From Anaerolineales bacterium (GTDB lineage Bacteria > Chloroflexota > Anaerolineae > Anaerolineales > UBA11858): a DNA stretch of 64,000 bases. The position numbers and the translations under genes were made by a program. Where the stretch lies: NCBI GenBank assembly GCA_016785015.1, contig JADHTJ010000003.1, positions 24,979-88,978 on the forward strand, read 5' to 3'. The notes beneath the pieces were generated by a model. That model saw only the letters and a program-made list of their open reading frames with translations. It did not search any database and was not told the origin of the DNA. Shown here in pieces: positions 1 through 64,000 of this stretch (position 1 is its first letter; every line of letters starts with the position of its first letter).

Positions 1-1
1 C

Positions 2-3000
2 AATGCTCTGCAAAACGCCAACTTGTTCAACCAAACCCAGCAAAACGCGTCAGAATTATCGATCCTGAATGATATGAGCCTGGAGCTCAGCCACCAGTTA
101 GATGTAAATGAAATCATCAATACCGTCTATCAATATACATCGCAGTTGATGGATACCACCTATTTCTTTGTGGCGCTATATGACTCCGACACTGAATTGA
201 TTTCTTTCCCATTAGTGGTTGAGAATAATGAAACCAGCCAAATTCCCGCCATGCAAAAACGCAAGGGCTTGACCCAACATGTCATCGACAGTAAAGAGCC
301 CTTATTGATTTATGAAAACGTCGAGCAGGTCATCAAGGATCTTGGGCTGGAGGAAATTGTTGTCGGCGAACCTGCCAGTTCCTGGTTGGGCGTGCCCCTG
401 TTAATCGGTGATGAAGTGCTCGGTGTAATCGCCACGCAGAATGCCACCCGGCCCCGAGTATTCAACAATCATCACCAGGACCTGATGATATTGGTAGCGA
501 GACAATCGGCAATTGCTCTCCAGAATGCTCAGTTATTTGCCCAAACACAAGACCAATTATCTGACCTTTCCACCATTCAAGAAACCACCGCTAGCCTTAG
601 TGCCGCGCTGACTCTCGACGGTGTGGTCAACACTCTCCTGTCATACCTGACATCCGCCATTCAAGCAGATTCTGCAAGCGTATTCTCCATTGATGGAGAT
701 AAATTAGTACGCATGGGTGTATACCCTAAGAGTGAAAACTCTCCTGCCATAGGCGATGCTATTCTACTGGCAGATTACCCCCTGACACAGCATGTGATCG
801 AAATGCAAGAACCCTTGGCAGTTTCTGGAGATGATCCAAAACTTCAGGAACACGCCCGGGAAGCGTTCAAAGCAGCCGGGATTGCTGCAAATGCGACCAT
901 CCCCATTGTTGGCCCTGAAGGTGTCTTGGGAACGATTTCAGTCAGCCGCAACCACCCCGGCGAGATTTTTGTTGAGAGCGAGCTCAACTTGATGTCCACA
1001 TTGGCTAACCAGGCTGCGGTGGCTATCCTCAATGCCCGTTCTTACGAGCTCGTTCAACAAACCGCTGAAGATATGTCATTGCTCTTCGATGTCAGCCGGG
1101 AGATCACCAACGCGCCGCTAGAAGTAGAAGACCTGGCCAGGGTCGTGTCGCAAAAAATCTTGGAAGTGTTCGAAATTGAAAACTGCTCCATTTCCTTACT
1201 CGATTCCAGTGGAAAAACCTTAAAACTGGTCGCCGATGAATTTGCTCCGCAGAGTGATCGTTTAGAAAAATACGACCCAGAAGTATGGAAGGAATATGCT
1301 CTGGCTGATTACCCAGCAACCGCTCGCGTGATCAAAACCCTGCAGCCAGCGATTATGCAAATCAATGATCCCGATACCGATCCTGCAGAATTGGCCTATA
1401 TGAAAGAATATAGTGTCACCACCCTGGCCATCTTGCCTCTCATAGCTAAAGGCGAGGCCATCGGAGTGCTCGAGTTGGATAGCGGCAATGAGCAGCACCA
1501 GTATAATCAAGATGAGATCAACCTGGCCATGACCTTAGCCAACCAGGCTGCCATAGCGCTTGATAATGCCCGTTCCTACCAACGCATCCAGCAGGCTGCG
1601 AATGAAATGTCCATTCTCTTCGATGTCAGCCGGGCCATCTCAGGTGCACCGGTTGGCGTTACCGAAATCGCCGAGGTGGTTGCCAGAAATTTTGTAGGTG
1701 TCCTCAATATTCCAGAGTGTTCGATATCCTTACACAATCCTGAAAACAATACTCTGGAAATGATAATTGATCTTTATGCCGAGAGCGATCAGAGAGAGAT
1801 ATTAAGGGAAGATCAAATTGGGAGCATAGAATCGTTAGAACAGTACCCAGCCACTGCTCGAGTGATGAGAGCGCTCCAACCTATGGTAATTCACGCCAGT
1901 GACCCTGATGCTGACCCTGCAGAACTGGCTTATATGAAAGAATGGGATGTATTAACACTTGCCGTGCTGCCTCTGGCAGTAAAGGGCCAGGCCATAGGAG
2001 TCATAGAATTAGAGAGTTTTGAAGAAGAAAACCAGTATACAGAATCTGAGTTGAACCTGGCTATGCTACTCGCTAATCAGGCAGCCACTGCCCTGGACAA
2101 CGCCCTTCTCTATGAAGAGCAACGTAAGATCACCGAACAGCTTCGAGAGTTAGACTCACTGAAATCACAATTTTTGGCCAATATGTCTCATGAACTGCGC
2201 ACACCGCTAAACTCCATCATCGGCTTCTCGCGCGTGATTATGAAGGGTATTGATGGCCCTGTAACTGAACTGCAAACGCAAGATCTCTCGGCGATTTATA
2301 ACGCCGGGCAGCACCTCTTAAATATGATCAACGACATCTTGGATATTTCAAAAATCGAAGCCGGCAAAATGGAGTTGGCTTTCGAAGACATCGAATTACC
2401 CCAAATTGTCGAAAGTGTTCTCTCTACAACACGTGGTCTGATAAAAGATAAACCCGTTGAACTTCGGACAGATATTCAGGATGGCATCCCCATCATCCAC
2501 GCAGACCCAACCCGCATTCGTCAAATTATGCTTAACCTGCTCTCGAACGCAGCAAAATTTGTAGACGAAGGTAGTATCACAGTTGCTGTAACTGAACAAA
2601 TTGGGAACAGTGGACGCCCTGAGGTAAGAATAGCCGTAATCGACACAGGCGTTGGTATCGCCCACGAAGATCAACAAGACCTCTTTGAACCTTTCACGCA
2701 AGTAGATGGCTCCGCCACGCGTTCGACAGGTGGTACTGGCCTAGGTCTTTCGATCTCCCGCCTGCTGGTTGATCTGCATGATGGTAAGATTGGCGTTGAT
2801 AGTACCCCGGGAGAAGGAAGTACTTTCTATTTCACAATTCCCATTTTGCCAGAAGAAAAATTAACTATTTTGTCCATTGATGGTGATCCTCAAGTTACAG
2901 ATCTCTATCAACGCTATCTGGAGGATACAAAATATCAGATCGTTTCTGTTCTCCTTCCAAACGACGCCTTAAAAATGGCGCTTGAACTACGACCATTTGC

Positions 3001-3226
3001 GATTACACTGGACACAAATCTACCTGAACATGATGGCTGGGAAATTCTACAGACGCTTCAAAATGACCTCGATGTACAAGATATTCCCATTGTGGTATGC
3101 AGCTTGTTGGATGTCGAAAAGAAAGCTATGGATGCTGGCGCGGCTGGATACCTCCCTAAACCAATCTTAAAGGATGATTTGATCAAGGCGTTGAATAACA
3201 TATTTACGGAAGCAGAAATAGAATAA
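2..3226 (+). CDS. Hybrid sensor histidine kinase: tandem GAF modules - HisKA - HATPase_c - C-terminal receiver; 5' end cut by window edge
   Basis: The frame is open from nt 2 (NALQNANLF..., the motif that closes each GAF module further down), so the listed start at 23 (a TTG) is internal. H-box FLANMSHELRTPLNSIIGFS; G-box GTGLGLSISRLL; receiver-like tail with SIDGD...LDTNLPEHDG. An internal ~190-aa module occurs twice (YPATARV...DPAELAYMKE...). Confidence 0.85.
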   Translation, partial: NALQNANLFNQTQQNASELSILNDMSLELSHQLDVNEIINTVYQYTSQLMDTTYFFVALYDSDTELISFPLVVENNETSQIPAMQKRKGLTQHVIDSKEPLLIYENVEQVIKDLGLEEIVVGEPASSWLGVPLLIGDEVLGVIATQNATRPRVFNNHHQDLMILVARQSAIALQNAQLFAQTQDQLSDLSTIQETTASLSAALTLDGVVNTLLSYLTSAIQADSASVFSIDGDKLVRMGVYPKSENSPAIGDAILLADYPLTQHVIEMQEPLAVSGDDPKLQEHAREAFKAAGIAANATIPIVGPEGVLGTISVSRNHPGEIFVESELNLMSTLANQAAVAILNARSYELVQQTAEDMSLLFDVSREITNAPLEVEDLARVVSQKILEVFEIENCSISLLDSSGKTLKLVADEFAPQSDRLEKYDPEVWKEYALADYPATARVIKTLQPAIMQINDPDTDPAELAYMKEYSVTTLAILPLIAKGEAIGVLELDSGNEQHQYNQDEINLAMTLANQAAIALDNARSYQRIQQAANEMSILFDVSRAISGAPVGVTEIAEVVARNFVGVLNIPECSISLHNPENNTLEMIIDLYAESDQREILREDQIGSIESLEQYPATARVMRALQPMVIHASDPDADPAELAYMKEWDVLTLAVLPLAVKGQAIGVIELESFEEENQYTESELNLAMLLANQAATALDNALLYEEQRKITEQLRELDSLKSQFLANMSHELRTPLNSIIGFSRVIMKGIDGPVTELQTQDLSAIYNAGQHLLNMINDILDISKIEAGKMELAFEDIELPQIVESVLSTTRGLIKDKPVELRTDIQDGIPIIHADPTRIRQIMLNLLSNAAKFVDEGSITVAVTEQIGNSGRPEVRIAVIDTGVGIAHEDQQDLFEPFTQVDGSATRSTGGTGLGLSISRLLVDLHDGKIGVDSTPGEGSTFYFTIPILPEEKLTILSIDGDPQVTDLYQRYLEDTKYQIVSVLLPNDALKMALELRPFAITLDTNLPEHDGWEILQTLQNDLDVQDIPIVVCSLLDVEKKAMDAGAAGYLPKPILKDDLIKALNNIFTEAEIE

Positions 3227-3234
3227 AAATACAG

Positions 3235-3255
3235 CGCCCCTCTCGGGGGTGTTTT
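3235..3255 (+). terminator. Rho-independent terminator after the histidine kinase
   Basis: CGCCCC-TCTC-GGGGGTG hairpin followed by TTTT, 9 nt after the stop codon. Confidence 0.6.
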
Positions 3256-3291
3256 GCACAAATCAATAATCTATATCATAGGAGTAATCAA

Positions 3292-4986
3292 TTGTATTCA
3301 CACGTTATTGCCGAATGCTTAGATTGTGGGCATCAAGGCACTTATTCACCTAAAGATTCCATCTGCCCCAGTTGTGGTGGTGGATGGCGAGAAGCACGCT
3401 ACGATTACAAGAGTATTGGCAAAAAGTTCCTCAAAGAGCTTCATGCCCGACCTTTCAATATCTGGCGTTACTACGATGCATTACCAATTCAAGACCCACA
3501 CCCAGTGATCAGCATGGGCGAAGGCGGCACTCCCTTGCTCAAGGCTGCTACCCTGGGAACACTGTTAGGGATTCCGAATCTCTATATCAAGGACGAACGC
3601 CAAAACCCAACTGGCTCATTTAAAGATCGCCAGGCATCGATCACGGTCACATCACTTAAAGAAGCAGGCATCACTGAAACCATACTCGCTTCCACTGGAA
3701 ATGTGGCCATTTCATACTCAGCATATACAGCTCGAGCTGGCATCAAGCTCTGGGCGTTCTTGAACAGTCTGGTTCCCTCCGAGAAAATGCGCGAAGTGGC
3801 CATCTACGGCACCCAGGTGATCAAGGTAACCGCATCGTACGACCAGACAAAGAAATTAGCCGCAGAATTCGCCGAGCAGCGCCCGCAGGGTTCATATTTG
3901 GATCGTGGGGTACGCTCGATCCCAGCGCTCGAAGCTATGAAAACCATCGCTTTCGAAATCAGCGAACAACTGACCTCGGCGTTGGCTGCCGAACCCAATG
4001 ATTCAACTGCTCCCTGGCGCGTCCCAGACTGGTATATCCAAGCGGTAAGTGGTGGTCTTGGCCCCGTTGGTGTGATCAAAGGCTTCAACGAATTAATTGA
4101 GATGGGCCTGACAGATCGACTCCCCGCAGCAGCCAGCATTCAAACCGAGGGCTGCGCTCCCATGGTTCACGCCTGGAAAGATGGTAAAGCTGTCGCCGAC
4201 CCTATCACTTCCCCACGCACACATATTGCCACATTGGCAACTGGAGATCCAGGCCACACCTACACCATTCTCCGTGAACGCATGTTAAAAGGCGGCGGAG
4301 GCACTTTCGAAAGCGTCACTGACGATGAAGCCTTTAGAGCTATTCATGTGCTGGCAAAGATGGAAGGGCTCTCCATGGAGCCAGCATCTGCCGTTGCCTT
4401 TGCCGGGTTGATCAAGATGGTACGTTCTGGACAGATCAAACGAGATGAAGTCGTCGTTGTCAATATGACAGGTCATACCATGCCTGTAGAGAAGATCATC
4501 TTAGGGGAGGGTAAGGTTCAAGATGTCGAAATACCAGAGAATCTTCCGGAAGAAAAACCCGAAGAGGGATTGCTCTCCGCACTCAGTAGGATCACCCCCA
4601 AACGTTATTCGAGTGTGGCAATTGTAGATGACCATCCTCACGCCAGGCGTCTGATCCGCAGGATTCTGCAATCCCAGGGAGAATATACGATCTTCGAAGC
4701 AGAAAATGGCCGGGAAGCAGTAGAATTAGCACAAAAAGAAGAACTAGACGTCATGGTTCTAGATCTGATGATGCCAGAGATGGATGGTTTCTCTGTGCTG
4801 GATGCTCTGAAAGCCAATGAAAAGACCGCTTCGATCGCGGTCATCGTTGTAACGGCAAAAACCCTCACAACCGACGAAAAAGCCCGCTTGAGAGGTCGCA
4901 TCCACACGCTTATGATGAAGGGCGAATTCCTTGACGATGAACTGGTCGACGAAATCGACACCTTGCTAAAAAACGGATCGAATTAG
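3292..4986 (+). CDS. Threonine synthase-like PLP enzyme fused to a C-terminal CheY-like receiver domain
   Basis: TTG start 7 nt after GGAG (3281-3284). N-terminal Cys4 zinc ribbon (CLDCGH...CPSCGG). PLP-lysine motif NPTGSFKDRQ and LYIKDERQNP are typical of ThrC. The last ~125 aa form a receiver (VAIVDDHP...VLDLMMPEMDG...VVTAK). Confidence 0.75.
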   Translation: MYSHVIAECLDCGHQGTYSPKDSICPSCGGGWREARYDYKSIGKKFLKELHARPFNIWRYYDALPIQDPHPVISMGEGGTPLLKAATLGTLLGIPNLYIKDERQNPTGSFKDRQASITVTSLKEAGITETILASTGNVAISYSAYTARAGIKLWAFLNSLVPSEKMREVAIYGTQVIKVTASYDQTKKLAAEFAEQRPQGSYLDRGVRSIPALEAMKTIAFEISEQLTSALAAEPNDSTAPWRVPDWYIQAVSGGLGPVGVIKGFNELIEMGLTDRLPAAASIQTEGCAPMVHAWKDGKAVADPITSPRTHIATLATGDPGHTYTILRERMLKGGGGTFESVTDDEAFRAIHVLAKMEGLSMEPASAVAFAGLIKMVRSGQIKRDEVVVVNMTGHTMPVEKIILGEGKVQDVEIPENLPEEKPEEGLLSALSRITPKRYSSVAIVDDHPHARRLIRRILQSQGEYTIFEAENGREAVELAQKEELDVMVLDLMMPEMDGFSVLDALKANEKTASIAVIVVTAKTLTTDEKARLRGRIHTLMMKGEFLDDELVDEIDTLLKNGSN

Positions 4987-4993
4987 ACATGCA

Positions 4994-5944
4994 ATGGCAA
5001 CCCTACGTACAAAAGGTATCACTGCAGCGCTGACCTCAGCTGTCTTTTTGGGAATGGCACCCGTATTTGGACGGCGTGCTATTCTCTTAGGTGCTGCGCC
5101 TCTTACCGTGGTTGCCATTCGTACCGTTTTAGCAGCTCTATTTTTGTTGTCCCTCATAATAATTTTCAGACGACAATACTTGTACATTTATCCGGCAGGA
5201 TTGCTAGGTTGTTTATTAGCCGGTGCTATCAACGGCCTGGGATCTCTTTTTTACTACAGTGCCTTGGGCCGGATCGAAGCGGGCGTAGGCCAACTTCTGT
5301 ATTCGTTATACCCCTTATTCGTAGCACTTTGGCTATTCTTGGATAAGCAGCCCCCCAGCCGTCTGACCGTGATCCGTTTGGGGCTGACAATCCCCGCCGT
5401 TTATCTGCTCACCCAAACGGGCGCGAAAGCGATCGACCCCATCGGTGTGATCCAAATGTTGATCGGCGCGGCTCTTTATGCGTTGCATTTACCAATCAAT
5501 CAACGTGTACTCTATGACATGCCAGCACCAACAGTCACAGTCTACACTTTGTTGGCAATGAGCGTTGTCGTACTCCCAACCTTATTCTTTGCCCCCAATA
5601 ATGTCATTCCAACAGAAATGATCGTCTGGTGGCCAATGCTTGGTCTGACTTTCGTAACCTTCTTATCACGCCTAACCCTCTTTCTAGGTGTGAAGCATAT
5701 CGGTGGAATGCAAACGGCAATTCTAGGATTGAGTGAAGTGCTAATTACCATTACCCTGGCTCAAGTATGGTTGGGGGAACAAATGAGCCTATGGCAATGG
5801 TTTGGCACGATTTTGCTTTGTCTAAGTTTAGCTTTGGTTGGGGTAGATAAATCCCCCCCGAAAAAAGGTTCTCCGGGGGGGTGGTTAAGCTGGCTAAGTC
5901 ACCCGACGATTTCTAGTGAGTTACCATGGAATCCGCATGAGTGA
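4994..5944 (+). CDS. EamA/DMT-family transporter
   Basis: 316 aa with about 10 hydrophobic spans arranged as two similar halves, as in the drug/metabolite transporter superfamily. Confidence 0.65.
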   Translation: MATLRTKGITAALTSAVFLGMAPVFGRRAILLGAAPLTVVAIRTVLAALFLLSLIIIFRRQYLYIYPAGLLGCLLAGAINGLGSLFYYSALGRIEAGVGQLLYSLYPLFVALWLFLDKQPPSRLTVIRLGLTIPAVYLLTQTGAKAIDPIGVIQMLIGAALYALHLPINQRVLYDMPAPTVTVYTLLAMSVVVLPTLFFAPNNVIPTEMIVWWPMLGLTFVTFLSRLTLFLGVKHIGGMQTAILGLSEVLITITLAQVWLGEQMSLWQWFGTILLCLSLALVGVDKSPPKKGSPGGWLSWLSHPTISSELPWNPHE

Positions 5945-5949
5945 TTATT

Positions 5950-6735
5950 TTATTCGGGGACTTCGGCATCAAAAACGTATCCAATCCCTCTGACACTCGA
6001 GATCCATTTTTCACCTTGGGGGAACGAAGAGAGCTTTCGGCGCAGTCGGCTGATAAGCGGGCGCAGAACTTCTGGAGCCTCCCATTCTGGCACATCGTAT
6101 CCTTGTACCAAAAATACCAAATTACTGTGGGACATCACGCGTCCCCAGTTCGTCACGAAGATTTCTAAAAGCTTTCCTTCTGTAGGAGTCAATCGCTCTC
6201 TTGCTGAACCACGCCAAATTTCGCGACGAGCTAAATCAAGGCTTACTCTTTCAGGTAATGGGACAACCTGTCGTTTAGGTTTGGGCAAAGATGTAATTCC
6301 TTCGGCATCTTTCAGTTGCACAACCGAATCTTCTATCTGGCCTAATATCATTCGTTTGCGCTTAATTTCATCTCGATGAGCCAACCCGCTAGCTACACTG
6401 CTGAGCACATCTTGCCTTCTAGGCGGTTTAATCAGGTAATCATGAACATCGTGTCTCAGTGCCTCGATTGCAGTATCCATTGAACCGTGCCCAGTCAGCA
6501 TCACAATCTGGGTATCTGGTGAGATCTCTGCCGCTTTCTTCATTACTTCCACACCATCCATCTCCGGCATGCGAATATCCAACAGCATCAGATCAATTTC
6601 TTCTGAAGCAAGCTTTCTTATGGCATCTTCCCCATTTGGAACAGATACAACAGTGTAGTTTTCATAAGCCAAAATTTCCGTTAAGGCATTTCGAATTGCT
6701 TCTTCATCATCAACAACAAGTATTCTTGCACTCAT
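5950..6735 (-). CDS. Two-component response regulator, OmpR/PhoB-type winged-helix output
   Basis: Receiver ILVVDDEE...LLDIRMPEMDG...LIKP. C-terminal Trans_reg_C-like LTPTEGKLLEIF...VRGIGYVF. AGAGG Shine-Dalgarno sequence upstream of the ATG. Confidence 0.85.
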   Translation of the reverse strand: MSARILVVDDEEAIRNALTEILAYENYTVVSVPNGEDAIRKLASEEIDLMLLDIRMPEMDGVEVMKKAAEISPDTQIVMLTGHGSMDTAIEALRHDVHDYLIKPPRRQDVLSSVASGLAHRDEIKRKRMILGQIEDSVVQLKDAEGITSLPKPKRQVVPLPERVSLDLARREIWRGSARERLTPTEGKLLEIFVTNWGRVMSHSNLVFLVQGYDVPEWEAPEVLRPLISRLRRKLSSFPQGEKWISSVRGIGYVFDAEVPE

Positions 6736-6980
6736 GGTAACCTCTGATATTGCACTTTAGGAGATATTTTTAGAAACAGGGTGTCTGGATTTCTCACCAA
6801 CTCCTGTTGCGATGAATTTCACTCCATGTGCGTAAGTTCGTTTTTTATATGTAACTGATATTCTATGTTGATATTATAAATGAAACTTCACTAATTGTGG
6901 TCAAAAAAATAGTAGATATCTTTACAACACTGTTAGCTAAAAAAGATTACATCGCTCAAAGTCTGATCCGCGTAATAGAT

Positions 6981-7100
6981 CTCTAGGAATCGCCGTGGTA
7001 AGGGCCCTTGGTAAGGGGCCACATTTGGGGGTAGTAGGCGTGCTCCGCACACGCACTACCCCCAAATGTGAGGTCTCTCACGGTAATTCCCATAGAACCC
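6981..7100. repeat. Family A long imperfect palindromic intergenic element, copy 1 (~120 bp)
   Basis: CTCTAGGAATCGCCGTGGTAAGGG...ACATTTGGGGGTAG-loop-CTACCCCCAAATGT...GGTAATTCCCATAGAACCC. The ends are near-identical to those of the copy at 20331..20437. Flanked by a 9-nt direct repeat CCGCGTAAT (6968-6976 and 7099-7107). Confidence 0.8.
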
Positions 7101-7194
7101 GCGTAATGACATTAGGTCAGAATATCAATCGTGATATACTTCCCAAAATGTCGCCTTTTGAAATCAAAATTCTATTTCCAAGGAGTTCAAAAAT

Positions 7195-8112
7195 ATGAAA
7201 GACTTTCTAACCGTTGCTGACTACTCATCCGAATCATTGCAAGAAATGCTCGATTCAGCAGTCCAGCTCAAAGATGAATGGAAAAGTGGGGGCAACAGTC
7301 CGATATTTAAAAACAAAGTATTGGCAATGATCTTTCAGAAACCAAGTTTACGAACTCGCGTTTCTTTTGATATGGCCATGCGCCATTTTGGCGGTGACGC
7401 CCTCTATCTCTCACCTGCGGAGATCGGCTTGGGCAAGCGCGAATCAATTGCCGATGTTGCCCGCGTGCTTTCAGGTTATGTCGATGCAATTATGGCGCGC
7501 GTTTTCGATCACGCTCATGTTGAAGAGCTTGCTGAATGGGCCAGCATACCAGTTATCAATGGTTTGAGCGATTACAATCATCCATGCCAAGCATTGGCCG
7601 ATGCATTGACAATTTACGAAGAATACAAGGATATGAAAGGATTGAACGTCACCTACGTTGGTGATGGCAACAATGTGGCAGTTTCATTGATGCATATCTG
7701 TGCCAAACTGGGAAGTAACTTCACAATTGGCAATCCAGTAGGATACGATATGCCCGCTGAAGCCATAGAAATAGGGAAGAAATTCGCTGCAGAAAGCGGC
7801 AGCAAGATCACGTTGCTCAACGATGCGGCAGAAGCAGTCAATGATGCCGATGTAATCTACACCGATACCTGGACCAGCATGGGCAAAGAGGAAGAAACCA
7901 AGAAGCGCCAGCAGGTTTTTCCACCTTTCCAGGTCAACGATGCATTGGTGGCTGATGCCAAAGATAATGTAATCGTCATGCACTGCCTCCCCGCCCATCG
8001 TGGAGAAGAGATTACCGATCCGGTAGCAGACGGACCGCACTCCAGGTTATTCCCGCAAGCACACAACCGGCTGCATGCGCAAAAAGCCATATTAGTCAAA
8101 TTAGTCGGGTAG
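7195..8112 (+). CDS. argF: Ornithine carbamoyltransferase
   Basis: S(L)RTR carbamoyl-phosphate motif ([10 protein letters not shown]), HPCQALAD and [10 protein letters not shown] motifs; 305 aa. Confidence 0.9.
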
Positions 8113-8191
8113 TCGGTTTTTGTACGAAATGGCAATGCAAAACTATTGACCTTTAGACGAAAAGACTACCAGACTTCAGATGAGGATTTAT

Positions 8192-9286
8192 ATGAACATT
8201 TGCATCCCAAAAGAACGCCGAGATTCGGAATATCGCGTTGGATTGACCCCCGCTGCCGTTCGTCTGCTCCATGACGCCGGACATACCTGCTATATCGAAC
8301 ACGAAGCCGGTTTAGGCAGCGGCTTCAGCGATTATGATTACCAACAAGCTGGTGGGCAAATCGTTTACAGCGGTGAAGAAATATATGGACGGGCAGATTT
8401 TCTCATCAAGGTTGCCCGGCCAACCCAAATCGAGTTCGATTGGATGCGCGAGGGTCAAATCGTGGCTGGATTTTTGCACCTTGCCGCGGGGCAATCTCAG
8501 AAAATCGAGATGCTCCTCGAAAAGAAAATTACTGCCATCGGCATGGAGATCATCCAAGACGAAGATGGTACTCTGCCCGTAATGACTCCTGTAAGTCAGG
8601 CTGGGGGACGAATGGTTGCTCAGGTCGCAGCAACTTTATCTCAGAACAACTTTGGGGGGAAAGGAATCCTGCTTGGTGGCGTACCAGGCGTGCCCCCCGC
8701 GGAGGTGGTCATATTAGGAGGTGGTACCGCTGGCAATGCTGCGGCGCGCAATTTCCTCGGTCTGGGTGCAGCCATTTATGTCCTCGATCGAAATCTGGAA
8801 GTATTACGCGATTTAGACCGCAGATTTGATGGCCGTGTGGTCACAATGGTATCTCACCCCTTTAATATTGCCCGAGTTTGCCGTTTTGCAGACGTATTAG
8901 TTGGGGCAGTTCTGATCCCCGGAGCGCGTGCACCAATTCTCGTCTCCCGTGAAATGGTCAAATCGATGCGGCCACGTTCGGTGATCATCGATCTCTCAAT
9001 CGATCAGGGCGGTTGTATCGAAACAAGCCGCCCTACTACTCACAGCAACCCCACTTACGTTGAAGAAGAAGTAGTCCACTATTGCGTTCCCAACATGACC
9101 GGTGTTTTAGGACGCACTGCCACCCATGCCCTGAATAACGCTTCCTGGCCTTTCATACGGCTGATCGCTGAAATTGGTTTAGAAAACGCCCTGGAGTTGA
9201 AACCCAGCCTCAAACACGGTCTGTTCACACATCAAGGTGAAATCCTACACGAGAGGTTGCAAGACTCTCTGAAAGGGAGGGTGTAG
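8192..9286 (+). CDS. ald: Alanine dehydrogenase (AlaDH/PNT family)
   Basis: MNICIPKERR...YRVGLTP N-terminus and NAD fold VVILGGGTAGNAAA. The ATG at 8192 is preceded by GAGGA (8182-8186). An in-frame ATG at 8180 is an alternative start. Confidence 0.8.
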   Translation: MNICIPKERRDSEYRVGLTPAAVRLLHDAGHTCYIEHEAGLGSGFSDYDYQQAGGQIVYSGEEIYGRADFLIKVARPTQIEFDWMREGQIVAGFLHLAAGQSQKIEMLLEKKITAIGMEIIQDEDGTLPVMTPVSQAGGRMVAQVAATLSQNNFGGKGILLGGVPGVPPAEVVILGGGTAGNAAARNFLGLGAAIYVLDRNLEVLRDLDRRFDGRVVTMVSHPFNIARVCRFADVLVGAVLIPGARAPILVSREMVKSMRPRSVIIDLSIDQGGCIETSRPTTHSNPTYVEEEVVHYCVPNMTGVLGRTATHALNNASWPFIRLIAEIGLENALELKPSLKHGLFTHQGEILHERLQDSLKGRV

Positions 9287-9290
9287 CGTT

Positions 9291-10586
9291 ATGAGTTGGG
9301 TCGAACAATACAAGAATAAAGTAGTTACAGCCGCTGAAGCTGTCAAAGCCGTCCAATCTGGAAACCGCATATTTCTTACGGGCAACTGCTCCGTCCCATC
9401 AACCGTATTGGCTGCTCTGGTCGATTATGCTCACAATCTTGAAGATGTAGAGATCTGTCAGGCACTTACCATCGGTTCAGCTGATTATGTAAAACCCGAG
9501 ATGGAAGGGCACCTGCGGGTGAACACCATGTTCATCAGCCCCAACAATCGGGAGGCCGTTCAGGCTGGTCGGGCGGACTTCACGCCAGTACTGCTCTCAG
9601 AGTTTACCCTGCTCTTCAAAGAAGGACGCCTGCCGGTTGATGTAGCCCTAGTTCATCTCTCCCCGCCCGATGAACATGGATTTTGCAGTTTTAGCGTCGA
9701 GGTTGGCCTGAGCAAAAGCCCCGCAGAATCAGCCAAGATCATCATCGCCGAGGTCAACGAGCAAATGCCGCGCACCTTGGGCGATTCCTTCATTCATGTC
9801 AGCAAGCTAGATTACATCGTCCCAGTCAATTATGATCTCCCAGAACTGGGAATGGGCAGTGAAGGCCCCGATGATATCGTCGAGAGCATCGCCGGTCATA
9901 TCGCTGAGTTGATCCCTGACGAGGCTACCATGCAAATGGGCATCGGCGCCATACCAGATGCGGTGTTGAATTATCTATACGATAAGAAGGATTTGGGTGT
10001 TCACACAGAGCTGTTCTCTGATGGTGTTATCGATCTGGTCAATGCCGGGGTGTTGACCAATGCTAAAAAAACCTTGCACCAGGGCAAGATCATCGCCGGT
10101 TTCATCTTGGGAACCAAAAAGCTCTACAATTGGGTGCACAACAACCCGCTAATCGAATTCCATCGTACGGAATATGTCAACGATCCCTTTGTGATCGCAA
10201 AAAATGAACGCATGGTGGCTGTAAACTCCGCGATAGAAGTCGATCTCACTGGGCAAGTCTGTGCGGATAGCATTGGGCCGAAACTCTACAGCGGCGTTGG
10301 GGGTCAATTGGATTTCATCTATGGGGCATCCCTTTCCAAGGGCGGTGTGCCAATCATCGCTCTCCCCAGTAAAGCTAAGAACTTCAGCCGCATTGTGCCG
10401 CTGCTCAAACATGGGGCCGGGGTAGTCACCAGCCGCAACCACGTTCACTATGTCGTCACAGAACATGGCGTTGCAGATCTATATGGTAAAACCATTCGCC
10501 AACGAACGCATGCCTTGATCAACGTTGCTCATCCAGACTTCCGAGATGATCTAAAGAAACAAGCCAAAGAATTGCACTATATTTAG
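9291..10586 (+). CDS. Acetyl-CoA hydrolase/transferase family protein (4-hydroxybutyrate CoA-transferase-like)
   Basis: 431 aa. N-terminus KVVTAAEAVKAVQSGNRIFL and C-terminal SGVGGQLDFIYGA motif are typical of the family. GGGAGGG Shine-Dalgarno sequence; starts 4 nt after the ald stop. Confidence 0.75.
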   Translation: MSWVEQYKNKVVTAAEAVKAVQSGNRIFLTGNCSVPSTVLAALVDYAHNLEDVEICQALTIGSADYVKPEMEGHLRVNTMFISPNNREAVQAGRADFTPVLLSEFTLLFKEGRLPVDVALVHLSPPDEHGFCSFSVEVGLSKSPAESAKIIIAEVNEQMPRTLGDSFIHVSKLDYIVPVNYDLPELGMGSEGPDDIVESIAGHIAELIPDEATMQMGIGAIPDAVLNYLYDKKDLGVHTELFSDGVIDLVNAGVLTNAKKTLHQGKIIAGFILGTKKLYNWVHNNPLIEFHRTEYVNDPFVIAKNERMVAVNSAIEVDLTGQVCADSIGPKLYSGVGGQLDFIYGASLSKGGVPIIALPSKAKNFSRIVPLLKHGAGVVTSRNHVHYVVTEHGVADLYGKTIRQRTHALINVAHPDFRDDLKKQAKELHYI

Positions 10587-10694
10587 GCCGTGTTGAACTT
10601 TGGGGATTTCTCTCCTGCAATGGATGAGCATGTCATGGGGTTCGCACTCCTCTAAATTCCTAAAAATTCAACACTACCTAGCCTGGAGAATTCC

Positions 10695-12131
10695 ATGAAT
10701 CGCCGTGCAAAAATCGTCGCTACCATCGGCCCTGCCAGTCAAGATGAACACGCAATCCAACGCTTGATCTCTGCTGGCATGAATGTTGCCCGAATCAATT
10801 TTTCACACGGGAAACATGAGGACCACGCGCTATCGATCCAGAGAATACGAAAAGCCTCCCAACATCTTGATCAACCAATCACAATCTTGCAAGATTTACA
10901 GGGTCCTAAAATCCGCACTGGCGATTTAACCGAGGGACAAGTCGAAATTATCGCGGGTCAAATACTTACATTGACATCGAAAGAAGTGCCTGGAGATGCG
11001 CGGTATGTCTCAGTGGATTACCCTGATCTACCCCGCAGTGCACAAATTGGGGGACGCATATTGCTTGATGACGGGAACCTTGAATTGCAGGTCAAATCGA
11101 TAGGGAAAGAGTCCGTCGAAACTGAGGTGATCATCGGAGGCACGCTCAAACCCAATAAGGGTGTTAACCTCCCTGGCGCAAATCTGACTCTGCAAACTTT
11201 CACAGATAAAGATAAGGCAGATTTAGCTTTCGGTCTTGAACAAAACATCGATTTAATCGCCTTGTCTTTCGTGCGGTCAGCCAAGGATGTCAGCCGTCTG
11301 AGACAGGCGATTGCTAATCTATCGCCAGACCAGTGTAATATTCCCATCATCGCCAAGCTCGAGCGCCCTGAGGCGCTAAACAATTTGCACGAGATTATGC
11401 ATGCTGCCGATGGGGTCATGGTGGCGCGCGGTGATTTAGGGGTGGAAATGCCTCCAGAGAGAGTGCCCATCGAGCAAAAACGCATCATCCAAATGGCAAA
11501 TAGCCACGCAAGAATGGTCATTACAGCAACTCAAATGCTGGAGTCGATGATGCATAATCCCCGCCCGACGAGAGCCGAGGCTTCCGATGTGGCCAATGCC
11601 ATCTTCGATGGCAGCGATGCGGTCATGCTTTCTGGGGAGACTGCAGTGGGGCGCTATCCGATCAAATCGATTGAGATGATGAGTTCGATCATCTGCCAGG
11701 CTGAGGCGCATATGCGTGAATGGGGTCATGACAAGATCCAAATCAGCGAAGATATGCCTCATGATGATGCCTTATTCATTACTCGGGCCGCCAATGAAAT
11801 GGTGACAGATAAAGAAGTTGCCGCTGTCGCAGTCTTCACACAGAGCGGGCGTACGGCGCGCTTGATGTCGAAAGCGCGCCCCGGGGTGCCGATTTTGGCC
11901 TTTACTCCCATAGAATGCACATACCGTCAAATGAATTTGATGTGGGGGGTGACACCCCATTTAGTACCCCATTCTGAAACCGTTGAAGATATGCTCGCAT
12001 ATGTCGAAGCCGCGATTATCGCTGAGACAACGATCCAGCCAGGGCAAGAGGTCGTTCTAATTGCAGGATTCCCCATTGGAGCGAAGGGACCTGCTAACTT
12101 CGCGTTACTGCACACTATTGGACAGCGTTAG
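10695..12131 (+). CDS. pyk: Pyruvate kinase
   Basis: KIVATIGPAS, NVARINFSHG and MVARGDLGVEMP motifs; 478 aa. Confidence 0.92.
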   Translation: MNRRAKIVATIGPASQDEHAIQRLISAGMNVARINFSHGKHEDHALSIQRIRKASQHLDQPITILQDLQGPKIRTGDLTEGQVEIIAGQILTLTSKEVPGDARYVSVDYPDLPRSAQIGGRILLDDGNLELQVKSIGKESVETEVIIGGTLKPNKGVNLPGANLTLQTFTDKDKADLAFGLEQNIDLIALSFVRSAKDVSRLRQAIANLSPDQCNIPIIAKLERPEALNNLHEIMHAADGVMVARGDLGVEMPPERVPIEQKRIIQMANSHARMVITATQMLESMMHNPRPTRAEASDVANAIFDGSDAVMLSGETAVGRYPIKSIEMMSSIICQAEAHMREWGHDKIQISEDMPHDDALFITRAANEMVTDKEVAAVAVFTQSGRTARLMSKARPGVPILAFTPIECTYRQMNLMWGVTPHLVPHSETVEDMLAYVEAAIIAETTIQPGQEVVLIAGFPIGAKGPANFALLHTIGQR

Positions 12132-12272
12132 GATCACTGTGCACTGATTTATCTGATCACATAAAAGAGGCATTCAATCTCTTCGTATCAGCGATTCAAA
12201 TGATCGTTGGGGGCAATTCCTATATCGTTTCCATCCGTAATTGGTAACAGGTTTAAAGCATCAATTTCATCC

Positions 12273-12301
12273 TTGACTCCCAACAACAGATGATGTATAT
12301 T
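12273..12301 (+). promoter_or_regulatory. Sigma-70-like promoter upstream of the GbsR-type regulator gene
   Basis: TTGACT (12273-12278), 17-nt spacer, TATATT (12296-12301). It is followed by the small palindrome TTTAG-N6-CTAAA, which could be an autoregulatory operator. Confidence 0.4.
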
Positions 12302-12345
12302 ATATTTAGTTTATACTAAACATTCACAACAAAAAGGATTTCCTA

Positions 12346-12882
12346 ATGGACAACTCTCTTTCCCAGGCCCGCCAAAATTTCATCCAAGGGATGAGCCGTA
12401 TCAGCTTCTTTTGGGGATTCCCAAAAGCCATGGGAGCAATCTTCGGTGCTATTTACCTCTCCCCCGGGCCGCTATCGCTGGATCAACTGGTTGAACAGGT
12501 CAGCGTGAGCAAAGGTGCAGTGAGCACAAATGTGCGCCAACTTGAACGCCTGGGGATGGTGCAAAAACACCTACGCGTCGGCGACCGCAAGGATTATTAC
12601 TCCGCTGAAACAGATTTCTGGAAGATCGTCAAAGGAATCCTGCGAGAGCGTGAAAAACAAGAATTTGACATAGCCATTCGAACCGTCGACCTGAGCCTTG
12701 AATTGTCACAATCTGCAGAAATCTCTGAAGAAGAATTAGAGTTGGCAGTTTTCTACCAAGATAGGCTGGGGAATATCCAACGCTTTTTCGAGAAAATTGA
12801 CAATCTGGTAGCCACAGTCCTAGCCTTGGATGAATTTCGCATGGGTGCAGTTCAGAAATTATTCGGAGCAGATCAGAAATAA
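12346..12882 (+). CDS. GbsR/MarR-family transcriptional regulator
   Basis: FWGFPKAMGAIFGAIYLSPGPLSLDQLVEQVSVSKGAVSTNVRQLERLGMV matches the characteristic GbsR-type winged helix. Confidence 0.7.
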   Translation: MDNSLSQARQNFIQGMSRISFFWGFPKAMGAIFGAIYLSPGPLSLDQLVEQVSVSKGAVSTNVRQLERLGMVQKHLRVGDRKDYYSAETDFWKIVKGILREREKQEFDIAIRTVDLSLELSQSAEISEEELELAVFYQDRLGNIQRFFEKIDNLVATVLALDEFRMGAVQKLFGADQK

Positions 12883-12916
12883 TCACATTTTATGGGTAGC
12901 GATACAGGAGTGAAAC

Positions 12917-13831
12917 ATGTCGAAACGAATTGCTATTACAGGAGCTTTTGGATACAGCGGAAAATACATTACCGAACGCTTATTGGCAAAAGGTAACCAA
13001 GTCATCACGCTGACGGGGCATCCCAATCGGAAGAATCCTTTTAATAAAGAAGTGCAGGCATACCCATTCAATTTTAATAATTTGGATGCGCTTGCCGAAT
13101 CTTTACAGGGAGTAGACACACTTTTCAACACCTATTGGGTGCGTTTCTCCCATGGAGATATAACGTTTGAGAACGCCGTAGACAACACACGCTCCCTCTT
13201 CAATGCGGCCAAACGAGTAGGAGTTCGACGAATAGTACATGTCAGCATTACCAACCCAATAATAGATTCCCCACTTCCCTATTTCAAGGGCAAGGCTCAA
13301 TTAGAGCAAGATCTGAAAGTTTCGGGGCTATCCTATGCCATCATCAGGCCGACAGTCATCTTCGGAGTGGAAGATATTCTAATCAACAATATCGCCTATC
13401 TGCTGCGACGCTTTCCACTATTCATCATCCCAGGATCAGGAGATTATCGCCTGCAGCCCATCTATGCCGAAGATCTGGCTGATATCGCCGTCGCAGCAGG
13501 TGAACAGTCTGAAAATTTGATCATCGATGCCGTTGGCCCAAAGATCTATTCGTTCAATGAGTTGGTTAAAGAAATTCGGGCAGCGGTTGGAAGCAATGCT
13601 AAACTTATCCATATTTCACCCTTTTTAGCATTGGCCATGTCCAGGTTGTTAGGGCTTGCACTTGGAGACGTTGTGCTCACGAATGATGAAATTCAAGGAT
13701 TGATGGCGGATCTACTGGTTTCTGACAAAGCGCCGACGGGAAAAAAAGAACTCAAAGAATGGCTGCATGAAAACGCGGATACTGTTGGGATGCATTATGC
13801 ATCAGAACTAAAACGTCACTATTTGAAATAG
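12917..13831 (+). CDS. NAD(P)-binding SDR/NmrA-like epimerase family protein
   Basis: N-terminal Rossmann motif IAITGAFGYSGKY; 304 aa; AGGAG Shine-Dalgarno sequence. Confidence 0.65.
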   Translation: MSKRIAITGAFGYSGKYITERLLAKGNQVITLTGHPNRKNPFNKEVQAYPFNFNNLDALAESLQGVDTLFNTYWVRFSHGDITFENAVDNTRSLFNAAKRVGVRRIVHVSITNPIIDSPLPYFKGKAQLEQDLKVSGLSYAIIRPTVIFGVEDILINNIAYLLRRFPLFIIPGSGDYRLQPIYAEDLADIAVAAGEQSENLIIDAVGPKIYSFNELVKEIRAAVGSNAKLIHISPFLALAMSRLLGLALGDVVLTNDEIQGLMADLLVSDKAPTGKKELKEWLHENADTVGMHYASELKRHYLK

Positions 13832-13894
13832 CATTCTTTTCAAGCAAAAATTCAGCACAGAGCTGCAGAAGCGGCTATAATAGGCAAAACCTAG

Positions 13895-13918
13895 AGTCCC
13901 CTAAATTGGGGACTTTTG
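13895..13918 (+). terminator. Rho-independent terminator
   Basis: AGTCCCC-TAAATT-GGGGACT followed by TTTT. Confidence 0.65.
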
Positions 13919-13946
13919 CTAAACTGTAGACTCTAATTTTCTCCTC

Positions 13947-14525
13947 ATGCCAAAATTATCCAAACGCTTCGAAGAAGCACTCCTTTACGCCACACAACTA
14001 CATGCTCGCCAGACTCGTAAAAGAACTGCCACGCCTTATATCGCACATCTCTTGAGCGTAGCTGCTCTGGTAATGGAATCCGGTGGAGGAGAGGATGAAA
14101 CCATTGCAGCCCTACTCCATGATGCTGTCGAAGATCAGGGTGGCAAGAAAACCTTGAAAGAGATACAACGACGTTTCGGGAACAATGTTGCCGACATCGT
14201 ATTGAGTTGTACCGATGCCTATACATTCCCAAAGCCGCCGTGGCAAGAACGCAAAGAATCTTATATCGACCATCTAAAAGAGGCTTCACCGGAAAGCAGG
14301 CGCGTATCATTGGCCGATAAGCTGCACAATGCACGCTCGATTTTGCGAGATCTCCGATTATGCGGCGAAGAAACCTGGGAGAAATTCAACGGAGGCAAAG
14401 AAGGCACACTCTGGTATTATCGCACGCTTCTCGAAGTGTTCAAAGATTTGGAAAGCAATTTTATGGTTGATGAGCTTGAACGAGTTATCAGCGAAATAGA
14501 ATATTTGGCTTACAGAAACAACTGA
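13947..14525 (+). CDS. HD-domain protein, RelA/SpoT-hydrolase-like (small alarmone hydrolase-like)
   Basis: YIAHLLSVAALV...AALLHDAVED carries the His...HD signature, and the length (192 aa) resembles stand-alone (p)ppGpp hydrolase domains. Confidence 0.6.
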   Translation: MPKLSKRFEEALLYATQLHARQTRKRTATPYIAHLLSVAALVMESGGGEDETIAALLHDAVEDQGGKKTLKEIQRRFGNNVADIVLSCTDAYTFPKPPWQERKESYIDHLKEASPESRRVSLADKLHNARSILRDLRLCGEETWEKFNGGKEGTLWYYRTLLEVFKDLESNFMVDELERVISEIEYLAYRNN

Positions 14526-14554
14526 CACCAAAGGCGTGCCGAAGGCAACCTTAG

Positions 14555-14902
14555 ATGAACACAAAAATGAATAAACTTACTCTGAATGAATATCAATCCC
14601 TGGCATCTCGCACAGCTGGCGCCGGTGGTGATGGCCAGCAGCGCTTGGTTATCGCTGCCTTAGGGCTGGCTGGAGAAGCAGGTGAGTTTGCCAATATGGT
14701 CAAAAAGCTCACCGCCCACGGACACGAAATTTCCCCAGAAACTTTGGCAGAAGAACTTGGTGATGTGATGTGGTATGTCGCTGAGGCAGCAACCGCCATC
14801 GGCATCCCTTTGGGTGAGATCGCTCAAGGCAACGTCGACAAACTTCGCAACCGCTACCCCGAGGGTTTCAGCGAAGAACGCAGCATCAACCGCCAGGAAT
14901 AG
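14555..14902 (+). CDS. MazG-like nucleotide pyrophosphohydrolase domain protein
   Basis: LGLAGEAGEFAN...EELGDVMWYV...NVDKLRNRYPEGF shows the EXXE/EELGD motifs of MazG. The ATG at 14567 is an alternative start. Confidence 0.7.
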   Translation: MNTKMNKLTLNEYQSLASRTAGAGGDGQQRLVIAALGLAGEAGEFANMVKKLTAHGHEISPETLAEELGDVMWYVAEAATAIGIPLGEIAQGNVDKLRNRYPEGFSEERSINRQE

Positions 14903-14910
14903 GAGTTGCC

Positions 14911-15372
14911 ATGTCCCAATACCATGAAGTTTATTCTTTCTTGGAGCAACATCTCCAATCGATCATGGACAACGATATTGATGCCTATCATGCGTCCACC
15001 AGTTCAAAACTAACCCTTTACGAATGGTGGGTCACGCCCCACCGCATCGATGGGCTTAATTTTCATGATTTTTTGATGCTGGAAAATGAGCGCCGCGGGG
15101 CCGTGTTCGGCTCCGATGTTGAACAAACTAGGGATACGGAAAAACCGCCTACCCGCTTCGATCTGGCTAACCTGCACATTCAAGATTTCGGCGATACGGC
15201 TATTGCCAGCTACACATTATTGCTTAGCTCAGGTCTTCCAGAAGGTGTCAGCGTTGTTTCGCACAATGAGAGCCGGGTGATGATAAAACGAGATGATAAA
15301 TGGAAGGTTGTCCATGTTCATAAATCTCCCGCCTGGCAAGCGCCCCACATGCAACCGCAGAATGATGAATAG
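14911..15372 (+). CDS. NTF2-like (SnoaL/DUF4440-like) protein
   Basis: 153 aa with the C-terminal DDKWKVVHVHKS strand pattern typical of the fold; AGGAG Shine-Dalgarno sequence. Confidence 0.45.
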   Translation: MSQYHEVYSFLEQHLQSIMDNDIDAYHASTSSKLTLYEWWVTPHRIDGLNFHDFLMLENERRGAVFGSDVEQTRDTEKPPTRFDLANLHIQDFGDTAIASYTLLLSSGLPEGVSVVSHNESRVMIKRDDKWKVVHVHKSPAWQAPHMQPQNDE

Positions 15373-16735
15373 ATTGATTCCCAATCTTTTAATTCTGTTC
15401 GTGGTCCTACTCATCGCGAGTTGTGCGCCAGTAGAAGCAATTGCGCAAACAAAAACCCCAGATCCCACTGCGACTATTGCATTAACCACTGTAAAGGCAC
15501 CCCAAACAATTGCGACTGACAAGGATGAGTCAGAATCCGAGACCCAACCATTATTTGGCTATACGCATCATATGCCGGATGGGAATAGGTTTATTGAAGG
15601 GACTGGCTCTCTACCCAACGGCACCTCAATTGAAATTACACTAGAAGGAACACCGCTATGGGTGGTCGCTGTTCCCTATGAGGGCAGCAGCCTTTGGGCA
15701 GTGATTCTCGATGATGGACGCGTGCAAGGGTTCAACATCAATACCCAAAGCGTAAAAACTGCTCAAATCACTCCAGGCCAACTCAACCCTGAATCTCCGC
15801 CACTCATTTTTATTGAAGATGGTATTCCCAAATTGGTGGCCGTCTCCTCGCCGGATCAATCCCTCTCAACACATCCCATCTATCTACCATCTCAGGAATT
15901 GTATACATTCATTAATAACGATGGATCCTTATCGTTGATAGATAAATCTAATCAGATCATCGCCACACTTGATATCAACGCGCTGCCTGACGCCCGCATC
16001 CTTAGTGATGACGCTGATCGTTTGCTATTACTCAGCGGGCCCACGTCCAAATACGATCATGGAGTTCTGGGGGACGAAATCGAGGCCACCAGTATCACTT
16101 TAACAGAAACATTTCCAGATATTCGAGTTGTCAGTGTCATCCAAGTCCCTGATGGACAAGTCATCGAAGGCATTGCCCCTATTTGGACTGACTTGAACAA
16201 CGACGGCAATCGCGAGATTATCGTCACCTTGAGCGATGGGATCAATGGCGCTCAATTGGTTGTTTATTCAGAGGATGGTGAGCGCCTAGCATTGGGAGAT
16301 GCCATTGGGATAGGTTACCGTTGGCGCCATCAAATTGCCGTGGCTCCCTTTGGGCCGAATGGTGAAATGGAAATTGTTGACGTGCTCACACCGCATATTG
16401 GCGGGGTTGTGGAGTTTTTTCAAACGGATGGAAATCGATTGTTAAAAGTTGCTCAGATTGGGGGATATACTTCTCATGTGATCGGCTCGCGCAATCTTGA
16501 TATGGCCATTGCAGGGGATTTCGACGGGGATGGGCTTATCGAATTGCTGCTGCCCAATCAATCTCGCAATGAACTGGGGGCAATTCAGCGGACTTTTGAT
16601 GGAGCCGATGTGGCCTGGAAATTGCCGATTGAGGGGCAAATGAGCACAAATTTGGGGGCGGTCACGCTTGATAATGGGACGATCATCATTGGCGTTGGAC
16701 GGTCAGACAACATTCTTAAAATTTGGCTGCCCTAG
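15362..16735 (+). CDS. Lipoprotein with FG-GAP/VCBS-like repeats
   Basis: ATG at 15362 gives MMNRLIPNLLILFVVLLIASC with a lipobox (LIAS|C). DLNNDGNREIIVT and GDFDGDGLIELLLPN are FG-GAP-like calcium-loop motifs. The upstream part of the listed ORF (15293-15361) overlaps the preceding gene. Confidence 0.6.
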   Translation: MMNRLIPNLLILFVVLLIASCAPVEAIAQTKTPDPTATIALTTVKAPQTIATDKDESESETQPLFGYTHHMPDGNRFIEGTGSLPNGTSIEITLEGTPLWVVAVPYEGSSLWAVILDDGRVQGFNINTQSVKTAQITPGQLNPESPPLIFIEDGIPKLVAVSSPDQSLSTHPIYLPSQELYTFINNDGSLSLIDKSNQIIATLDINALPDARILSDDADRLLLLSGPTSKYDHGVLGDEIEATSITLTETFPDIRVVSVIQVPDGQVIEGIAPIWTDLNNDGNREIIVTLSDGINGAQLVVYSEDGERLALGDAIGIGYRWRHQIAVAPFGPNGEMEIVDVLTPHIGGVVEFFQTDGNRLLKVAQIGGYTSHVIGSRNLDMAIAGDFDGDGLIELLLPNQSRNELGAIQRTFDGADVAWKLPIEGQMSTNLGAVTLDNGTIIIGVGRSDNILKIWLP

Positions 16736-16738
16736 TGT

Positions 16739-19700
16739 TTACGTTTTTAACTCAACGCGGTTTCGACCGGACTGTTTTGCAACATATAAGGCAGAGTCTG
16801 CCAAGTCAAGCAAAGTGGCCATATCAGGAATATCATCGCTAAGTTCCGCAACTCCCAAACTGATAGTCAATGACAGTTCCCCCTTCGTTGTTTCAAAATG
16901 TTTTTCTTCAACTCGCTGCCGCAAGCGTTCTGCAGTTTTGCACGCAGCTTGGCAATCTGTTTCAGGGAGAATAATTGCAAATTCCTCACCCCCATATCGA
17001 CCAAGAATATCAAATTCTCGCAAGCTTTCCAAGCATTCCTGTGTTAAAGATCGTAAGACTTGATCCCCAATACTGTGGCCGTAGGTATCATTAACTTTCT
17101 TAAAATTATCAATATCAAGCATAATTGCTGAGAGATGATGTTCATACCTTCGAGCGCGTTCGATCTCTCGACGGCCAAGCTCAAAGAGATTTCGGCGGTT
17201 ATGGGTGCCTGTTAGTCCATCTGTAGTTGCTAACCACTGAATCTCTTCAAATAATATCGCGTTCTCAATAGCAATTGCAGCCTGGTTAGCAACTGCTTCC
17301 ATAATACCAATTTCACGCTGCGTGAAATTGGGCTGATCATCCCGATTGATAACAGACATTGATCCAAGCACAATACCTCTGTGAACTAATGGCACGATGA
17401 CTATAGCTCCGAATCCAGCATCAGTTTTTCGCTTTTGTCCCGCCGCACTTTCACGCGGATCGAGAACTCCCTTTGGCGAAACGGCTGGCTCTAACTCTCT
17501 AATCGCCCAACCCGTAAGCCCATCCATCAATTCGTCGAAATCTGCATTATCAATATCATCAATACCCATTCCCGAAAAAACGAAGTTCGTAATTTCCCCT
17601 TTGTTCAGATCAAACGTATAGAGAGCCGCAAGGTGCGCCGGGAGAAATTTAGCAATATTGTCAACCAAAGATTGCAACACATCGTGCAATGTTCCGGCCT
17701 GAATTAGTGATTGCGCCACACGGTAGAGCATTTGCGTTTCAGCCAATGTGGTTTGGCTTTTATCGAGCAAGTTGGCATTTTCGATGGCAATAGCAGCCTG
17801 GTTGGCTATCGCTTCTATTAAATTTACATCATTCTTTGTGAAATCTGGATCATCTGGGTTGTTGATGGCAGTTATGGTTCCAATAATTCGATCACGGATA
17901 AGCAAGGGGACGACGATAATTGCGCCACAACATGTTTCCACACGACGCTTTTGAACATCTTCACTTTCTCGAGGGTCAGGAATTCCTTTAGGAGAGAGAG
18001 CCGGTTGAAACTCGCGCAATACCCAACCACTCAATCCATCCATCAACTCCTGGAAATCAACTCTTACAATATTGTCGCTACCCGGCCCACCCTTGACATA
18101 TTGAATAACATCTTGTGTTTCAAGATCGAATGTCACAAGAGCCACTCTATCTGCAGGTAGGTTATCTGCCACATTATCTACTAACCTTTGCAGCAATTCA
18201 GTGGAGTTTTCTGTTTGTATTAGTATACGAGCGATGCTGTACAACATCTGCGTTTCAGCTAGGGTTGACTCAGTTTGCTCAAATAACTGAGCCGCGTTTA
18301 TCGTAATTGCCACCTGATCTGCAAACGCCGTCGCTAAACGAATATGTTCAGATGCATAGAAATTCGGCTGATTATGATCAATGGCCAACATGCCTAAAAC
18401 CTTATCGCGCACGATCAAAGGAACACCTAACCAGGATCGAATATGGCGATGAGGAGCCTGGAGAAAAGGGGTATGGTTTTCACTGGGTTCATCAAGGATG
18501 ATTGCTTCACGACGCTGTATAACTTCAGAATTAGGATTGTCACCAGGAATAATGAAACGTAATCCCAAGATCTCATCTGCATCTGGCCAGCCGCGGCCGC
18601 CAACGATCTCAAGATACCCATCTCCTAACAACTGAACCGAGGCGCTATCGTAGGGCACAACACGTTCCAACTGTACTAAGATCTCATTTATGGCTTCATC
18701 TTGATGGAGAGAACCAGCAACGACCGCACTCGCTTCTCGCAATGTTTCAGCCTCAACTCGTTGGCGACGCTCTGCTTCAAACAGCCGCACATTCTCAATT
18801 GCCAATGCAGCTCTCTCAGCAAAAATGGCCATTAGTCGTTCATCATCCCGGTTGAAGGCGTTCAATTCCGTACTTTGTACGTCAATAACTCCGATGATTT
18901 CTTCACCCAATTTTAGGGGGATGGCCAACTCAGAGCGGGCATCTTTCCAATTTGCCACGTATTCTGGGTCGTTGCGCACATCTGGAATATTAACAACTTG
19001 GCCAGACCTGAATGTGCGTGGAACCAAGCCAGATCCATCGAGCCTTAGTTCGCCCTTTGAAACCTCTTCGGCATAAGGGCCCGAGACAGCAACTCGCTTT
19101 ATCACATTCTTTCCTTCAGCGATTAAAAGACTGCAATTCGATTTGCCAAATTCTGCCAACACTGTTTCGACGATCGTTTTCGCAACTTCTTCTAGTTTTG
19201 GTACACTGCTAAAAAATAAAGTCTCAGATGCTCGATATAAGCGGTTCAGTTCGAGATTGCGCTGCTGCAAGGAATCTTGGGATCTGCGCAAAGCATCTGT
19301 TCGTTTTGCCACCTCAGATTGTAGACCTTCAGCATGACGTTGAATCTGGTCATAGAGTTGAACATTCTGCAAAGAAGTTGCTGCATAGCTGGCAAGAGTG
19401 ACAAGCAGTTCACAATCGGCACTTGAGAAATCTCCATCGATTTTGTTGATCGCTGTCAAAACGCCCACAGCTTTTCCCTCAGCAAGTAAGGGAATGACCA
19501 CAAGTGAGCGAATCAATATTTCACTTTCTTCTCCAATTTTTGGATAATGACCTGGGAAAATGGATACATCATTGATTATTTCTGGTGCGCCCGAATTCAA
19601 TACGTTCGAAACAACTCCCTCACTTAATGGAACACGCATACCAACGATATCATCAAGTGCTGCTCTAAATACTAATTCTCCAGATTCATCATCCGGCAAT

Positions 19701-20254
19701 AATACTGCACAACCTTCAGCTCCAACGAGTTTTGCAGCTCGTTCAACGATTAATGAAAGCAAGCTATCTATATCTTGTGTGGAAGAAACTGCCAATCCGA
19801 TATCGTTTATTGATTCTAACTGAGTAATTTTTTCCGCGAGAGTGGTTCGTGTTTCGATTCTGTCAGATATATCGCGAATACTGCAAAAAAGTAGTGTTTG
19901 ATCATCAATACTAATTGGGCTCAAAGAGATATCTGAATGGAATACTTCCCCATGTTTCTTTTCACATGAGAATTCCATACCAGAATTCATTTGACGTGAT
20001 TCTGGGGACTTGAAATAGGAAACTCGGCGCCTCGCATGCTCTTTTCGAAAATCCTTTAGGATCAACACTTCAACATCTTTTCCAATCAATTCATCACGAT
20101 GATATTCAAAAAGTTTTTCCGCTTGAGAATTGGCATGTTGAATTCGCCCGGCAAAATCTATAACAAGCATTGCTTCAGGCAAGGCATCCAAAAAAAACTG
20201 CTGCAATGAATCATCCCTAATTTGAGTTGATTGAATTACTTTACTATTTTCCAT
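16739..20254 (-). CDS. PAS - multi-GAF - GGDEF diguanylate cyclase (1171 aa)
   Basis: N-terminal PAS (AMLVIDFAGRIQHANSQAEKLF). Repeated GAF modules each end in ANQAAIAIENA. C-terminal GGDEF domain (TGTHNRR...DIDNFKKVNDTYGH...GRYGGEEFAIIL). Confidence 0.88.
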   Translation of the reverse strand: MENSKVIQSTQIRDDSLQQFFLDALPEAMLVIDFAGRIQHANSQAEKLFEYHRDELIGKDVEVLILKDFRKEHARRRVSYFKSPESRQMNSGMEFSCEKKHGEVFHSDISLSPISIDDQTLLFCSIRDISDRIETRTTLAEKITQLESINDIGLAVSSTQDIDSLLSLIVERAAKLVGAEGCAVLLPDDESGELVFRAALDDIVGMRVPLSEGVVSNVLNSGAPEIINDVSIFPGHYPKIGEESEILIRSLVVIPLLAEGKAVGVLTAINKIDGDFSSADCELLVTLASYAATSLQNVQLYDQIQRHAEGLQSEVAKRTDALRRSQDSLQQRNLELNRLYRASETLFFSSVPKLEEVAKTIVETVLAEFGKSNCSLLIAEGKNVIKRVAVSGPYAEEVSKGELRLDGSGLVPRTFRSGQVVNIPDVRNDPEYVANWKDARSELAIPLKLGEEIIGVIDVQSTELNAFNRDDERLMAIFAERAALAIENVRLFEAERRQRVEAETLREASAVVAGSLHQDEAINEILVQLERVVPYDSASVQLLGDGYLEIVGGRGWPDADEILGLRFIIPGDNPNSEVIQRREAIILDEPSENHTPFLQAPHRHIRSWLGVPLIVRDKVLGMLAIDHNQPNFYASEHIRLATAFADQVAITINAAQLFEQTESTLAETQMLYSIARILIQTENSTELLQRLVDNVADNLPADRVALVTFDLETQDVIQYVKGGPGSDNIVRVDFQELMDGLSGWVLREFQPALSPKGIPDPRESEDVQKRRVETCCGAIIVVPLLIRDRIIGTITAINNPDDPDFTKNDVNLIEAIANQAAIAIENANLLDKSQTTLAETQMLYRVAQSLIQAGTLHDVLQSLVDNIAKFLPAHLAALYTFDLNKGEITNFVFSGMGIDDIDNADFDELMDGLTGWAIRELEPAVSPKGVLDPRESAAGQKRKTDAGFGAIVIVPLVHRGIVLGSMSVINRDDQPNFTQREIGIMEAVANQAAIAIENAILFEEIQWLATTDGLTGTHNRRNLFELGRREIERARRYEHHLSAIMLDIDNFKKVNDTYGHSIGDQVLRSLTQECLESLREFDILGRYGGEEFAIILPETDCQAACKTAERLRQRVEEKHFETTKGELSLTISLGVAELSDDIPDMATLLDLADSALYVAKQSGRNRVELKT

Positions 20255-20330
20255 TGAATAGAAGGGTTTACCATCGGATACAAATATCTTACCATATTCA
20301 CTCAGATTACTCTGGAGTCATAAAGGGGGT

Positions 20331-20437
20331 CTCTTGGAATCGCCGTGGTAAGGGACCACATTTGGGGTAGGGGGATGTGCGGAGAACACCCCCTACCCCC
20401 AAATATGAGGTCCCTCAAGGTAATTCCCTTAGAACCC
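20331..20437. repeat. Family A long imperfect palindromic intergenic element, copy 2 (~107 bp)
   Basis: CTCTTGGAATCGCCGTGGTAAGGGACCACATTTGGGG...CCCCAAATATGAGGTCCCTCAAGGTAATTCCCTTAGAACCC. The arms are collinear with copy 1, and the central loop carries GTGCGGAG where copy 1 has CTCCGCAC. Confidence 0.8.
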
Positions 20438-20588
20438 AAAAAGGAATAAACAGTACAAAAGTTTGATATACGCTAATTGACCAATTTGGTATGATTAGTT
20501 AGCTTCTTTTGAATCAGTAGTATTGCTTTTGTTTGCTTTTCCCTTGTCGGTGCACCATAATCAAAAACGTAAATAAAATCGGGCAATT

Positions 20589-23003
20589 ATGAAGGTTCTC
20601 ATCGTCCAATCTGATATCGAAACTGCACAAACACTCACTGAGATTTTCGTCCAACGCGGAGATCAAGTTTATACGACCATAGATATTAGAGATGCTATTC
20701 CGATACTCCAACAAGAAAACCCGAACCTATTGGTGTTAGATCTCCACTTGCCTGAAGATGCACTCAGCGAGCTATTGCGAGGCCTTCGAGAGAGGTATCC
20801 CGATGTGAAAGTGGTCATTTCCAACCGTTATCCTGATCTATCACGCGAAATGAAAGTAAAAGAGTATGGGGTAAATATTTTTTTGCGCTCCCCCTTTAGT
20901 AAAACTTGGGTGGAGCAAGCAATAATGAATTTGGCAGATGTTGATCACGATGAAGAACAAAGCAGAAGTATAAAATCTGCCCTACCCAATGTTCGAATCC
21001 CCGTTCGTTTGAAGATCATATTTCCTTATCTGCTCTTAGCTCTAATGCTCGCAATGGGTGCAGGTTATGTCGTCAGCCGAGTGGCTTTAGATACTATTGA
21101 AGACCGATTTGTAAACAGTCTCATTGAATTTGGTCAGCTCACGTCGGCTTGGCTAGTAGAGGTGGAGAGTAATCGTTTAGAAACTTTACGAATCTTAGCG
21201 TTCACAGATGGGTTATCGGCTTCTATTTTAGAAAGTGACGCAGAGACATTGCGCGAACTTGTTCTTGGATTGGCGATCAACAACCAAGAAGAAGCCATTG
21301 AGATATTAGATTCTCAGGGGGAGGCAATTCTATCAATTCGCCACATATCAGGAGCTGGTCGGGAATCCTATGAATTTTCAAGGGGGGAGGATATTTTCAA
21401 AGATGCACTTTTCGTACAGAAGGTATTAAACCAAGAAATCGATGAGCGGGGGGACAAATATGCGGGATTTATCCAGGCTCCCTGGGGAGATTATTTCTAC
21501 ACTGCAGGTCCGATCCGTGATGACGAGAACAATCTTGCCGGCGTAGTACTGGTCGGGCGTTCGATATCTACCATCGTGTTGGAAACTCGAGAGAAGCTCC
21601 TTGGAGAGGAAAGCACAATTGCTCATGTTTCTTTTTACGACACAAACGGCCAGCCCCTTGATACAACCCTCATCGAACTTGAAGCGATTAGCTTATCGGA
21701 TGAAATGGTATCAGAGATTTTTAAGCGTCAGGATCAAGATAGCCAATTGCGGCCACTGAATATTGCCGGTATTGAATATCGCGAGATTATTGGCCCCTGG
21801 GAAGTTCGCGGTGGCCAAGATTTAGGATTGGTGGGCGTATCTATGGCAGAAACCTTTCTGGTACGCCCCAGCCAACAGACCCAAGGTCAAATCTATATAA
21901 TTGCCACTTTAGGGCTTATATTGATCATCGCCGTTGGCATACTGCTCGCCAGAAGGATCACTCAACCGCTCAAACAAGTCGTCAGTGCGGCATCATCTGT
22001 AAGCCAAGGGAAATGGGATGTTTCAGTAGAAACAAAGGGGGATGATGAACTAGCCGTTTTAGCCCACACATTTAATTACATGATTTCCCATTTAAAAGAA
22101 GGTGAGATTTATCGGGATTTGTTAGGGCGCACGATCACACCTCAAGTACGGGATCAGCTCAGAAAGGGGCTCGCATCAGGAAATCTCAAATTAGAGGGAC
22201 AGAACACCACCGCATCTGTAATGATCACTGACATTCGTGGATTTACCGTGATCTCTGAGAGTGAAGCACCTACAACGATTTTGGGTTGGCTTAACCAATA
22301 TTGGGGAGAACTCGTCCCCATCATCAACTCGCACAATGGAGTAACAAACGAATTCGTCGGTGATTCAGTAATGGCATTTTTTGGTGTTCTACCCATGACG
22401 CTTGATGCTTCTGAAAGCGCAAGACAAGCCTGTATGGCTGCCGTAGATATCCTTCAAGCGGTAAATGCAATGAATATCCAACGCCAGGACAGAGGAGAAC
22501 CACCGATGGTGACCGGCATTGGCATCAATACTGGAGCGGTAGCTGCAGGGGGAATGGGCACCGCCGACAGGCTACACTATTCAATCATCGGTGATACCGT
22601 GAACGTTACCCAACGTTTGGAAAGTCTTACCAAAGAATTAGGAGAAACCAGCGCTATCATCAGCGAGGACACATATGCCGCTTTAGGCGAATATCAAGAC
22701 GATTTCATGATTATCCCTATGGGCAGCCATATATTCAAGGGAAAATCAGAACCAATCATGGTATACCGCTTACTGCCATTAGAGTTGGAAGCGCAACAGT
22801 CAATACGAATAAACATTAACACTGCTCCAGTGGAAGAATTAATGGCTCTGGAAGGGATCAGTTCAAAAATTGCTAGCAATATCATTGATCATCGAACCGC
22901 TAATGGAATTTTCTCTGATATTGAAGATATCAAAAAGATCTCTGGCATAGGTATAATAAAATATCGGCGAATTAAAGATTACATTTCTGTAAACAATGTC
23001 TAG
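20589..23003 (+). CDS. Receiver - TM - extracytoplasmic sensor - TM - HAMP - class III adenylate/guanylate cyclase - ComEA-like helix-hairpin-helix
   Basis: REC (VLIVQSD...LLVLDLHLPED). Two hydrophobic spans flank ~270 aa. HAMP (RRITQPLKQV...DELAVLAHTFNYM). Cyclase (ASVMITDIRGFT...EFVGDSVMAFFG...GINTG...IGDTVNVTQRLES). Tail ININTAPVEELMALEGIS...IKKISGIGIIKYRRIK is ComEA-like. Confidence 0.8.
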   Translation: MKVLIVQSDIETAQTLTEIFVQRGDQVYTTIDIRDAIPILQQENPNLLVLDLHLPEDALSELLRGLRERYPDVKVVISNRYPDLSREMKVKEYGVNIFLRSPFSKTWVEQAIMNLADVDHDEEQSRSIKSALPNVRIPVRLKIIFPYLLLALMLAMGAGYVVSRVALDTIEDRFVNSLIEFGQLTSAWLVEVESNRLETLRILAFTDGLSASILESDAETLRELVLGLAINNQEEAIEILDSQGEAILSIRHISGAGRESYEFSRGEDIFKDALFVQKVLNQEIDERGDKYAGFIQAPWGDYFYTAGPIRDDENNLAGVVLVGRSISTIVLETREKLLGEESTIAHVSFYDTNGQPLDTTLIELEAISLSDEMVSEIFKRQDQDSQLRPLNIAGIEYREIIGPWEVRGGQDLGLVGVSMAETFLVRPSQQTQGQIYIIATLGLILIIAVGILLARRITQPLKQVVSAASSVSQGKWDVSVETKGDDELAVLAHTFNYMISHLKEGEIYRDLLGRTITPQVRDQLRKGLASGNLKLEGQNTTASVMITDIRGFTVISESEAPTTILGWLNQYWGELVPIINSHNGVTNEFVGDSVMAFFGVLPMTLDASESARQACMAAVDILQAVNAMNIQRQDRGEPPMVTGIGINTGAVAAGGMGTADRLHYSIIGDTVNVTQRLESLTKELGETSAIISEDTYAALGEYQDDFMIIPMGSHIFKGKSEPIMVYRLLPLELEAQQSIRININTAPVEELMALEGISSKIASNIIDHRTANGIFSDIEDIKKISGIGIIKYRRIKDYISVNNV

Positions 23004-23054
23004 ATTGATACATGGTAATATTGAACAATAGAAAAAGGACAAAAGAGAGAAAAT

Positions 23055-23939
23055 TTGGCTGTGCAAACTCTTTCCCCAAGAATTAACTGGTCCGGCATCC
23101 GAACACAATGGATGCTGGCAATACTGCTATCTATAGTAGTAATGATCGGAATTTGGGCTTCAGTGTTTGCTCAAGGATTCAAATCATCAAGAGATACGGA
23201 TTTTGTATCTGTTTCTATGCGCGCAAACACGCAGGCAGATTACAGTTCCGACCCTAACCTTATTTTCCGGCCAATCTCACTTTCAATTGTCGAAGATATC
23301 CTTAGTGATGAAGTTACTTCAGAAGAAGAGGCTGAAGAACGGATCAGCGATTTCAAAGAAAACATGCAATCCCCCATTCCAATAGTAAACAATAATAATG
23401 GTGGAGGAAAGCAGGTCAGTTTTATCCTACCCGATCCTGAAGAAAATGACAAAAAAGAAGATATGGAGGATCAGGAAATTAGCGAGGATGAAAATGTAGA
23501 ACCTGGGGATCAAGAACCCAGTGAAAAAGAAGAAATCGTCTTCGATGACGACTATGATACAACAACTCCAGACACAGACGATCAACCCGATGCATTAGAT
23601 CCCAGCGATGATCCACCAGGAAATTCTGGCGATGCCCCTGGGCAAACCAAAAAAGATGAAGATCCATCGGACGAATCTGATCAGTCTCCTGGTAACTCTG
23701 GGGATGCACCTGGGCAAAACAAGGATGAAGATCCATCCGACGAACCAGATGAGTCTCCTGGAAACTCTGGCGACGCGCCGGGGCAAGCCAAAAAAGATAA
23801 AGATCCATCGGACGAATCTGATCAGTCTCCTGGTAACTCTGGGGATGCACCCGGGCAAAACAAGGATGAAGACCCCGGACAGTCAGACGAGTCTCCTGGG
23901 AAATCTAGCAACGCTCCGGGAAAAAACAAAGACAAATAG
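23055..23939 (+). CDS. Membrane-anchored, highly acidic low-complexity repeat protein
   Basis: N-terminal hydrophobic span WMLAILLSIVVMIGIWASVFA, then a D/E/S-rich region. Five tandem ~23-aa units, SPGNSGDAPGQ(x)K(K)DEDPSDE(x)D(x). The start is uncertain (TTG 23055, GTG 23061 or ATG 23112). Confidence 0.55.
   Translation: MAVQTLSPRINWSGIRTQWMLAILLSIVVMIGIWASVFAQGFKSSRDTDFVSVSMRANTQADYSSDPNLIFRPISLSIVEDILSDEVTSEEEAEERISDFKENMQSPIPIVNNNNGGGKQVSFILPDPEENDKKEDMEDQEISEDENVEPGDQEPSEKEEIVFDDDYDTTTPDTDDQPDALDPSDDPPGNSGDAPGQTKKDEDPSDESDQSPGNSGDAPGQNKDEDPSDEPDESPGNSGDAPGQAKKDKDPSDESDQSPGNSGDAPGQNKDEDPGQSDESPGKSSNAPGKNKDK
23605..23936 (+). repeat. In-frame tandem repeat (66-72 nt units; 141-nt higher-order period)
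   Basis: A ~70-nt block GATCCATCGGACGAATCTGATCAGTCTCCTGGTAACTCTGGGGATGCACC(T/C)GGGCAAAACAAGGATGAAGA occurs at 23661 and again at 23802, giving a 141-nt period. Confidence 0.85.
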
Positions 23940-23962
23940 AATGGGCCACAGCGGACAAATTC

Positions 23963-24664
23963 TCAAATAATTTTCAACCATTCTGTCATAATCTTCAACA
24001 ATCGTCCCATAATCTCTCTCGCTCCATCCTTAAAGTACTCCATATCACCATAAGCAAGACTGCCATCATCTCCCACTAAATCTGAAACACCCCGCAAAAT
24101 CAAAGTTTTTACTCCATTTCGCTGTGCCACCCAGGCGATAGCGCCGCTCTCCCAATCCCCAGCAATTGCTCCATAACGAGATTTCAGCTCAGGAATGTCT
24201 TCCACTAATAGATCGCGGTCTCCAGACACCAACAGTGATCTTCGAGCATCCTTAGGGTAGTCGTCACCCAACCAGGAAAGATCTAAATCCGTGGTGTAAT
24301 GGGCAATGTGTTCATCAAGATCACCCATTTGCTCGATGATATCGTAAACGATGGTGTGCTCAACCAGTATGATCTCCCCTTTTTCGATTTCACCTGCAAA
24401 TCCCCCACACGTGCCAAGATTAACAAGTAAGTCAGGTCCCCAGCGATCAATGGCATATTGAGTCGAGGCTGCTGCGGCAATCTTGCCCCATCCACCATGG
24501 AAGAATGTTATCGGACTGAGGGAAGGAGATAGTGATAACGAGAACCACTCTCCAAAAGGTGAAACTTGGGTATCTGCTTCGGGAAAAAGCTCGCCGATAA
24601 CTTGCCATTCGATGTCTGCAGAAATCAATACAACAATCGTTGGAATGGAATCTATTTGGCCCAT
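23963..24664 (-). CDS. Nucleoside phosphorylase superfamily protein (MTA/SAH nucleosidase- or futalosine hydrolase-like)
   Basis: PNP_UDP_1-like pattern: IVVLISADIEW...GGWGKIAAAASTQYAI...LVNLGTCGG...GDWESGAIA. The ATG at 24664 is preceded by AGGTGG. The listed start at 24688 is a TTG. Confidence 0.6.
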   Translation of the reverse strand: MGQIDSIPTIVVLISADIEWQVIGELFPEADTQVSPFGEWFSLSLSPSLSPITFFHGGWGKIAAAASTQYAIDRWGPDLLVNLGTCGGFAGEIEKGEIILVEHTIVYDIIEQMGDLDEHIAHYTTDLDLSWLGDDYPKDARRSLLVSGDRDLLVEDIPELKSRYGAIAGDWESGAIAWVAQRNGVKTLILRGVSDLVGDDGSLAYGDMEYFKDGAREIMGRLLKIMTEWLKII

Positions 24665-24870
24665 AACCCACCTGTCTCTTCCATCCAATCGGCAATCTTG
24701 TCAGCAGCAGCGGGAATATCATCGTCGGAGATATCCAATACTAGAGTGGGCAGGACGGACTCGGCAACTAGCTTTTGGAGCAATTCTTTTTCTTGAACAA
24801 ACAATGTAAGATCATCTTTATGCGTCAAGCGGGTGCCTTCTAAAATGATGTTAGGGCAAAGTTTCGACAT
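24652..24870 (-). CDS. Hypothetical small protein (72 aa)
   Basis: The ORF sits directly upstream of the nucleosidase-like gene and overlaps it by 13 nt. No recognisable motif. Confidence 0.3.
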   Translation of the reverse strand: MSKLCPNIILEGTRLTHKDDLTLFVQEKELLQKLVAESVLPTLVLDISDDDIPAAADKIADWMEETGGLWAK

Positions 24871-24878
24871 AATATATG

Positions 24879-24918
24879 CAACGATGGGATTGGTATATTC
24901 TAGCCAATCCCATCGTTG
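24879..24918 (-). terminator. Perfect 15-bp stem hairpin after the LiaF-like/PspC cluster (possible terminator)
   Basis: CAACGATGGGATTGG - 10 nt - CCAATCCCATCGTTG, 27 nt downstream of the stop of 24945..26000. No clear U-tract on either strand. Confidence 0.35.
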
Positions 24919-24944
24919 ATATTCTCCTTTGAAATTATTGCCGC

Positions 24945-26000
24945 TTACTTATTATAGCGCACTACAATGCTGCCGATTGCCTGGCTGATATCCAGGTCAA
25001 TGGCCATCTCAGCGGCTTCATAGCCTGGGGAGTAATAATAGTCGCCCTGTCTATCAAAATCGGAGGGAATTGTCAGGGAAGATAGTGCCTTGCTCACTTC
25101 AATGCGCACTGAGACATCGCTTGGCACATAGACAATGATCTGCCCGATGGCTTGGCTAATATCTCCATTTATTGATTCGCCCGCAGGTAAACTTATTAAA
25201 AGATCGCCCACTGCTTGGCTGGCATTCAGTCCCGAAAGAGTAATATCAGCCAATTCCAAATCCATATCGCCAGCCGCCATGGATGCTTCTAATTCGATGG
25301 GCACATCTGGATCAAGTCCCAATTGCCAATCCCATCCAGACCCAAAGAATGGGAAGTTATTGCGCGTGTTCAATGAATATGTCGCGGTATTGCCCTGCAC
25401 CTTGTAGCTTTCCCATATCTGACGGCTGCGGCCGATGCTGACTTCTCCTTCAATAAGCGCTTTGGAATCACCCAACTCATATACAAGCAATTGTCCAACG
25501 GCAGGAGACAGGCTGACTTCAGCACGAGAGGCGTCACCCAGCTCTTGATAAATTGACTCACTCTCTATGGATTGACCACCTAAGGGAGCAAATCCAATCC
25601 CCGCCATCCAGAGCAAACCCATCAGCATAGCTAAAATGAGCAGCACAACTAGTGCTGAGAGCCAGGGAGAACGCCGCCCTACCATGATTTCAAGACCAAT
25701 GGCAATAATGAGTAGCGGCCAAAGACGCCACAATGCATCCCAGGCGTTCCATCCCAGCCAACCAAAATTACTCAGCAGAAATACGCCGCCCAAACCAAAC
25801 ATGATCACCGGACCAACAATCTCACTTCGCCTGAGCAGACCATCTAAACCGATGGCGATAAATATCAGCGGCCACAACTGCCAAATGGAATCCCAGGTGA
25901 CATTATCAATGATGCCTAAGTTGTTCATCAAGAATAATGCGCCAACGAGTATCAGAATGATAGGCCAAACAAATCCATTGTGTTTAGATTTTTTTTCCAT
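24945..26000 (-). CDS. LiaF-like membrane protein: N-terminal DUF5668-like TM repeats plus C-terminal toastrack (DUF2154/DUF4097-like) domain
   Basis: Repeated TM motif LWPLIFIAIGL / LWPLLIIAIGL. The C-terminus has a repetitive beta-strand pattern GDMDLELADITLSGLNASQAVGDLLISLP...VRIEVSKALSSLTIP. Confidence 0.6.
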   Translation of the reverse strand: MEKKSKHNGFVWPIILILVGALFLMNNLGIIDNVTWDSIWQLWPLIFIAIGLDGLLRRSEIVGPVIMFGLGGVFLLSNFGWLGWNAWDALWRLWPLLIIAIGLEIMVGRRSPWLSALVVLLILAMLMGLLWMAGIGFAPLGGQSIESESIYQELGDASRAEVSLSPAVGQLLVYELGDSKALIEGEVSIGRSRQIWESYKVQGNTATYSLNTRNNFPFFGSGWDWQLGLDPDVPIELEASMAAGDMDLELADITLSGLNASQAVGDLLISLPAGESINGDISQAIGQIIVYVPSDVSVRIEVSKALSSLTIPSDFDRQGDYYYSPGYEAAEMAIDLDISQAIGSIVVRYNK

Positions 26001-26012
26001 AGTTTTGTTCCT

Positions 26013-26450
26013 CTAACGCTTCCACCGGAATATCATCGCTAACCCGGCTAAAATTAGCAGCACGGGCCAGAGCAGATCGAAATCTAACCACCAAAGGAAA
26101 TCTATCCCCAAGGATTCCAGGAGCCACAACGCCCCTAGGATGATCAATCCACCCCCTACGATCAGACCAGACTTCGGGTGAGGGCGATTGACCGCGGTGA
26201 CAAAGTCATCTCCCATATGGCGGATACGATCCCCAAAATCTCCAGAATTTTCAACATCTTGCTCAGGGATAACGATCCACAAAACGAGATAAACCCAAAA
26301 TCCAACCCCGCCCCCAAAAAGCAGCAGGAAAAACGCCAAACGTATCAGGGTGGCATCGATGCCGACAAAATCTGCCAAACCACCGCAAACTCCGGCGAGC
26401 ATGCGATCACCTTGGCTACGATATAGTTTTTTATCCATAATTTTCTCCAC
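26013..26450 (-). CDS. PspC domain-containing membrane protein
   Basis: KKLYRSQGDRMLAGVCGGLADFVGIDATLIRLAFFLL...WIVIP is the canonical PspC domain. Confidence 0.8.
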   Translation of the reverse strand: MEKIMDKKLYRSQGDRMLAGVCGGLADFVGIDATLIRLAFFLLLFGGGVGFWVYLVLWIVIPEQDVENSGDFGDRIRHMGDDFVTAVNRPHPKSGLIVGGGLIILGALWLLESLGIDFLWWLDFDLLWPVLLILAGLAMIFRWKR

Positions 26451-26454
26451 AAAT

Positions 26455-27087
26455 CTATGTACGGAAATTGCGCACTACGAAATAACCACCTAACAGGATC
26501 AATGCCACCGGCCAGATGTAGTTGATTACTGAATACAACGGTGTTGCAGTGAACAGCCCTAGCAACAGCAAGATGCCCCCAGGGATGAATGCCCAGGTCA
26601 TTTGACCTTGAGAAGTCGGCAGCACACCAACGAGTGCAAAGGTGAGTCCAAGGCCGATGAAGAATATCCAGCCAGCATCATCCATGAATTCGTCTAAAAC
26701 GGCAACCGCAGCCAGCGTACTTAAGACTCCCGCTGGTATGATCGCCCACCATGCTTCTCGATTGACCAGATATACTAACCAAAAACTAAGCGCGATCCCC
26801 CCCAAGAAGATACTGCCGCCCCAAATATTCTCAAAATTGGGAAAGAACTGATCAGTGACGACCAGAACCATAAGTCCCAACAATGTGATGCCGGGGATCA
26901 CGGTCCACCACTGAGAACGATCGCTAAAGAAGATGAACAGGAAAACGCCGCCAGCGATGCCAAAGAACAAACCCCAAATCACTCCCCAGGCGCTGGGGAT
27001 CAGATCCAAGTTTTGTAACATGAACAGTCCCCCAGCAAGGATCAATAACGCTCCCCATAAGACTCGATTATCTAATATTTTCATCAA
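26455..27087 (-). CDS. Polytopic membrane protein (DUF5668-like repeats)
   Basis: 210 aa, almost entirely hydrophobic and Trp-rich spans. Starts 4 nt upstream of the PspC gene. Confidence 0.5.
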   Translation of the reverse strand: MMKILDNRVLWGALLILAGGLFMLQNLDLIPSAWGVIWGLFFGIAGGVFLFIFFSDRSQWWTVIPGITLLGLMVLVVTDQFFPNFENIWGGSIFLGGIALSFWLVYLVNREAWWAIIPAGVLSTLAAVAVLDEFMDDAGWIFFIGLGLTFALVGVLPTSQGQMTWAFIPGGILLLLGLFTATPLYSVINYIWPVALILLGGYFVVRNFRT

Positions 27088-27274
27088 ATTCTCCTAAGTG
27101 CGTAGCGGTTTGTGCTTTGAAATAAAATGAGCAAAGTTTACCGCCACGCTTCAGCAGATTTCGGTTTGAGCTTGTGTTTTAGTTCAAAAATCATTCCGAA
27201 ATCTGCTTAACGAATTTTATTGCGTCAAATTTTCATCGTTTTGACAATTATTAACGATTCTTCATTGGACAATA

Positions 27275-28087
27275 TCAATTCACTGATATTGAACCAACTC
27301 CAGCTTCGACCTTGATTTCAACGCGGTAAGGTGCAGATTCAAATTCTGGTGAGCAGTATACTTTGCCCTGCTTTGGAAAACGCATTTGATCGACATCTAC
27401 ACCAATCAGGCCCCCGCTGACGTCGATACGTGCGGCGACACCTTCCGGCACGATCAATTTTACTGAGGCCGCTCCGGCTTCAACCTTGACACGCGTATGC
27501 TCTACTTGAGCTGGTAAGTGAACTTCGGTCGCACTGGCACCTGTATGAATTTCCAAATTAGTTACATTGGTTTCAGACAGATCAAGTCGCGCATCGTTAG
27601 CACCGCTGTGGACTTCCAAAGAAAGAGGAACGCTGGGGTTGATAGCCAGATCCCAACGGATCCTGTTCCCAGGGCCCCAGATCCAGGGCGCGAATGCAAA
27701 AGGGAAACCTTGCGAAGAGACTTTGATTTTGGCTTCCAGACGGTCAGCGACTCTTTTTGATGATTGATCGATTCCACCATCGAAGGTACCTGATAGCAAT
27801 TCGGTTTCAGACGTTCCTGCGGCAACGCGCAATTCACCCGCGCCATGATGCAGGCTGATCCGCCCTTCGCTTGCCCCTTCAAGATCGATGGTAACGCTTT
27901 CAGATTCGAGAACTTTGTCACCATACTGTGACTGCCAAAGTATCCAGACACCCAATACGATAACCAGCATGGGCCAGAACAACTTCCACACGTTGAATCT
28001 CAATATGGCAAAGTTATCCAAAAGCAGCAAGCCACCAAACACAACAAAAATCATGCCCAAAAAGAAACTTCCGCGATTCATGTTCAT
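27275..28087 (-). CDS. LiaF-like membrane protein with C-terminal toastrack domain (paralogue of 24945..26000)
   Basis: N-terminus FFLGMIFVVFGGLLLLDN...FWPMLVIVLGVWILW. C-terminus LSLEVHSGANDARLDLSETNVTNLEIHTGASATEVHLP...VKVEAGAASVKLIVP. Confidence 0.6.
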   Translation of the reverse strand: MNMNRGSFFLGMIFVVFGGLLLLDNFAILRFNVWKLFWPMLVIVLGVWILWQSQYGDKVLESESVTIDLEGASEGRISLHHGAGELRVAAGTSETELLSGTFDGGIDQSSKRVADRLEAKIKVSSQGFPFAFAPWIWGPGNRIRWDLAINPSVPLSLEVHSGANDARLDLSETNVTNLEIHTGASATEVHLPAQVEHTRVKVEAGAASVKLIVPEGVAARIDVSGGLIGVDVDQMRFPKQGKVYCSPEFESAPYRVEIKVEAGVGSISVN

Positions 28088-28668
28088 ACTCCGGAATCTT
28101 CCTCAATTTCAATGATCTCTGCATCGACAGGCACCTCGACATCAATTGGCTCAGAGGCTTTCTTTCTGCGTCGGAAGAGTGGTTGAATCAAGACCCAAAA
28201 ACCAAACACAATCAACAGCACGGGCCAGTAGGTGCCAAGTACATTGGCGCCGAAGAAAGCGCCGAAGATGACAAATACGACCAGACTAATCATGCTCATC
28301 CATGCGCCCACACGGAATGTATCTTTGCCACCCTCACCTAAGAGAGAAGATAGCATCAGGCCAGCGCCCACAAAACCGGGGATTAATGACCAGGCAAATG
28401 ACCAGCTCTCCCAATATCCGGTAGCGTTCTGCCAATATAGCAAGCCTCCGATACCACCCACAATACAAGCAGGAATCGCCATTCCTGGCGCGCCAAGAAC
28501 CAGTCCTAAGAGCAGCAGAAAAACTCCTACTGCAATGACAAACATCGGCCACTGAAAGATATTCCAGAACCAATCCAGACCAGGCACAATTTGAACGGCG
28601 AGGAACCAGCCACCGATCAAGATCAATAAAAATCCAAATACCAGACTCGAGCGCGTTCGTTTATTCAT
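28084..28668 (-). CDS. Polytopic membrane protein, translationally coupled to the LiaF-like gene
   Basis: 194 aa with 5-6 hydrophobic spans and an acidic C-terminal tail. Its stop overlaps the next gene's start (ATGA). Confidence 0.5.
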   Translation of the reverse strand: MNKRTRSSLVFGFLLILIGGWFLAVQIVPGLDWFWNIFQWPMFVIAVGVFLLLLGLVLGAPGMAIPACIVGGIGGLLYWQNATGYWESWSFAWSLIPGFVGAGLMLSSLLGEGGKDTFRVGAWMSMISLVVFVIFGAFFGANVLGTYWPVLLIVFGFWVLIQPLFRRRKKASEPIDVEVPVDAEIIEIEEDSGV

Positions 28669-28778
28669 TATTCCTCCAAAAAGACACTTGCATTGTATTT
28701 TCGTGGCTTATCCCTACGGAAGGGATAAACTATCTCTTCACATGATAATTATACGTGCTTTATCAAGACAGGTTGCAT

Positions 28779-28811
28779 AAAAAAACCGACCTGCGAATTT
28801 CACAGATCGGT
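28779..28811 (-). terminator. Rho-independent terminator (minus strand) after the CBM48-like gene
   Basis: On the minus strand: ACCGATCTG-loop-CAGGTCGGT followed by TTTTTTT. Confidence 0.7.
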
Positions 28812-28831
28812 TTCAATGCCAGGATATTTCA

Positions 28832-29125
28832 TCAGATTGACACAATTGAGTCTTCAGTGCCAAACTCATTTGGAAGATACTTATCTGCGTCCCAGGCATT
28901 CTCCCAGCGGGATCCGTTTACCCAGAAGCGGAAACGATAGTCTGCACCAGCCTTCAGGGCAACAGTCCGAGAGAAACGACCGTCTTTGCGTTGCTTCATT
29001 GGATGAGCTTCCTTCTCCCAATCATTGAACTCACCAACAACGGCGACACTTGTCGCTTCGACATTAGCGGGGAGCTCAAATGTCACCCGGCAGGTATCCC
29101 CATTTTTGGAAAATGTCTTCTTCAT
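28832..29125 (-). CDS. Stand-alone glycogen-binding (CBM48/AMPK beta-like, E-set) domain protein
   Basis: VTFELPANVEATSVAVVGEFNDWE...YRFRFWVNGSRWENAWDAD matches the isoamylase N-terminal/CBM48 pattern. Confidence 0.65.
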   Translation of the reverse strand: MKKTFSKNGDTCRVTFELPANVEATSVAVVGEFNDWEKEAHPMKQRKDGRFSRTVALKAGADYRFRFWVNGSRWENAWDADKYLPNEFGTEDSIVSI

Positions 29126-29236
29126 AATTTCACTCCTTTTCTTTCTCGTAAGGCTTAGATTTTAAATCTTCGCCCACAATAGCGGAGAAGGATACCACAA
29201 AAAATAACTCGCGCCAACTCGCTCTGCAATCTGCGG

Positions 29237-30541
29237 TCAACGTCTATTTCGACCTCCTTCGCCAGCCCAAAAGATCTCAGCCTTCAGTTTATAACCGGCC
29301 ATTTCCAATCGGGGAGTAAAGTTGGGCCGCAAACCCGTTGGACGTAATGCCCCCTGAATTTCACCGTTGGGGCCCACACCAGATTGCTCAAAGCGGAAGA
29401 TATCCACCATGGTAACAAGATCGCCTTCTTGACCTGGGATCTCGGTTATATTGACAATTTTTCGCGTGCCATCTGTTAAACGGTCCATATGAACGATCAA
29501 ATCGATAGCGCTGGCAATCTGATTGCGAACAGCCAAAATTGGAATTTCGACACCACCCATCAGAGCAATGGTTTCTAAGCGGGCGATGGCATCCCGGGGA
29601 GAATTTGCATGCAGCGTGGTCATCGAGCCATCATGACCGGTATTCATAGCCATGAGCATATCCAGAGCCTCGCCCGTACGCACCTCACCAACGATCAGAC
29701 GATCTGGGCGCATACGCAGAGAATTGCGCACTAATTCGCGTGTGGTGACAGCTCCGTGTCCTTCTGAGTTTGGTGGCTTGGTTTCTAAACTTACGGAATA
29801 TTTTTGCTGGAGCTGCAGTTCAGCAGCATCTTCGATGGCAACAACACGCTCATCTCCTGGAATGAAACCCGTGAGGATATTCAGTAACGAAGTTTTTCCT
29901 GAACTTGTATTACCGCTGACGATGATATTCATGCGCGCACCAACGCAGGCCCGTAGGAATTCAGCCATCTGAGCCGTCATTGATCCCAACCTGATGAAAT
30001 CCTCGACAGCAAATTTTCCCTTTAGAAATTTTCGAATGGTTATACACGGCCCATCTACGGCCACAGGGGGTATCACAACATTAACGCGTGAACCATCTGG
30101 AAGGCGGGCATCTGCCGTTGGGTTGTCAATACTCACCTGTCGTCCCATTGGATGAAGCATGCGGTTTATCACTCTAATGATGTGCGCCTCATCTTCGAAT
30201 TTGATTTTTGTGTCCAATAATTGGCCATCGCGCTCAATATACACCTGGTTTGGTCCTACAACCATAATCTCATTGAGAGTAGGATCTTCCAACAAAGGCT
30301 GAATAGGGCCATACCCCACCAAATCTGCTAAGACCTCATTGATGATCTGCTCCTGGCCAAATTCATCAAGACCATGATCAGTACCAATCAAAGCTCTCTT
30401 GACCCAATCGGCGATTCGGTGACGATACTCCGCGGACGAAGGTGGGTACAACTCGATCTGTTGAGTGACAACATCAATCAAGTATTCTTTAATCGAAGCT
30501 TTATCGTCAAAATCAAATGGTTTTGCTGATGGTGTAGTCAT
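29237..30541 (-). CDS. cpaF: CpaF/TadA-family secretion ATPase (type II/IV secretion NTPase)
   Basis: Walker A IIVSGNTSSGKTSLLN, Asp box VVAIEDAAELQLQ, His box GHDGSMTTLHANSPRDAIARLE. Confidence 0.85.
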   Translation of the reverse strand: MTTPSAKPFDFDDKASIKEYLIDVVTQQIELYPPSSAEYRHRIADWVKRALIGTDHGLDEFGQEQIINEVLADLVGYGPIQPLLEDPTLNEIMVVGPNQVYIERDGQLLDTKIKFEDEAHIIRVINRMLHPMGRQVSIDNPTADARLPDGSRVNVVIPPVAVDGPCITIRKFLKGKFAVEDFIRLGSMTAQMAEFLRACVGARMNIIVSGNTSSGKTSLLNILTGFIPGDERVVAIEDAAELQLQQKYSVSLETKPPNSEGHGAVTTRELVRNSLRMRPDRLIVGEVRTGEALDMLMAMNTGHDGSMTTLHANSPRDAIARLETIALMGGVEIPILAVRNQIASAIDLIVHMDRLTDGTRKIVNITEIPGQEGDLVTMVDIFRFEQSGVGPNGEIQGALRPTGLRPNFTPRLEMAGYKLKAEIFWAGEGGRNRR

Positions 30542-30565
30542 CGTATCTCCTCATCTCTGCTGTAC

Positions 30566-31411
30566 TCAATCATCAACTCGATTCGCAAATGCAATTGGTT
30601 GAAAGGATTGCTGATCAAATTCATTCAACCCCTCTGGCCCCCTGGCTAGAACTCGCTCATAAACGGCATAGGCATCCTTGCGCAATTTTGCCACATCGAC
30701 GCTTTTACAAACGTCAGGCAAGGAATTAATCCATCCCCGCAGCCTCAAAAACATTTTCACCGCACCTGGATAATTATCTTGCTGAATTTGGTAATAGGCA
30801 ACAGAAACCTGCAAGATAGCGCGATACAAATTCCTACCAACAGATGAATCTTCCATCCAGGCTGTTTCTAACGATTCGTGAGCTTCATAAAACTCCCCGC
30901 GATTAAACTGCTCAATTCCTTTAGAGGCGCGAGCATCTAAATCTCCAAGGCAATCCTTAGCTAAAGCCTCATCATCAACGCGATGAGCATATTTTTGGAT
31001 CATTTCTGGAAGGGATGAGAAAAACCGAGAGCGCGCTAAGACAGCATCCGCACCAGCGCTTTTAGCTCTCTTTAGAGTCTCTACATCTTTATGAGAACCA
31101 AAACAGATCACAGGGATTCGGCGTGTGGATGAAGCAGTTCTGAGCCAGTTGATCCATTCTTCCCAGGGGATTGCGTCGTCGTCCAAATCGCAGATGACAA
31201 TCGCTGGGGCGTCATGCGTGATCCTGTCCATGAAGGTATTCCTGCTCCCAGGCATGGCAGCACCTAATAAATCCGCTGCCTGTTCGATCAGTTTGACTTC
31301 GAAACCCAAATTCCGCGCGGCAGACTCAATGCGCGGCGAGAACATCAGATTAGAGACCCAGGCCATGACCAGGGGAGTTTTAATACCTGCGGAGTTTTTC
31401 ATCATACTCAA
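30566..31411 (-). CDS. Receiver-like (pseudo-receiver) domain fused to DUF309
   Basis: The N-terminal half has a CheY-like alternation (VMAWVSN...IVICDLDDD...IPVICFGSH...ADAVLARS). The C-terminal part FNRGEFYEAHESLETAWMED...YRAILQVSVAYYQIQQDNYPGA matches DUF309. Confidence 0.55.
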   Translation of the reverse strand: MSMMKNSAGIKTPLVMAWVSNLMFSPRIESAARNLGFEVKLIEQAADLLGAAMPGSRNTFMDRITHDAPAIVICDLDDDAIPWEEWINWLRTASSTRRIPVICFGSHKDVETLKRAKSAGADAVLARSRFFSSLPEMIQKYAHRVDDEALAKDCLGDLDARASKGIEQFNRGEFYEAHESLETAWMEDSSVGRNLYRAILQVSVAYYQIQQDNYPGAVKMFLRLRGWINSLPDVCKSVDVAKLRKDAYAVYERVLARGPEGLNEFDQQSFQPIAFANRVDD

Positions 31412-31413
31412 AA

Positions 31414-32610
31414 TTATACTGGAATTGTCAGATTTTCCAAATCGCGTGGGTAATAGGTCATCATCTCGATGCCATCATCGGTAATCGCCACCGTATCCGA
31501 ATGCCGGAAGCCGCCCAACTCGGGCACGTACAAACCCGGCTCGACGGTAAACACCATGCCCGGTTTCATTTTTGTATCATCACCAATATCCAGGAAGGGG
31601 CCTTCGTGGTAGCGAATTCCAATGGCATGACCAACATGATGTTTCCAATAATCCATCAGATCGTTTTCTTCATAATATACCCGGGCGGCTTTATCCACTT
31701 CAGAACAAGGGATTCCTGGTCCCATAGCTTCGAAGGAAATATCTTGCAGTGCAACCATATGATCAAACATGTGCTTCTGTTGATCACTCGCCGGACCAAT
31801 CAGCATGGTGCGCTCTAACTCCGAATTATAGCCCCACATCGGAGCATTCGCCCCAGTGACAAGGATATCTCCAGGCTGAAAAATAATATTGTTCGCCAAC
31901 GCATGGGGGATGGCGGCATTGCGACCGATCTGGCCGCGGTATCCGGCACGGGCGCCACTGGAGAAATAACTCTGTGCCCGGTAGATCGGCCCGATGGTAT
32001 CCAACATTGCCAATGTCGCCTCGTTGCTGGCCTTCAGGGTCACTTCAGTTTCGGTGAGACCGACGCGTGTATAGCGCTGCAGTAAGACGTGCGCCAAATT
32101 GCCCCATTTGATACTCTCACGAATCAAATTCAACTCGGCTTCGCTCTTGATCATCATCTGGTCTTCAATGAATTTAGCCAAAGGCTTGGGGGTCACACCC
32201 AACAACTCGGTGAGTGATCGCCCGCGATAGCCAAAGATCAGTGGATAGCCATTATGATCCGCGCCAAAAGCTCCAGAAATACCCATTTCACTCAATACAT
32301 CTTTGAAGATATCCATCGGGCGTGGTTTGTGGGGATACTCCAAATAGTAATCCACACGGTCGATCAGGGCATTTGCCGAGGCATGTTCAACCTCTAAACG
32401 AGGCACGAACATCGCCCGTTCACCGCTAGCATTAATAATGAATGCGATCGGTCGTTCGGTAGGAATAAATGCAAACCCGGTGTAGTAGAGAATATAGTCA
32501 CGCTCAAAGAGCACCGCACCGGAGAGGTTTTCTGCTTGAAGGAATTCCAATAATTTCTGTGTACGTAGTCGATATTCTTCTGCCGTGATATGCAAGGATG
32601 CTTTTTTCAT
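31414..32610 (-). CDS. M24-family metallopeptidase (Xaa-Pro aminopeptidase/creatinase-like)
   Basis: Creatinase-like N-terminal domain plus M24 core (HHVGHAIGIRYHEGP...FTVEPGLY). Confidence 0.8.
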   Translation of the reverse strand: MKKASLHITAEEYRLRTQKLLEFLQAENLSGAVLFERDYILYYTGFAFIPTERPIAFIINASGERAMFVPRLEVEHASANALIDRVDYYLEYPHKPRPMDIFKDVLSEMGISGAFGADHNGYPLIFGYRGRSLTELLGVTPKPLAKFIEDQMMIKSEAELNLIRESIKWGNLAHVLLQRYTRVGLTETEVTLKASNEATLAMLDTIGPIYRAQSYFSSGARAGYRGQIGRNAAIPHALANNIIFQPGDILVTGANAPMWGYNSELERTMLIGPASDQQKHMFDHMVALQDISFEAMGPGIPCSEVDKAARVYYEENDLMDYWKHHVGHAIGIRYHEGPFLDIGDDTKMKPGMVFTVEPGLYVPELGGFRHSDTVAITDDGIEMMTYYPRDLENLTIPV

Positions 32611-32649
32611 TTTGATTCTCCTGTTTCCAGATTCTGCCTCGAAACCTTA

Positions 32650-33708
32650 TCACAAATCCCAAATATCGCCTGCTTCTCGGAACATGGCCTGCCAAGCAGT
32701 AGATTCTGGTTGGTTGGGTGCGCCAAGAGGGTCGTCCCACTCTTCATCCAGCAGGGCAGCCACCACGCCTTGAGCACAAGCTTCGGCGGCTTCGAGATCA
32801 TAACCACCTTCTAGGTAAAGGGCAATCCGTCCATCACAATTTTGATCCGCCCAATTGCACAGTCTAGATACCAAATCGCCATATCCACCAGCTGTCAGCA
32901 TTAAGTTTCCCAACGGATCGCGCCAATGGGGATCAAATCCATAACTAACCAGGGTCATCTCCGGAGCAAAGCGATCCAGCAAAGGGATGATGCCCTCGTC
33001 CATGATCGTCAGAAAAGCCTGATCGCCAGTAAAAGGCGGTAATGGAAAGTTCGCTGTTGCACCATCCCCATCGCCAGTTCCAGTTTCACTTACTTGTCCC
33101 GTACCGGGATAGTGAGGGGATTGATGCGTGGAGATATAAAATACATCTCCACGATCCCAGAAGATATCTTGCGTGCCGTTGCCGTGATGCTGGTCCAGAT
33201 CGATGATGGCCAGCCGCTTGGCGCCTTTTTCTTGGATGAGAAATTCAGCCGCCACAGCGACATTATTAATTAGACAAAACCCCATTGCCTGGTTCGGCGT
33301 GGCATGATGTCCGGGTGGTCGAGTGAGCGCAAACCCGCGTTTAGCTTCCCGCTCCCAAACGGATTTGGAAACTGCAACGGCACCACCTGCCGTCTTAACC
33401 GCCAAATCCCAAGAGGCTGTGGTGGTATAGGTATCCATATCGAAGCGCTGACCGCGCGCACAAACTTCTTCCAACTGGCTCAAGAAGCTGCGGGTATGAA
33501 CTCCTTCTAATACAGCGCTAGACAATTCTTGCGGCTCTAAATGAGGGAAAGAATCCCACCAGCCAATCTCTTTGAGTGCTTTGACCATCGCCTCGACGCG
33601 ATCGGGTCGTTCAGGATGTCCATTTTCTCGATGGGCTTCGTGACCTTGAGGATAATAGTATACGAGTTCGTGCATCAAACCCTTCCTATTTATCAATATT
33701 TCTTTCAT
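32650..33708 (-). CDS. Histone deacetylase-family (class II HDAC / acetylpolyamine or AcuC-like) deacetylase
   Basis: RPPGHHA...GFCLINNVAVAA...IIDLDQHHGNGTQDIF...EGGY motifs. Confidence 0.85.
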   Translation of the reverse strand: MKEILINRKGLMHELVYYYPQGHEAHRENGHPERPDRVEAMVKALKEIGWWDSFPHLEPQELSSAVLEGVHTRSFLSQLEEVCARGQRFDMDTYTTTASWDLAVKTAGGAVAVSKSVWEREAKRGFALTRPPGHHATPNQAMGFCLINNVAVAAEFLIQEKGAKRLAIIDLDQHHGNGTQDIFWDRGDVFYISTHQSPHYPGTGQVSETGTGDGDGATANFPLPPFTGDQAFLTIMDEGIIPLLDRFAPEMTLVSYGFDPHWRDPLGNLMLTAGGYGDLVSRLCNWADQNCDGRIALYLEGGYDLEAAEACAQGVVAALLDEEWDDPLGAPNQPESTAWQAMFREAGDIWDL

Positions 33709-33959
33709 TTTACCAGTCTATTCGGCCAGTTTATTGGAATTCGTTTGAGATAATGCAATCGCTTGCGCTGTCCGTCAGGCGATGAATCGCCCGACTACAA
33801 AACTGTACCGGATGAATCCGGCTAAAAAACCGATTGATCGGGTGCTGTTTCAAAGCCCGGAAAATTCATTTCCGGGCAGATACGGCATACTCTCATAAAT
33901 CGCTGCTGGTAAAATATACTAATTGATGTTACGCAACCGAATGAGATACTAATTCAAAA

Positions 33960-34087
33960 TCACCGCGGAGACGCAGAGCACACAGAGTAATAATCTGGTC
34001 CGAGAACTCAAAAACTATTGCGCATCTCAATGATCTGATTGCTCTCTACAATATTAAATCTCCGCGCTCTCCGCGTCTCTGCGTTGA
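33960..34087. repeat. Family C intergenic element with imperfect terminal inverted repeats, copy 1
   Basis: 5' end TCACCGCGGAGACGCAGAG; reverse complement of the 3' end TCAACGCAGAGACGCGGAG (16/19 identical). Related to 43484..43563. Confidence 0.6.
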
Positions 34088-34131
34088 AAATAAATGCTTG
34101 CACTAATTATTCATGATTGATCGGAGGAGAT

Positions 34132-34854
34132 ATGACCGAGGCCCTTTATCACGATGACAGTTATTTGAAAGAATTTGACGCCACCATCACGGCCGTCAAC
34201 GAGGAAAACCACGGTGTAGTGCTGGACCGCACCGCCTTTTTCCCAGGGGGAGGCGGCCAACCCGCCGACTCTGGAACTCTCGCCACAGATGGAAAAACGT
34301 TCACCGTCAAGCGCGTCAAGCGCATCAGCGGAAAACTTGTCCATCTGCTGGAGGGTCAAGACTCGCTGCCAGAAGTTGGCAGCCAGGTTCATGGCCAGCT
34401 TGATTGGCACAAACGCTACCAGATCATGCGCACCCACACCGCCATGCACATCCTGTGTGGGGTAATCTTCCGCGACTACGCTGCTTCTGTGACCGGTGGC
34501 AATATGGAACCGCTCAAGGGACGCATGGATTTCGAATTCGAGACCATGCACCGGGAACTGGTCGATGAGATCAACGCGGCAATCAACACCGAGGTCGTCA
34601 ATGCCCGTCCTGTAAGTTGGCGCGAGCTGCCGCGCGAAGAAGCCTTCCAAATCCCCGATTTGATCCGCACCAAGATCAACCTGCTGCCTGAGGGCATCAA
34701 ACAAGTGCGCGTGGTCGAAATCGAAGGTCTTGATATTCAGGCCGACGGCGGCACCCATGTCAAGAACACTTCCGAGGTCGGCCAAATCCGCGTGGTCGAC
34801 TACAAAAGCAAAGGGGCCATCAACAAGCGCATTTACGTAGAGCTTGATTATTGA
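34132..34854 (+). CDS. alaX: Alanyl-tRNA editing protein AlaX-like (tRNA_SAD domain)
   Basis: MTEALYHDDSYLKEFDA..., HTAMHIL zinc motif, ADGGTHV. The ATG at 34132 is preceded by GGAGGAG. Confidence 0.8.
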   Translation: MTEALYHDDSYLKEFDATITAVNEENHGVVLDRTAFFPGGGGQPADSGTLATDGKTFTVKRVKRISGKLVHLLEGQDSLPEVGSQVHGQLDWHKRYQIMRTHTAMHILCGVIFRDYAASVTGGNMEPLKGRMDFEFETMHRELVDEINAAINTEVVNARPVSWRELPREEAFQIPDLIRTKINLLPEGIKQVRVVEIEGLDIQADGGTHVKNTSEVGQIRVVDYKSKGAINKRIYVELDY

Positions 34855-34881
34855 CCTATACAAATGTTGATAAACTTTTGA

Positions 34882-34955
34882 TTGTCATGCTGAGCGCAGC
34901 GAAGCATCTCTGCAGAGACTCTTCGGTCGCAAACACCGCTCCCTCAAAGTGACAA
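34882..34955. repeat. Family B palindromic element (GTCATSCTGAGCG... type), copy 1
   Basis: TTGTCATGCTGAGCGCAGCGAAGCATCT...CAGAGACTCTTCGGTCGC...CCCTCAAAGTGACAA. Shares both arms and the internal CAGAGACTCTTCGGTCGC with copy 2. Confidence 0.75.
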
Positions 34956-35061
34956 GCCTGATTAATTTATGTGAACATCAATAGTACACGAATGAACACG
35001 GACTTATCGGATTACAAATTTTAAATCCTTGTTTATCCGTGATATCCGTGTCCAACAAATA

Positions 35062-36462
35062 ATGAACCCTTCCACAAACGTTCTTATCTGCGGCGCGGGC
35101 ATCGCCGGCATCGCCACTGCCTATCACCTGGCTGTTAGCCACGGAATCAAAGATATCGTTCTGGTAGATGAACGCGCGCCCCTCAGTCTGACCAGCGACA
35201 AATCGACAGAGTGCTACCGCAACTGGTGGCCGGGCCCAGGCGATGCCATGGTCAGCCTGATGAACCGCTCCATCGACATCATCGAAGAGTTGGCCGAGGA
35301 GAGTGGCAATATCTTCCACCTCAATCGGCGGGGATATTTATACCTGACCGCGGATCCCGAGAAAATCCCCGCATTCGAGAAGGCGGCCGGTGAGCCCTCG
35401 GCGTTGGGTGCTGGACCCTTGAGAGTGTACCGCTCTCAGGCGGATGCCTCGGACTATACCCCCGCCCCAAGCGAGGGATACAAAAATCTCCCCACTGGCG
35501 CGGATCTGATCCTCGATTCAAATCTGATCCGACAGTATTTTCCCTACCTTTCAGAAAATGTCGTCGCTGCGCTGCACGCCCGGCGCGCAGGCTGGTTCAG
35601 CGCCCAGCAGTTGGGCATGTACATGCTCGACCAGGCGCGTGCCTATGGGGTGAAATTGGTCAACGCCCGCGTGACAGGCGTGAATGTTGCTCAAGGGAGC
35701 GTGCAATCCGTTCAGCTCTCCGATGGCTCAACAATCTCTACACCAACTTTTGTCAACGCCGCAGGGCCTTTCGTCAAAGAAGTGGGAGAGATGCTGGGGG
35801 TTGATATTCCCATCTTTACTGAACTGCATCTCAAAGTTTCCTATCGCGATCCGCTGGGGGTAGTGCCGCGGGAAGCTCCTTTGCTAATCTGGACCGACAC
35901 CCAAACATTACCCTGGTCCGAAGAGGAACGCCAATTCCTGGCCGAAGAGAAAGACACCCGCTGGCTTTTATCCGAGATGCCTGAAGGAGCACATACCCGC
36001 CCTGAGGGCGGCGCTGACAGCGACATCATGCTGCTGCTGTGGGAATATAAGCATCAAGTGGGACGCACTTTAGAAGTGCATCCCACTTCGAGCAAGCCCG
36101 TCGTTCCCCCACCCCTGGACGACATGTACCCTGAGATCGCCCTGCGCGGCATGGCCGCCCTGCTGCCGCGTTTCGAGGAATACTTTGAGCGCATGCCCCA
36201 ACCCATGCTCGACGGCGGCTACTACACCAAGACCAAAGAGAACCGACTGTTGGCCTGCCCTCTTCCGGTCAAAGGGGCTTTCCTGATTGGTGCCCTCTCC
36301 GGGTATGGCCTGATGTCCGCCTGCGGAGCCGCTGAACTGCTGGCGGCGCATATCACTGAAAGTGACCTGCCAACCTACGCCCCGGTCTTTTCCCTGGAAC
36401 GCTATCAAGACCCTGAATACCTAGAACTGCTTGAAGATTGGAGTGACGAAGGGCAGCTTTGA
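35062..36462 (+). CDS. FAD-dependent oxidoreductase (DAO family)
   Basis: Dinucleotide fold NVLICGAGIAGIATAYHL...VLVDE. The ATG at 35062 is the first ATG; the listed start at 35029 is a TTG. Confidence 0.7.
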   Translation: MNPSTNVLICGAGIAGIATAYHLAVSHGIKDIVLVDERAPLSLTSDKSTECYRNWWPGPGDAMVSLMNRSIDIIEELAEESGNIFHLNRRGYLYLTADPEKIPAFEKAAGEPSALGAGPLRVYRSQADASDYTPAPSEGYKNLPTGADLILDSNLIRQYFPYLSENVVAALHARRAGWFSAQQLGMYMLDQARAYGVKLVNARVTGVNVAQGSVQSVQLSDGSTISTPTFVNAAGPFVKEVGEMLGVDIPIFTELHLKVSYRDPLGVVPREAPLLIWTDTQTLPWSEEERQFLAEEKDTRWLLSEMPEGAHTRPEGGADSDIMLLLWEYKHQVGRTLEVHPTSSKPVVPPPLDDMYPEIALRGMAALLPRFEEYFERMPQPMLDGGYYTKTKENRLLACPLPVKGAFLIGALSGYGLMSACGAAELLAAHITESDLPTYAPVFSLERYQDPEYLELLEDWSDEGQL

Positions 36463-36469
36463 TAACAAA

Positions 36470-36500
36470 GACCCCGGAAGTTTCGAAGACTTCCGGGGTC
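36470..36500. terminator. Perfect 12-bp hairpin between convergent genes (bidirectional terminator candidate)
   Basis: GACCCCGGAAGT-TTCGAAG-ACTTCCGGGGTC. The A-rich 5' flank gives a U-tract when read on the minus strand. Confidence 0.55.
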
Positions 36501-36507
36501 TAAACTA

Positions 36508-36542
36508 CATGTAGAGATGCCCCATCAGGGCGTCTCTACATG
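36508..36542. terminator. Second 14-bp hairpin between the same convergent genes
   Basis: CATGTAGAGATGCC-CCATCAG-GGCGTCTCTACATG (one G-U pair), 5 nt from the stop of 36547..37746. Confidence 0.45.
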
Positions 36543-36546
36543 AGGA

Positions 36547-37746
36547 TTATGGGCACGTCGCATCCCATTCAAATCCGCGGAACATTTCACTGATAAACTC
36601 AAACAAAGCAGGATCATGTTCCTGCAATTCAGCACGATTATTGATGTATTCGGGGCTGCGAGGGCTGGGATTACCATTGAAATAATTCATCACACCATCT
36701 GCCCAATATTCATAATGATCAGTTGAAGCATAATGATTCGGCCATTTTCCTTCATCCATGGCGGCGTTGTAGAGATCTTCTAATCGCTTGTCAAAATCTG
36801 GTTCTACATCCCAAAACCCGTGCATGTGCATCGCATGGGCAAATTCATGCACGCCCACCTGATGGCCTTCATTATATTGCCAACCCGCCCAACACAACAA
36901 ATTACCTTCCTGGTTAGTCGCAAGGGGATAATTGAAGCTACCGCTAGCGACTGCGAAAGCTTCTGTCGGATCCACATCCTGGAAATATGGCACCTCAGAA
37001 ATATTGTCATTGGCACTAAATGCAATAAATTTGACCCTATTATTTACCATCTCTTCGCGAACATCAGGACGTGGTGCCAACATATTCATAACAATGATCC
37101 ATGCTTGTTTCAATGCTTGATCCCGAACTTCATCGGAACTAATTATTGCAACACCGTCTGCATCACAATACTTGGTGAAGAAAGATGCTAATCCCAGATG
37201 ATCTGGCACTTCTGATATCAAACAATCATCTCCCTCCTCAACGATACTTGGAGTTTGCGTTAACGTTGGTTCTAGAGTCGGCCCCAGAGCTACCGCGTTG
37301 GGAATAAGAATGATCTCATTAGGTTGTCTGCTCTTGATAATGATATTTTTGACAATCTCGTTGCTGGCTTCATCGCGCACACGCCATGCATGCCCAACAA
37401 AGGTCGGCTGTTCGAAAGCTTGCCCAGGGAGTAATCTCTTCACCAATTCTTCAGCCCCTTCGAAATTCATCCAGGAAATAGTAATATTGCGATCTGAAAC
37501 ATTGGATAAGGTTAAGATTGCCAACATACCCCCTTCTTCAGAAACTAGTGGTGTTGGCGTCGGTTCTGGGGTATCTGTGGCCGTGGGCTCAGGAGTGGCT
37601 GTAGGTTCAGGTGTAGCAGTATCGGTTGGTGTCGCCGTCGGTGGCTCAGTAGGGACAGCCGTGGGCTCAGGCGTTGCGGCCGGAGCGCAGGCGCCCAACC
37701 AAAGGGTTAGCACGAGCAATAAAACTACAAGCATTTTTCGGTTCAT
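36547..37746 (-). CDS. Secreted lipoprotein with Pro/Thr linker and HExxH zinc-metallopeptidase-like domain
   Basis: Signal peptide plus lipobox (LWLGAC). PT-rich linker ATPEPTAVPTEPPTATPTDTATPEPTATPEPTATDTPEPTPTP. VGVHEFAHAMHMHG contains HExxH. AGGAGG Shine-Dalgarno sequence. Confidence 0.55.
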   Translation of the reverse strand: MNRKMLVVLLLVLTLWLGACAPAATPEPTAVPTEPPTATPTDTATPEPTATPEPTATDTPEPTPTPLVSEEGGMLAILTLSNVSDRNITISWMNFEGAEELVKRLLPGQAFEQPTFVGHAWRVRDEASNEIVKNIIIKSRQPNEIILIPNAVALGPTLEPTLTQTPSIVEEGDDCLISEVPDHLGLASFFTKYCDADGVAIISSDEVRDQALKQAWIIVMNMLAPRPDVREEMVNNRVKFIAFSANDNISEVPYFQDVDPTEAFAVASGSFNYPLATNQEGNLLCWAGWQYNEGHQVGVHEFAHAMHMHGFWDVEPDFDKRLEDLYNAAMDEGKWPNHYASTDHYEYWADGVMNYFNGNPSPRSPEYINNRAELQEHDPALFEFISEMFRGFEWDATCP

Positions 37747-37949
37747 GGTGATCCTCCTAATAAAATAGTTTGTAATTTATACCATACAAACTATTTCCCA
37801 ATACAGGGTTATTTGTCACATTATCCATTCAGAATTTTTATCATTGCCGATAATGCCGGTATTTCAAAAATTCAGGATCATTATCCTCTGGCATTTAGGT
37901 GGTAGGAGTGATATAAAAGTGCCTTCACATCAAAAATAAGGAGATATTT

Positions 37950-39113
37950 ATGTCCCAATTCACCTATGCCGTGCTTGGCGCGGGGCGCCAGGGCACTGCT
38001 GCGGCCTATGATCTGGCGAAATTCAGCGACGCCAAGAAAATCATTCTGGCCGACATCAACCAGGAAATCGCTGAGAAAAGCGCAAAACGCATCAATCAGC
38101 TTATTGGTAGAGATGTGGCTGTCGGCGTCGAACTCGACGTCAGTGATAAGGCAGCTATACTAGATGCTCTCAAGGGCGTGGATGTCACCCTCAGCGCCGT
38201 ACCCTACTACTTCAACCTGGATATCACCAAAACCTGCATCGAAGCAGGTTCGAGCCTGTGCGATATGGGCGGACATACCGGAGTTGTTCGAAAACAATTA
38301 GCCCTGGACGCTGAAGCCAAGGCCGCTGGAGTCAGCATCGTGCCTGACTGCGGGATGGGCCCTGGCCTAAACGTCACCATGGCTGCCTATGCTCAAGAAT
38401 TACTAGATGAAACGCACAGCGTGCACATCTTCGATGGCGGCCTGCCCCAAAAGCCCACGCCCCCATGGAATTATCAAGCCACATTCCACATCAACGGCCT
38501 GACCAACGAAATGGACGGACAGGCCACGTTCTTGCGCGATGGCATCCTGACCCCAGTGGATACACTTACCGAGCCGGAATTTATCGAGTTCGACACCTTG
38601 GGAAGTCTCGAAGCTGATGTCACTTCCGGCGGTTTGTCCACATCGCCTTGGACCTTCGAAGGAAAACTGCAAAATTTTACCAACAAAACCTTGCGATACC
38701 CCGGTCATTTCGAGTGGCTGCGAGCATTTAAAGAGCTGGGCTTATTCTCCGAAGAGGCACTCCAGGTCAATGGATACCAGATTATCCCCCGTGAGGTATA
38801 TCACACTTTATTGGAACCCAAGATCAGCGCCTCTGAAGTGCGCGATGTTTGCGTGTTGCGAGTCAAAGGCTATGGGATGAAAGACGGCAAAGACACGACG
38901 GTAGTGATCGACCTGATCGACTACTACGACGAGGCCACAGGCTTCACCGCTATGGAACGCCTGACTGGCTGGCACTGCGCCATCATGATGGGCTTCCAGG
39001 CGCGCGGCAAGGTTCCGGCGGGCGGTGTTTCGATGGAAGTCGCTGTTCCTGCGGGTGAGTTTATGGAAGCTGTGCGTGAACGGGGAATCGAGTTTAGCGT
39101 TGAGTATAAATAA
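37950..39113 (+). CDS. Saccharopine dehydrogenase-family NAD(P)-binding protein
   Basis: YAVLGAGRQGTAAAYDL Rossmann motif; 387 aa; AAGGAG Shine-Dalgarno sequence. Confidence 0.65.
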   Translation: MSQFTYAVLGAGRQGTAAAYDLAKFSDAKKIILADINQEIAEKSAKRINQLIGRDVAVGVELDVSDKAAILDALKGVDVTLSAVPYYFNLDITKTCIEAGSSLCDMGGHTGVVRKQLALDAEAKAAGVSIVPDCGMGPGLNVTMAAYAQELLDETHSVHIFDGGLPQKPTPPWNYQATFHINGLTNEMDGQATFLRDGILTPVDTLTEPEFIEFDTLGSLEADVTSGGLSTSPWTFEGKLQNFTNKTLRYPGHFEWLRAFKELGLFSEEALQVNGYQIIPREVYHTLLEPKISASEVRDVCVLRVKGYGMKDGKDTTVVIDLIDYYDEATGFTAMERLTGWHCAIMMGFQARGKVPAGGVSMEVAVPAGEFMEAVRERGIEFSVEYK

Positions 39114-39200
39114 GGAAGGGATGACTACAGACAGCCGACGGACGACCGCAGTTTCATCGACGTCGGCTGTTTTTGATTTAATACCTTTCACTCGCCTGGT

Positions 39201-39335
39201 GTCATCCTGAGCGCAGCGAAGGATCTTTAATACATGGTATCAGAGACTCTTCGGTCGCTGGCCCCCCGGAGGCACGCATAGCGAGGCCTGTCTGCTCGTA
39301 GAGCCGCAAAGCGCGGCACGCACCCTCAGAGTGAC
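39201..39335. repeat. Family B palindromic element, copy 2 (with ~60-nt internal insertion)
   Basis: GTCATCCTGAGCGCAGCGAAGGATCT...CAGAGACTCTTCGGTCGC...[insert with CGCATAGCGAGGC / CGCAAAGCGCGGC]...CCCTCAGAGTGAC. Confidence 0.75.
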
Positions 39336-39384
39336 AAAAGGGCTAATTTTAGATATGTTCTAGAAAAGATTCGAATAGTAGAAA

Positions 39385-42168
39385 CTAAGGGTTGATCAGC
39401 GGCAAGAAGATCTCGTGCAGTTCGGGCTCCACTCCGCACCAATCCAAGGCCGCGCCGAGCAATTCTTGGCGATCTGCTTCAGTGGGAAGCGCTTCAAAGG
39501 GGAAAGCCCAAAGAGTCGTTTTGAATATTCCATTGGTTTTCGTCAAACCAGCAACACCGTACTCGCCAACCAGAGCCGCAGAGGCCGAGTCCGTGGGAAT
39601 GACTGAATCACTAAAATTGAAAAATGGATATGCCAGGGCATAGGGTCCCAGCCCTTCGAAAGCCTCACCAGCCCCGGTTAAGAGAGTCTGGCCGACATCA
39701 TTCTCATATTCATACACCCCAAGGTATTCCCTGGCAAAATCCCTTGACCCTCTCCGATACAGGAAATCCTGGCCGCTAATTATCAAACATTTACTACCCG
39801 AATCCAACCAGCCAGCCAAAGCCGCTTCTCCCTCTTCGCCTGGTCCCGCTGCAGTTCTCCATTCATCTCCCAAAAACCAGATTATGGTTTCGTAGGACGA
39901 CAATAGCGATTGGTCGGGCTCTTCATCCGAGTTCCAGGTATCCCAAACTTCATAAGGCATCCCCAAAGCATCCAATGTCTCGCGGTAGTAGGTCTGCACG
40001 TCGGGAGTGTTGTCATCATCATCCACTAACAAAAGCGATGTCGCTGAACCTGTGGTAAATGTACCTGTGGAGCTTGGAGAAAGTCCACAGTAGTTCCCAG
40101 CGGAAACTCGCCAGTAGTATTCTGTATTGTGTGCCAACCAAATTGTCATGGTATGGCTGACTTCGGGGAGTTCAACGGTATAGACAATATCGTTTTCACC
40201 AAAGGCAAGCTCTTCGGAGATCTCGAGGCGATAATACACAGCTTGATCCACAGCACTCCAGCGGAATGTTGGCCGCACATACAGTCCTTGGACGTTCGCT
40301 GCTGGCTCTAAAAGACTCGGTGCAATGGGCACACCAGCTTGCAGTTCAAGCGCCACAGTGTCAGTATGGACGCGGCTGCCTGAGGTACCCACAATGTCAA
40401 ATTGATACGTGTCAGGAGTAATAGATCCCGTTGATCCCAAGGTGAGCACACTGCTCCCAGGCGGGACGACCAGATTCGGCTCAAAGTTGAGCGACGCACC
40501 CGAGGGCTGCGCGGCTACGCTCAGAGTGACAGGATCAGTGAAGCCCGAAAGCTGCACCACATTAATATCATACAATGCCTCTTCTGGCGCACAGATATTC
40601 ACCGTTTCAGGTGCTGCATCAATCCTAAAATCCGCGCCGCAGTATGTTTTGGCAGCATCGACCGCAGCCAGGGCGTCGATCTCCCCCCATCCAGTGGCGT
40701 AATTTGGGGTATGCGCGCCGCCGCCAGTGCCGTCATCATAAGGTACTGATCTGGCGGTTGTTTGAATGATCGTTTCCGTTGCGGCATACTCACCGATCAG
40801 ACAAGATGCTGCGTCCCACATCAAAGCTACCAACCCGCTGACATGCGGCGCTGACATCGACGTCCCCGACATAAAATGAAAGCCGTCATCGCTGTTCTTG
40901 GAAGCTGAGCGAATATTCACACCCGGTGCAACCACCTGCGGTTTCAAGTTAGGCGAACCTTCAGGGTTGATGATATCGGGATCATCAGAAGGGCCCCAAT
41001 TGGAATGCGTGGCATAGGTCCCATTGGATTTGCCCGTTGAACCAACCGCGGTGACATTGCCATAGCGCGCCGGGTTACCAACCGTGTTCAGACCCGGTGG
41101 ATTTGAATACCCGCAAGAGCTAGTATTCCCATTCGAGAATACAGGATAAATTCCCGCGGCCAGCCAGCTCTCGACCATGCCTTTGTACCAGGTATCCAAG
41201 AATGTCAGGCAATCGCCCCAAGAATTGTTGATGATATGGGGACGTTTGTTCGAGTCTGGGTTTTGCTTGTTCAGATCCCAGGGGGCTAACATGAACTGGC
41301 CGCATTCCAACAATTCACTATCATTGCCCTCGAAAGCCTGGCAGGCGATCCAGGTTGCGCCAGGGGCCATGCCGATCTGGGTGCCTTGGCCATCATCGCC
41401 GACCATAATGCCCATGGTGTGCGAGCCATGCCCATGCCAATCATTGGGGATAGTGTCACTGCCGCCTACCGCAGGGTCCCACCAGTTGAAATTATGATTA
41501 AAATTCCCGTCGCCTAAATTACCGCGATATTGCGCCACCAGAGTCTCGTGAGAATATCGCACCCCTGTATCGATATTAGCAACAACAATATCATTCCCAT
41601 TGAAGCCCATATTCCAGACATCATCTGCATTGACCTGCCGGATATTCACTTCGACGTTTGCAGTGGGCTCGCTCAGAGCAATAATATTGTCTACTGGCTC
41701 GTAAAAGAAGGATTGCCGGCGGGCGCGCAGCGAATCAATCTCCACAAAGTTGAGCAAGCCATTGAAGGTATTGATATCGGACGAGTTGACCAGGATGACA
41801 TTGTCAATCCAGAAGGCTTCGTAATCCACCCCCCTGGCAGTCAAATAAGCGCGCACACGTTGTTGCGAGCTATCCGCAGCTGTTTGCAGCGAATTGACCA
41901 CGAAGCGGCCGCGCGTTTCCCAATCCAACTCGTATGCCAGAGAGAGATTTGGCCGCTGCTTGAACTGAATCATGTAGCCAGCTTCTTCTTCAACCAAAAA
42001 CTGCGCTTCTAATTCAGGTTCAACAACGGGTTCAGGATCATCTCCCCCAGTTTGGTTTAGGCGCGAATGATTATCGCCAGCAGATGCACTTGACCAAGCC
42101 ATAAGTGGGGTCAATATTGTTAAGATAATAATGAAATTGGTGATCAGACTGAGTCTAAGTTTCATCAA
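39385..42168 (-). CDS. Secreted subtilisin-like (S8) serine protease with propeptide and large C-terminal extension
   Basis: Signal peptide. Catalytic triad contexts VANIDTGV (Asp), HGHGSHTMG (His) and SGTSMSAPHVSG (Ser). About 400 aa of beta-rich C-terminal domains follow. Confidence 0.85.
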   Translation of the reverse strand: MMKLRLSLITNFIIILTILTPLMAWSSASAGDNHSRLNQTGGDDPEPVVEPELEAQFLVEEEAGYMIQFKQRPNLSLAYELDWETRGRFVVNSLQTAADSSQQRVRAYLTARGVDYEAFWIDNVILVNSSDINTFNGLLNFVEIDSLRARRQSFFYEPVDNIIALSEPTANVEVNIRQVNADDVWNMGFNGNDIVVANIDTGVRYSHETLVAQYRGNLGDGNFNHNFNWWDPAVGGSDTIPNDWHGHGSHTMGIMVGDDGQGTQIGMAPGATWIACQAFEGNDSELLECGQFMLAPWDLNKQNPDSNKRPHIINNSWGDCLTFLDTWYKGMVESWLAAGIYPVFSNGNTSSCGYSNPPGLNTVGNPARYGNVTAVGSTGKSNGTYATHSNWGPSDDPDIINPEGSPNLKPQVVAPGVNIRSASKNSDDGFHFMSGTSMSAPHVSGLVALMWDAASCLIGEYAATETIIQTTARSVPYDDGTGGGAHTPNYATGWGEIDALAAVDAAKTYCGADFRIDAAPETVNICAPEEALYDINVVQLSGFTDPVTLSVAAQPSGASLNFEPNLVVPPGSSVLTLGSTGSITPDTYQFDIVGTSGSRVHTDTVALELQAGVPIAPSLLEPAANVQGLYVRPTFRWSAVDQAVYYRLEISEELAFGENDIVYTVELPEVSHTMTIWLAHNTEYYWRVSAGNYCGLSPSSTGTFTTGSATSLLLVDDDDNTPDVQTYYRETLDALGMPYEVWDTWNSDEEPDQSLLSSYETIIWFLGDEWRTAAGPGEEGEAALAGWLDSGSKCLIISGQDFLYRRGSRDFAREYLGVYEYENDVGQTLLTGAGEAFEGLGPYALAYPFFNFSDSVIPTDSASAALVGEYGVAGLTKTNGIFKTTLWAFPFEALPTEADRQELLGAALDWCGVEPELHEIFLPLINP

Positions 42169-42441
42169 TCCTTGCTCCGCTACCCGCCAGGCGCAAATCT
42201 GTTGGCCATTGGTTTATAATTCTACCATTCCTTTAAAGCTGTCTGATAAGACCCTAAAGGTTTCCAAAAATGGTTTCAATATCAAATTTTCTAACTTGCG
42301 AAACCCAGGTTCAGACATGATTTAGGATAAACCTTTAGGGTCTGGGTTGTAAAAAATAGTATTCAGACGCTTTCTCAGACAACCTTCAACTTTCCCTTAG
42401 GCCCATCACAGGGTGGGGAATCACTTGAAAAGGACTGCACA

Positions 42442-43422
42442 ATGAAAACTCTTGTACTTGGGGCAACTGGATTTATCGGCGGACATATCGCCCTATCTGC
42501 ATTAGGAGCGCGTTGGAGCGTGCGCGGGCTGCGGCGAAACTCAAAGAGCACTGGCCACCTCGGGGATGCCCCGCTTGAGTGGGTCAACGGAAATTTGGGT
42601 GATCCTGTCTCCTTACGTGATGCCATGCAAGACATAGATATCGTCTTCCATGCGGCTGCCTATTATCCACAAGATGGCAATCCTCGCAAAGTTCCCCAAC
42701 AGGTCGCCTACGCTAAAGGCGAGATTCAGCAAGTTTTGGACGCGGCGAAAGAAGCTGGGATTCGACGTTTTGTCTTCACATCCACACTATCTACCATCGG
42801 ACACCCTGCCCCCGAAGAAAACCGCCTGGCCGATGAACGAGATATTTATCGCCCCGGAACGCTGCCTGAAAGCGGATATTACGAAGCCAAGATCGCCATG
42901 GAAAATGCTGTCTTGGAAGCTGCCGCTGAAGGATTGGATGCCGTTGTACTCAACCCTACAGCAGTCTTTGGCCCCGGGGATGTACACCTGACCATGGGCC
43001 AATTGCTGATCATGGTTGCCCGCTGTCAGGCGGTTGCCTGGCTGCCGGGGGATATCAATGTTGTTGATGTGCGTGATGTCGCCCAGGCGCACATTGCTGC
43101 CGTACAAAAAGGCCGCTCTGGAGAACGCTATATCATTGGAGGGCACAATTACAGCGTTAAAGATGCGCTCACTGCAGTCGCACAGAATGTGGGCGTCAAA
43201 CCGCCGCGCTTCGAGGTTCCCATGCGTGTGCTCAAAGCCTTAGTTTTCCTCAGCGATATAATCCCTGCGCTGCCGCTGCCAAGCAATCATCTGCGAGCCC
43301 TGCCACTTTGGCAAGGGTACAATATCGAGAAAGCTAAGCAAGAATTGGGACTTTCACCCCGTCCCTTTTATGAAACTGTTCAGGATGCGTTAAATTGGTT
43401 TGGAGAAGAAGGGTATCTTTAA
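42442..43422 (+). CDS. NAD-dependent epimerase/dehydratase family protein
   Basis: VLGATGFIGGHI Rossmann motif and YxxxK context (YYEAKIAME). Confidence 0.75.
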   Translation: MKTLVLGATGFIGGHIALSALGARWSVRGLRRNSKSTGHLGDAPLEWVNGNLGDPVSLRDAMQDIDIVFHAAAYYPQDGNPRKVPQQVAYAKGEIQQVLDAAKEAGIRRFVFTSTLSTIGHPAPEENRLADERDIYRPGTLPESGYYEAKIAMENAVLEAAAEGLDAVVLNPTAVFGPGDVHLTMGQLLIMVARCQAVAWLPGDINVVDVRDVAQAHIAAVQKGRSGERYIIGGHNYSVKDALTAVAQNVGVKPPRFEVPMRVLKALVFLSDIIPALPLPSNHLRALPLWQGYNIEKAKQELGLSPRPFYETVQDALNWFGEEGYL

Positions 43423-43483
43423 ACCAGGAATGGTTTTGAAGTGGTCTCCCTCTTGAGTGTAGCCGTCTTGAAAAAGGCTGATT

Positions 43484-43563
43484 TGAACCGCGAAGACGCC
43501 AAGTGCGCGAAGAAAAAGACAAAATGAGATTAAACTCTGCGTCCTTTGCAGCTTTACGGTGAA
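43484..43563. repeat. Family C intergenic element, copy 2
   Basis: TGAACCGCGAAGACGCCAAGTGCGCGAAG...CTCTGCGTCCTTTGCAGCTTTACGGTGAA. The 5' arm is 18/27 identical to copy 1. Confidence 0.5.
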
Positions 43564-43633
43564 ATGTGGCTCTGGTTTTCGGCCATCAACACTTAATAGG
43601 GTGACTACCAGTTTTGAATTAGAGTATTCGTGA

Positions 43634-44611
43634 TCAATATCCCCTCTTCAAATCCACTCGGTTGGGAATGGATTCGCCTCGCGCTACAGCATTGAGTAGA
43701 TCGGCCAGATGCGCCATGCGCAGATGCTCGGACTCAGCTACCCCGCCGGCACGATGAGGGCTCATCACGACATTGTCAAGCTCATGAAAGGGGTGATCAG
43801 CTGGGGGCGTATTCGTCCGCGAATCTTCATCCGCTGGGTAGTTGTACCAGACATCCAAACCCGTCCCAAGTAATTTTCCAGCTTTGAGCGCGTGGTAGAG
43901 CGCATCTTGGTCTACTACGGGACCGCGTCCCACGTTGACCAGGATCGCCCCGCGCGGCAGCAATCCCAACTCACGCTCGCTAATCATACCTTCGGTGTCG
44001 TCGGTCAGAGGCAGGGTGATCATGAGAATCTCAGTTTTTGGCAATAACTCGGGCAAAGCCTCGGGTGGGTGAACGAGGATACGATCATCGCTAACTTTTT
44101 GAGAACGTCGAATTGCCAAAACCTTGACTCCAAAAGCATTCAGCATCTGCCCTAATTCTTGACCAATAGCCCCATAACCCAAAATCAAGGCATTCTTGTC
44201 TCTCAAGAACATGGTTTGATTACGCTGGTATCGCGGACGCCAATCGTTGGCCCTCAATGCCTGATCTTGAGGGATGAGTTGCTTGGCGACAGCTAACAAC
44301 AAGGTCAAGGCCATCTCTGCCGTTGGCGCGGCATTATGATGAATATTATGAACTTTGAGCTTCGGGAATTCACACAGTGTCTGGCGCGTAGCAACTGACA
44401 ATCCAGCCCATGGGATGATGAGCACACTCAAATCAGGGCTGCCAGCCAAAAGTTCAGGAGAGGGAATTCCGTCCACTAAGATCTGGTAATCGCCGGGGAT
44501 GGGTACATCCAGCCCGAAAGTCAGTTCGATCCCTGGTTCTAACCATTTCTCTAATAGTGCAAAATATTCCCCGCTGGGTTTTTGGGTAATATGTACCCTA
44601 AGCTGTTCCAT
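43634..44611 (-). CDS. D-isomer-specific 2-hydroxyacid dehydrogenase family protein
   Basis: ILGYGAIGQELG NAD motif; NVGRGPVVDQDAL...GLDVW. The ATG at 44611 (MEQLRV) is preceded by GAGGGG at 7 nt; the longer listed ORF start is less likely. Confidence 0.75.
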   Translation of the reverse strand: MEQLRVHITQKPSGEYFALLEKWLEPGIELTFGLDVPIPGDYQILVDGIPSPELLAGSPDLSVLIIPWAGLSVATRQTLCEFPKLKVHNIHHNAAPTAEMALTLLLAVAKQLIPQDQALRANDWRPRYQRNQTMFLRDKNALILGYGAIGQELGQMLNAFGVKVLAIRRSQKVSDDRILVHPPEALPELLPKTEILMITLPLTDDTEGMISERELGLLPRGAILVNVGRGPVVDQDALYHALKAGKLLGTGLDVWYNYPADEDSRTNTPPADHPFHELDNVVMSPHRAGGVAESEHLRMAHLADLLNAVARGESIPNRVDLKRGY

Positions 44612-45743
44612 CAATAAACCCCTCGGCTGAAAGGATCCCCTCGAAAGCCTGCCGTGCATCAGCAACCGCTTTTTCTCGCCAAAACTGTTCCTGCGGTGAG
44701 AACAATGCCTGAAATTCTTCCCTCACGCCTCGCTCAATTTTGGGATTAGAAATTCCAAACCAGTACGCCTGGTTTTCGAGTACCATCACCCGCATACTGC
44801 GGATCGAGGCCAACAAAGAATCTCCCATTGTTCCAAATTCAAATGCAGTCGCATACAGTCGCTTGCCGGGAAATTCTTCTTGGTGTAGTTGATAAATCCA
44901 ATCCACCATATCGCCATTGATCGAATAGAACTCGGCGGGGGTAGCAGCGACGACAAGGGGATAATCGAAAGCGTGCGCCAACGCTCGAGGAGAACGATGC
45001 TCCAGGGGCGAATTGACCAAACTCATCTGGGAGCGCGGTCCATACCCCGTGTGCATATCCATATGAACAATCTCATCAAAACTTCGTATCGCATCTCGGT
45101 ACAGGTTCATCAACAGGCGCGTCTCTTCTTGGAGTTCAGTGCCACCAAAATACAAACCTTGTGGAAATTGATATTGCCCCATCAACATCGCCGACCTCAA
45201 CGTCGCCTGTCCTGGAGAAACGAGAATCCGCAACAGGTGGAAGAAGAAGTAAATTTTTGCGAACGTATAACGCCCAACAGGTTTTTGGGGATTCAAGAAG
45301 TTGTTGAGCAAAACGTAGTTCGGGTTGGCAGCCGCGTTCAAGTCAGACTCTTCCCAAGCAAAATTGCGATTCAAATCTACGTTATTAGCGTTGACCCGCC
45401 GCATGTACTTCATCCCCCAGGGGTTGATGGTATGGACGAGCAGCAAACCAGTGTTTTGGGAGTTCAATCGGGACAAATATTCTTCAACGGCTAACTGCAT
45501 CATCGCCGAACCGACATAGCCCTCGGCGCCATGCTGGCCAGTTGTGAGAATGAACATCCTTTTGCATTCAGCCGTCGCATCAGCTCGAATCCAATCGATG
45601 GTCAGGTCATCACCCGCATTGATGGTGTGCTGATCGAGTTTCGCATGCGGCCAGCCAACTTGAATAAGTGAAAGATCATCCCGAAAACGCTCACGAGAGG
45701 TTTCGTAAGAATTTGGAAATAACAAATTAATATCTGTGTCCAT
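44598..45743 (-). CDS. M14-like zinc carboxypeptidase-fold protein (DUF2817-like)
   Basis: The ATG at 45743 (MDTDINLL) avoids overlapping the upstream transporter gene. TTGQHGAEGYVGS and HMDMHTGYG resemble DUF2817/succinylglutamate desuccinylase-type metal ligand contexts. Confidence 0.5.
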   Translation of the reverse strand: MDTDINLLFPNSYETSRERFRDDLSLIQVGWPHAKLDQHTINAGDDLTIDWIRADATAECKRMFILTTGQHGAEGYVGSAMMQLAVEEYLSRLNSQNTGLLLVHTINPWGMKYMRRVNANNVDLNRNFAWEESDLNAAANPNYVLLNNFLNPQKPVGRYTFAKIYFFFHLLRILVSPGQATLRSAMLMGQYQFPQGLYFGGTELQEETRLLMNLYRDAIRSFDEIVHMDMHTGYGPRSQMSLVNSPLEHRSPRALAHAFDYPLVVAATPAEFYSINGDMVDWIYQLHQEEFPGKRLYATAFEFGTMGDSLLASIRSMRVMVLENQAYWFGISNPKIERGVREEFQALFSPQEQFWREKAVADARQAFEGILSAEGFIDGTA

Positions 45744-45787
45744 CCGTGTTTGTCTTCGGCACGCCTTTGGCGTCCGCGCCCTTTCGC

Positions 45788-47239
45788 TTAAAATGGCCCA
45801 TAGCCAATGGCAACACCAATCCCCAAAAAGATCACCGTGACTACCACCACCCAGAACCACAGGGGCAGCGTCCACTTTAGCCATTTGGGATAGGGCACCA
45901 CCGCAAGACCCAGCACGATCAACAACAGCGGATTGGTAGGATAAACCAGGTTGGAGAATCCATCCCCAAAGCAGTAGGCTGTCACCGTAACCTGACGGGT
46001 CACTCCGACCAGGTCAGCCAGTGGCAGCAAGATGGGCATCATCAAGAATGCCTTAGCCGAGCCCGAAGCGACGAAGAACTCAATCATCAAAGCCAGGAAA
46101 TAGATGATCACCGCAGAGAGAAAGGGACTGGCTTGGGAGAATGATTGCGCGGCGCGATGAAGAATCGTATCCATGATGCCGCCTTGGACGACGATATGCT
46201 TGATACTGACCGCCATTAGTATTAGGATAATCCCAGGAGCGATGCCAGAAATACCTTCCCACAGAGCTTTAAGAACAGCTTTTTTGCCAGCGCCGCTGAG
46301 TAAACCTGCGCCTACTCCGCCAATCAGGAAGAAAACTCCAACGAGGGGCAGGGCGTAATCCGAAATTACCGAGATGAAGGGGCTACCAATTAGCACGAAG
46401 AGGATCAATGCCAGGAAGACGGAGAAAAAGGCTACGGCCCGGCCCAAATGAGGGCTCGACGCGGCAATGGCATCCAGATCGAGATGGTCGTATTTCATGC
46501 GTCCAGCCTTATCTTCATCGAAAACAAGCGATTCTTTAGGCTTTCGCTCGACCCGCTTGGCGTAGCGCACCAAAAATACGGCGAAGACGGCGTAAATGGT
46601 AATAAAGATAGGAACACGAAACCAGGCTCCAGAGAAGAGCGGCAGGCCAGCGATCTTCTGGGCGATGCCAATAGTGAAGGGATTGGTAATCGCTGCCGAG
46701 AAGCCCATATTGGTTGCCAAAACGCTCATCCCCAACCCGACCAGCGCGTCCCAGCCCAAATAATAGGACAGCGCGATCATCAAAGGCACTAAGGGCACAA
46801 TCTCTTCGAGGATACCGAAGAAAGAGCCCAAAGCCATGAAAAACAAGGAAATCACTAATAACAACACATATTTTTTGCCCCCAAAAGCTTGAACGATTCT
46901 GGCGATACCTGCCTTGAGAATTCCCACCTGATCCAAGACAGCAAAAGCGCCACCCACCATCAGGATGAATATGATGATCACAATCACGATCAACCCCTCT
47001 GGCCCCCAAAGCACTTCTACCGGAGCCGTAAACCAGCGCCAGATGGGGTAATCAGGTCGGTCGACAAATTGGAAGGATTCCGGCTCTATCATTTCCCGAC
47101 CATCGAGAAGAGTTCGGCTGTAATTTCCAGCTGGAATCACTAAAGTTAAGATTCCTGCAATTATCATGATAGCAAATAAGATAAGGACAGATTGAATAAA
47201 TGCTTTCAGACTGATCTGCGCACCTGCTTTAGCATTCAT
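45788..47239 (-). CDS. YfcC/DcuC-type anaerobic C4-dicarboxylate-carrier-like membrane transporter
   Basis: 483 aa, polytopic. The N-terminus ...FIQSVLILFAIMIIAGILTLVIPAGNY is typical of YfcC-family proteins. GGAGGAG Shine-Dalgarno sequence. Confidence 0.6.
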   Translation of the reverse strand: MNAKAGAQISLKAFIQSVLILFAIMIIAGILTLVIPAGNYSRTLLDGREMIEPESFQFVDRPDYPIWRWFTAPVEVLWGPEGLIVIVIIIFILMVGGAFAVLDQVGILKAGIARIVQAFGGKKYVLLLVISLFFMALGSFFGILEEIVPLVPLMIALSYYLGWDALVGLGMSVLATNMGFSAAITNPFTIGIAQKIAGLPLFSGAWFRVPIFITIYAVFAVFLVRYAKRVERKPKESLVFDEDKAGRMKYDHLDLDAIAASSPHLGRAVAFFSVFLALILFVLIGSPFISVISDYALPLVGVFFLIGGVGAGLLSGAGKKAVLKALWEGISGIAPGIILILMAVSIKHIVVQGGIMDTILHRAAQSFSQASPFLSAVIIYFLALMIEFFVASGSAKAFLMMPILLPLADLVGVTRQVTVTAYCFGDGFSNLVYPTNPLLLIVLGLAVVPYPKWLKWTLPLWFWVVVVTVIFLGIGVAIGYGPF

Positions 47240-47417
47240 GATCTCCTCCGTTACTCCGAAAGTGGGTTGGAAACGATACCCCTTTATTTTGTATGAACTT
47301 AGGCAAAGTTTAACACATTGTTCACTATGCTGATGATCACCAACGCTTCTTTATCGTATAATGTAGCAAAATCCCAAACAATTAACTTCTATATATTTGA
47401 CTTAGGCAACTTCGACA

Positions 47418-48314
47418 ATGAATCCCAACGAAACTACAGTAAATGCCATTACTCGCATCCTTTGCGGCGAATTTTTCAAAGCCATAGGCTTCAATCCTGT
47501 GGGAAGGATCTCAAGAACATTTTCCCCCTTGGTACGAACTCCCATCAATCGCTTCGCAAAAATTGCTGCCGGCTTTGACCAAATCGTAGAAGGCCAAAAT
47601 TTCAAAGAAGCCTCTCGCTGGATCCTACCGAATTTTGTCAAGAAAACTGAAGTTTTTGGCGCTGATGTGATTCCCAAAGAAGGTCCCCTGATCATTGCTG
47701 CAAATCACCCTGGGGCGTATGATGCCCTGGTAATCGCCGCCAATTTACCTCGCAGCGATATCAAAATTGTGGTCAATATCCCATTACCCTTTATCAGAGA
47801 AATTCCTTCCACCGAAAACCATTTCTTGTACGCGCCTCCAGATCCCCACATTCGTATAGGTGTGATCCGTTCAGCTTTAAGACATCTCAAAAATGGCGGC
47901 TCTTTGCTGCTCTTCGCCAGCGGAGGCATTGATCCAGACCCAGTATGCATGCCCGGCTCTGAGCAAGAGATCGAAAAGTGGTCTGGCAGTCTCGAATTAT
48001 TCTTACGCAGAGTTCCTCAGACAAAACTACAGATTACGATAATTAGCGGCATCTTGCTGCCTGAATTTGTCCACCATACTTTTACGCGCTTTCGCAAAGA
48101 ACGTCGCGACAAACAGCGCATTTCCGAGTTTTTCCAGATCATGCGCCAAATGCTTTCCCCGGGAGAATTCTTATCCTCTCCACAGCTCAGCTTTGTAAAT
48201 CCACTCTCGCGAGATCAACTTCTTGCAAATGAGACCATTGATGACATTGGGCCCGAGATTATCCGGCACGGTCAAGAGGCTTTTTCATTGCACACATCGA
48301 TAGTGATGGGATAA
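47418..48314 (+). CDS. Lysophospholipid (PlsC-like) acyltransferase
   Basis: H(x)4D motif in IIAANHPGAYDALV; FASGGIDPD block. Confidence 0.6.
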   Translation: MNPNETTVNAITRILCGEFFKAIGFNPVGRISRTFSPLVRTPINRFAKIAAGFDQIVEGQNFKEASRWILPNFVKKTEVFGADVIPKEGPLIIAANHPGAYDALVIAANLPRSDIKIVVNIPLPFIREIPSTENHFLYAPPDPHIRIGVIRSALRHLKNGGSLLLFASGGIDPDPVCMPGSEQEIEKWSGSLELFLRRVPQTKLQITIISGILLPEFVHHTFTRFRKERRDKQRISEFFQIMRQMLSPGEFLSSPQLSFVNPLSRDQLLANETIDDIGPEIIRHGQEAFSLHTSIVMG

Positions 48315-48431
48315 TTCGTATCTTAGGAAAACACATACAAGCGATAATGAAGTGCTCCAGGATCAGGTTGGAGAAGTTGACAAAAACAGTAAGCGCAACT
48401 TATTCAGTATATTTTTGTATACAATATAGAT

Positions 48432-48989
48432 ATGCCCAACGATAGCGATCGCCAACTTGTCCAACGAAGCATAGGAGGAGAAACGAAAGCGTATGGAATG
48501 CTGGTGCAGCAGCACCAAAACTCGGTATTCAATGTCTGCTATCGCATGCTTGGAGAGTACCAGCACGCAGAAGATTTGACACAAGACACATTTATTCGGG
48601 CTTACCAGCGATTGGACACATTCGATTTAGACAGACCTTACGGTCCCTGGATTAGGCGCATTGCTACAAACTTATGCTTGAACCATCTCAACAAGAAACA
48701 ACCGACAACCCAACCACTTGAAGACGAGTTGATCATCAGTGCACCTTCTCATTCAATTAATCCCGAACGAGCACAAGAACATCTTGAACGCAAAGAAGTT
48801 ATTCTTCAGGCCTTGTTAGAACTACCACCTCATTATCGAACGGTCATCGAATTGCGTCACTACCAGGATATGAACTATCAGGAAATTGCTGAAACATTGG
48901 ATTTATCACTCAATACTGCCAAAAGCCATCTATTTCGTGCCCGTAAGCTTTTGGCTAAGAAATTAGAGAATCTCCATGAATACGTATAA
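48432..48989 (+). CDS. ECF-type RNA polymerase sigma factor
   Basis: Region 2 (FNVCYRMLGEYQHAEDLTQDTFIRAY) and region 4 (YQEIAETLDLSLNTAKSHLFRAR). Confidence 0.85.
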   Translation: MPNDSDRQLVQRSIGGETKAYGMLVQQHQNSVFNVCYRMLGEYQHAEDLTQDTFIRAYQRLDTFDLDRPYGPWIRRIATNLCLNHLNKKQPTTQPLEDELIISAPSHSINPERAQEHLERKEVILQALLELPPHYRTVIELRHYQDMNYQEIAETLDLSLNTAKSHLFRARKLLAKKLENLHEYV

Positions 48990-49557
48990 CTCGCCCTCCC
49001 GCCATATTTCCGAAGATGCGTTTTATGAATATCTAGATCAGGCGCTCATCAAAGAGCAGCTAGACGAAATTGAAGCCCATTTGGAAATCTGCCAAACGTG
49101 TTCAGAATATCTGGAACAGCATAGAAATCTCTTTTCAGCAATCGAAGGTTTACCAGAAGAAAGTCTAAAACATGATCTTACGCCCGAGGTTTTATCATCA
49201 TTAATTAATGGAACAGCCCTTTCTCCGATTTGGTGGTGGCTGCTAATCCTTCAGGGTTCCCTGGCCTTAGGGATGATTGCACTCAGTGTGCCATCCATTG
49301 TTAACATCCCTAATCCCATCTCACTGCTGGATACCCTAAAAAATGGCCTTACCTCGATTGCTGCAACCTTGAATTTTTGGCTTCTTGGGTGGAATTCCCT
49401 TTTCGGCAAAGCCAGCCAACTGCTTAGTTTTCACACATCACTTTCTCTGCGAATACCATGGCAATCCATCCTTTGGGTAGTCTCACTCACGACTGTTACT
49501 TGGATAGTCGGGAATTCGATCCTCCTTCGACCTCAACTAACGAGTTCCCAACGATGA
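48976..49557 (+). CDS. Membrane anti-sigma factor (zf-HC2-like)
   Basis: HLEICQTCSEYLEQH motif followed by TM spans. Overlaps the sigma factor gene by 14 nt. Confidence 0.65.
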   Translation: MNTYNSPSRHISEDAFYEYLDQALIKEQLDEIEAHLEICQTCSEYLEQHRNLFSAIEGLPEESLKHDLTPEVLSSLINGTALSPIWWWLLILQGSLALGMIALSVPSIVNIPNPISLLDTLKNGLTSIAATLNFWLLGWNSLFGKASQLLSFHTSLSLRIPWQSILWVVSLTTVTWIVGNSILLRPQLTSSQR

Positions 49558-50669
49558 ATAAAAACATCTTCTTACCAATTATCGCGCTTCTGCTGGCGAT
49601 GCTGGCATGTGGTGATGCGGATACCCCCTCCGTCCCGCCAACACCCACGGTTTCGGTATTCGATTCGGCTGACACTGCATATGGATTCTTCCCCAGCCCA
49701 CCTGAATTCTCTATCGATAGCCTGATCGCCACTTTAGATGGTATCAGTGAGCACGGCGATGTGATCTTGGTGCAGCGTGCTATCCCCTGGGTAGATTTCA
49801 TCGATGGTACCAACGCAAATGCCCCAGATATTAAAGAACTCAGAGATTTGATGACCCTGGCCGGTCAGCGAAACCTTGAACCCATCTTCGTCATTGATCC
49901 ACTCAACGGGCTCGACCGCCGCCAGTTCTCAGCATTACCACTAAAACTCGAGGGCGGAGATTTCTCTACATCGGGTGTTCGCGCGGCTTTCAAGAATTAC
50001 GCCATCACCCTTATGCAAGAGTTTCATCCCCGTTATATCGGCCTGGCTTCAGAAATCAACACCTATGCTGATGCACATCCCGATGATTTCTCCAATTTTG
50101 TCAGTTTATACCAAGAAACCTACGCTGCTATCAAAGACGCATCACCTGAAACGCAAGTTTTCGTCACCTTTCAGTGGGATGATCTCAACAACGCCATACC
50201 ATTTGACAATATCGACGGTGAGCCCTTCCATCCCAAATGGGAGCAGATTGAAATTTTCGAGCCGCAACTTGATGTTTGGGCAATTTCTTCGTATCCTTTT
50301 GTGGTTTTCGAGCGCGCCGCAGACATCCCTGCAGATTATTACACACCCTTACTCTCACGAACAGACAAACCCATAGCCGTAGCTGAGGGTGGCGTCAATT
50401 CGCGCCCGATAGGGCAATTCCCCGGCACACCCCAGGACCAGATCGACCATCTCAACGCCATCAATGATCAGCTTGGTGACAAGCTCGAGTTCTGGATTCA
50501 ACTCGTATTATTCGATATCAACGCCGAATTCTACCGTGACTTTCTTAGAGAAAACGGCATGGAAACCACGGCAGATACCATCCTATGGTTTGGAGCGATT
50601 GGTCTGTTAGAAAGTGATGGTACGCCCAAACCAGCGCTGGAAACCTGGGACAACATACGGAACAAATAA
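49554..50669 (+). CDS. Lipoprotein, possible clan GH-A (TIM-barrel) glycoside hydrolase-like
   Basis: The ATG at 49554 overlaps the anti-sigma stop (ATGA). MNKNIFLPIIALLLAMLAC carries a lipobox. IGLASEINTY and VAEGGV look like acid/base and nucleophile Glu contexts. The functional call is weak. Confidence 0.4.
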   Translation: MNKNIFLPIIALLLAMLACGDADTPSVPPTPTVSVFDSADTAYGFFPSPPEFSIDSLIATLDGISEHGDVILVQRAIPWVDFIDGTNANAPDIKELRDLMTLAGQRNLEPIFVIDPLNGLDRRQFSALPLKLEGGDFSTSGVRAAFKNYAITLMQEFHPRYIGLASEINTYADAHPDDFSNFVSLYQETYAAIKDASPETQVFVTFQWDDLNNAIPFDNIDGEPFHPKWEQIEIFEPQLDVWAISSYPFVVFERAADIPADYYTPLLSRTDKPIAVAEGGVNSRPIGQFPGTPQDQIDHLNAINDQLGDKLEFWIQLVLFDINAEFYRDFLRENGMETTADTILWFGAIGLLESDGTPKPALETWDNIRNK

Positions 50670-50679
50670 GGAGAAAATA

Positions 50680-51177
50680 ATGGAAACCTTCAGTCTAATC
50701 ATAATCGTAATACTCGGAGCCATAACCCTGACCGCCTTCTTTCTACTCATGGATGTCTTTTTCTCCCGCAAGATTGAGCAAATACAACAAGTTGCTGATC
50801 AAATGACCGGGCGCTCTTTCCTACTGGGTTTGGTAAATTTCCTCTTTTTTGGAGCTATTTGTGTGGCACTCATGAGTCTCAGTGAGAATTTTGGGCTCTG
50901 GTTCCTATCCATTCCAGCGCTATTGATCATCCTAGTTCTAGTGGTGGGGTTGCTTTTGGGCCTGAGTGCCATAACCCAATTAGTCGGGGAGCGCGTATTT
51001 CCAGAATTCGATCCGCTCAAGCAGAAAATTTGGGGAGCTAGTCTCTTGATTTTAGCTTGCCTGGCGCCTTTCGTAGGATGGTTTGGATTCTTGCCATTTG
51101 TAGCTCTACTCGGATTGGGCGCGCTTATCGGAGGTTGGTTTCCGCGCAGGCGCAAAGTTCACAACCCTGAGCAATGA
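50680..51177 (+). CDS. Hypothetical membrane protein (4 TM)
   Basis: The ATG at 50680 is preceded by AAGGAG. The protein is hydrophobic throughout. Confidence 0.5.
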   Translation: METFSLIIIVILGAITLTAFFLLMDVFFSRKIEQIQQVADQMTGRSFLLGLVNFLFFGAICVALMSLSENFGLWFLSIPALLIILVLVVGLLLGLSAITQLVGERVFPEFDPLKQKIWGASLLILACLAPFVGWFGFLPFVALLGLGALIGGWFPRRRKVHNPEQ

Positions 51178-52130
51178 AAAGAATATTCCTTATCTCGGTT
51201 TCCATTTTTGTATCGCTGGCATGTGCTCTGGAAGGAGTCGCTCAACCAACACCGACATTGATTCCTGATCGAGAGAGTCTCATCCCGGTTGACCAGGGGA
51301 AGATCATTCCCGAGACAGATATCTACCCTCCCAAATCGGTTTCGGAAGAATATAGAGATCCTGTTCCGCTTCCTTATCCTGTCAACACAGCTGGTGCTGA
51401 AGATTCGGCCTTCATCATGCCAAATGGAAACACGCTCTACGTCTGGTTCACACCAAACGTCACAACACCTGTAGAGAAACAAGTAATAGACGGCGTAACC
51501 GGTATTTATGTTTTCAAAAAAGTTGATGGTCAATGGGGTCCAGCAGAAAGGGTAATGCTCCAAGAACCAGACAAACTATCCTTAGATGGCTGTGAATTTG
51601 TTTTGGGAGACAAGATGTGGTTCTGCGCTGCCAGGGAAGGATACACCGGTTTACATTGGTTAACGGCTGAATTCATTGATGGGAGCTGGGGCAACTGGCA
51701 ACTCGCTGATTTCAACTCCGAATACGAAGTAGGTGAACTGCACATCACAGCTGATGGCCAGGAGCTGTATTTCCATTCAGCGCGTCCAGGGGGGCAAGGC
51801 AGCTATGATATCTGGCTTTCCAAAAATGTGGCTGGTGAATGGGGGGAGCCGGTCAATCTTGGCATCGTCAATTCCCCCAACACCGACGGATGGCCGTTCG
51901 TTTCAGTAGATGGTAGCGAATTATGGTTTACACGTGGACCAGGCGCGCCAGAATTGTGGCGTTCGAGGAGAGTCAACGGCGAATGGGGTTTGCCGGAGCA
52001 AATGTTCACACACTTTGCCGGTGAAGCTTCTTTGGATAACGAAGGGAATGTCTATTTCACACATCATTTTTACAAAGATGATGTCATGCTCGAAGCGGAT
52101 ATTTATGTCAGCCACAAAATAGATCCTTGA
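51174..52130 (+). CDS. Lipoprotein with TolB-like (PD40/WD40-like) beta-propeller repeats
   Basis: Lipobox (VSLAC). Repeated motifs ITADGQELYFHSARPGGQGSYDIWLS and VSVDGSELWFTR. ATGA overlap with the upstream gene. Confidence 0.55.
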   Translation: MKRIFLISVSIFVSLACALEGVAQPTPTLIPDRESLIPVDQGKIIPETDIYPPKSVSEEYRDPVPLPYPVNTAGAEDSAFIMPNGNTLYVWFTPNVTTPVEKQVIDGVTGIYVFKKVDGQWGPAERVMLQEPDKLSLDGCEFVLGDKMWFCAAREGYTGLHWLTAEFIDGSWGNWQLADFNSEYEVGELHITADGQELYFHSARPGGQGSYDIWLSKNVAGEWGEPVNLGIVNSPNTDGWPFVSVDGSELWFTRGPGAPELWRSRRVNGEWGLPEQMFTHFAGEASLDNEGNVYFTHHFYKDDVMLEADIYVSHKIDP

Positions 52131-52242
52131 TCTAAATTTCTGTAAAAAGAAACCCGGTTTCTCACTACCTAAGAAAAACCGACACACCGAAGAGGCTGGC
52201 AGCTTCTCGCAGTGTGCCATTCTGTGAGCAAAAGGTAATCCA

Positions 52243-52992
52243 ATGGTAGCAACCAATCAAGACATAAATCCTCGCACTCCCCGCTGGTGGAAATTTCTCA
52301 TCAGACTGGGAATCGCCTGGGGGCTTCTGTTTACCGTCATCCTCACCGCCTCAGAGCCAACCCCAGAAAACTGGACGCTGATGTTCGCGATCTGGGGCGC
52401 AGGGTTATATACCCTGGGTCTGCGCATAACTCGCAAGTGGTGGCTTCCTCGCCTTTCAAAGCATCCCTTGAGAAACGCCATCCTTCTGGGCGCGTTCAAC
52501 GCCGCCGTCATCGAAACCGAATTCTTATTCTTCGAGAATGTCTTCGGCGCGCAAGGAATCGCCGCCCACCCCAACCTGCTCGTCGACCTGTTGATGACCA
52601 TGCCCTGGTATACCTTGATGTGCTTAACTTTTGTCAAGGTGCAGAACCGCTGGCGTTTCTCTACAGCCACCGTACTCTTCCTGGGTGGCATCTACGAGGT
52701 AGGCGGCGATGGCATCGTAGGCTCTCTAATGGGGGTTCTCTTTGGAAATTTTCAGATCTTCACGCTTGAATACTGGACGCTTCTGCTGCTGGTGTTCGGT
52801 TGGGCTTTTATCTCAGTGTACAGTTCTATGGTGCTGCCGCCCAGTTGGTTGATCGCCACGACGCCAGCGCCCACCGAACGACCCTCCGGACCTGCCTGGC
52901 GCCAGGCGCTCAAACCCATGCTCTGGCTGATCCCCTTTGCCATATATTTGCTGATCTTTATGCTGTTCATGTCCATGGCAGAATTAGGGTAG
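52243..52992 (+). CDS. Hypothetical polytopic membrane protein
   Basis: 249 aa with about 7 hydrophobic spans. The competing ORFs on this stretch are Arg-rich and non-hydrophobic. Confidence 0.5.
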   Translation: MVATNQDINPRTPRWWKFLIRLGIAWGLLFTVILTASEPTPENWTLMFAIWGAGLYTLGLRITRKWWLPRLSKHPLRNAILLGAFNAAVIETEFLFFENVFGAQGIAAHPNLLVDLLMTMPWYTLMCLTFVKVQNRWRFSTATVLFLGGIYEVGGDGIVGSLMGVLFGNFQIFTLEYWTLLLLVFGWAFISVYSSMVLPPSWLIATTPAPTERPSGPAWRQALKPMLWLIPFAIYLLIFMLFMSMAELG

Positions 52993-53074
52993 CTGACCAT
53001 TTGTCATAGATCAGATATGTGAAGTTTTGGCTGACCCTTCCGCAGATTTATGAAAATACAAAAGGAATGAAACT

Positions 53075-54124
53075 TTGCAGACAACAAAAACCCCCCTCAA
53101 ACTCAAATTGCTTTTCTGGTTGAACCTGGGCTTGATATCCACATTTTTCGCCGAAGTGATCAGCGGCTCAGACATGTTTCCCTATTTTAATAGCTGGGGC
53201 ATCTTCGTGGTCATTCCGCTTTACCTTCTGCACAGCCTGGTTCTGATCACAATCATCTATCGTAAGGGTCGGCCCACCCTGGCTACACTTTATTTTGCGG
53301 GCACGCTCTTCGGCCTGTACGAAGCCTATCTGACCAAAGTGCTTTGGAACCCCGATTGGGGCGCGGCGATCAAGATTGGCGAAGTGGCTGTTTTCGAAGT
53401 CATTGTACTCGTTTTATTCTGGCACGCCTGGATGTCATTCATTTTCCCGCTGCTAGCCATGGATACCTGGCTGACAAAGACAAACGAAATTCTCTCTGGA
53501 TTTCCAGCCCGGCTGCAGCGCTTATTCCATGGGCGGCGTGGTTGGGTCATTTTAGCAATTCTCAGCGGCCTGTTCATCAGCATCAACGCTCCCTCCGCCG
53601 AGAAAGCTTTGCTGTCAGGTTTAGGCTCCATAGCCGTACTAGGCACCTTCGGTTTCATCTTTCGACGCACGCTGCGAAATCATAACTACACCATCACCGA
53701 TCTATTGCCCAATAAAAATCAATTGCGCCTATTGATCGGATCGCTCGGGTTGATGTATCTGGTGTTGGGAGTGGGCCTACGTCCCGATATGTTTCCCCCA
53801 TTTAGCGGACATTTCGTGATCTGGATTTTGTATGGATTCTGTACCTGGATGTTCATCTTGGCTTTGCGCGCCTCTAAATCACAAACATCAGATACACATC
53901 TACAAGATGAAGCTGTTTCTAAAAGCGTAAGACCAACACTCTGGCTTGGGGCCATGGTGACCTTCACCCTGGTTGCAGTGCTGGCGGAAGTCTTTTTGGT
54001 CGCTATCGAGGGCATAATTGGCGCAATTGGCTGGTTTGGCATCTCGGTGCCCGGAATCCTCTCACTGGTCATCCTCACAAGGCAGGTGCTTCGAAATCGC
54101 AAGAACCTGAACACCCCAACATGA
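53075..54124 (+). CDS. Hypothetical polytopic membrane protein (possible distant paralogue of 52243..52992)
   Basis: 349 aa with about 10 spans. TTG start after AAAGGAA. The stop overlaps the arsC start (ATGA). Confidence 0.5.
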   Translation: MQTTKTPLKLKLLFWLNLGLISTFFAEVISGSDMFPYFNSWGIFVVIPLYLLHSLVLITIIYRKGRPTLATLYFAGTLFGLYEAYLTKVLWNPDWGAAIKIGEVAVFEVIVLVLFWHAWMSFIFPLLAMDTWLTKTNEILSGFPARLQRLFHGRRGWVILAILSGLFISINAPSAEKALLSGLGSIAVLGTFGFIFRRTLRNHNYTITDLLPNKNQLRLLIGSLGLMYLVLGVGLRPDMFPPFSGHFVIWILYGFCTWMFILALRASKSQTSDTHLQDEAVSKSVRPTLWLGAMVTFTLVAVLAEVFLVAIEGIIGAIGWFGISVPGILSLVILTRQVLRNRKNLNTPT

Positions 54125-54555
54125 CCACACCTTCACGAAAAAAGGTTCTCTTCCTTTGCACAGGCAATTCCTGCCGCTCGCAGATGGCCGAGGCGATTAT
54201 CAACGCACGCATGGGAGATCAATGGCAAGCGGTCAGTGCCGGCACTAAACCCACTGGTTATGTACATCCCCAAGCCATTACGGTTTTAAAAGAAATCGGC
54301 ATCGATCATGCTGGAGAATCTAAACTGGCTGATGAATTTCGCGATTGGGATTTTAATCTGGTCGTTACGGTCTGCGACACTGCCGCAGTCGAATGCCCTG
54401 TCTGGTTGGGCATCGGAAAGACGATCCACCACAGCTTTCCAGACCCCGCGAAAGCAAAAGGCTCGGAGGATGAAATTCTAGCTGTGTTCGGTCAGGTGCG
54501 TGATGATATCGCTGAAAAAATCCCCAAATTGCTTAGCAAGTATTCCCAAAAATAA
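54121..54555 (+). CDS. arsC: Arsenate reductase, LMW-PTP (thioredoxin-coupled) type
   Basis: VLFLCTGNSCRSQMAEA P-loop (CX5R) plus downstream Cys residues (TVCDTAAVECP). Confidence 0.85.
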   Translation: MTTPSRKKVLFLCTGNSCRSQMAEAIINARMGDQWQAVSAGTKPTGYVHPQAITVLKEIGIDHAGESKLADEFRDWDFNLVVTVCDTAAVECPVWLGIGKTIHHSFPDPAKAKGSEDEILAVFGQVRDDIAEKIPKLLSKYSQK

Positions 54556-54568
54556 GGATTTTTGGGAT

Positions 54569-55366
54569 TTACCCCATGCGGCCGGTGATATAGGCCTCGG
54601 TCAGTTCGTGTTTGGGATTGGTAAATAGCTTCTTCGTCTCGCTAAACTCGATCAATTCCCCCAACCAAAACAAGCCCGTAAAATCTGAAACCCGAGCGGC
54701 TTGCTGCATATTGTGAGTCACGATCACGATGGTGTAAAGCTCTTTGAGTTCGTGGATGAGTTCTTCGATTTTACCCGTAGCGATGGGGTCTAACGCCGAA
54801 CAAGGCTCATCCATCAAGATCACTTCTGCTTGGACGGCAAGGACGCGGGCGATACACAAGCGCTGCTGCTGACCCAGGGATAACCCCAAGGCATCATCAT
54901 GCAACTGATCTTTTACATCTTCCCAAACCGCGGCACGTTTTAAACTCTTGGTGACAATCTCTTTGAGTTCAGTCTTATCTTTGGTCATCCCTAAGACGCG
55001 CGGGCCAAAGGCCACATTATCAAAAATTGTTTGGGGAAACGGGTTTGGCTTTTGGAATACCATCCCCACCCGTTGGCGCAGACCAACAAGATCTACTTCT
55101 GGGGCGTAAATATCTTCGCCTTCTAATAGGATTTCACCTTCAACTCGCGTTCCAGAAATTGTGTCATTCATACGATTTAAACAACGTACGAAAGTCGACT
55201 TTCCACAACCGGAAGGCCCAATTAGAGCGGTTACATGCTGTGGAAGGATATCCATATTGATCTGGCTCAAGGCGATGCTTGGACCATAGTAAAAATCCAA
55301 ATTACGAATCCTGAAAGTGAGCGCATTGTCATTCATAGGCATGATTATACTCAACGGAGGGATCAT
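54569..55366 (-). CDS. pstB: Phosphate ABC transporter ATP-binding protein PstB (divergently oriented copy)
   Basis: FYYG...[32 protein letters not shown] and VTHNMQQA are canonical PstB blocks. The signature motif reads LSLGQQQ instead of LSGGQQQ. The start could be M1, M9 or M11. Confidence 0.85.
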
Positions 55367-55413
55367 TGCGTAGTATATTTCTATCGCTGAACCTAAAAAT
55401 ATTCATCATCCTC

Positions 55414-55442
55414 TTGTGTACCGACTGGTTTGAGACTATAAT
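55414..55442 (+). promoter_or_regulatory. Sigma-70-like promoter upstream of pstS
   Basis: TTGTGT (55414-55419), 17-nt spacer, TATAAT (55437-55442), 9 nt before the pstS ATG. Confidence 0.35.
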
Positions 55443-55451
55443 CCCAAACCA

Positions 55452-56336
55452 ATGAAACGGATTTTTATCTTATTAGTATTGTTGATTTTTCTACTTTCAG
55501 GATGCGGTTCTCGGACCAAAACATCCGATACCACCAACCCCCAAACTTCTTCCCAAACCATCGAAAATAAAGGCTCTGATACTATCGTCAACCTGGCATT
55601 GGCCTGGGCTGAGCGCTATCAGAAAATTCGTCCTGAGGTGCGTCTCTCGGTCACAGGGGGCGGCTCTGGTACGGGTATCGCGGCGTTGATCAACGGCACG
55701 GTCGATATCGCCAACGCCTCCAGGCGGATCAAACCTGAAGAGATCGAGTCCGCTCAAGCCAATGGGAGTGACCCGATTGAATTCGTCATCGCTCGCGATG
55801 CCATCGCTGTGATCGTCAACCTGGAAAATCCCGTTGACGAACTAACCCTACAGCAGATTTCAGATATCTACAGCGGGAAGATCAATAATTGGAGCGAAGT
55901 CGGGGGCGATGATCGCCCCATTGTGCGCCTCTCACGCGAAACAAATTCTGGAACTCATGTTTATTTTCTGGAAGAAGTTCTTCGTCTCGGAGAAAAAGAA
56001 AATAAAACACTCTTCTCCACAAATACGCTTTTGCTGCCTTCGTCTGAGGGCATCGGCGCAGAAATTCGCCTCAACCCTAATGCCATCGGGTATGACGGGC
56101 TTGGTTATGTTACTCATGAAATGAAAGTCATCGCCGTTTCTGCTGATCCTGAAATAGGTTATGTCTTGCCCTCTGCGGACAGTGTTAACAATGAGGAATA
56201 CCCCATCGCCCGAGATCTTTATATGTACTCTAATGGTCAACCGACCGGCGTGATCGAAGAGTATCTGGCTTGGATATTATCCCCCGAAGCACAGACTATT
56301 GTCACTGAACTTGGGTTTGTGCCCATAAATCCTTAA
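55452..56336 (+). CDS. pstS: Phosphate ABC transporter substrate-binding lipoprotein PstS
   Basis: Lipobox LLSGC. GSDTIVNLA...TGGGSGTGIAALINGTVDIANASR is the PBP-like phosphate-binding pattern. Confidence 0.88.
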   Translation: MKRIFILLVLLIFLLSGCGSRTKTSDTTNPQTSSQTIENKGSDTIVNLALAWAERYQKIRPEVRLSVTGGGSGTGIAALINGTVDIANASRRIKPEEIESAQANGSDPIEFVIARDAIAVIVNLENPVDELTLQQISDIYSGKINNWSEVGGDDRPIVRLSRETNSGTHVYFLEEVLRLGEKENKTLFSTNTLLLPSSEGIGAEIRLNPNAIGYDGLGYVTHEMKVIAVSADPEIGYVLPSADSVNNEEYPIARDLYMYSNGQPTGVIEEYLAWILSPEAQTIVTELGFVPINP

Positions 56337-56352
56337 GCAATACGAGGCTCTT

Positions 56353-57249
56353 ATGCAAAGTGCTCTCAACTGGCGCGAATATATCATCACCCGCCTGATC
56401 AAGATTTCAGGCTATTCAGCGATTGTATTCGTCGGACTGATCTTTTTCTTCCTGTTGCGGGAGGGCTTACCAACGCTAAGCGAAGTCGAATTCAAAAGCT
56501 TGTTTGCGACTCGCTGGTACCCGATTGAAGATTATTTTGGCATTTTGCCCCTGATTGGGGGATCGCTGATCGTCACCATCGGAGCAACAATGATCGCAGT
56601 CCCCTTTGGAGTTGGCGCGGCGGTTTATATCTCCGAGATCGCTCCCCGCTGGATGAGGGAAATCCTTAAACCCTTGGTAGAAGTTTTAGGTGGCCTTCCT
56701 TCGGTTGTCTTAGGGTTTTTGGGGATACTGGTCTTATCTCCCTATCTGCGAGTTTTCCTGGATCTACCTACCGGATTGACAGCATTGGCTGGCTCACTCC
56801 TTTTGGGTGGCATCGCTATCCCAACGGTTGTGTCTGTCTCCGAAGATGCCCTGGACGCGGTGCCGAAATCTTATCGTGACGCTTCGCTGGCGCTGGGCGC
56901 TACCGAATGGCAGACCATCTGGCGAGTGACCTTGCCCGCAGCCCGTTCGGGAGTACTTACAGCCATCATGTTGGGGGTTGGCCGCGCCATCGGCGAAACC
57001 ATGACAGTAATGATGGTCACCGGTAACGCTCCCGTGTTACCCAAGGGATTAGGCGCCCTCTTTGCCCCCGCTAGAACCATGACTGCGACAATCGCCGCCG
57101 AAATGGGTGAAGTCGCTAATGGCAGTGTGCACTACCACATTCTGTTCTTCATTGGTATCGTCCTTTTTCTCATATCACTGATAGTCAATGTGACAGCATC
57201 GGCGGTGGTATTCCGCCAGCGCAAGCGCCAGGAACGCATTCTTTCATAA
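56353..57249 (+). CDS. pstC: Phosphate ABC transporter permease PstC
   Basis: Six TM spans with the EAA-like loop SYRDASLALGATEWQTIWRVTLPAA. Confidence 0.88.
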   Translation: MQSALNWREYIITRLIKISGYSAIVFVGLIFFFLLREGLPTLSEVEFKSLFATRWYPIEDYFGILPLIGGSLIVTIGATMIAVPFGVGAAVYISEIAPRWMREILKPLVEVLGGLPSVVLGFLGILVLSPYLRVFLDLPTGLTALAGSLLLGGIAIPTVVSVSEDALDAVPKSYRDASLALGATEWQTIWRVTLPAARSGVLTAIMLGVGRAIGETMTVMMVTGNAPVLPKGLGALFAPARTMTATIAAEMGEVANGSVHYHILFFIGIVLFLISLIVNVTASAVVFRQRKRQERILS

Positions 57250-57251
57250 TC

Positions 57252-58118
57252 ATGGCTTCTTCAACTTCCTCACAATCACGCTATTTCACCCAGCGTCTGG
57301 GTTTTAGCTTCTTGACTTTGATGACTGTATTTACAGTCATTCCAATTTTGGCCGTAGTCATCTATATCGTTGTTCTCGGCTCACCGGCTATTTCTGGAGA
57401 GTTTATCGTAGGCTTCCCTCGCGAGGGAATGCGCGCCGGGGGTATCTGGCCTGCAATCGTGGGTACGTTATACCTGACACTAGGAACAGCAATTTTTGCT
57501 GTTCCCTTAGGCATCGGTGCAGCAATCTATCTCTCGGAGTATGCATCCGATAACCGCTGGACACGTTTGATTCGCATTGCCATCATTAACCTGGCAGGCA
57601 TTCCATCCGTTGTGTACGGTCTATTTGGGTTAGGATTATTCGTACTTTTCCTGAATTTTGGGACCAGTATCCTGGCTGGGTCTTTAACACTTTCGATCAT
57701 GACCCTCCCAGTGATCATCAGCACCACCGAGGAAGCGCTACGAGCTGTTCCCCAGGCTTTCCGCACAGTGAGCATTTCTGTTGGTGCTACTCAATGGCAG
57801 ACCATCCGCCGGATCGTGCTACCACAAGCGCTACCAGGTATGCTAACAGGTGTCATCTTAGGTTTGGAACGAGCCGCGGGGGAAACGGCTCCAATTCTGT
57901 TTACTGTAGCGGCTTTTTTCTTGCCCAGGTTGCCAAACACCCCCTTGGACGCCACCATGGCCTTACCGTACCATCTGTTCGTTATCTCCACGCAAGTTCC
58001 AGGGATGCCCATAAAAATTCAATATGGTACTGCGTTAGTATTGTTGGTATTCGTGCTCAGCATGAACGTCATCGCTACCATCATCCGCTCTCGGGCGCGC
58101 GCCCGTCGTCAATGGTAG
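57252..58118 (+). CDS. pstA: Phosphate ABC transporter permease PstA
   Basis: Permease with loop AFRTVSISVGATQWQTIRRIVLPQA, directly after pstC. Confidence 0.88.
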   Translation: MASSTSSQSRYFTQRLGFSFLTLMTVFTVIPILAVVIYIVVLGSPAISGEFIVGFPREGMRAGGIWPAIVGTLYLTLGTAIFAVPLGIGAAIYLSEYASDNRWTRLIRIAIINLAGIPSVVYGLFGLGLFVLFLNFGTSILAGSLTLSIMTLPVIISTTEEALRAVPQAFRTVSISVGATQWQTIRRIVLPQALPGMLTGVILGLERAAGETAPILFTVAAFFLPRLPNTPLDATMALPYHLFVISTQVPGMPIKIQYGTALVLLVFVLSMNVIATIIRSRARARRQW

Positions 58119-58125
58119 GGTCCTT

Positions 58126-58896
58126 ATGAAAAAGATAAAGACACCCAAAATCAAGATCAAGGACCTCACTTTACATTACTCCGACGGCAATGAATCTTTG
58201 CGGGGAATCAGCATGGACATTCCCAAGAACGCGATCACTGTGATGTTTGGTCCTGCGGGCGGTGGTAAATCCAGCCTGCTGAGAGTTCTCAATCGCCTAA
58301 ACGATCTCACAGATGTTGCTCAAATCGAAGGGAGTGTTCTGCTCGATGAAGAAGACATCCTAGACCCTAAAATTGATGTCATAGCATTACGGCGGCGTGT
58401 GGGTATGGTTTTCGCTCGACCGGTTGTGCTGCCGATGAGCATACGTGAGAATTTGACATATGGATTAGAAGTAGCTGGAGAAAAGGACAACACTACGCTG
58501 GATGCAGCTGTCGAACGCAGCCTGCAGCAAGCTGCCCTGTGGGATGAAGTTCAAGATCGACTGGAAGAACCGGCGGTAGTTCTCTCTGGAGGGCAGCAGC
58601 AACGCTTATGTCTGGCCCGGGTATTGGCCCTTGAACCAGAGGTCATCTTGTTGGATGAACCCACCAGTGGCCTCGATCCTATATCTACTGGGAAAGTTGA
58701 AGAATCCCTGCAAGAACTAAAAGAAGAGTACACCATCATCCTGGTACCCCACTCCGTACAACAGGCTGCTCGCACCGCAGATTACGCCGCATTTTTCCTG
58801 CAGGGAGAATTGGTAGAATACGCCCAGGGTGATAGTTTATTCATCAATCCCAAAGATGCGCGCACACAAGATTATGTGGAGGGTCGCTTTGGGTAG
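58126..58896 (+). CDS. pstB: Phosphate ABC transporter ATP-binding protein, divergent PstB paralogue
   Basis: Same overall PstB layout (LNRLNDL..., LSGGQQQRLCLARVLA), but with atypical Walker A GPAGGGKSS, Walker B region LDEPTSGLDP and H-loop VPHSVQQA. Confidence 0.8.
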   Translation: MKKIKTPKIKIKDLTLHYSDGNESLRGISMDIPKNAITVMFGPAGGGKSSLLRVLNRLNDLTDVAQIEGSVLLDEEDILDPKIDVIALRRRVGMVFARPVVLPMSIRENLTYGLEVAGEKDNTTLDAAVERSLQQAALWDEVQDRLEEPAVVLSGGQQQRLCLARVLALEPEVILLDEPTSGLDPISTGKVEESLQELKEEYTIILVPHSVQQAARTADYAAFFLQGELVEYAQGDSLFINPKDARTQDYVEGRFG

Positions 58897-58953
58897 TATG
58901 GTTGGATTATCAACCTAAACCATTGTAGGGGAGAATTATTGGTTGGTCAAACA

Positions 58954-58981
58954 TTGTTAACGGACTGAATAATGCTATAAT
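58954..58981 (+). promoter_or_regulatory. Possible internal promoter for phoU
   Basis: TTGTTA (58954-58959), 16-nt spacer, TATAAT (58976-58981). This would start transcription just before the structured element. Confidence 0.3.
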
Positions 58982-58993
58982 TTTAAACCAATT

Positions 58994-59106
58994 AGGACTT
59001 ACGCAGTTTGTGCATTTCCAGGGTAGGAACCCAACCGCGTTGGGTGTCGGATTACCTGTTCTATGCCCAACATGGTTGGGCTGGCTACCCCAAGTTCGTA
59101 AGTCCT
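58994..59106 (+). ncRNA. Candidate structured RNA element / phoU leader (nested four-helix fold)
   Basis: P1 AGGACTTACG (58994-59003) pairs with CGTAAGTCCT (59097-59106). P2 GGGTAG (59021-26) pairs with CTACCC (59085-90). P3 ACCCAAC-CGC-GTTGGGT (59029-45). P4 GCCCAAC-ATG-GTTGGGC (59065-81). P3 and P4 share arm sequences, so an alternative P3(3')-P4(5') pairing is possible. Confidence 0.4.
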
Positions 59107-59146
59107 GCCAATATTGGTTCGTAGTAAGGTTAGGAAGGCAAAAAAC

Positions 59147-59830
59147 ATGACTAGAGAGACATTAGATAAGAAGATACAAGGGCTGCTTGATGATGTCCTT
59201 ACTTTGGGCAGTATGGTCGAGGAAGCAATCCTCGACTCAGTTAGGGCCCTCAAAAAACGCGATCAAGAATTAGCCAAAAAGATTTATGAAGGCGATAAAA
59301 AGATCAATAAAAGACGTTATAAGATAGAGAGAAGCACCGTTACTGTTATTGCCACCCAACAACCCATGGCCAGTGATCTACGAATTTTGGCTTCGATTAT
59401 TGAAGTTGCCGGGGAAATTGAGCGCATGGGCGACTATGCCAAAGGAATCGCGCTGATAACTTCTCGGCTTGGCGATGAGCCCCCAGTCAAGCCGTTAATC
59501 GATATCCCCAAAATGGCCGACCTCACAGCTGATATGCTCCATCGTGCTTTGGGTGCCTTCGTTGAAGCAGATGTCGATACAGCCTTAGAAATCCCCAGTG
59601 AAGATGATCAAGTTGACCATCTTTATAATCAGGTGTATCGAGAACTGCTTACCTGTATGATGGCTAATCCCGAAACCATCGACGGGGCGACTTTGCTACT
59701 TTGGGTAGCCCATAATCTCGAACGCGTTGCCGACCGCGTCACCAATATTTGTGAGCGCACACGTTATGTGGCCACTGGAAAACTCAAGGATATTGATGTA
59801 TCCGACGACGAACAATTCTTAGATGACTAA
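59147..59830 (+). CDS. phoU: Phosphate signalling complex protein PhoU
   Basis: The ATG at 59147 follows AGGAAGG. Two PhoU repeats with E(x)3D-type motifs (IERMGDYAKGIA; NLERVADRVTNICE). Confidence 0.88.
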   Translation: MTRETLDKKIQGLLDDVLTLGSMVEEAILDSVRALKKRDQELAKKIYEGDKKINKRRYKIERSTVTVIATQQPMASDLRILASIIEVAGEIERMGDYAKGIALITSRLGDEPPVKPLIDIPKMADLTADMLHRALGAFVEADVDTALEIPSEDDQVDHLYNQVYRELLTCMMANPETIDGATLLLWVAHNLERVADRVTNICERTRYVATGKLKDIDVSDDEQFLDD

Positions 59831-59850
59831 TTGAGATAATCACACCGCTG

Positions 59851-59885
59851 CTGGCTCTCGCTGAATAGAAGAGCCAGTTTTTTTT
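59851..59885 (+). terminator. Rho-independent terminator after phoU
   Basis: CTGGCTCT - 11 nt - AGAGCCAG followed by TTTTTTTT. Confidence 0.75.
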
Positions 59886-60003
59886 ATTAATTCCCAGAAT
59901 TGTGACAAAAGCAATTTGATTTCCCAAGGAGAAAATGCTACACTTTCCACACTGCAACTTCGAAATTTTTAATTCGTTATATTGTTTGAAAAGATTATTC
60001 TTT

Positions 60004-60070
60004 GTCATCCTGAGTGAACGAAGGATCTCCCGCTCAAAGATCAGAGATTCTTCACTTCGTTCAGAATGAC
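60004..60070. repeat. Family B palindromic element, copy 3 (variant)
   Basis: GTCATCCTGAGTGAACGAAGGATCT...CAGAGATTCTTCACTTCGTTCAGAATGAC. The listed minus-strand ORF 59784..60128 (CHSERSEESL...) is just its translation. Confidence 0.75.
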
Positions 60071-60108
60071 AACTAATTTGGATAATATTAGGGAATGGAG
60101 GTTCTCTT

Positions 60109-60480
60109 ATGTCTGCTGGAAAAGTCATTGCCTATATCTTCGCTGCCATACTGATCTTCTTCGGTGTTCTGTTCATTTGGGCTACTTTCAGCCCTGAGGG
60201 GCAAATTGGATGGCTCCTTGTCGGAATCATTAGCGTTGTAATCGGATTTGGGGTTATTTGGTTCGCCGGTCGAAAGAAAACATCTACTGCCGGAGAGCAC
60301 GGCGAAGGCGTTACCTTGAAAATTGATCTACCCGGAGATGTCAGCCTCGATACGCTCAAATGTCAATCTTGTGGAGGCTCCCTCACGGCCGATAACATCC
60401 AAATGCTGGCAGGTGCTCCAACAGTCAGCTGCCCATTCTGTAATACAACCTATCAAATAACCGAAGAACCGAAGTGGTAA
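60109..60480 (+). CDS. Small membrane protein (2 TM) with C-terminal Cys4 zinc ribbon
   Basis: GGAGG Shine-Dalgarno sequence. Two hydrophobic spans, then CQSCGG...CPFCNTTY. Confidence 0.6.
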   Translation: MSAGKVIAYIFAAILIFFGVLFIWATFSPEGQIGWLLVGIISVVIGFGVIWFAGRKKTSTAGEHGEGVTLKIDLPGDVSLDTLKCQSCGGSLTADNIQMLAGAPTVSCPFCNTTYQITEEPKW

Positions 60481-60516
60481 AAACGTTCAAACGTTGAACC
60501 TTGAGGAGAATGCAAA

Positions 60517-62193
60517 ATGAATAAGCGATTACTCACCTCAGCATTATTGCTGATCCTGTTATTCGCCCTCCCGATTAGCGCGCTGGCGCAAACATATTAC
60601 TTCAGCCTAGATCAAGAGATTGTGAATGTCTTTTGGGAGGAAGACGGCACCCAAACTCTTGATTACGTCTTCGTCTTCAGCAACAGCCCTAGCGCTTCTC
60701 CCATTGATTTCGTCGATGTGGGATTCCCCAACGACAATTACAGCCTTTCTAATGTCAGCGCAGAGGTGGATGGCCATCCAATCCTCAATATCGAATACTC
60801 TCCCTACGTCGACAGCGGCGTGGCATTAGGATTGGGAAGTAATGCCATAAAACCAGGCCAAACCGGTCGCGTGCACGTCAAGGTTACAAGCATTCGCGGT
60901 GTACTCTTCGTCGACAGCGATGACAGCAATTACGCTAGTGCCGTTTTCAGCCCCACCTGGTTTGGCTCTGAGTATGTTTATGGATCGACAGACCTACAGG
61001 TAACTTTCCACTTACCCCCTGGCGTACAGCCAGACGAGCCCCGCTGGCATGCATCGCCTTCTGGATGGCCATCAGAACCAGCCACAGCCCTCGATCAGGA
61101 AGGTCGAGTGGCCTACACCTGGCGCAACACCAACGCCAATGCCCATACCCAATACAAGTTTGGCTCATCCTTCCCAAAAACCTATGTTCCCGCAAGCACA
61201 ATTGTCTCCCCAGGCTTATTTGAACGCTTAGGCATCGATCCAGAAGCAGTCACTGGTTTCTTGTGCTGCGGTGGTATCTTCGGTTTGATCGCATTAATCA
61301 CCTGGGCTGGAGCCACCAGCGCTCGCAAACGAAAAATGAAATACCTGCCTCCCAAGATCCGCATCGAGGGGCATGGCATCAAACGCGGTCTAACAGCTGT
61401 CGAAGCGGGGATTCTGATGGAACAACCCGCCGACAAAGTTCTGACAATGATCTTATTCGCCGTTTTGAAGAAGGATGCCGCCAGCGTCGTTTCGCGTGAT
61501 CCCCTGAAATTAGATGTTACTACGCCCTTGCCTGAAAAACTGCGCTACTATGAGCGCGATTTCCTAAACGCTTTCTCCGAAGGGAGTAAGAAACAACGCA
61601 CTCTAAACCTTCAAGATCTGATGGTCAAGTTGATCAAAAATGTTGGCAAAAAAATGAAGGGCTTCAGCCATAAAGAATCGGTCGCATACTACAAAAGCAT
61701 CATGCGCAAAGCCTGGCAGCAAGTCGAGGAGGCCGAAACTCCCGAAATCCGCAGTGAGAAATACGACGAGCATATGGGCTGGACCATGCTCGATAAAGAT
61801 TTCGACCGCCGTACCGAAGATGTATTTCGCACCGGACCCGTCTTTGTACCCATGTGGTGGCATCGCTACGATCCAGGCTGGGGTCGCTCAAGGTCAGTAA
61901 CACCGAAACCCATGGCTACTGGTGGTAGATCTGGCAGCGGCCAATCCGCGCCTTCCATGCCCAACCTGCCAGGTGGAGAGTTTGCCGCCTCAGTGGTTGG
62001 CGGCATGCAGGGCTTCGCCAGCGACGTGGTTGGCAATGTCACTAACTTCACCAACCGCATTACTAATAAAACCAACCCTGTTCCCAAGTCATCCTCCTCA
62101 GGTAGCGGCTGGAGCAGCAGCGGTGGCAGCAGTTGTGCTTGCGCCTGTGCTTGCGCTGGATGCGCCTGTGCCTGTGCAGGTGGTGGACGATAA
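60517..62193 (+). CDS. DUF2207-like exported/membrane protein with Ser/Gly-rich linker and C-terminal alternating Cys-Ala tail
   Basis: Signal peptide (LLLILLFALPISALA). N-terminal beta-rich domain starting YYFSLDQEIVNVFWEEDGTQTLDYVFVF. Single central TM (GFLCCGGIFGLIALITWAGA) followed by RKRKMK, so the C-half is cytoplasmic. The last 21 aa are SSCACACACAGCACACAGGGR. Confidence 0.7.
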   Translation: MNKRLLTSALLLILLFALPISALAQTYYFSLDQEIVNVFWEEDGTQTLDYVFVFSNSPSASPIDFVDVGFPNDNYSLSNVSAEVDGHPILNIEYSPYVDSGVALGLGSNAIKPGQTGRVHVKVTSIRGVLFVDSDDSNYASAVFSPTWFGSEYVYGSTDLQVTFHLPPGVQPDEPRWHASPSGWPSEPATALDQEGRVAYTWRNTNANAHTQYKFGSSFPKTYVPASTIVSPGLFERLGIDPEAVTGFLCCGGIFGLIALITWAGATSARKRKMKYLPPKIRIEGHGIKRGLTAVEAGILMEQPADKVLTMILFAVLKKDAASVVSRDPLKLDVTTPLPEKLRYYERDFLNAFSEGSKKQRTLNLQDLMVKLIKNVGKKMKGFSHKESVAYYKSIMRKAWQQVEEAETPEIRSEKYDEHMGWTMLDKDFDRRTEDVFRTGPVFVPMWWHRYDPGWGRSRSVTPKPMATGGRSGSGQSAPSMPNLPGGEFAASVVGGMQGFASDVVGNVTNFTNRITNKTNPVPKSSSSGSGWSSSGGSSCACACACAGCACACAGGGR

Positions 62194-62230
62194 TCAGTGG
62201 GTAGTTAATGGTGATTAGTGGATAGAAAAT

Positions 62231-63637
62231 ATGATTAACGGGATTCAATCTTTAATTACAAATCTCAAATCTGCGGTCAGCCGTCAGCCATCAGCCGTCA
62301 GTACAGCATTACCGCCACCTGGTTTGCATCACTTCACCCGTGAAACTCCAGAAGAGCACTCGCGCATCCATCTGCGCGTCGATCCTGATGGACACGGCAC
62401 ATTGATTGTTAACGCCAATCAGGTGGTGCATTTCAACCCAACGGCCACGCTGATGGCATACCTGACCCTCGAAGAAATTTCCAGAGAAAAGGCCATCCGC
62501 CAGATTCAGCGCACCTACAATGTACCCAAGAAGCTGGCCCAACTTGACTATACGCATTTTCTCAACGATCTTGAAGTAATCCTGCGCCCAGATGGTTGCC
62601 TAGCCTGCACCTTGGACGAATTGGAAATCGTTGCACCCTTCAGTGCCCGTCCCATGGCTCCCTATCGTATGGATCTGGCACTGACGTATCGCTGCAACGA
62701 CGATTGTGCACACTGCTACAATGCTCGCCCGCGCGATTATCCTGAATTGCCCACTCAGACTTGGAAGGAGATCATTGACCGCTGTTGGGAATTGAGCATC
62801 CCGCATATCGTTTTCACCGGAGGCGAACCAACCTTACGAGACGATCTTCCAGAGCTGATCGCCCACGCGGAATCTAATGGCCAGATCACTGGGGTCAATA
62901 CCAATGCCCGGAGGCTAAGCGATCCCCATTTCGTAGAAGCCCTCGTAAAGTCCGGCCTGGATCACATCCAAATCACGGTTGAGTCCCATGACGCACAAAT
63001 CCACGACCAGATGGTTGGAAAACACGGTGCATGGAATCAAACTATTGCGGGTCTGCGCAATGTACTCGCCAGCCCACTCTTCGTGATGACCAACACCACC
63101 ATGCTGCAAGATAATTACAGTTCTCTTAATGAAACTCTCGATTTCTTGGCGGGTTTAGGAGTCCCAACAGTGGGGTTGAACGCCCTGATCTACTCGGGGC
63201 GCGGGTTGTCGGTTGGTACGGGTCTAAGAGAAAGTGAATTGCCTGCATTACTCGATTTGGCGCGCCAGAAAACTGAAGCCCACGGACAACGCCTGATCTG
63301 GTACACGCCGACGCAATACTGTCAATTCGACCCCATGCAGTTCGACCTTGGAGTCAAAGGATGCACCGCGGCCCTCTACAATATGTGCGTGGAGCCTGAT
63401 GGGGGCGTACTGCCCTGTCAATCGTATTACCAACAATTGGGCAATATTCTGGATGATCCTTGGGACTCTATATGGAATCACACGCTTTCCACCTCGATCC
63501 GAGAAAGAGATTACATTCCCGATGCTTGTGCAGATTGTGCAGTATTAGGCGAGTGCGGCGGCGGATGTCCTCTGGCTTTAGAAGCAGACCCATCATCCAT
63601 AATCCCAATTGAAAACATTGAGTTGATCTCTATCTAA
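62231..63637 (+). CDS. Radical SAM / SPASM-domain enzyme with N-terminal PqqD-like (RRE-like) extension
   Basis: CxxxCxxC cluster motif LTYRCNDDCAHCYN. GGEPTL SAM-binding motif. C-terminal auxiliary-cluster cysteines (GCTAALYNMCVEPDGGVLPCQ...CADCAVLGECGGGCP). The ~130-aa N-terminus LIVNANQVVHFNPTATLMAYL...AIRQIQRTYNVPKKLAQLDYTHFLNDL resembles PqqD-type peptide-binding domains. Confidence 0.8.
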   Translation: MINGIQSLITNLKSAVSRQPSAVSTALPPPGLHHFTRETPEEHSRIHLRVDPDGHGTLIVNANQVVHFNPTATLMAYLTLEEISREKAIRQIQRTYNVPKKLAQLDYTHFLNDLEVILRPDGCLACTLDELEIVAPFSARPMAPYRMDLALTYRCNDDCAHCYNARPRDYPELPTQTWKEIIDRCWELSIPHIVFTGGEPTLRDDLPELIAHAESNGQITGVNTNARRLSDPHFVEALVKSGLDHIQITVESHDAQIHDQMVGKHGAWNQTIAGLRNVLASPLFVMTNTTMLQDNYSSLNETLDFLAGLGVPTVGLNALIYSGRGLSVGTGLRESELPALLDLARQKTEAHGQRLIWYTPTQYCQFDPMQFDLGVKGCTAALYNMCVEPDGGVLPCQSYYQQLGNILDDPWDSIWNHTLSTSIRERDYIPDACADCAVLGECGGGCPLALEADPSSIIPIENIELISI

Positions 63638-63642
63638 AAAAT

Positions 63643-64000
63643 ATGGCAAATTTCATTACCCTGCTTCGTTTCCCTCTGCTATTCGTTTATGTAGCATTGC
63701 TTTATACAAACAACGCCATTCTCCAATTTTGGTGTGTGCCGTTTATAGTTTTCATCATTCTGATGGATATGTTTGACGGCTTGATCGCCCGGGCACGCGG
63801 CGAGGTGAGCTTATTGGGCAGCGTGCTGGATATCGCCACAGATCGCACATTCGAGATCATTCTGTGGGTGGTCTTTGCCCATCTTGGATTGATCCCAATT
63901 GTCATCCCCCTCATTGTGATCACCCGAGGCACCACCGTTGATGCTGTGAGGGCCGTTGGCATGAAAGATGGTCTTGCAGCCTTCGAACAAGTCAGACATC
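63643..64000 (+). CDS. CDP-alcohol phosphatidyltransferase family protein (3' end cut by window edge)
   Basis: My own translation from the ATG at 63643: MANFITLLRF...DMFDGLIARARGEVSLLGSVLDIATDR matches D(x)2DG(x)2AR...G(x)3D(x)3D. The frame stays open to nt 64000, and this ORF is not in the supplied track. Confidence 0.75.
   Translation, partial: MANFITLLRFPLLFVYVALLYTNNAILQFWCVPFIVFIILMDMFDGLIARARGEVSLLGSVLDIATDRTFEIILWVVFAHLGLIPIVIPLIVITRGTTVDAVRAVGMKDGLAAFEQVRH

Follow-up and report, generated by a model that had tools for sequence, protein, structure and literature searches.

A probable protein-maturation module combining an RRE-radical SAM-SPASM enzyme with the Cys-Ala tail of a membrane protein in Chloroflexota and Bathyarchaeia

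The 3' end of the analyzed window (64,000 nucleotides of Anaerolineales DNA, all coordinates being counted from its first letter) raises the question of what an enzyme of the peptide-maturase class acts on when its immediate neighbor encodes a large membrane protein ending in alternating cysteines and alanines. Three ORFs occupy this region (60109-64000) on the plus strand, at the positions given by the first-pass annotation. The module opens with a 123-aa zinc-ribbon protein (60109..60480), followed by a 558-aa bitopic membrane protein, the proposed substrate (60517..62193), and a 468-aa RRE-radical SAM-SPASM enzyme (62231..63637) that begins 37 nt beyond the preceding stop codon. The two flanking assignments of that annotation also hold: hydropathy and ORF calls place a protein with two TM segments and a zinc ribbon before the pair, and translation and Pfam PF01066 identify the next gene as a CDP-alcohol phosphatidyltransferase, of which the window contains the 5' part (63643..64000, the ORF crossing the window end). 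No small precursor ORF had been noticed beside the enzyme, and the 36-37 nt gaps within the triad bear this out; the larger gaps at other loci contain IS200/RAYT-like or unrelated genes and no conserved small ORF.

The domain assignment of the 468-aa enzyme is supported. The HMM searches proposed in the annotation found both Pfam Radical_SAM (E 3e-24) and Pfam SPASM (E 2e-8) on this protein, in agreement with its CNDDCAHC (CxxxCxxC, residues 155-162, nt 62693-62716) and GGEPTL motifs and with its Cys-rich C-terminus. The SPASM cysteines (residues 364-446, nt 63320-63568) comprise the motif C433-X2-C436-X5-C442-X3-C446 (CX2CX5CX3C), which was aligned to TigE, anSME, SuiB, and CteB, together with C364, C378, C386, and C396. 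The claim of a PqqD-like N-terminal extension stands at the level of the family and the structural model, but not for the window protein's own Pfam PqqD match (E 0.002), which at 18.8 bits remains below the gathering score of 23.4. An archaeal orthologue reaches 31.4 bits against the same threshold, and many homologues bear precomputed PF05402 matches. In the AlphaFold model the N-terminus forms a beta-sheet and then three helices (pLDDT 85-97), and the profile alignment with the sactisynthase SkfB starts at residue 45, inside the extension. From profiles and model together, the extension (residues ~30-118, nt 62318-62584) was assigned as a PqqD-like RRE.

Comparison with known enzymes places this protein among the maturases but outside every curated family searched. 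The nearest solved structures to its model (pTM 0.81) were SkfB, SuiB, PqqE, CteB, TigE, and anSME, with SuiB as the second-best match, and the best structural neighbors were all peptide-modifying maturases. Among the NCBIfam equivalogs (SkfB, StsB, PqqE, MftC, ScmE/F, HxsC, NirJ, AhbC/D, and others) it scored under every cut-off, the best being NirJ2 with 122.7 bits (cut-off 500), while PqqE gave 121.5 bits (cut-off 381) and SkfB 71 bits (cut-off 300). The top-scoring models (NirJ2, PqqE, AhbD) thus represent cofactor enzymes and not sactisynthases. An anti-phage defense function was considered with PADLOC and rejected, as the only similarity, to the viperin radical SAM core, was partial (E 1e-14) and neither membrane protein of the module had a PADLOC match.

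The candidate substrate ends, as the translated ORF confirms, in SSCACACACAGCACACAGGGR, with seven cysteines alternating with alanines. The window contains the back-translated pattern of this tail a single time, and none of 100 shuffles contains it. A DNA microsatellite was rejected as its origin, since synonymous codons vary freely while the peptide stays constant: 122 metagenomic copies of the tail comprise 118 distinct DNA sequences for the same peptide, and random pairs differ at 57% of third codon positions. This pattern indicates strong selection on the tail at the protein level. Among 118 homologues with overall identity as low as 44%, each of the last 17 core positions has the same residue in 117-118, and in distant relatives the number of repeats and the Ala/Val spacers vary while Cys stays at every second position.

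Three segments can be distinguished at this C-terminus. A leader-like motif (residues 482-523, 61960..62085), P.LPGG.FAASVV.G.Q.F...VVGN.T.FT..ITNKTNPVP, scores 0.9-1.0 for conservation in many columns among the 118 homologues, includes invariant columns, and is modeled by AlphaFold as two helices with pLDDT of about 62-72; a shorter form, [LI]PG.[DE]FA..[IV]...N[IV]V.N..F[AT], is common to the window-type and Bathyarchaeia tailed proteins. It is followed by a Ser/Gly-rich linker (residues 524-539, 62086..62133), disordered in the AlphaFold model, that ranges from 11 to 26 residues in the same homologues and has no conserved sequence. The core, CACACACAGCACACAGGGR (residues 540-558, 62134..62190), contains the seven alternating cysteines and is the proposed modification site. 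Judged from the alignment, the C-terminus of the 558-aa protein is built like a RiPP precursor, with a conserved motif of about 45 aa, a variable linker, and an invariant core, and the motif at 482-523 is a candidate recognition sequence for the RRE. A cognate Cys-containing substrate thus appears to adjoin the enzyme, with its putative recognition sequence upstream of the core.

We analyzed the genomic context in 80 species-representative genomes. The radical SAM gene is immediately preceded by the tail gene in 78 of 78 loci, the median gap being about 20 nt, and the zinc-ribbon gene is upstream in 64 of the 64 loci with room for it. A metagenome scan that used the tail DNA pattern alone as a query, and was therefore independent of protein family, found the radical SAM gene downstream in 98 of the 103 loci with downstream room. 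Tails without this enzyme are accordingly rare. They comprise two short contigs and two lineages, one (L126 and L192) with no RRE-rSAM-SPASM gene within 2.6-5 kb of the tails and another (L210/L212) with none within 10 kb on either side; in these genomes the unmodified tail may act alone, or the enzyme may be encoded elsewhere. The module carries one or two bitopic proteins ending in (Cys-Ala)n-GGGR. In Bathyarchaeia the same triad of zinc-ribbon protein, tailed protein, and PqqD-rSAM-SPASM enzyme recurs in three unrelated neighborhoods, with identities to the window proteins of 27-32%, 30%, and 43%, respectively. The three-gene set therefore travels together in anaerobic Chloroflexota of the Anaerolineae type and in Bathyarchaeia.

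A fourth gene belongs to most of the bacterial loci. On a contig identical to the window DNA (L001:13603-14748), about 2.2 kb past the radical SAM stop codon and beyond the window end, we found a 381-aa pseudo-rSAM with 37% identity to the 468-aa enzyme over 395 residues. It is present in 56 of 57 Chloroflexota loci and was not found in the archaeal loci examined; another lineage (L211) retains all four genes in a different order. The CxxxCxxC motif is missing from all 71 copies and every cluster cysteine has been lost, while an RRE-like N-terminus is kept, so that its sequence marks it as a cysteine-less and catalytically dead paralogue of the enzyme. In the window's clade only, three lipid genes are inserted between the radical SAM and pseudo-rSAM genes. 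The first is the CDP-alcohol phosphatidyltransferase, for which L001 gave the PF01066 match and which has weak NCBIfam matches to the PI-phosphate and archaetidylinositol-phosphate synthases. It follows the radical SAM gene in only 12 of 57 loci, and thus the enzyme is syntenic with the tail gene rather than with the transferase, which lies outside the conserved module; the neighboring lipid genes are dispensable.

These synteny counts, the leader/linker/core layout, and the recurrence in Bathyarchaeia strengthen the initial reading of the tail as the candidate substrate, and we regard it as likely that the radical SAM enzyme modifies the Cys-Ala tail. All refuting conditions of the annotation that could be checked by computation turned out in favor of this reading. 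With somewhat less assurance, we propose that the locus is probably a self-contained protein-maturation module in which an RRE-rSAM-SPASM enzyme acts on the tail of a membrane protein. The cytoplasmic tail would end a disordered Ser/Gly linker that follows the conserved motif of about 45 residues. The RRE of the enzyme, and probably also that of the pseudo-enzyme, would bind this motif like a RiPP leader, docking the enzyme at the membrane and feeding the Cys-Ala core to the active site. SAM would be cleaved reductively, and the resulting 5'-deoxyadenosyl radicals would take hydrogen atoms from carbons in the backbone or the side chains of the core. Thioether formation is our leading, though tentative, guess for the chemistry; several Cys-S-to-carbon thioethers of the sactionine or ranthionine type would be the likeliest product, with Ala C-alpha as the easiest acceptor, and the floppy tail would become a rigid knot still attached to the protein. 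Since the Chloroflexota and archaeal loci examined share neither a protease nor an exporter and the core is invariant over hundreds of species, the product is probably a permanent protein modification or a protein-derived cofactor rather than a secreted compound. If this is true, a peptide-maturase class of enzymes would serve a full-size, 558-aa membrane protein. We found no paper describing such a combination of a tail and a radical SAM enzyme.

Alternating Cys-X-Cys resembles metal-thiolate-binding motifs. The tail could be an unmodified, metallothionein-like metal site or an iron-sulfur site, with the radical SAM enzyme docking via its RRE and acting on another substrate (lipid or cofactor) or exchanging clusters or electrons, a reading that we consider unlikely. 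It would fit the lineages whose tails lack a SPASM enzyme in the vicinity, the best NCBIfam scores being those of cofactor-modifying SPASM enzymes, the presence of the lipid-modifying GDGT-MAS among both sequence and fold matches, and the lipid genes within the operon in the window's clade. However, the GDGT-MAS matches span only the radical SAM core, 45 of 57 Chloroflexota loci lack the lipid genes, as do all archaeal loci examined, and no other gene that could encode a substrate is conserved. Moreover, without peptide recognition it is difficult to account for the leader/linker/core layout and for an RRE that even the dead paralogue keeps.

The zinc-ribbon protein is the other conserved partner. 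It consists of two N-terminal hydrophobic TM helices followed by a cytoplasmic CxxC...CPxC zinc ribbon, and its extreme C-terminus is an invariant E-[E/D]-P-K-W motif. The four cysteines and the terminal EEPKW are kept in 72 of 72 bacterial copies, and EEP[KT]W ends the orthologues in Bathyarchaeia and L211 (27-36% identity). SuiB and StrB form Lys-Trp cross-links, and with SuiB so close a structural match and the gene co-occurring as strictly as the tail gene, this protein might be the true or a second substrate, its EEPKW end being cross-linked (e.g. Lys-Trp) while the tail serves another role. We consider this improbable: the motif directly follows the folded zinc ribbon with no leader-like segment, the resemblance to SuiB is one that the whole enzyme class shares, and the tail genes of the L210 lineage have no adjoining zinc-ribbon gene, which indicates that the two are separable. 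A third reading, by analogy with borosins, in which a large protein carries the core at its C-terminal end, treats the membrane protein as an oversized precursor whose modified tail is cleaved off as a small RiPP; it shares the leader/linker/core arrangement, but it is very improbable given that the core is invariant, unlike those known from natural-product RiPPs, that the module has neither a conserved protease nor a conserved exporter in bacteria or archaea, and that the remainder of the 558-aa protein is also well conserved and confidently folded.

Among known systems, the proposed module is closest to the sacti- and ranthipeptide synthases (SkfB, AlbA, CteB, PapB), which share the order of N-terminal RRE, radical SAM core, and SPASM/twitch domain as well as a Cys-rich substrate encoded beside the enzyme, and which include the best sequence and fold match, SkfB. 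In contrast to these systems, which use peptides of 30-60 aa, the candidate substrate forms the end of a membrane protein of 558 aa, the core is invariant, a protease and exporter are absent, the curated models are not reached, and the thioether is only predicted. QhpD, a radical SAM/SPASM enzyme, installs permanent Cys thioether cross-links in QhpC of quinohemoprotein amine dehydrogenase, and the proposed product would likewise be retained in the protein; QhpC, however, is small and soluble, forms one of the subunits of a known enzyme, and carries Cys-Asp/Glu links, whereas the candidate target here is a membrane protein with Cys-Ala repeats. anSME, also a SPASM radical SAM enzyme and one of the structural matches, modifies Cys in a full-size protein, its target in sulfatases being C/S-x-P/A-x-R. 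To our knowledge it has no RRE. The 468-aa enzyme was rejected as an anSME on account of its RRE, a tail (...CACAGGGR) without C-x-[PA]-x-R, and the absence of a sulfatase gene from the module neighborhoods examined.

The pairing of enzyme and pseudo-rSAM recalls TrnC/TrnD of thuricin CD, in which two paralogous proteins of the radical SAM fold are encoded together; one report describes two radical SAM enzymes as acting synergistically (PMC12093266). It also recalls TIGR04347, an annotated pseudo-SAM/SPASM family, whose concept of a radical SAM fold without the cluster motif the paralogue resembles; membership was rejected, the score being 55.2 bits where the family cut-off is 525. The paralogue differs from both in having lost all cluster cysteines, in keeping an RRE-like domain, and in its absence from the archaeal module.

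The topology given earlier for the 558-aa protein agrees with both hydropathy and AlphaFold: a signal-like segment (2-31) and a single TM (242-269) followed by RKRKMK make the C-terminal half cytoplasmic. The model contains a beta-sandwich ectodomain (~29-220, pLDDT >90), a TM helix (242-275), and a cytoplasmic winged-helix and helical domain (294-436) ahead of the leader, linker, and disordered tail. A borderline hydrophobic stretch at 308-326 is a helix within this folded domain. Foldseek matched only generic beta-sandwich folds (ribophorin-I and M1-aminopeptidase N-domains), and neither Pfam nor NCBIfam matched the protein, for which we collected 4049 homologues at E<=1e-3. The label 'DUF2207-like' in the first-pass annotation had to be dropped, as PF09972 had no match in the window protein at E<=0.1 or in 30 divergent and four archaeal members of its family at E<=0.01. 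DUF2207-type membrane proteins have Gly/Ser-rich C-terminal tails, and both types share an N-terminal ectodomain, a TM, a cytoplasmic region, and a low-complexity Gly/Ser-rich C-terminus, whereas the single TM after the ectodomain, the invariant Cys-Ala core, and the dedicated radical SAM enzyme set the 558-aa family apart. One NCBI record labels an archaeal member of this family DUF2207.

Three genes lie close together on the forward strand in the final 3.9 kb of the window. They encode a 123-aa protein with two hydrophobic helices in the hydropathy scan and a CxxC...CPxC zinc ribbon (60109-60480), a 558-aa membrane protein that ends in SSCACACACAGCACACAGGGR (60517-62193), and a 468-aa radical SAM enzyme (rSAM; 62231-63637), whose start lies 37 nt after the stop codon of the 558-aa ORF. 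A CDP-alcohol phosphatidyltransferase gene starts at 63643 on the same strand and runs past the window end. The first-pass annotation had described the three ORFs, the Cys-Ala tail, the rSAM motifs and the following transferase, and all of these are borne out at this locus. It had also seen no small precursor ORF beside the enzyme, in agreement with intergenic gaps of only 36-37 nt. A hidden small precursor ORF was rejected on this ground; the bigger gaps at other loci hold IS200/RAYT-like genes, a PAS protein and other unrelated ORFs. No RNA element was matched in an Rfam scan of the window, and promoter and terminator scans gave results no better than those for shuffled sequences.

The 468-aa protein contains CNDDCAHC, GGEPTL and a Cys-rich C-terminus, and is matched by the Pfam models Radical_SAM (E 3e-24) and SPASM (E 2e-8). 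The PqqD-like N-terminus proposed earlier holds for the family, although the match of the window enzyme itself is sub-threshold (E 0.002). An archaeal orthologue exceeds the PqqD gathering score (31.4 vs 23.4 bits), precomputed PF05402 matches are present in many homologues, and residues 31-117 of the AlphaFold model (pTM 0.81) form four beta-strands and then three helices (pLDDT 85-97), which as modelled is the PqqD/RRE topology. None of the NCBIfam equivalogs reached its cut-off against the enzyme, the best being NirJ2 (122.7 bits vs 500), with SkfB at 71 vs 300. For a profile of 88 orthologues, the closest solved structure is the sactisynthase SkfB (E 7e-22), followed by PqqE, SuiB, anSME and CteB, and the SkfB alignment begins at residue 45, inside the N-terminal extension. 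The top Foldseek ranks are taken by SkfB, SuiB, PqqE, CteB, TigE and anSME, and the SPASM motif CX2CX5CX3C and the upstream cysteines align to those of solved enzymes. In the linker between the RRE and the core, Cys123 is kept in bacteria, archaea and the high-GC lineage L211, and Cys126 only in bacteria (residues 123-126, window 62597-62608); such a cysteine may serve as an additional cluster ligand or in catalysis.

A signal-like segment and a single TM helix, with RKRKMK just after it, were seen in the hydropathy scan of the 558-aa protein, so by the positive-inside rule its C-terminal half should be cytoplasmic. A third, borderline hydrophobic segment (residues 308-326) is a helix inside the folded cytoplasmic domain of the AlphaFold model. 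In this model, a confident beta-sandwich ectodomain and the TM helix precede the cytoplasmic domain, which is of winged-helix and helical type; two helices cover a conserved motif (residues 482-523), and the tail is disordered. Reading a function from the fold was rejected, since Foldseek gave generic beta-sandwich matches only and a PDB search found no sequence relatives. The DUF2207 label of the first-pass annotation, and with it membership of that family, had to be abandoned, because neither this protein nor ~34 relatives have a Pfam DUF2207 match. Paralogues of ~770 aa with the same tail and an apparently duplicated ectodomain (L005:10001-12319, at another locus, and relatives including P0135 and P0141) are known from several loci; where present, their genes separate the 556-aa tailed gene from the rSAM gene.

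The back-translated tail pattern (residues 540-558) was found once in the window and in none of 100 shuffles. Of 120 proteins homologous to the 558-aa one (44-100% identity), 118 carry this tail at their C-terminus, its final 17 positions being essentially invariant. In 122 metagenomic copies this core peptide is encoded by 118 different DNA sequences, and 57% of third codon positions differ between random pairs, which points to selection on the peptide and not on a DNA repeat. In distant relatives (31-40% identity) the repeat number is altered (4+3, 3+4, 2+4, unbroken, or 9-11 Cys in three blocks), Ala is sometimes replaced by Val and the central Gly by Ser, Cys is kept at every second position, and most tails finish in GGGR or a close variant (GGGAR, GGVG, GGAG). 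The Ser/Gly linker 5' of the core varies in length (11-26 residues) and in sequence. N-terminal to the linker is the motif of ~45 residues, P.LPGG.FAASVV.G.Q.F...VVGN.T.FT..ITNKTNPVP, with many invariant positions. Judged by sequence, motif, linker and core have the leader/linker/core layout of a RiPP precursor, placed on a large protein.

Relatives of the enzyme occur in at least 591 species-representative genomes, and we counted gene linkage at the loci of the best 80 of these, all from Anaerolineae-type Chloroflexota. Among these best 80, the rSAM gene is closely preceded by an ORF that encodes the tail at 78 of the 78 loci with sequence available (median gap ~20 nt), with two tandem tailed paralogues in 8 loci; the Zn-ribbon gene is present at 64/64 loci, and a second rSAM-like gene follows the rSAM gene at 56/57. 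Apparent tail-less exceptions (loci L029, L031, L033, L039, L081 and contig-edge cases) were rejected, as the tail is present in all of them and the ORFs are frameshifted or truncated. For the reverse test, metagenomes were scanned with the degenerate DNA pattern of the tail alone, which yielded 120 loci. The rSAM gene was found in 98 of the 103 loci with at least 400 nt downstream, a membrane-protein homologue in 77 of the 78 with room upstream, and the second rSAM-like gene in 31 of the 32 with at least 4.5 kb downstream. Tailed proteins are thus rare without the enzyme nearby, as the proposed pairing of the two predicts, and the enzyme is syntenic with the tail rather than with the CDP-alcohol transferase, which follows it at only 12/57 loci of the best 80. 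These counts in both directions mark the tail linkage as the conserved feature and the lipid genes as an insertion in the clade of the window.

The insertion consists of three lipid genes between the rSAM gene and its second, 381-aa relative (window 63643-64000 and L001:11413-13553, on the same contig past the window end) and is restricted to the clade closest to the window. The first encodes the CDP-alcohol phosphatidyltransferase, weakly similar to PI-phosphate and archaetidylinositol-phosphate synthases, and the others a PIM-acyltransferase-like protein and a PAP2 phosphatase. Functional coupling of the rSAM enzyme to these genes was rejected, given the transferase count and its absence from archaeal loci. 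At six loci (L097, L104, L107, L150, L165 and L188), a ~177-aa IS200/RAYT-like gene (HNPPHLF...HYHA) lies between the tail gene and the rSAM gene, inserted at one and the same site in several independent loci from metagenomes.

Long-tail variants come from Candidatus Bathyarchaeia, plus one from Hermodarchaeia. Three archaeal loci with wholly different neighbours share one gene order: Zn-ribbon protein (112-115 aa), tailed protein (542-550 aa) and PqqD-rSAM-SPASM enzyme (406-454 aa); the second rSAM-like gene is absent from these three loci. Identity to the window proteins is 43% for the enzyme, 30% for the membrane protein and 27-32% for the Zn-ribbon protein, and the leader-like motif is recognizable in the archaeal tailed proteins. 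The high-GC lineage L211 has the Zn-ribbon gene first, then the rSAM gene, a degenerate paralogue of it and, last, the gene for the tailed protein. Co-inheritance in two domains, in independent neighbourhoods and with altered gene order, is strong evidence from comparative genomics that the genes work together.

We regard the class of the enzyme, its RRE, the strict linkage of the genes and the precursor-like anatomy as firm, and the tail is predicted to be cytoplasmic and disordered. No other conserved candidate substrate, protease or exporter was found in the bacterial and archaeal module loci examined. The likely substrate of the enzyme is the Cys-Ala core, with the RRE binding the 482-523 motif. 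By analogy with SkfB, AlbA, CteB, PapB and QhpD, several thioethers from Cys sulfur to carbon might form in the core, a guess that we make with some hesitation; sactionine links to the alpha-carbon of Ala have precedent. An alternative, which we consider unlikely, is that the tail binds metal unmodified and the enzyme acts elsewhere. It draws on rare lineages where no SPASM enzyme lies near the tail: the related loci L126 and L192 (tailed protein ~33% identity, none within 2.6-5 kb) and the L210/L212 lineage with two tandem tailed paralogues (none within +-10 kb). There is likewise no Zn-ribbon gene within 2.6-10 kb of these tail genes. In view of such loci, the tail may also function unmodified. 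At L126 and L192, a gene for a ~208-aa secreted Cys-rich protein is immediately downstream of the tailed gene.

The second rSAM-like gene of the window's contig (381 aa, L001:13603-14748) lies ~2.2 kb past the rSAM stop, outside the window. Its product is 37% identical to the enzyme over 395 residues (E 5e-72) and retains IPHIVFTGGEPTLR (GGEPTL) as well as a weak PqqD-like N-terminus. The whole protein contains a single cysteine and lacks both CxxxCxxC and the SPASM cysteines, and the cluster motif occurs in 0 of 71 copies of this paralogue. From these residues it is predicted to be a catalytically dead partner, which plausibly binds the leader or heterodimerizes with the enzyme. The Zn-ribbon protein ends in E-[E/D]-P-K-W-COOH in 72/72 bacterial copies (in the window, codons ~60463-60477); the archaeal copies and those of the rearranged L211 have EEP[KT]W. 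This end may act as a further substrate or as a docking tag; that the enzyme takes it as its substrate or co-substrate is improbable, invariant as it is.

Returning to modification of the tail, the invariant core and the missing release machinery lead us to favour a permanent modification of the protein, or a cofactor derived from it, over a secreted peptide. Release of the tail as a RiPP natural product, for which the precursor-like layout might be cited, is very improbable on the same two counts. More speculatively, the module may build a protein-derived cofactor or structural element of a new sort: a radical-installed cross-link ladder, possibly holding a metal or an iron-sulfur cluster, where a sensor-like membrane protein ends in the cytoplasm, with the dead paralogue and the Zn-ribbon protein as dedicated assembly partners, common to Bacteria and Archaea of anoxic sediments. 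If true, this would be housekeeping RiPP-type chemistry on a full-size membrane protein, and its product may differ from the known sactionine and ranthionine links.

RRE-radical SAM-SPASM enzymes have been studied almost wholly as makers of small secreted peptides. In contrast to those systems, the module would target the tail of a ~550-aa membrane protein, its core is invariant, export and cleavage genes are absent, and it is strictly conserved and widespread, extending to Bathyarchaeia. The enzyme itself is of a known kind; what is new is the candidate target, namely a full-size membrane protein whose Cys-Ala tail is invariant, the partners (the dead paralogue and the Zn-ribbon protein) and the housekeeping-like distribution across domains. 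Against curated families (Pfam 2025, NCBIfam June 2026) the enzyme falls below every cut-off, and neither membrane protein is significantly matched. PADLOC gave only generic similarity to the rSAM core (viperin core), and a defence system was rejected accordingly. No description of the module was found in the full-text literature, a pseudo-SAM query gave nothing relevant, and no sactipeptide cluster is given for Chloroflexi in a survey of RiPPs from anaerobes. If confirmed, the module would extend RiPP logic to permanent membrane-protein modification, give a role to two large families now matching no curated model, and provide both a natural pair of active enzyme and dead paralogue and a clean, short, repetitive substrate for multi-site radical chemistry. 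Since both groups of hosts are anaerobes that are abundant yet poorly cultured, assigning even part of the function would be useful.

Directly upstream of the module lies a pstCAB-phoU phosphate-transport operon (window 55452-59830), with the substrate-binding-protein gene at 55452-56336. In many Anaerolineae loci, unlike the archaeal ones, phoU adjoins the module, and this adjacency probably reflects lineage synteny rather than a functional link.

Follow-up and report, generated by a model that had tools for sequence, protein, structure and literature searches.

A bacterial membrane protein of 558 aa ends in a tail of alternating Cys and Ala residues, and its gene is followed by one for a radical SAM enzyme, here termed rSAM1. 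We favour, with somewhat better than even confidence, that this cytoplasmic tail, carried by the full-length protein, is the putative substrate of rSAM1, the cysteines most likely being linked by thioether crosslinks. The linkage between tail and radical SAM gene is strict across phyla, domains and gene orders.

The Cys-Ala tail and its conservation

Within the window, i.e. the whole stretch of 64,000 nucleotides that was analysed, the Cys-Ala tract noticed in a preliminary description was confirmed in its letters and coordinates: positions 62134-62178 read tgt gct tgc gcc tgt gct tgc gct gga tgc gcc tgt gcc tgt gca and form the 3' end of the ORF 60517-62193 on the forward strand (Table 1). 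The next codons are ggt ggt gga cga taa, i.e. GGGR and the stop codon at 62191-62193. The protein end reads SS-CACACACAGCACACA-GGGR-stop, and the translated end of the ORF is ...SSCACACACAGCACACAGGGR. Three matches of the pattern TGYGCNTGYGCNTGYGC were found in the window, every one within the tail tract, compared to a mean of 0.01 in 100 dinucleotide-preserving shuffles of the window. Across the 4.9-Mb genome the full tail pattern has a single match. In a sample of 401 genomes of the phylum it occurs in 28, once in each, and the reversed control pattern gave 0 matches among the same 401 genomes.

The tract is an imperfect DNA repeat, and the initial proposal that selection acts on the peptide rather than on a slippage-prone microsatellite is borne out by 46 DNA versions, all distinct, that come from other genomes. 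Without exception they encode (CA)3-5-G-(CA)3-GGGR, while the synonymous sites vary freely: Cys is written as TGT and TGC at 164 : 155, all four Ala codons are used, and Arg is encoded by both CGN and AGR. No non-synonymous change was observed in the last (CA)3-GGGR block of the 46 versions, and variation between species is limited to the first block, which comprises three to five CA units. An alignment of the C-termini, suggested at the outset as a check for absent or frameshifted tails, revealed that all orthologues in 31 related genomes keep the tail. P0002 (540 aa, 100% identical over 95%) is the sole close copy without it and was discarded as a tail-less orthologue: its contig stops 9 bases past the stop codon and its sequence turns unrelated at the linker, a contig-end artefact.

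In more distant homologues the tail is kept down to ∼27% identity, Bathyarchaeia included. Clustering at 50% identity gave 150 representatives, 106 of which have a recognisable tail; the remaining ones are mostly fragments, together with a few Cys-rich variant tails. Of 531 single-residue gaps between tail cysteines, 528 contain Ala, and no replacement of a tail Cys was seen among the homologues compared, so that the spacer itself is under constraint. Metallothionein CxC sites have variable spacers, unlike the Ala of the tail. Furthermore, the G/S break and the GGGR end are fixed, and conservation of the 19-residue tail motif exceeds that of the proteins that carry it. Judged from these alignments, the tail is under strong selection at the peptide level.

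Architecture of the tail protein

That the tail belongs to a membrane protein, as first described, agrees with a single hydrophobic span and with signal-peptide-like residues 2-25. The domain order is signal peptide, extracytoplasmic beta-sandwich, one transmembrane (TM) helix, cytoplasmic helical domain, Ser/Gly linker and tail. The TM span has acidic residues on its N side and ARKRKMKY...K..R on its C side, and these flank charges predict a cytoplasmic location of the C-terminal half and tail. The same compartment is predicted for the zinc ribbon of a neighbouring protein (zn123, see below) and for the enzymes.

More than 4000 homologues of the tail protein exist, and no Pfam or NCBIfam family was found for it. 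Its beta-sandwich domain contains zero Cys. In Foldseek it retrieved generic beta-sandwich matches at low global TM-scores, i.e. ribophorin I and the M1 aminopeptidase N-domain (0.12-0.27 for the latter), and this fold search gave no lead on function. The protein presumably resembles the DUF2207-type plan, with an extracytoplasmic beta-sandwich, a TM helix, a cytoplasmic part and a Gly/Ser-rich low-complexity end. Membership in DUF2207 found no support, as the window protein has no Pfam match at E <= 0.01, and of 36 members tested against DUF2207_C only three gave a match, the best at E 0.065.

The segment of residues 482-524, located upstream of the tail, has the invariant columns P482, P485, G486, F489, A490, V504, G506, F511, T516, T519, N520, P521 and P523. 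Bathyarchaeia have a related segment, PGQDFANN...FANKL, upstream of the tail; the segment is not conserved in the Bacillota form or in a divergent Chloroflexota clade, where the sequence differs. It may be a recognition ('leader-like') element or an amphipathic helix. The tail itself is left disordered, without a fold, in the AF2 model.

Table 1 Features of the tail protein locus (positions in the window)
Feature	Position	Strand	Basis
zn123, 123-aa membrane protein; N-terminus with two TM helices, cytoplasmic end zinc-ribbon-like (CxxC...CxxC)	60109..60480	+	Hydropathy
Cys-Ala-tailed type-I membrane protein, 558 aa, single-pass	60517..62193	+	
Extracytoplasmic beta-sandwich domain (residues about 26-225)	60592..61191	+	AF2 pLDDT about 90, residues 29-220
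Single TM helix (residues 243-267); RKRKMKY on its C side (positive inside)	61243..61317	+	Kyte-Doolittle scan, flank charges
Conserved segment PxLPGxxFAxxVVxGxQxFxxxVVGNxxxFTxxITxKTNPxP (residues 482-524), 5' of the tail	61960..62088	+	
Ser/Gly-rich variable linker (residues 525-539)	62089..62133	+	Free length and sequence variation among homologues
Tail, (Cys-Ala)4-Gly-(Cys-Ala)3-Gly-Gly-Gly-Arg and stop codon	62134..62193	+	
rSAM1, RRE + radical SAM + SPASM enzyme (RRE predicted), 468 aa	62231..63637	+	Pfam
rSAM1, predicted RRE-like domain	~62318-62581		
rSAM1, CX3CX2C (C155, C159, C162)	62693-62716		
rSAM1, SPASM cysteines	~63320-63568		
CDP-alcohol phosphatidyltransferase gene start, runs past the window end; outside the core cassette	63643..64000	+	Pfam PF01066

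The radical SAM enzyme rSAM1

The adjacent ORF had been described as a radical SAM enzyme, and it matches Pfam Radical_SAM (3e-24) and SPASM (1.8e-8, above its cut-off). The CX3CX2C motif (CNDDCAHC, residues 155-162) is invariant in 25 orthologues. The SPASM motif CX9C...CX2CX5CX3C is complete (CVEPDGGVLPC + CADCAVLGECGGGC) and agrees with the seven-Cys consensus CX9-15GX4C ... CX2CX5CX3C, and its cysteines C364, C378, C396, C433, C436, C442 and C446 are invariant in orthologues as well; the motifs of rSAM1 imply three [4Fe-4S] clusters. Against Pfam PqqD the N-terminus scores 18.8 bits, under the gathering score of 23.4. The AF2 model (pTM 0.82) shows four strands (31-68) and then three helices (70-117) at a pLDDT of about 90, and the alignments to SkfB, SuiB and CteB take in this domain; a PqqD-like RRE consists of three strands and three helices. 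We read it as a predicted RRE-like domain, mainly from the AF2 topology and the full-length alignment to SkfB.

Among the solved relatives of rSAM1, SkfB and PqqE are the best by sequence and SkfB, SuiB, PqqE and CteB rank top in Foldseek; all four of these peptide maturases align with rSAM1 over the full length. EpeE and anSME are among its fold neighbours, and GDGT-MAS is among the distant fold matches. All 25 listed NCBIfam matches lie far under their cut-offs, including SkfB TIGR04403 (71, cut-off 300) and StsB NF045574; the latter gave 80 bits at a cut-off of 625, and rSAM1 is therefore not a StsB member. From the six-residue catalytic-site-proximity profile (Precord et al. 2023) position 1 alone was read. 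This residue, Y163 right after the CX3CX2C motif, is invariant and the same as StsB Y113, unlike CteB F112. As a pointer to the chemistry the agreement with StsB is a weak hint.

Linkage of tail and enzyme across genomes

The tail protein and rSAM1 occur together in 32 of 41 related genomes (the same 32 for both), and the other nine match neither. At 65 of 70 judgeable Anaerolineae-type loci rSAM1 lies at most 2.5 kb downstream of the tail gene; at the other five a cluster-less paralogue, pseudo-rSAM, directly follows the tail gene. In the phylum sample the enzyme is adjacent in 27 of the 28 matches of the tail pattern. Two gene orders occur, zn-tail-rSAM1-rSAM2-MTase in most Anaerolineae and zn-rSAM1-rSAM2-tail-MTase in the divergent Chloroflexota clade; the rSAM1-rSAM2-tail-MTase part of the latter recurs in Planctomycetota, Armatimonadota, Hydrogenedentota and others, with a zn gene detected in only 2 of 80 loci. 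The zn, tail and rSAM genes abut in Bathyarchaeia. In Bacillota the same motif is found beside an rSAM on a different, smaller carrier protein, which is unrelated to the 558-aa tail protein. Three loci (L220, L223 and L157) have several kb of upstream sequence, yet no adjacent enzyme. The carriers are hundreds of uncultured anaerobes and at least two cultured ones, Leptolinea sp. HRD-7 and Hungatella hathewayi WAL-18680. Neither the Pfam and NCBIfam models nor the literature that we found describe this tail-rSAM system.

The cassette comprises a zinc-ribbon protein with two TM helices, the tail protein, rSAM1, its cluster-less paralogue and a SAM methyltransferase, the last at 38 of 52 loci. 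Intergenic gaps at the locus are 36, 37 and 5 nt. The first cassette gene is zn123, with a weak match to the zinc-finger model TIGR04104. A zn gene lies immediately 5' of the tail gene at 77 of 77 judgeable Anaerolineae-type loci, and both Bathyarchaeia and the divergent Chloroflexota clade have the zn protein, too, with four to five Cys every time. Pseudo-rSAM keeps an N-terminal segment aligning with the RRE of rSAM1 and has lost all Fe–S ligands; since Bathyarchaeia lack it, it is not essential. A separate small precursor peptide was not found, the conserved small ORFs all being shadow frames inside large genes.

Genes for a CDP-alcohol phosphatidyltransferase, an acyltransferase and PAP2 lie between rSAM1 and pseudo-rSAM at 11 of 52 loci, in this lineage only, and are absent at loci L050-L054. 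A core function of rSAM1 in lipid chemistry, considered in view of the phosphatidyltransferase 5 nt downstream, was dismissed, the lipid genes being a lineage-only insertion. Because of the same lineage restriction, lipidation of the tail, one of the roles offered in the preliminary description, finds no support. Its suggestion of a substrate of the adjacent enzyme is the best supported of these roles, given a linkage that holds across phyla, domains and orders. In many Anaerolineales the cassette adjoins pst/phoU; with phoU linked at just 20 of 70 loci, we take this as local synteny. In the window, arsC is also near the cassette.

Discussion

We propose that the Cys-Ala tail acts as a 'core peptide' carried by a protein. 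The 558-aa protein would first insert in the membrane with its N-domain outside and its C-half inside, and the flexible cytoplasmic end would then be captured by rSAM1, whereupon the tail cysteines would be covalently modified. Probably, rSAM1 teams up with the cluster-less paralogue, which may be a non-catalytic partner or a substrate holder. The most likely reaction would be formation of a thioether from a Cys sulfur to a carbon of a neighbouring Ala or Gly. One fitting geometry would be a hairpin that has its turn at the central Gly or Ser, in a register that would place each Cys opposite an Ala of the other arm, comparable to the sactionine ladder of StsA (CxCxC...GxGxG). A later step would fall to the methyltransferase, the zinc-ribbon protein may have a role as well, and the product would be a rigid appendage at the inner face of the membrane, thiol-free or newly metal-binding. 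Gene linkage indicates that the tail protein and rSAM1 work together; a modification of one by the other is not implied by it. The chances appear evenly balanced that the genes represent an unnamed maturation system of at least nine bacterial phyla and Bathyarchaeia, in which enzyme, dead paralogue and methyltransferase turn the tail into a ladder of several thioethers or into a protein-derived cofactor of a new kind.

The main alternative, which is less probable but a serious competitor, is that the seven thiolates stay unmodified and bind Zn, Cu(I), Fe or an Fe–S cluster at the inner membrane face, the rSAM pair being linked otherwise, e.g. by receiving clusters or electrons from the tail or by sensing it. 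CxCxC is a known metal-binding arrangement and Cys-x-Cys strings are classic ligands of metals and Fe–S clusters, a spacing that the tail has. In addition, the partner zn123 bears a four-Cys ribbon, rSAM1 needs three [4Fe-4S] clusters by motif, and pst/phoU in many Anaerolineales and arsC in the window are close to the cassette. However, Ala in 528 of 531 gaps together with the fixed G/S break and GGGR is more constraint than ligand spacing requires, and the combination of an RRE-type enzyme and a dead paralogue in which the RRE is kept speaks for binding of a peptide. Moreover, phoU is linked at 20 of 70 loci only, and AF2 gives the tail no fold.

Appreciably less probable is a role of the tail and its upstream segment as a docking site that tethers rSAM and pseudo-rSAM to the membrane through their RREs, while the real substrate is the zinc-ribbon protein, a lipid or a small molecule. 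Seven invariant Cys would be superfluous for a mere docking peptide, and those characterised RRE-rSAM-SPASM enzymes beside Cys-rich partners that were examined all modify the partner. Binding without chemistry does exist in the system, since pseudo-rSAM has an RRE-aligned segment but no catalytic clusters. The GDGT-MAS match and the lipid genes between the paralogues of this lineage are consistent with docking as well, although these genes are present at 11 of 52 loci only and absent from other lineages.

We are slightly more doubtful still about the tail being a substrate for a chemistry other than thioether formation, such as epimerisation of the alternating Ala/Cys to a D,L strand, conversion of Cys to formylglycine as by anSME, or C-C or C-methyl chemistry with a subsequent methyl transfer. 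A D,L pattern would be compatible with the strict two-residue alternation, the fold neighbours of rSAM1 include the epimerase EpeE as well as anSME, and 38 of 52 cassettes have the SAM methyltransferase. The type of chemistry is not readable from the sequence, as SuiB and PqqE are equally close in fold and make C-C bonds. Radical SAM chemistry is not fixed by sequence alone (PMC10288494). Still, the closest full-length matches in structure and sequence are SkfB, SuiB and CteB, not EpeE or anSME, consecutive formylglycines would be highly reactive, and no precedent was found in the literature searched. Finally, a low-complexity accident or slippage-driven phase variation with no function of its own, for which only the three to five CA units of the first block in different species speak, is effectively refuted by an identical peptide despite saturated synonymous change in an imperfect DNA repeat, by retention of the tail from Chloroflexota to Bathyarchaeia and on the unrelated Bacillota carrier, and by the sole tail-less close copy, P0002, being a contig-end artefact.

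To our knowledge, radical SAM thioether chemistry acts almost solely on small secreted peptides, with protein substrates limited to QhpC and CrpA (2026). A dedicated enzyme set is tied to the Cys-Ala tail, and the conserved pairing points to an undescribed modification that is made on a whole protein, at its tail. Should rSAM1 indeed modify it, this would be a new post-translational modification of membrane proteins, the first of RiPP type on an integral membrane protein. RRE-type enzymes would then gain a new class of substrate, and the catalytically dead radical SAM paralogue would have a role.

SkfB, CteB (SCIFF), AlbA and the C-C crosslinking SuiB have the three-domain architecture that is predicted for rSAM1 and are its best matches in sequence and fold, but the aligned structures share no more than 16-19% identity with it, and they act on short leader-core peptides instead of protein tails. 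The nearest precedents are QhpC/QhpD, CrpA/CrpC and StsA/StsB. QhpD crosslinks QhpC, the gamma subunit of quinohemoprotein amine dehydrogenase, by several intra-chain Cys thioethers in a protein substrate before the maturation steps of other enzymes (PMC7876137). In contrast to the tail protein, QhpC is small and soluble, its links run from Cys to Asp/Glu, and it contains a tryptophylquinone cofactor; the sequence context and the partners are others, too. CrpC of Methanococcus voltae forms thioethers in a whole Cys-rich protein, the full-length CrpA (PMC13692751, 2026). The tail system is comparable in that an rSAM-SPASM enzyme with a predicted RRE is encoded beside a full-size Cys-rich protein, to which RiPP-like logic would be applied. 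CrpA differs in being soluble, with ten 17-residue repeats whose CxxQ/D-type motifs yield ranthionines, and the pair has no membrane anchor, Cys-Ala repeat or pseudo-rSAM. CrpC belongs to TIGR04463, which is absent from the 25 best NCBIfam matches of rSAM1. In StsA/StsB/StsC of Streptomyces sparsogenes (related to BlaA/BlaB), StsB forms three Cys-Gly sactionines on CxCxC...GxGxG (PMC10288494). Shared features are the i, i+2 Cys spacing, an rSAM/SPASM enzyme working with an RRE (predicted in rSAM1), the Tyr after CX3CX2C, and a thioether hairpin ladder onto small residues, which is only proposed for the Cys-Ala tail. The Sts precursor is, however, a small free peptide that has a leader and three Cys, with Gly as the acceptors, and the Sts RRE is a separate protein. 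In the system described here, seven Cys in alternation with Ala terminate a membrane protein of 558 aa, the predicted RRE is fused to the enzyme, and a dead paralogue is added.

Conservation of the Cys-Ala tail

On re-reading, the sequence agreed exactly with the codon tract given in the preliminary description. The tract is followed immediately 3' by GGT GGT GGA CGA TAA, and the 558-aa product of ORF 60517..62193 (+) has the C-terminus SSCACACACAGCACACAGGGR. All three window matches to the degenerate codon pattern fall inside the tract (shuffle mean 0.01), and the full pattern has a single occurrence in the 4.9-Mb assembly.

The tail protein has more than 4000 homologues, and alignment of C-termini revealed an essentially invariant tail in the best 120 of them, down to 44% identity. 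A recognisable tail is present in 106 of 150 representatives of 50%-identity clusters, the rest being chiefly fragments and a few Cys-rich variant tails. The sequence of the final (CA)3 block is invariant in all 106 tailed representatives and is followed by GGGR in 101, while Ala is the single-residue Cys-Cys spacer in 528 of 531 cases. Some tails have Ser for Gly at the break or Val for Ala, some have the mirror form (CA)3-G-(CA)4, and some consist of three blocks with a total of 10 Cys; between species, length changes slowly and only in the first CA block. Related genomes supplied 46 distinct DNA versions of the tail, every one encoding (CA)3-5-G-(CA)3-GGGR-stop, whereas codons vary freely for Cys (TGT 164, TGC 155), Ala (GCC 197, GCT 62, GCG 40, GCA 20) and Arg (CGN or AGR). 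As already argued in the preliminary description, the tail is therefore, to judge from its sequences, under selection at the peptide level and not a mutable microsatellite.

A single near-identical protein lacks the tail, but true loss was rejected, since this is a contig-end artefact. A public assembly of a near-identical strain (L135:4590-4632) is broken precisely at the Ser/Gly linker that precedes the tract and continues with unrelated sequence, resulting in a false 540-aa tail-less protein. This suggests that assemblers have difficulty with the tract or the sequence around it.

The tailed protein and its gene neighbourhood

Besides the seven Cys of the tail, the protein contains two Cys within the membrane span and none elsewhere. 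The acidic N-side and RKRKMKY C-side flanks of this span predict an N-out, C-in orientation. In the AlphaFold2 model, built on an alignment of 36 sequences, the tail is disordered (mean pLDDT 72). Foldseek returned just ribophorin I and the N-domain of M1 aminopeptidases, with low global TM-scores; no Pfam or NCBIfam model matches, apart from a faint DUF2207_C match in 3 of 36 family members. A second tailed paralogue of ~770 aa, in which the extracytoplasmic domain is duplicated, is found in some relatives (L002, L008, L015, L076, L089, L097). Where two tailed paralogues stand in tandem ahead of one gene for rSAM1, the adjoining radical SAM enzyme, a single enzyme may serve two tails.

Features of the locus and their linkage to the tail gene, counted over the judgeable loci among 80 Anaerolineae-type loci from different species (L049, the window's own contig, reaching past the window end)
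Feature	Position	Strand	Description or basis	Linkage
Cys-Ala tract, (TGY GCN)4 GGA (TGY GCN)3	62134-62178	+	sequence read	
Signal peptide	residues 2-25		predicted, hydropathy	
One TM helix	residues 243-267		predicted, hydropathy	
Beta-sandwich	residues 29-220		confident in AlphaFold2 model	
Helical cytoplasmic domain	residues 290-445		AlphaFold2 model	
Zinc-ribbon gene	60109-60480	+	123 aa, two TM helices, predicted cytoplasmic CxxC...CxxC ribbon	directly upstream, 77/77
rSAM1	62231-63637	+	468 aa	<=2.5 kb downstream, 65/70
Three lipid-metabolism genes	63643-64000 and L049:4622-6762 (same contig, past window end)		CDP-alcohol phosphatidyltransferase, PIM/lipid-A-type acyltransferase, PAP2 phosphatase	within 6 kb, 11/52
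Pseudo-rSAM	L049:6812-7957 (~window position 65833-66978, past window end)		381 aa	within 6 kb, 51/52
Methyltransferase	past pseudo-rSAM, one minus-strand gene between		class-I SAM	within 6 kb, 38/52
phoU				upstream, 20/70
Motif carrier in Bacillota (other genomes, not this locus)	L184:3840-4838; also L186, L221			

The radical SAM enzyme that had been noticed beside the tail gene starts 37 nt downstream of it, and this proximity recurs in Anaerolineae-type loci (see table). rSAM1 possesses a CX3CX2C motif (C155, C159, C162), a complete SPASM Cys set and a weak N-terminal PqqD match, while its NCBIfam matches (NirJ2, PqqE, AhbD, StsB, SkfB and others) all lie far under cut-off. Sequence comparison places it closest, among solved structures, to SkfB (alignment starting at residue 48) and to PqqE; by full-length fold, the best matches are SkfB, SuiB, PqqE and CteB. 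The AlphaFold2 model (pTM 0.82) starts with a four-strand sheet followed by three helices, which we read as RRE-like.

Pseudo-rSAM, a paralogue with 37% identity to rSAM1, lacks CX3CX2C and the SPASM Cys and has one Cys in total, but retains the GGEPTL motif and an N-terminal segment aligning with the RRE-like region of rSAM1. In the five loci without a nearby rSAM1, it lies directly 3' of the tail gene. Among 41 related genomes, tail protein and rSAM1 occur together in 32, whilst the remaining 9 show neither. The operon contains no separate, conserved small ORF that could serve as a classical precursor. Only in the window's lineage are the three lipid genes inserted between rSAM1 and its dead paralogue, and they resemble a module for phosphatidylinositol-type lipids that hitch-hiked into the operon. 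In the window the cassette comes after pstSCAB-phoU (59114-59830 and upstream 54569-58896), with arsC lying within a few kb on the upstream side. The arrangement may reflect no more than synteny, or may point to phosphate/oxyanion handling.

Distribution in other lineages

In a divergent Chloroflexota clade (28% identity) the genes run zinc ribbon-rSAM1-pseudo-rSAM-tail-methyltransferase. Scanning for the mirror-tail pattern recovered rSAM1-pseudo-rSAM-tail-methyltransferase in Planctomycetota, Armatimonadota, Hydrogenedentota, Myxococcota, Elusimicrobiota, Nitrospirota and Sumerlaeota, the zinc-ribbon gene being detected in just 2 of 80 such loci. In Bathyarchaeia contigs, recognised by Alba and TBP genes, zinc-ribbon, tail and rSAM genes abut, the tail has 10 Cys, rSAM1 identity is 41-45% and pseudo-rSAM is absent. 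These archaeal loci (L136, L137) have a UbiE-like methyltransferase and a sugar-nucleotidyltransferase before the cassette and a GT4 glycosyltransferase after it.

The motif CACACAGCACACACAGGGR also occurs in Bacillota, among them the isolate Hungatella hathewayi WAL-18680, on an unrelated ~330-aa membrane protein. In this protein the motif has an internal position, just beyond a TM helix and its Gly-rich linker, and precedes a conserved AGCS-(K/Q)KDF segment. An rSAM gene lies directly upstream in two uncultured Bacillota loci (L184, L221), in L184 overlapping the start of the carrier's open frame; none was detected at the Hungatella locus. Among the loci of these other lineages, a few are without an adjacent enzyme (L157, L220, L223).

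A proposed substrate role for the tail

These data show a functional unit in which the membrane protein with its tail is paired with a radical SAM enzyme of the peptide-maturase type. Since both are in addition predicted to share a compartment, and the Cys-Ala motif behaves like a portable core peptide, we lean towards the tail being the substrate of rSAM1. A tail that binds a metal or an Fe–S cluster, as also considered in the preliminary description, appears unlikely by comparison, and a docking role is less probable still. If the tail is modified by rSAM1, thioether crosslinking of its Cys is the most likely chemistry, because the characterised enzymes of this architecture considered here that are encoded beside a Cys-rich partner, StsB, CrpC and QhpD, all make such links (PMC10288494; PMC13692751; PMC7876137) and because Ala of the tail is itself under constraint; any other chemistry on the tail is the most doubtful of these readings. 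From its sequence, the tail could fold back on itself at the central Gly or Ser, in a hairpin that would place each Cys opposite an Ala, a register that would fit the 4+3 form, the 3+4 form and the archaeal V-S variant. The dead paralogue is probably a non-catalytic binding partner, and the methyltransferase probably acts in a later step.

Neither family models (Pfam, NCBIfam) nor the literature searched describe this system, which falls below the membership threshold of every curated family tested. The proposed Cys-Ala hairpin would follow the same logic as the CxCxC...GxGxG ladder of StsA, and the system as a whole resembles RiPP-type sacti-/ranthipeptide maturation and the recent cases with protein substrates.
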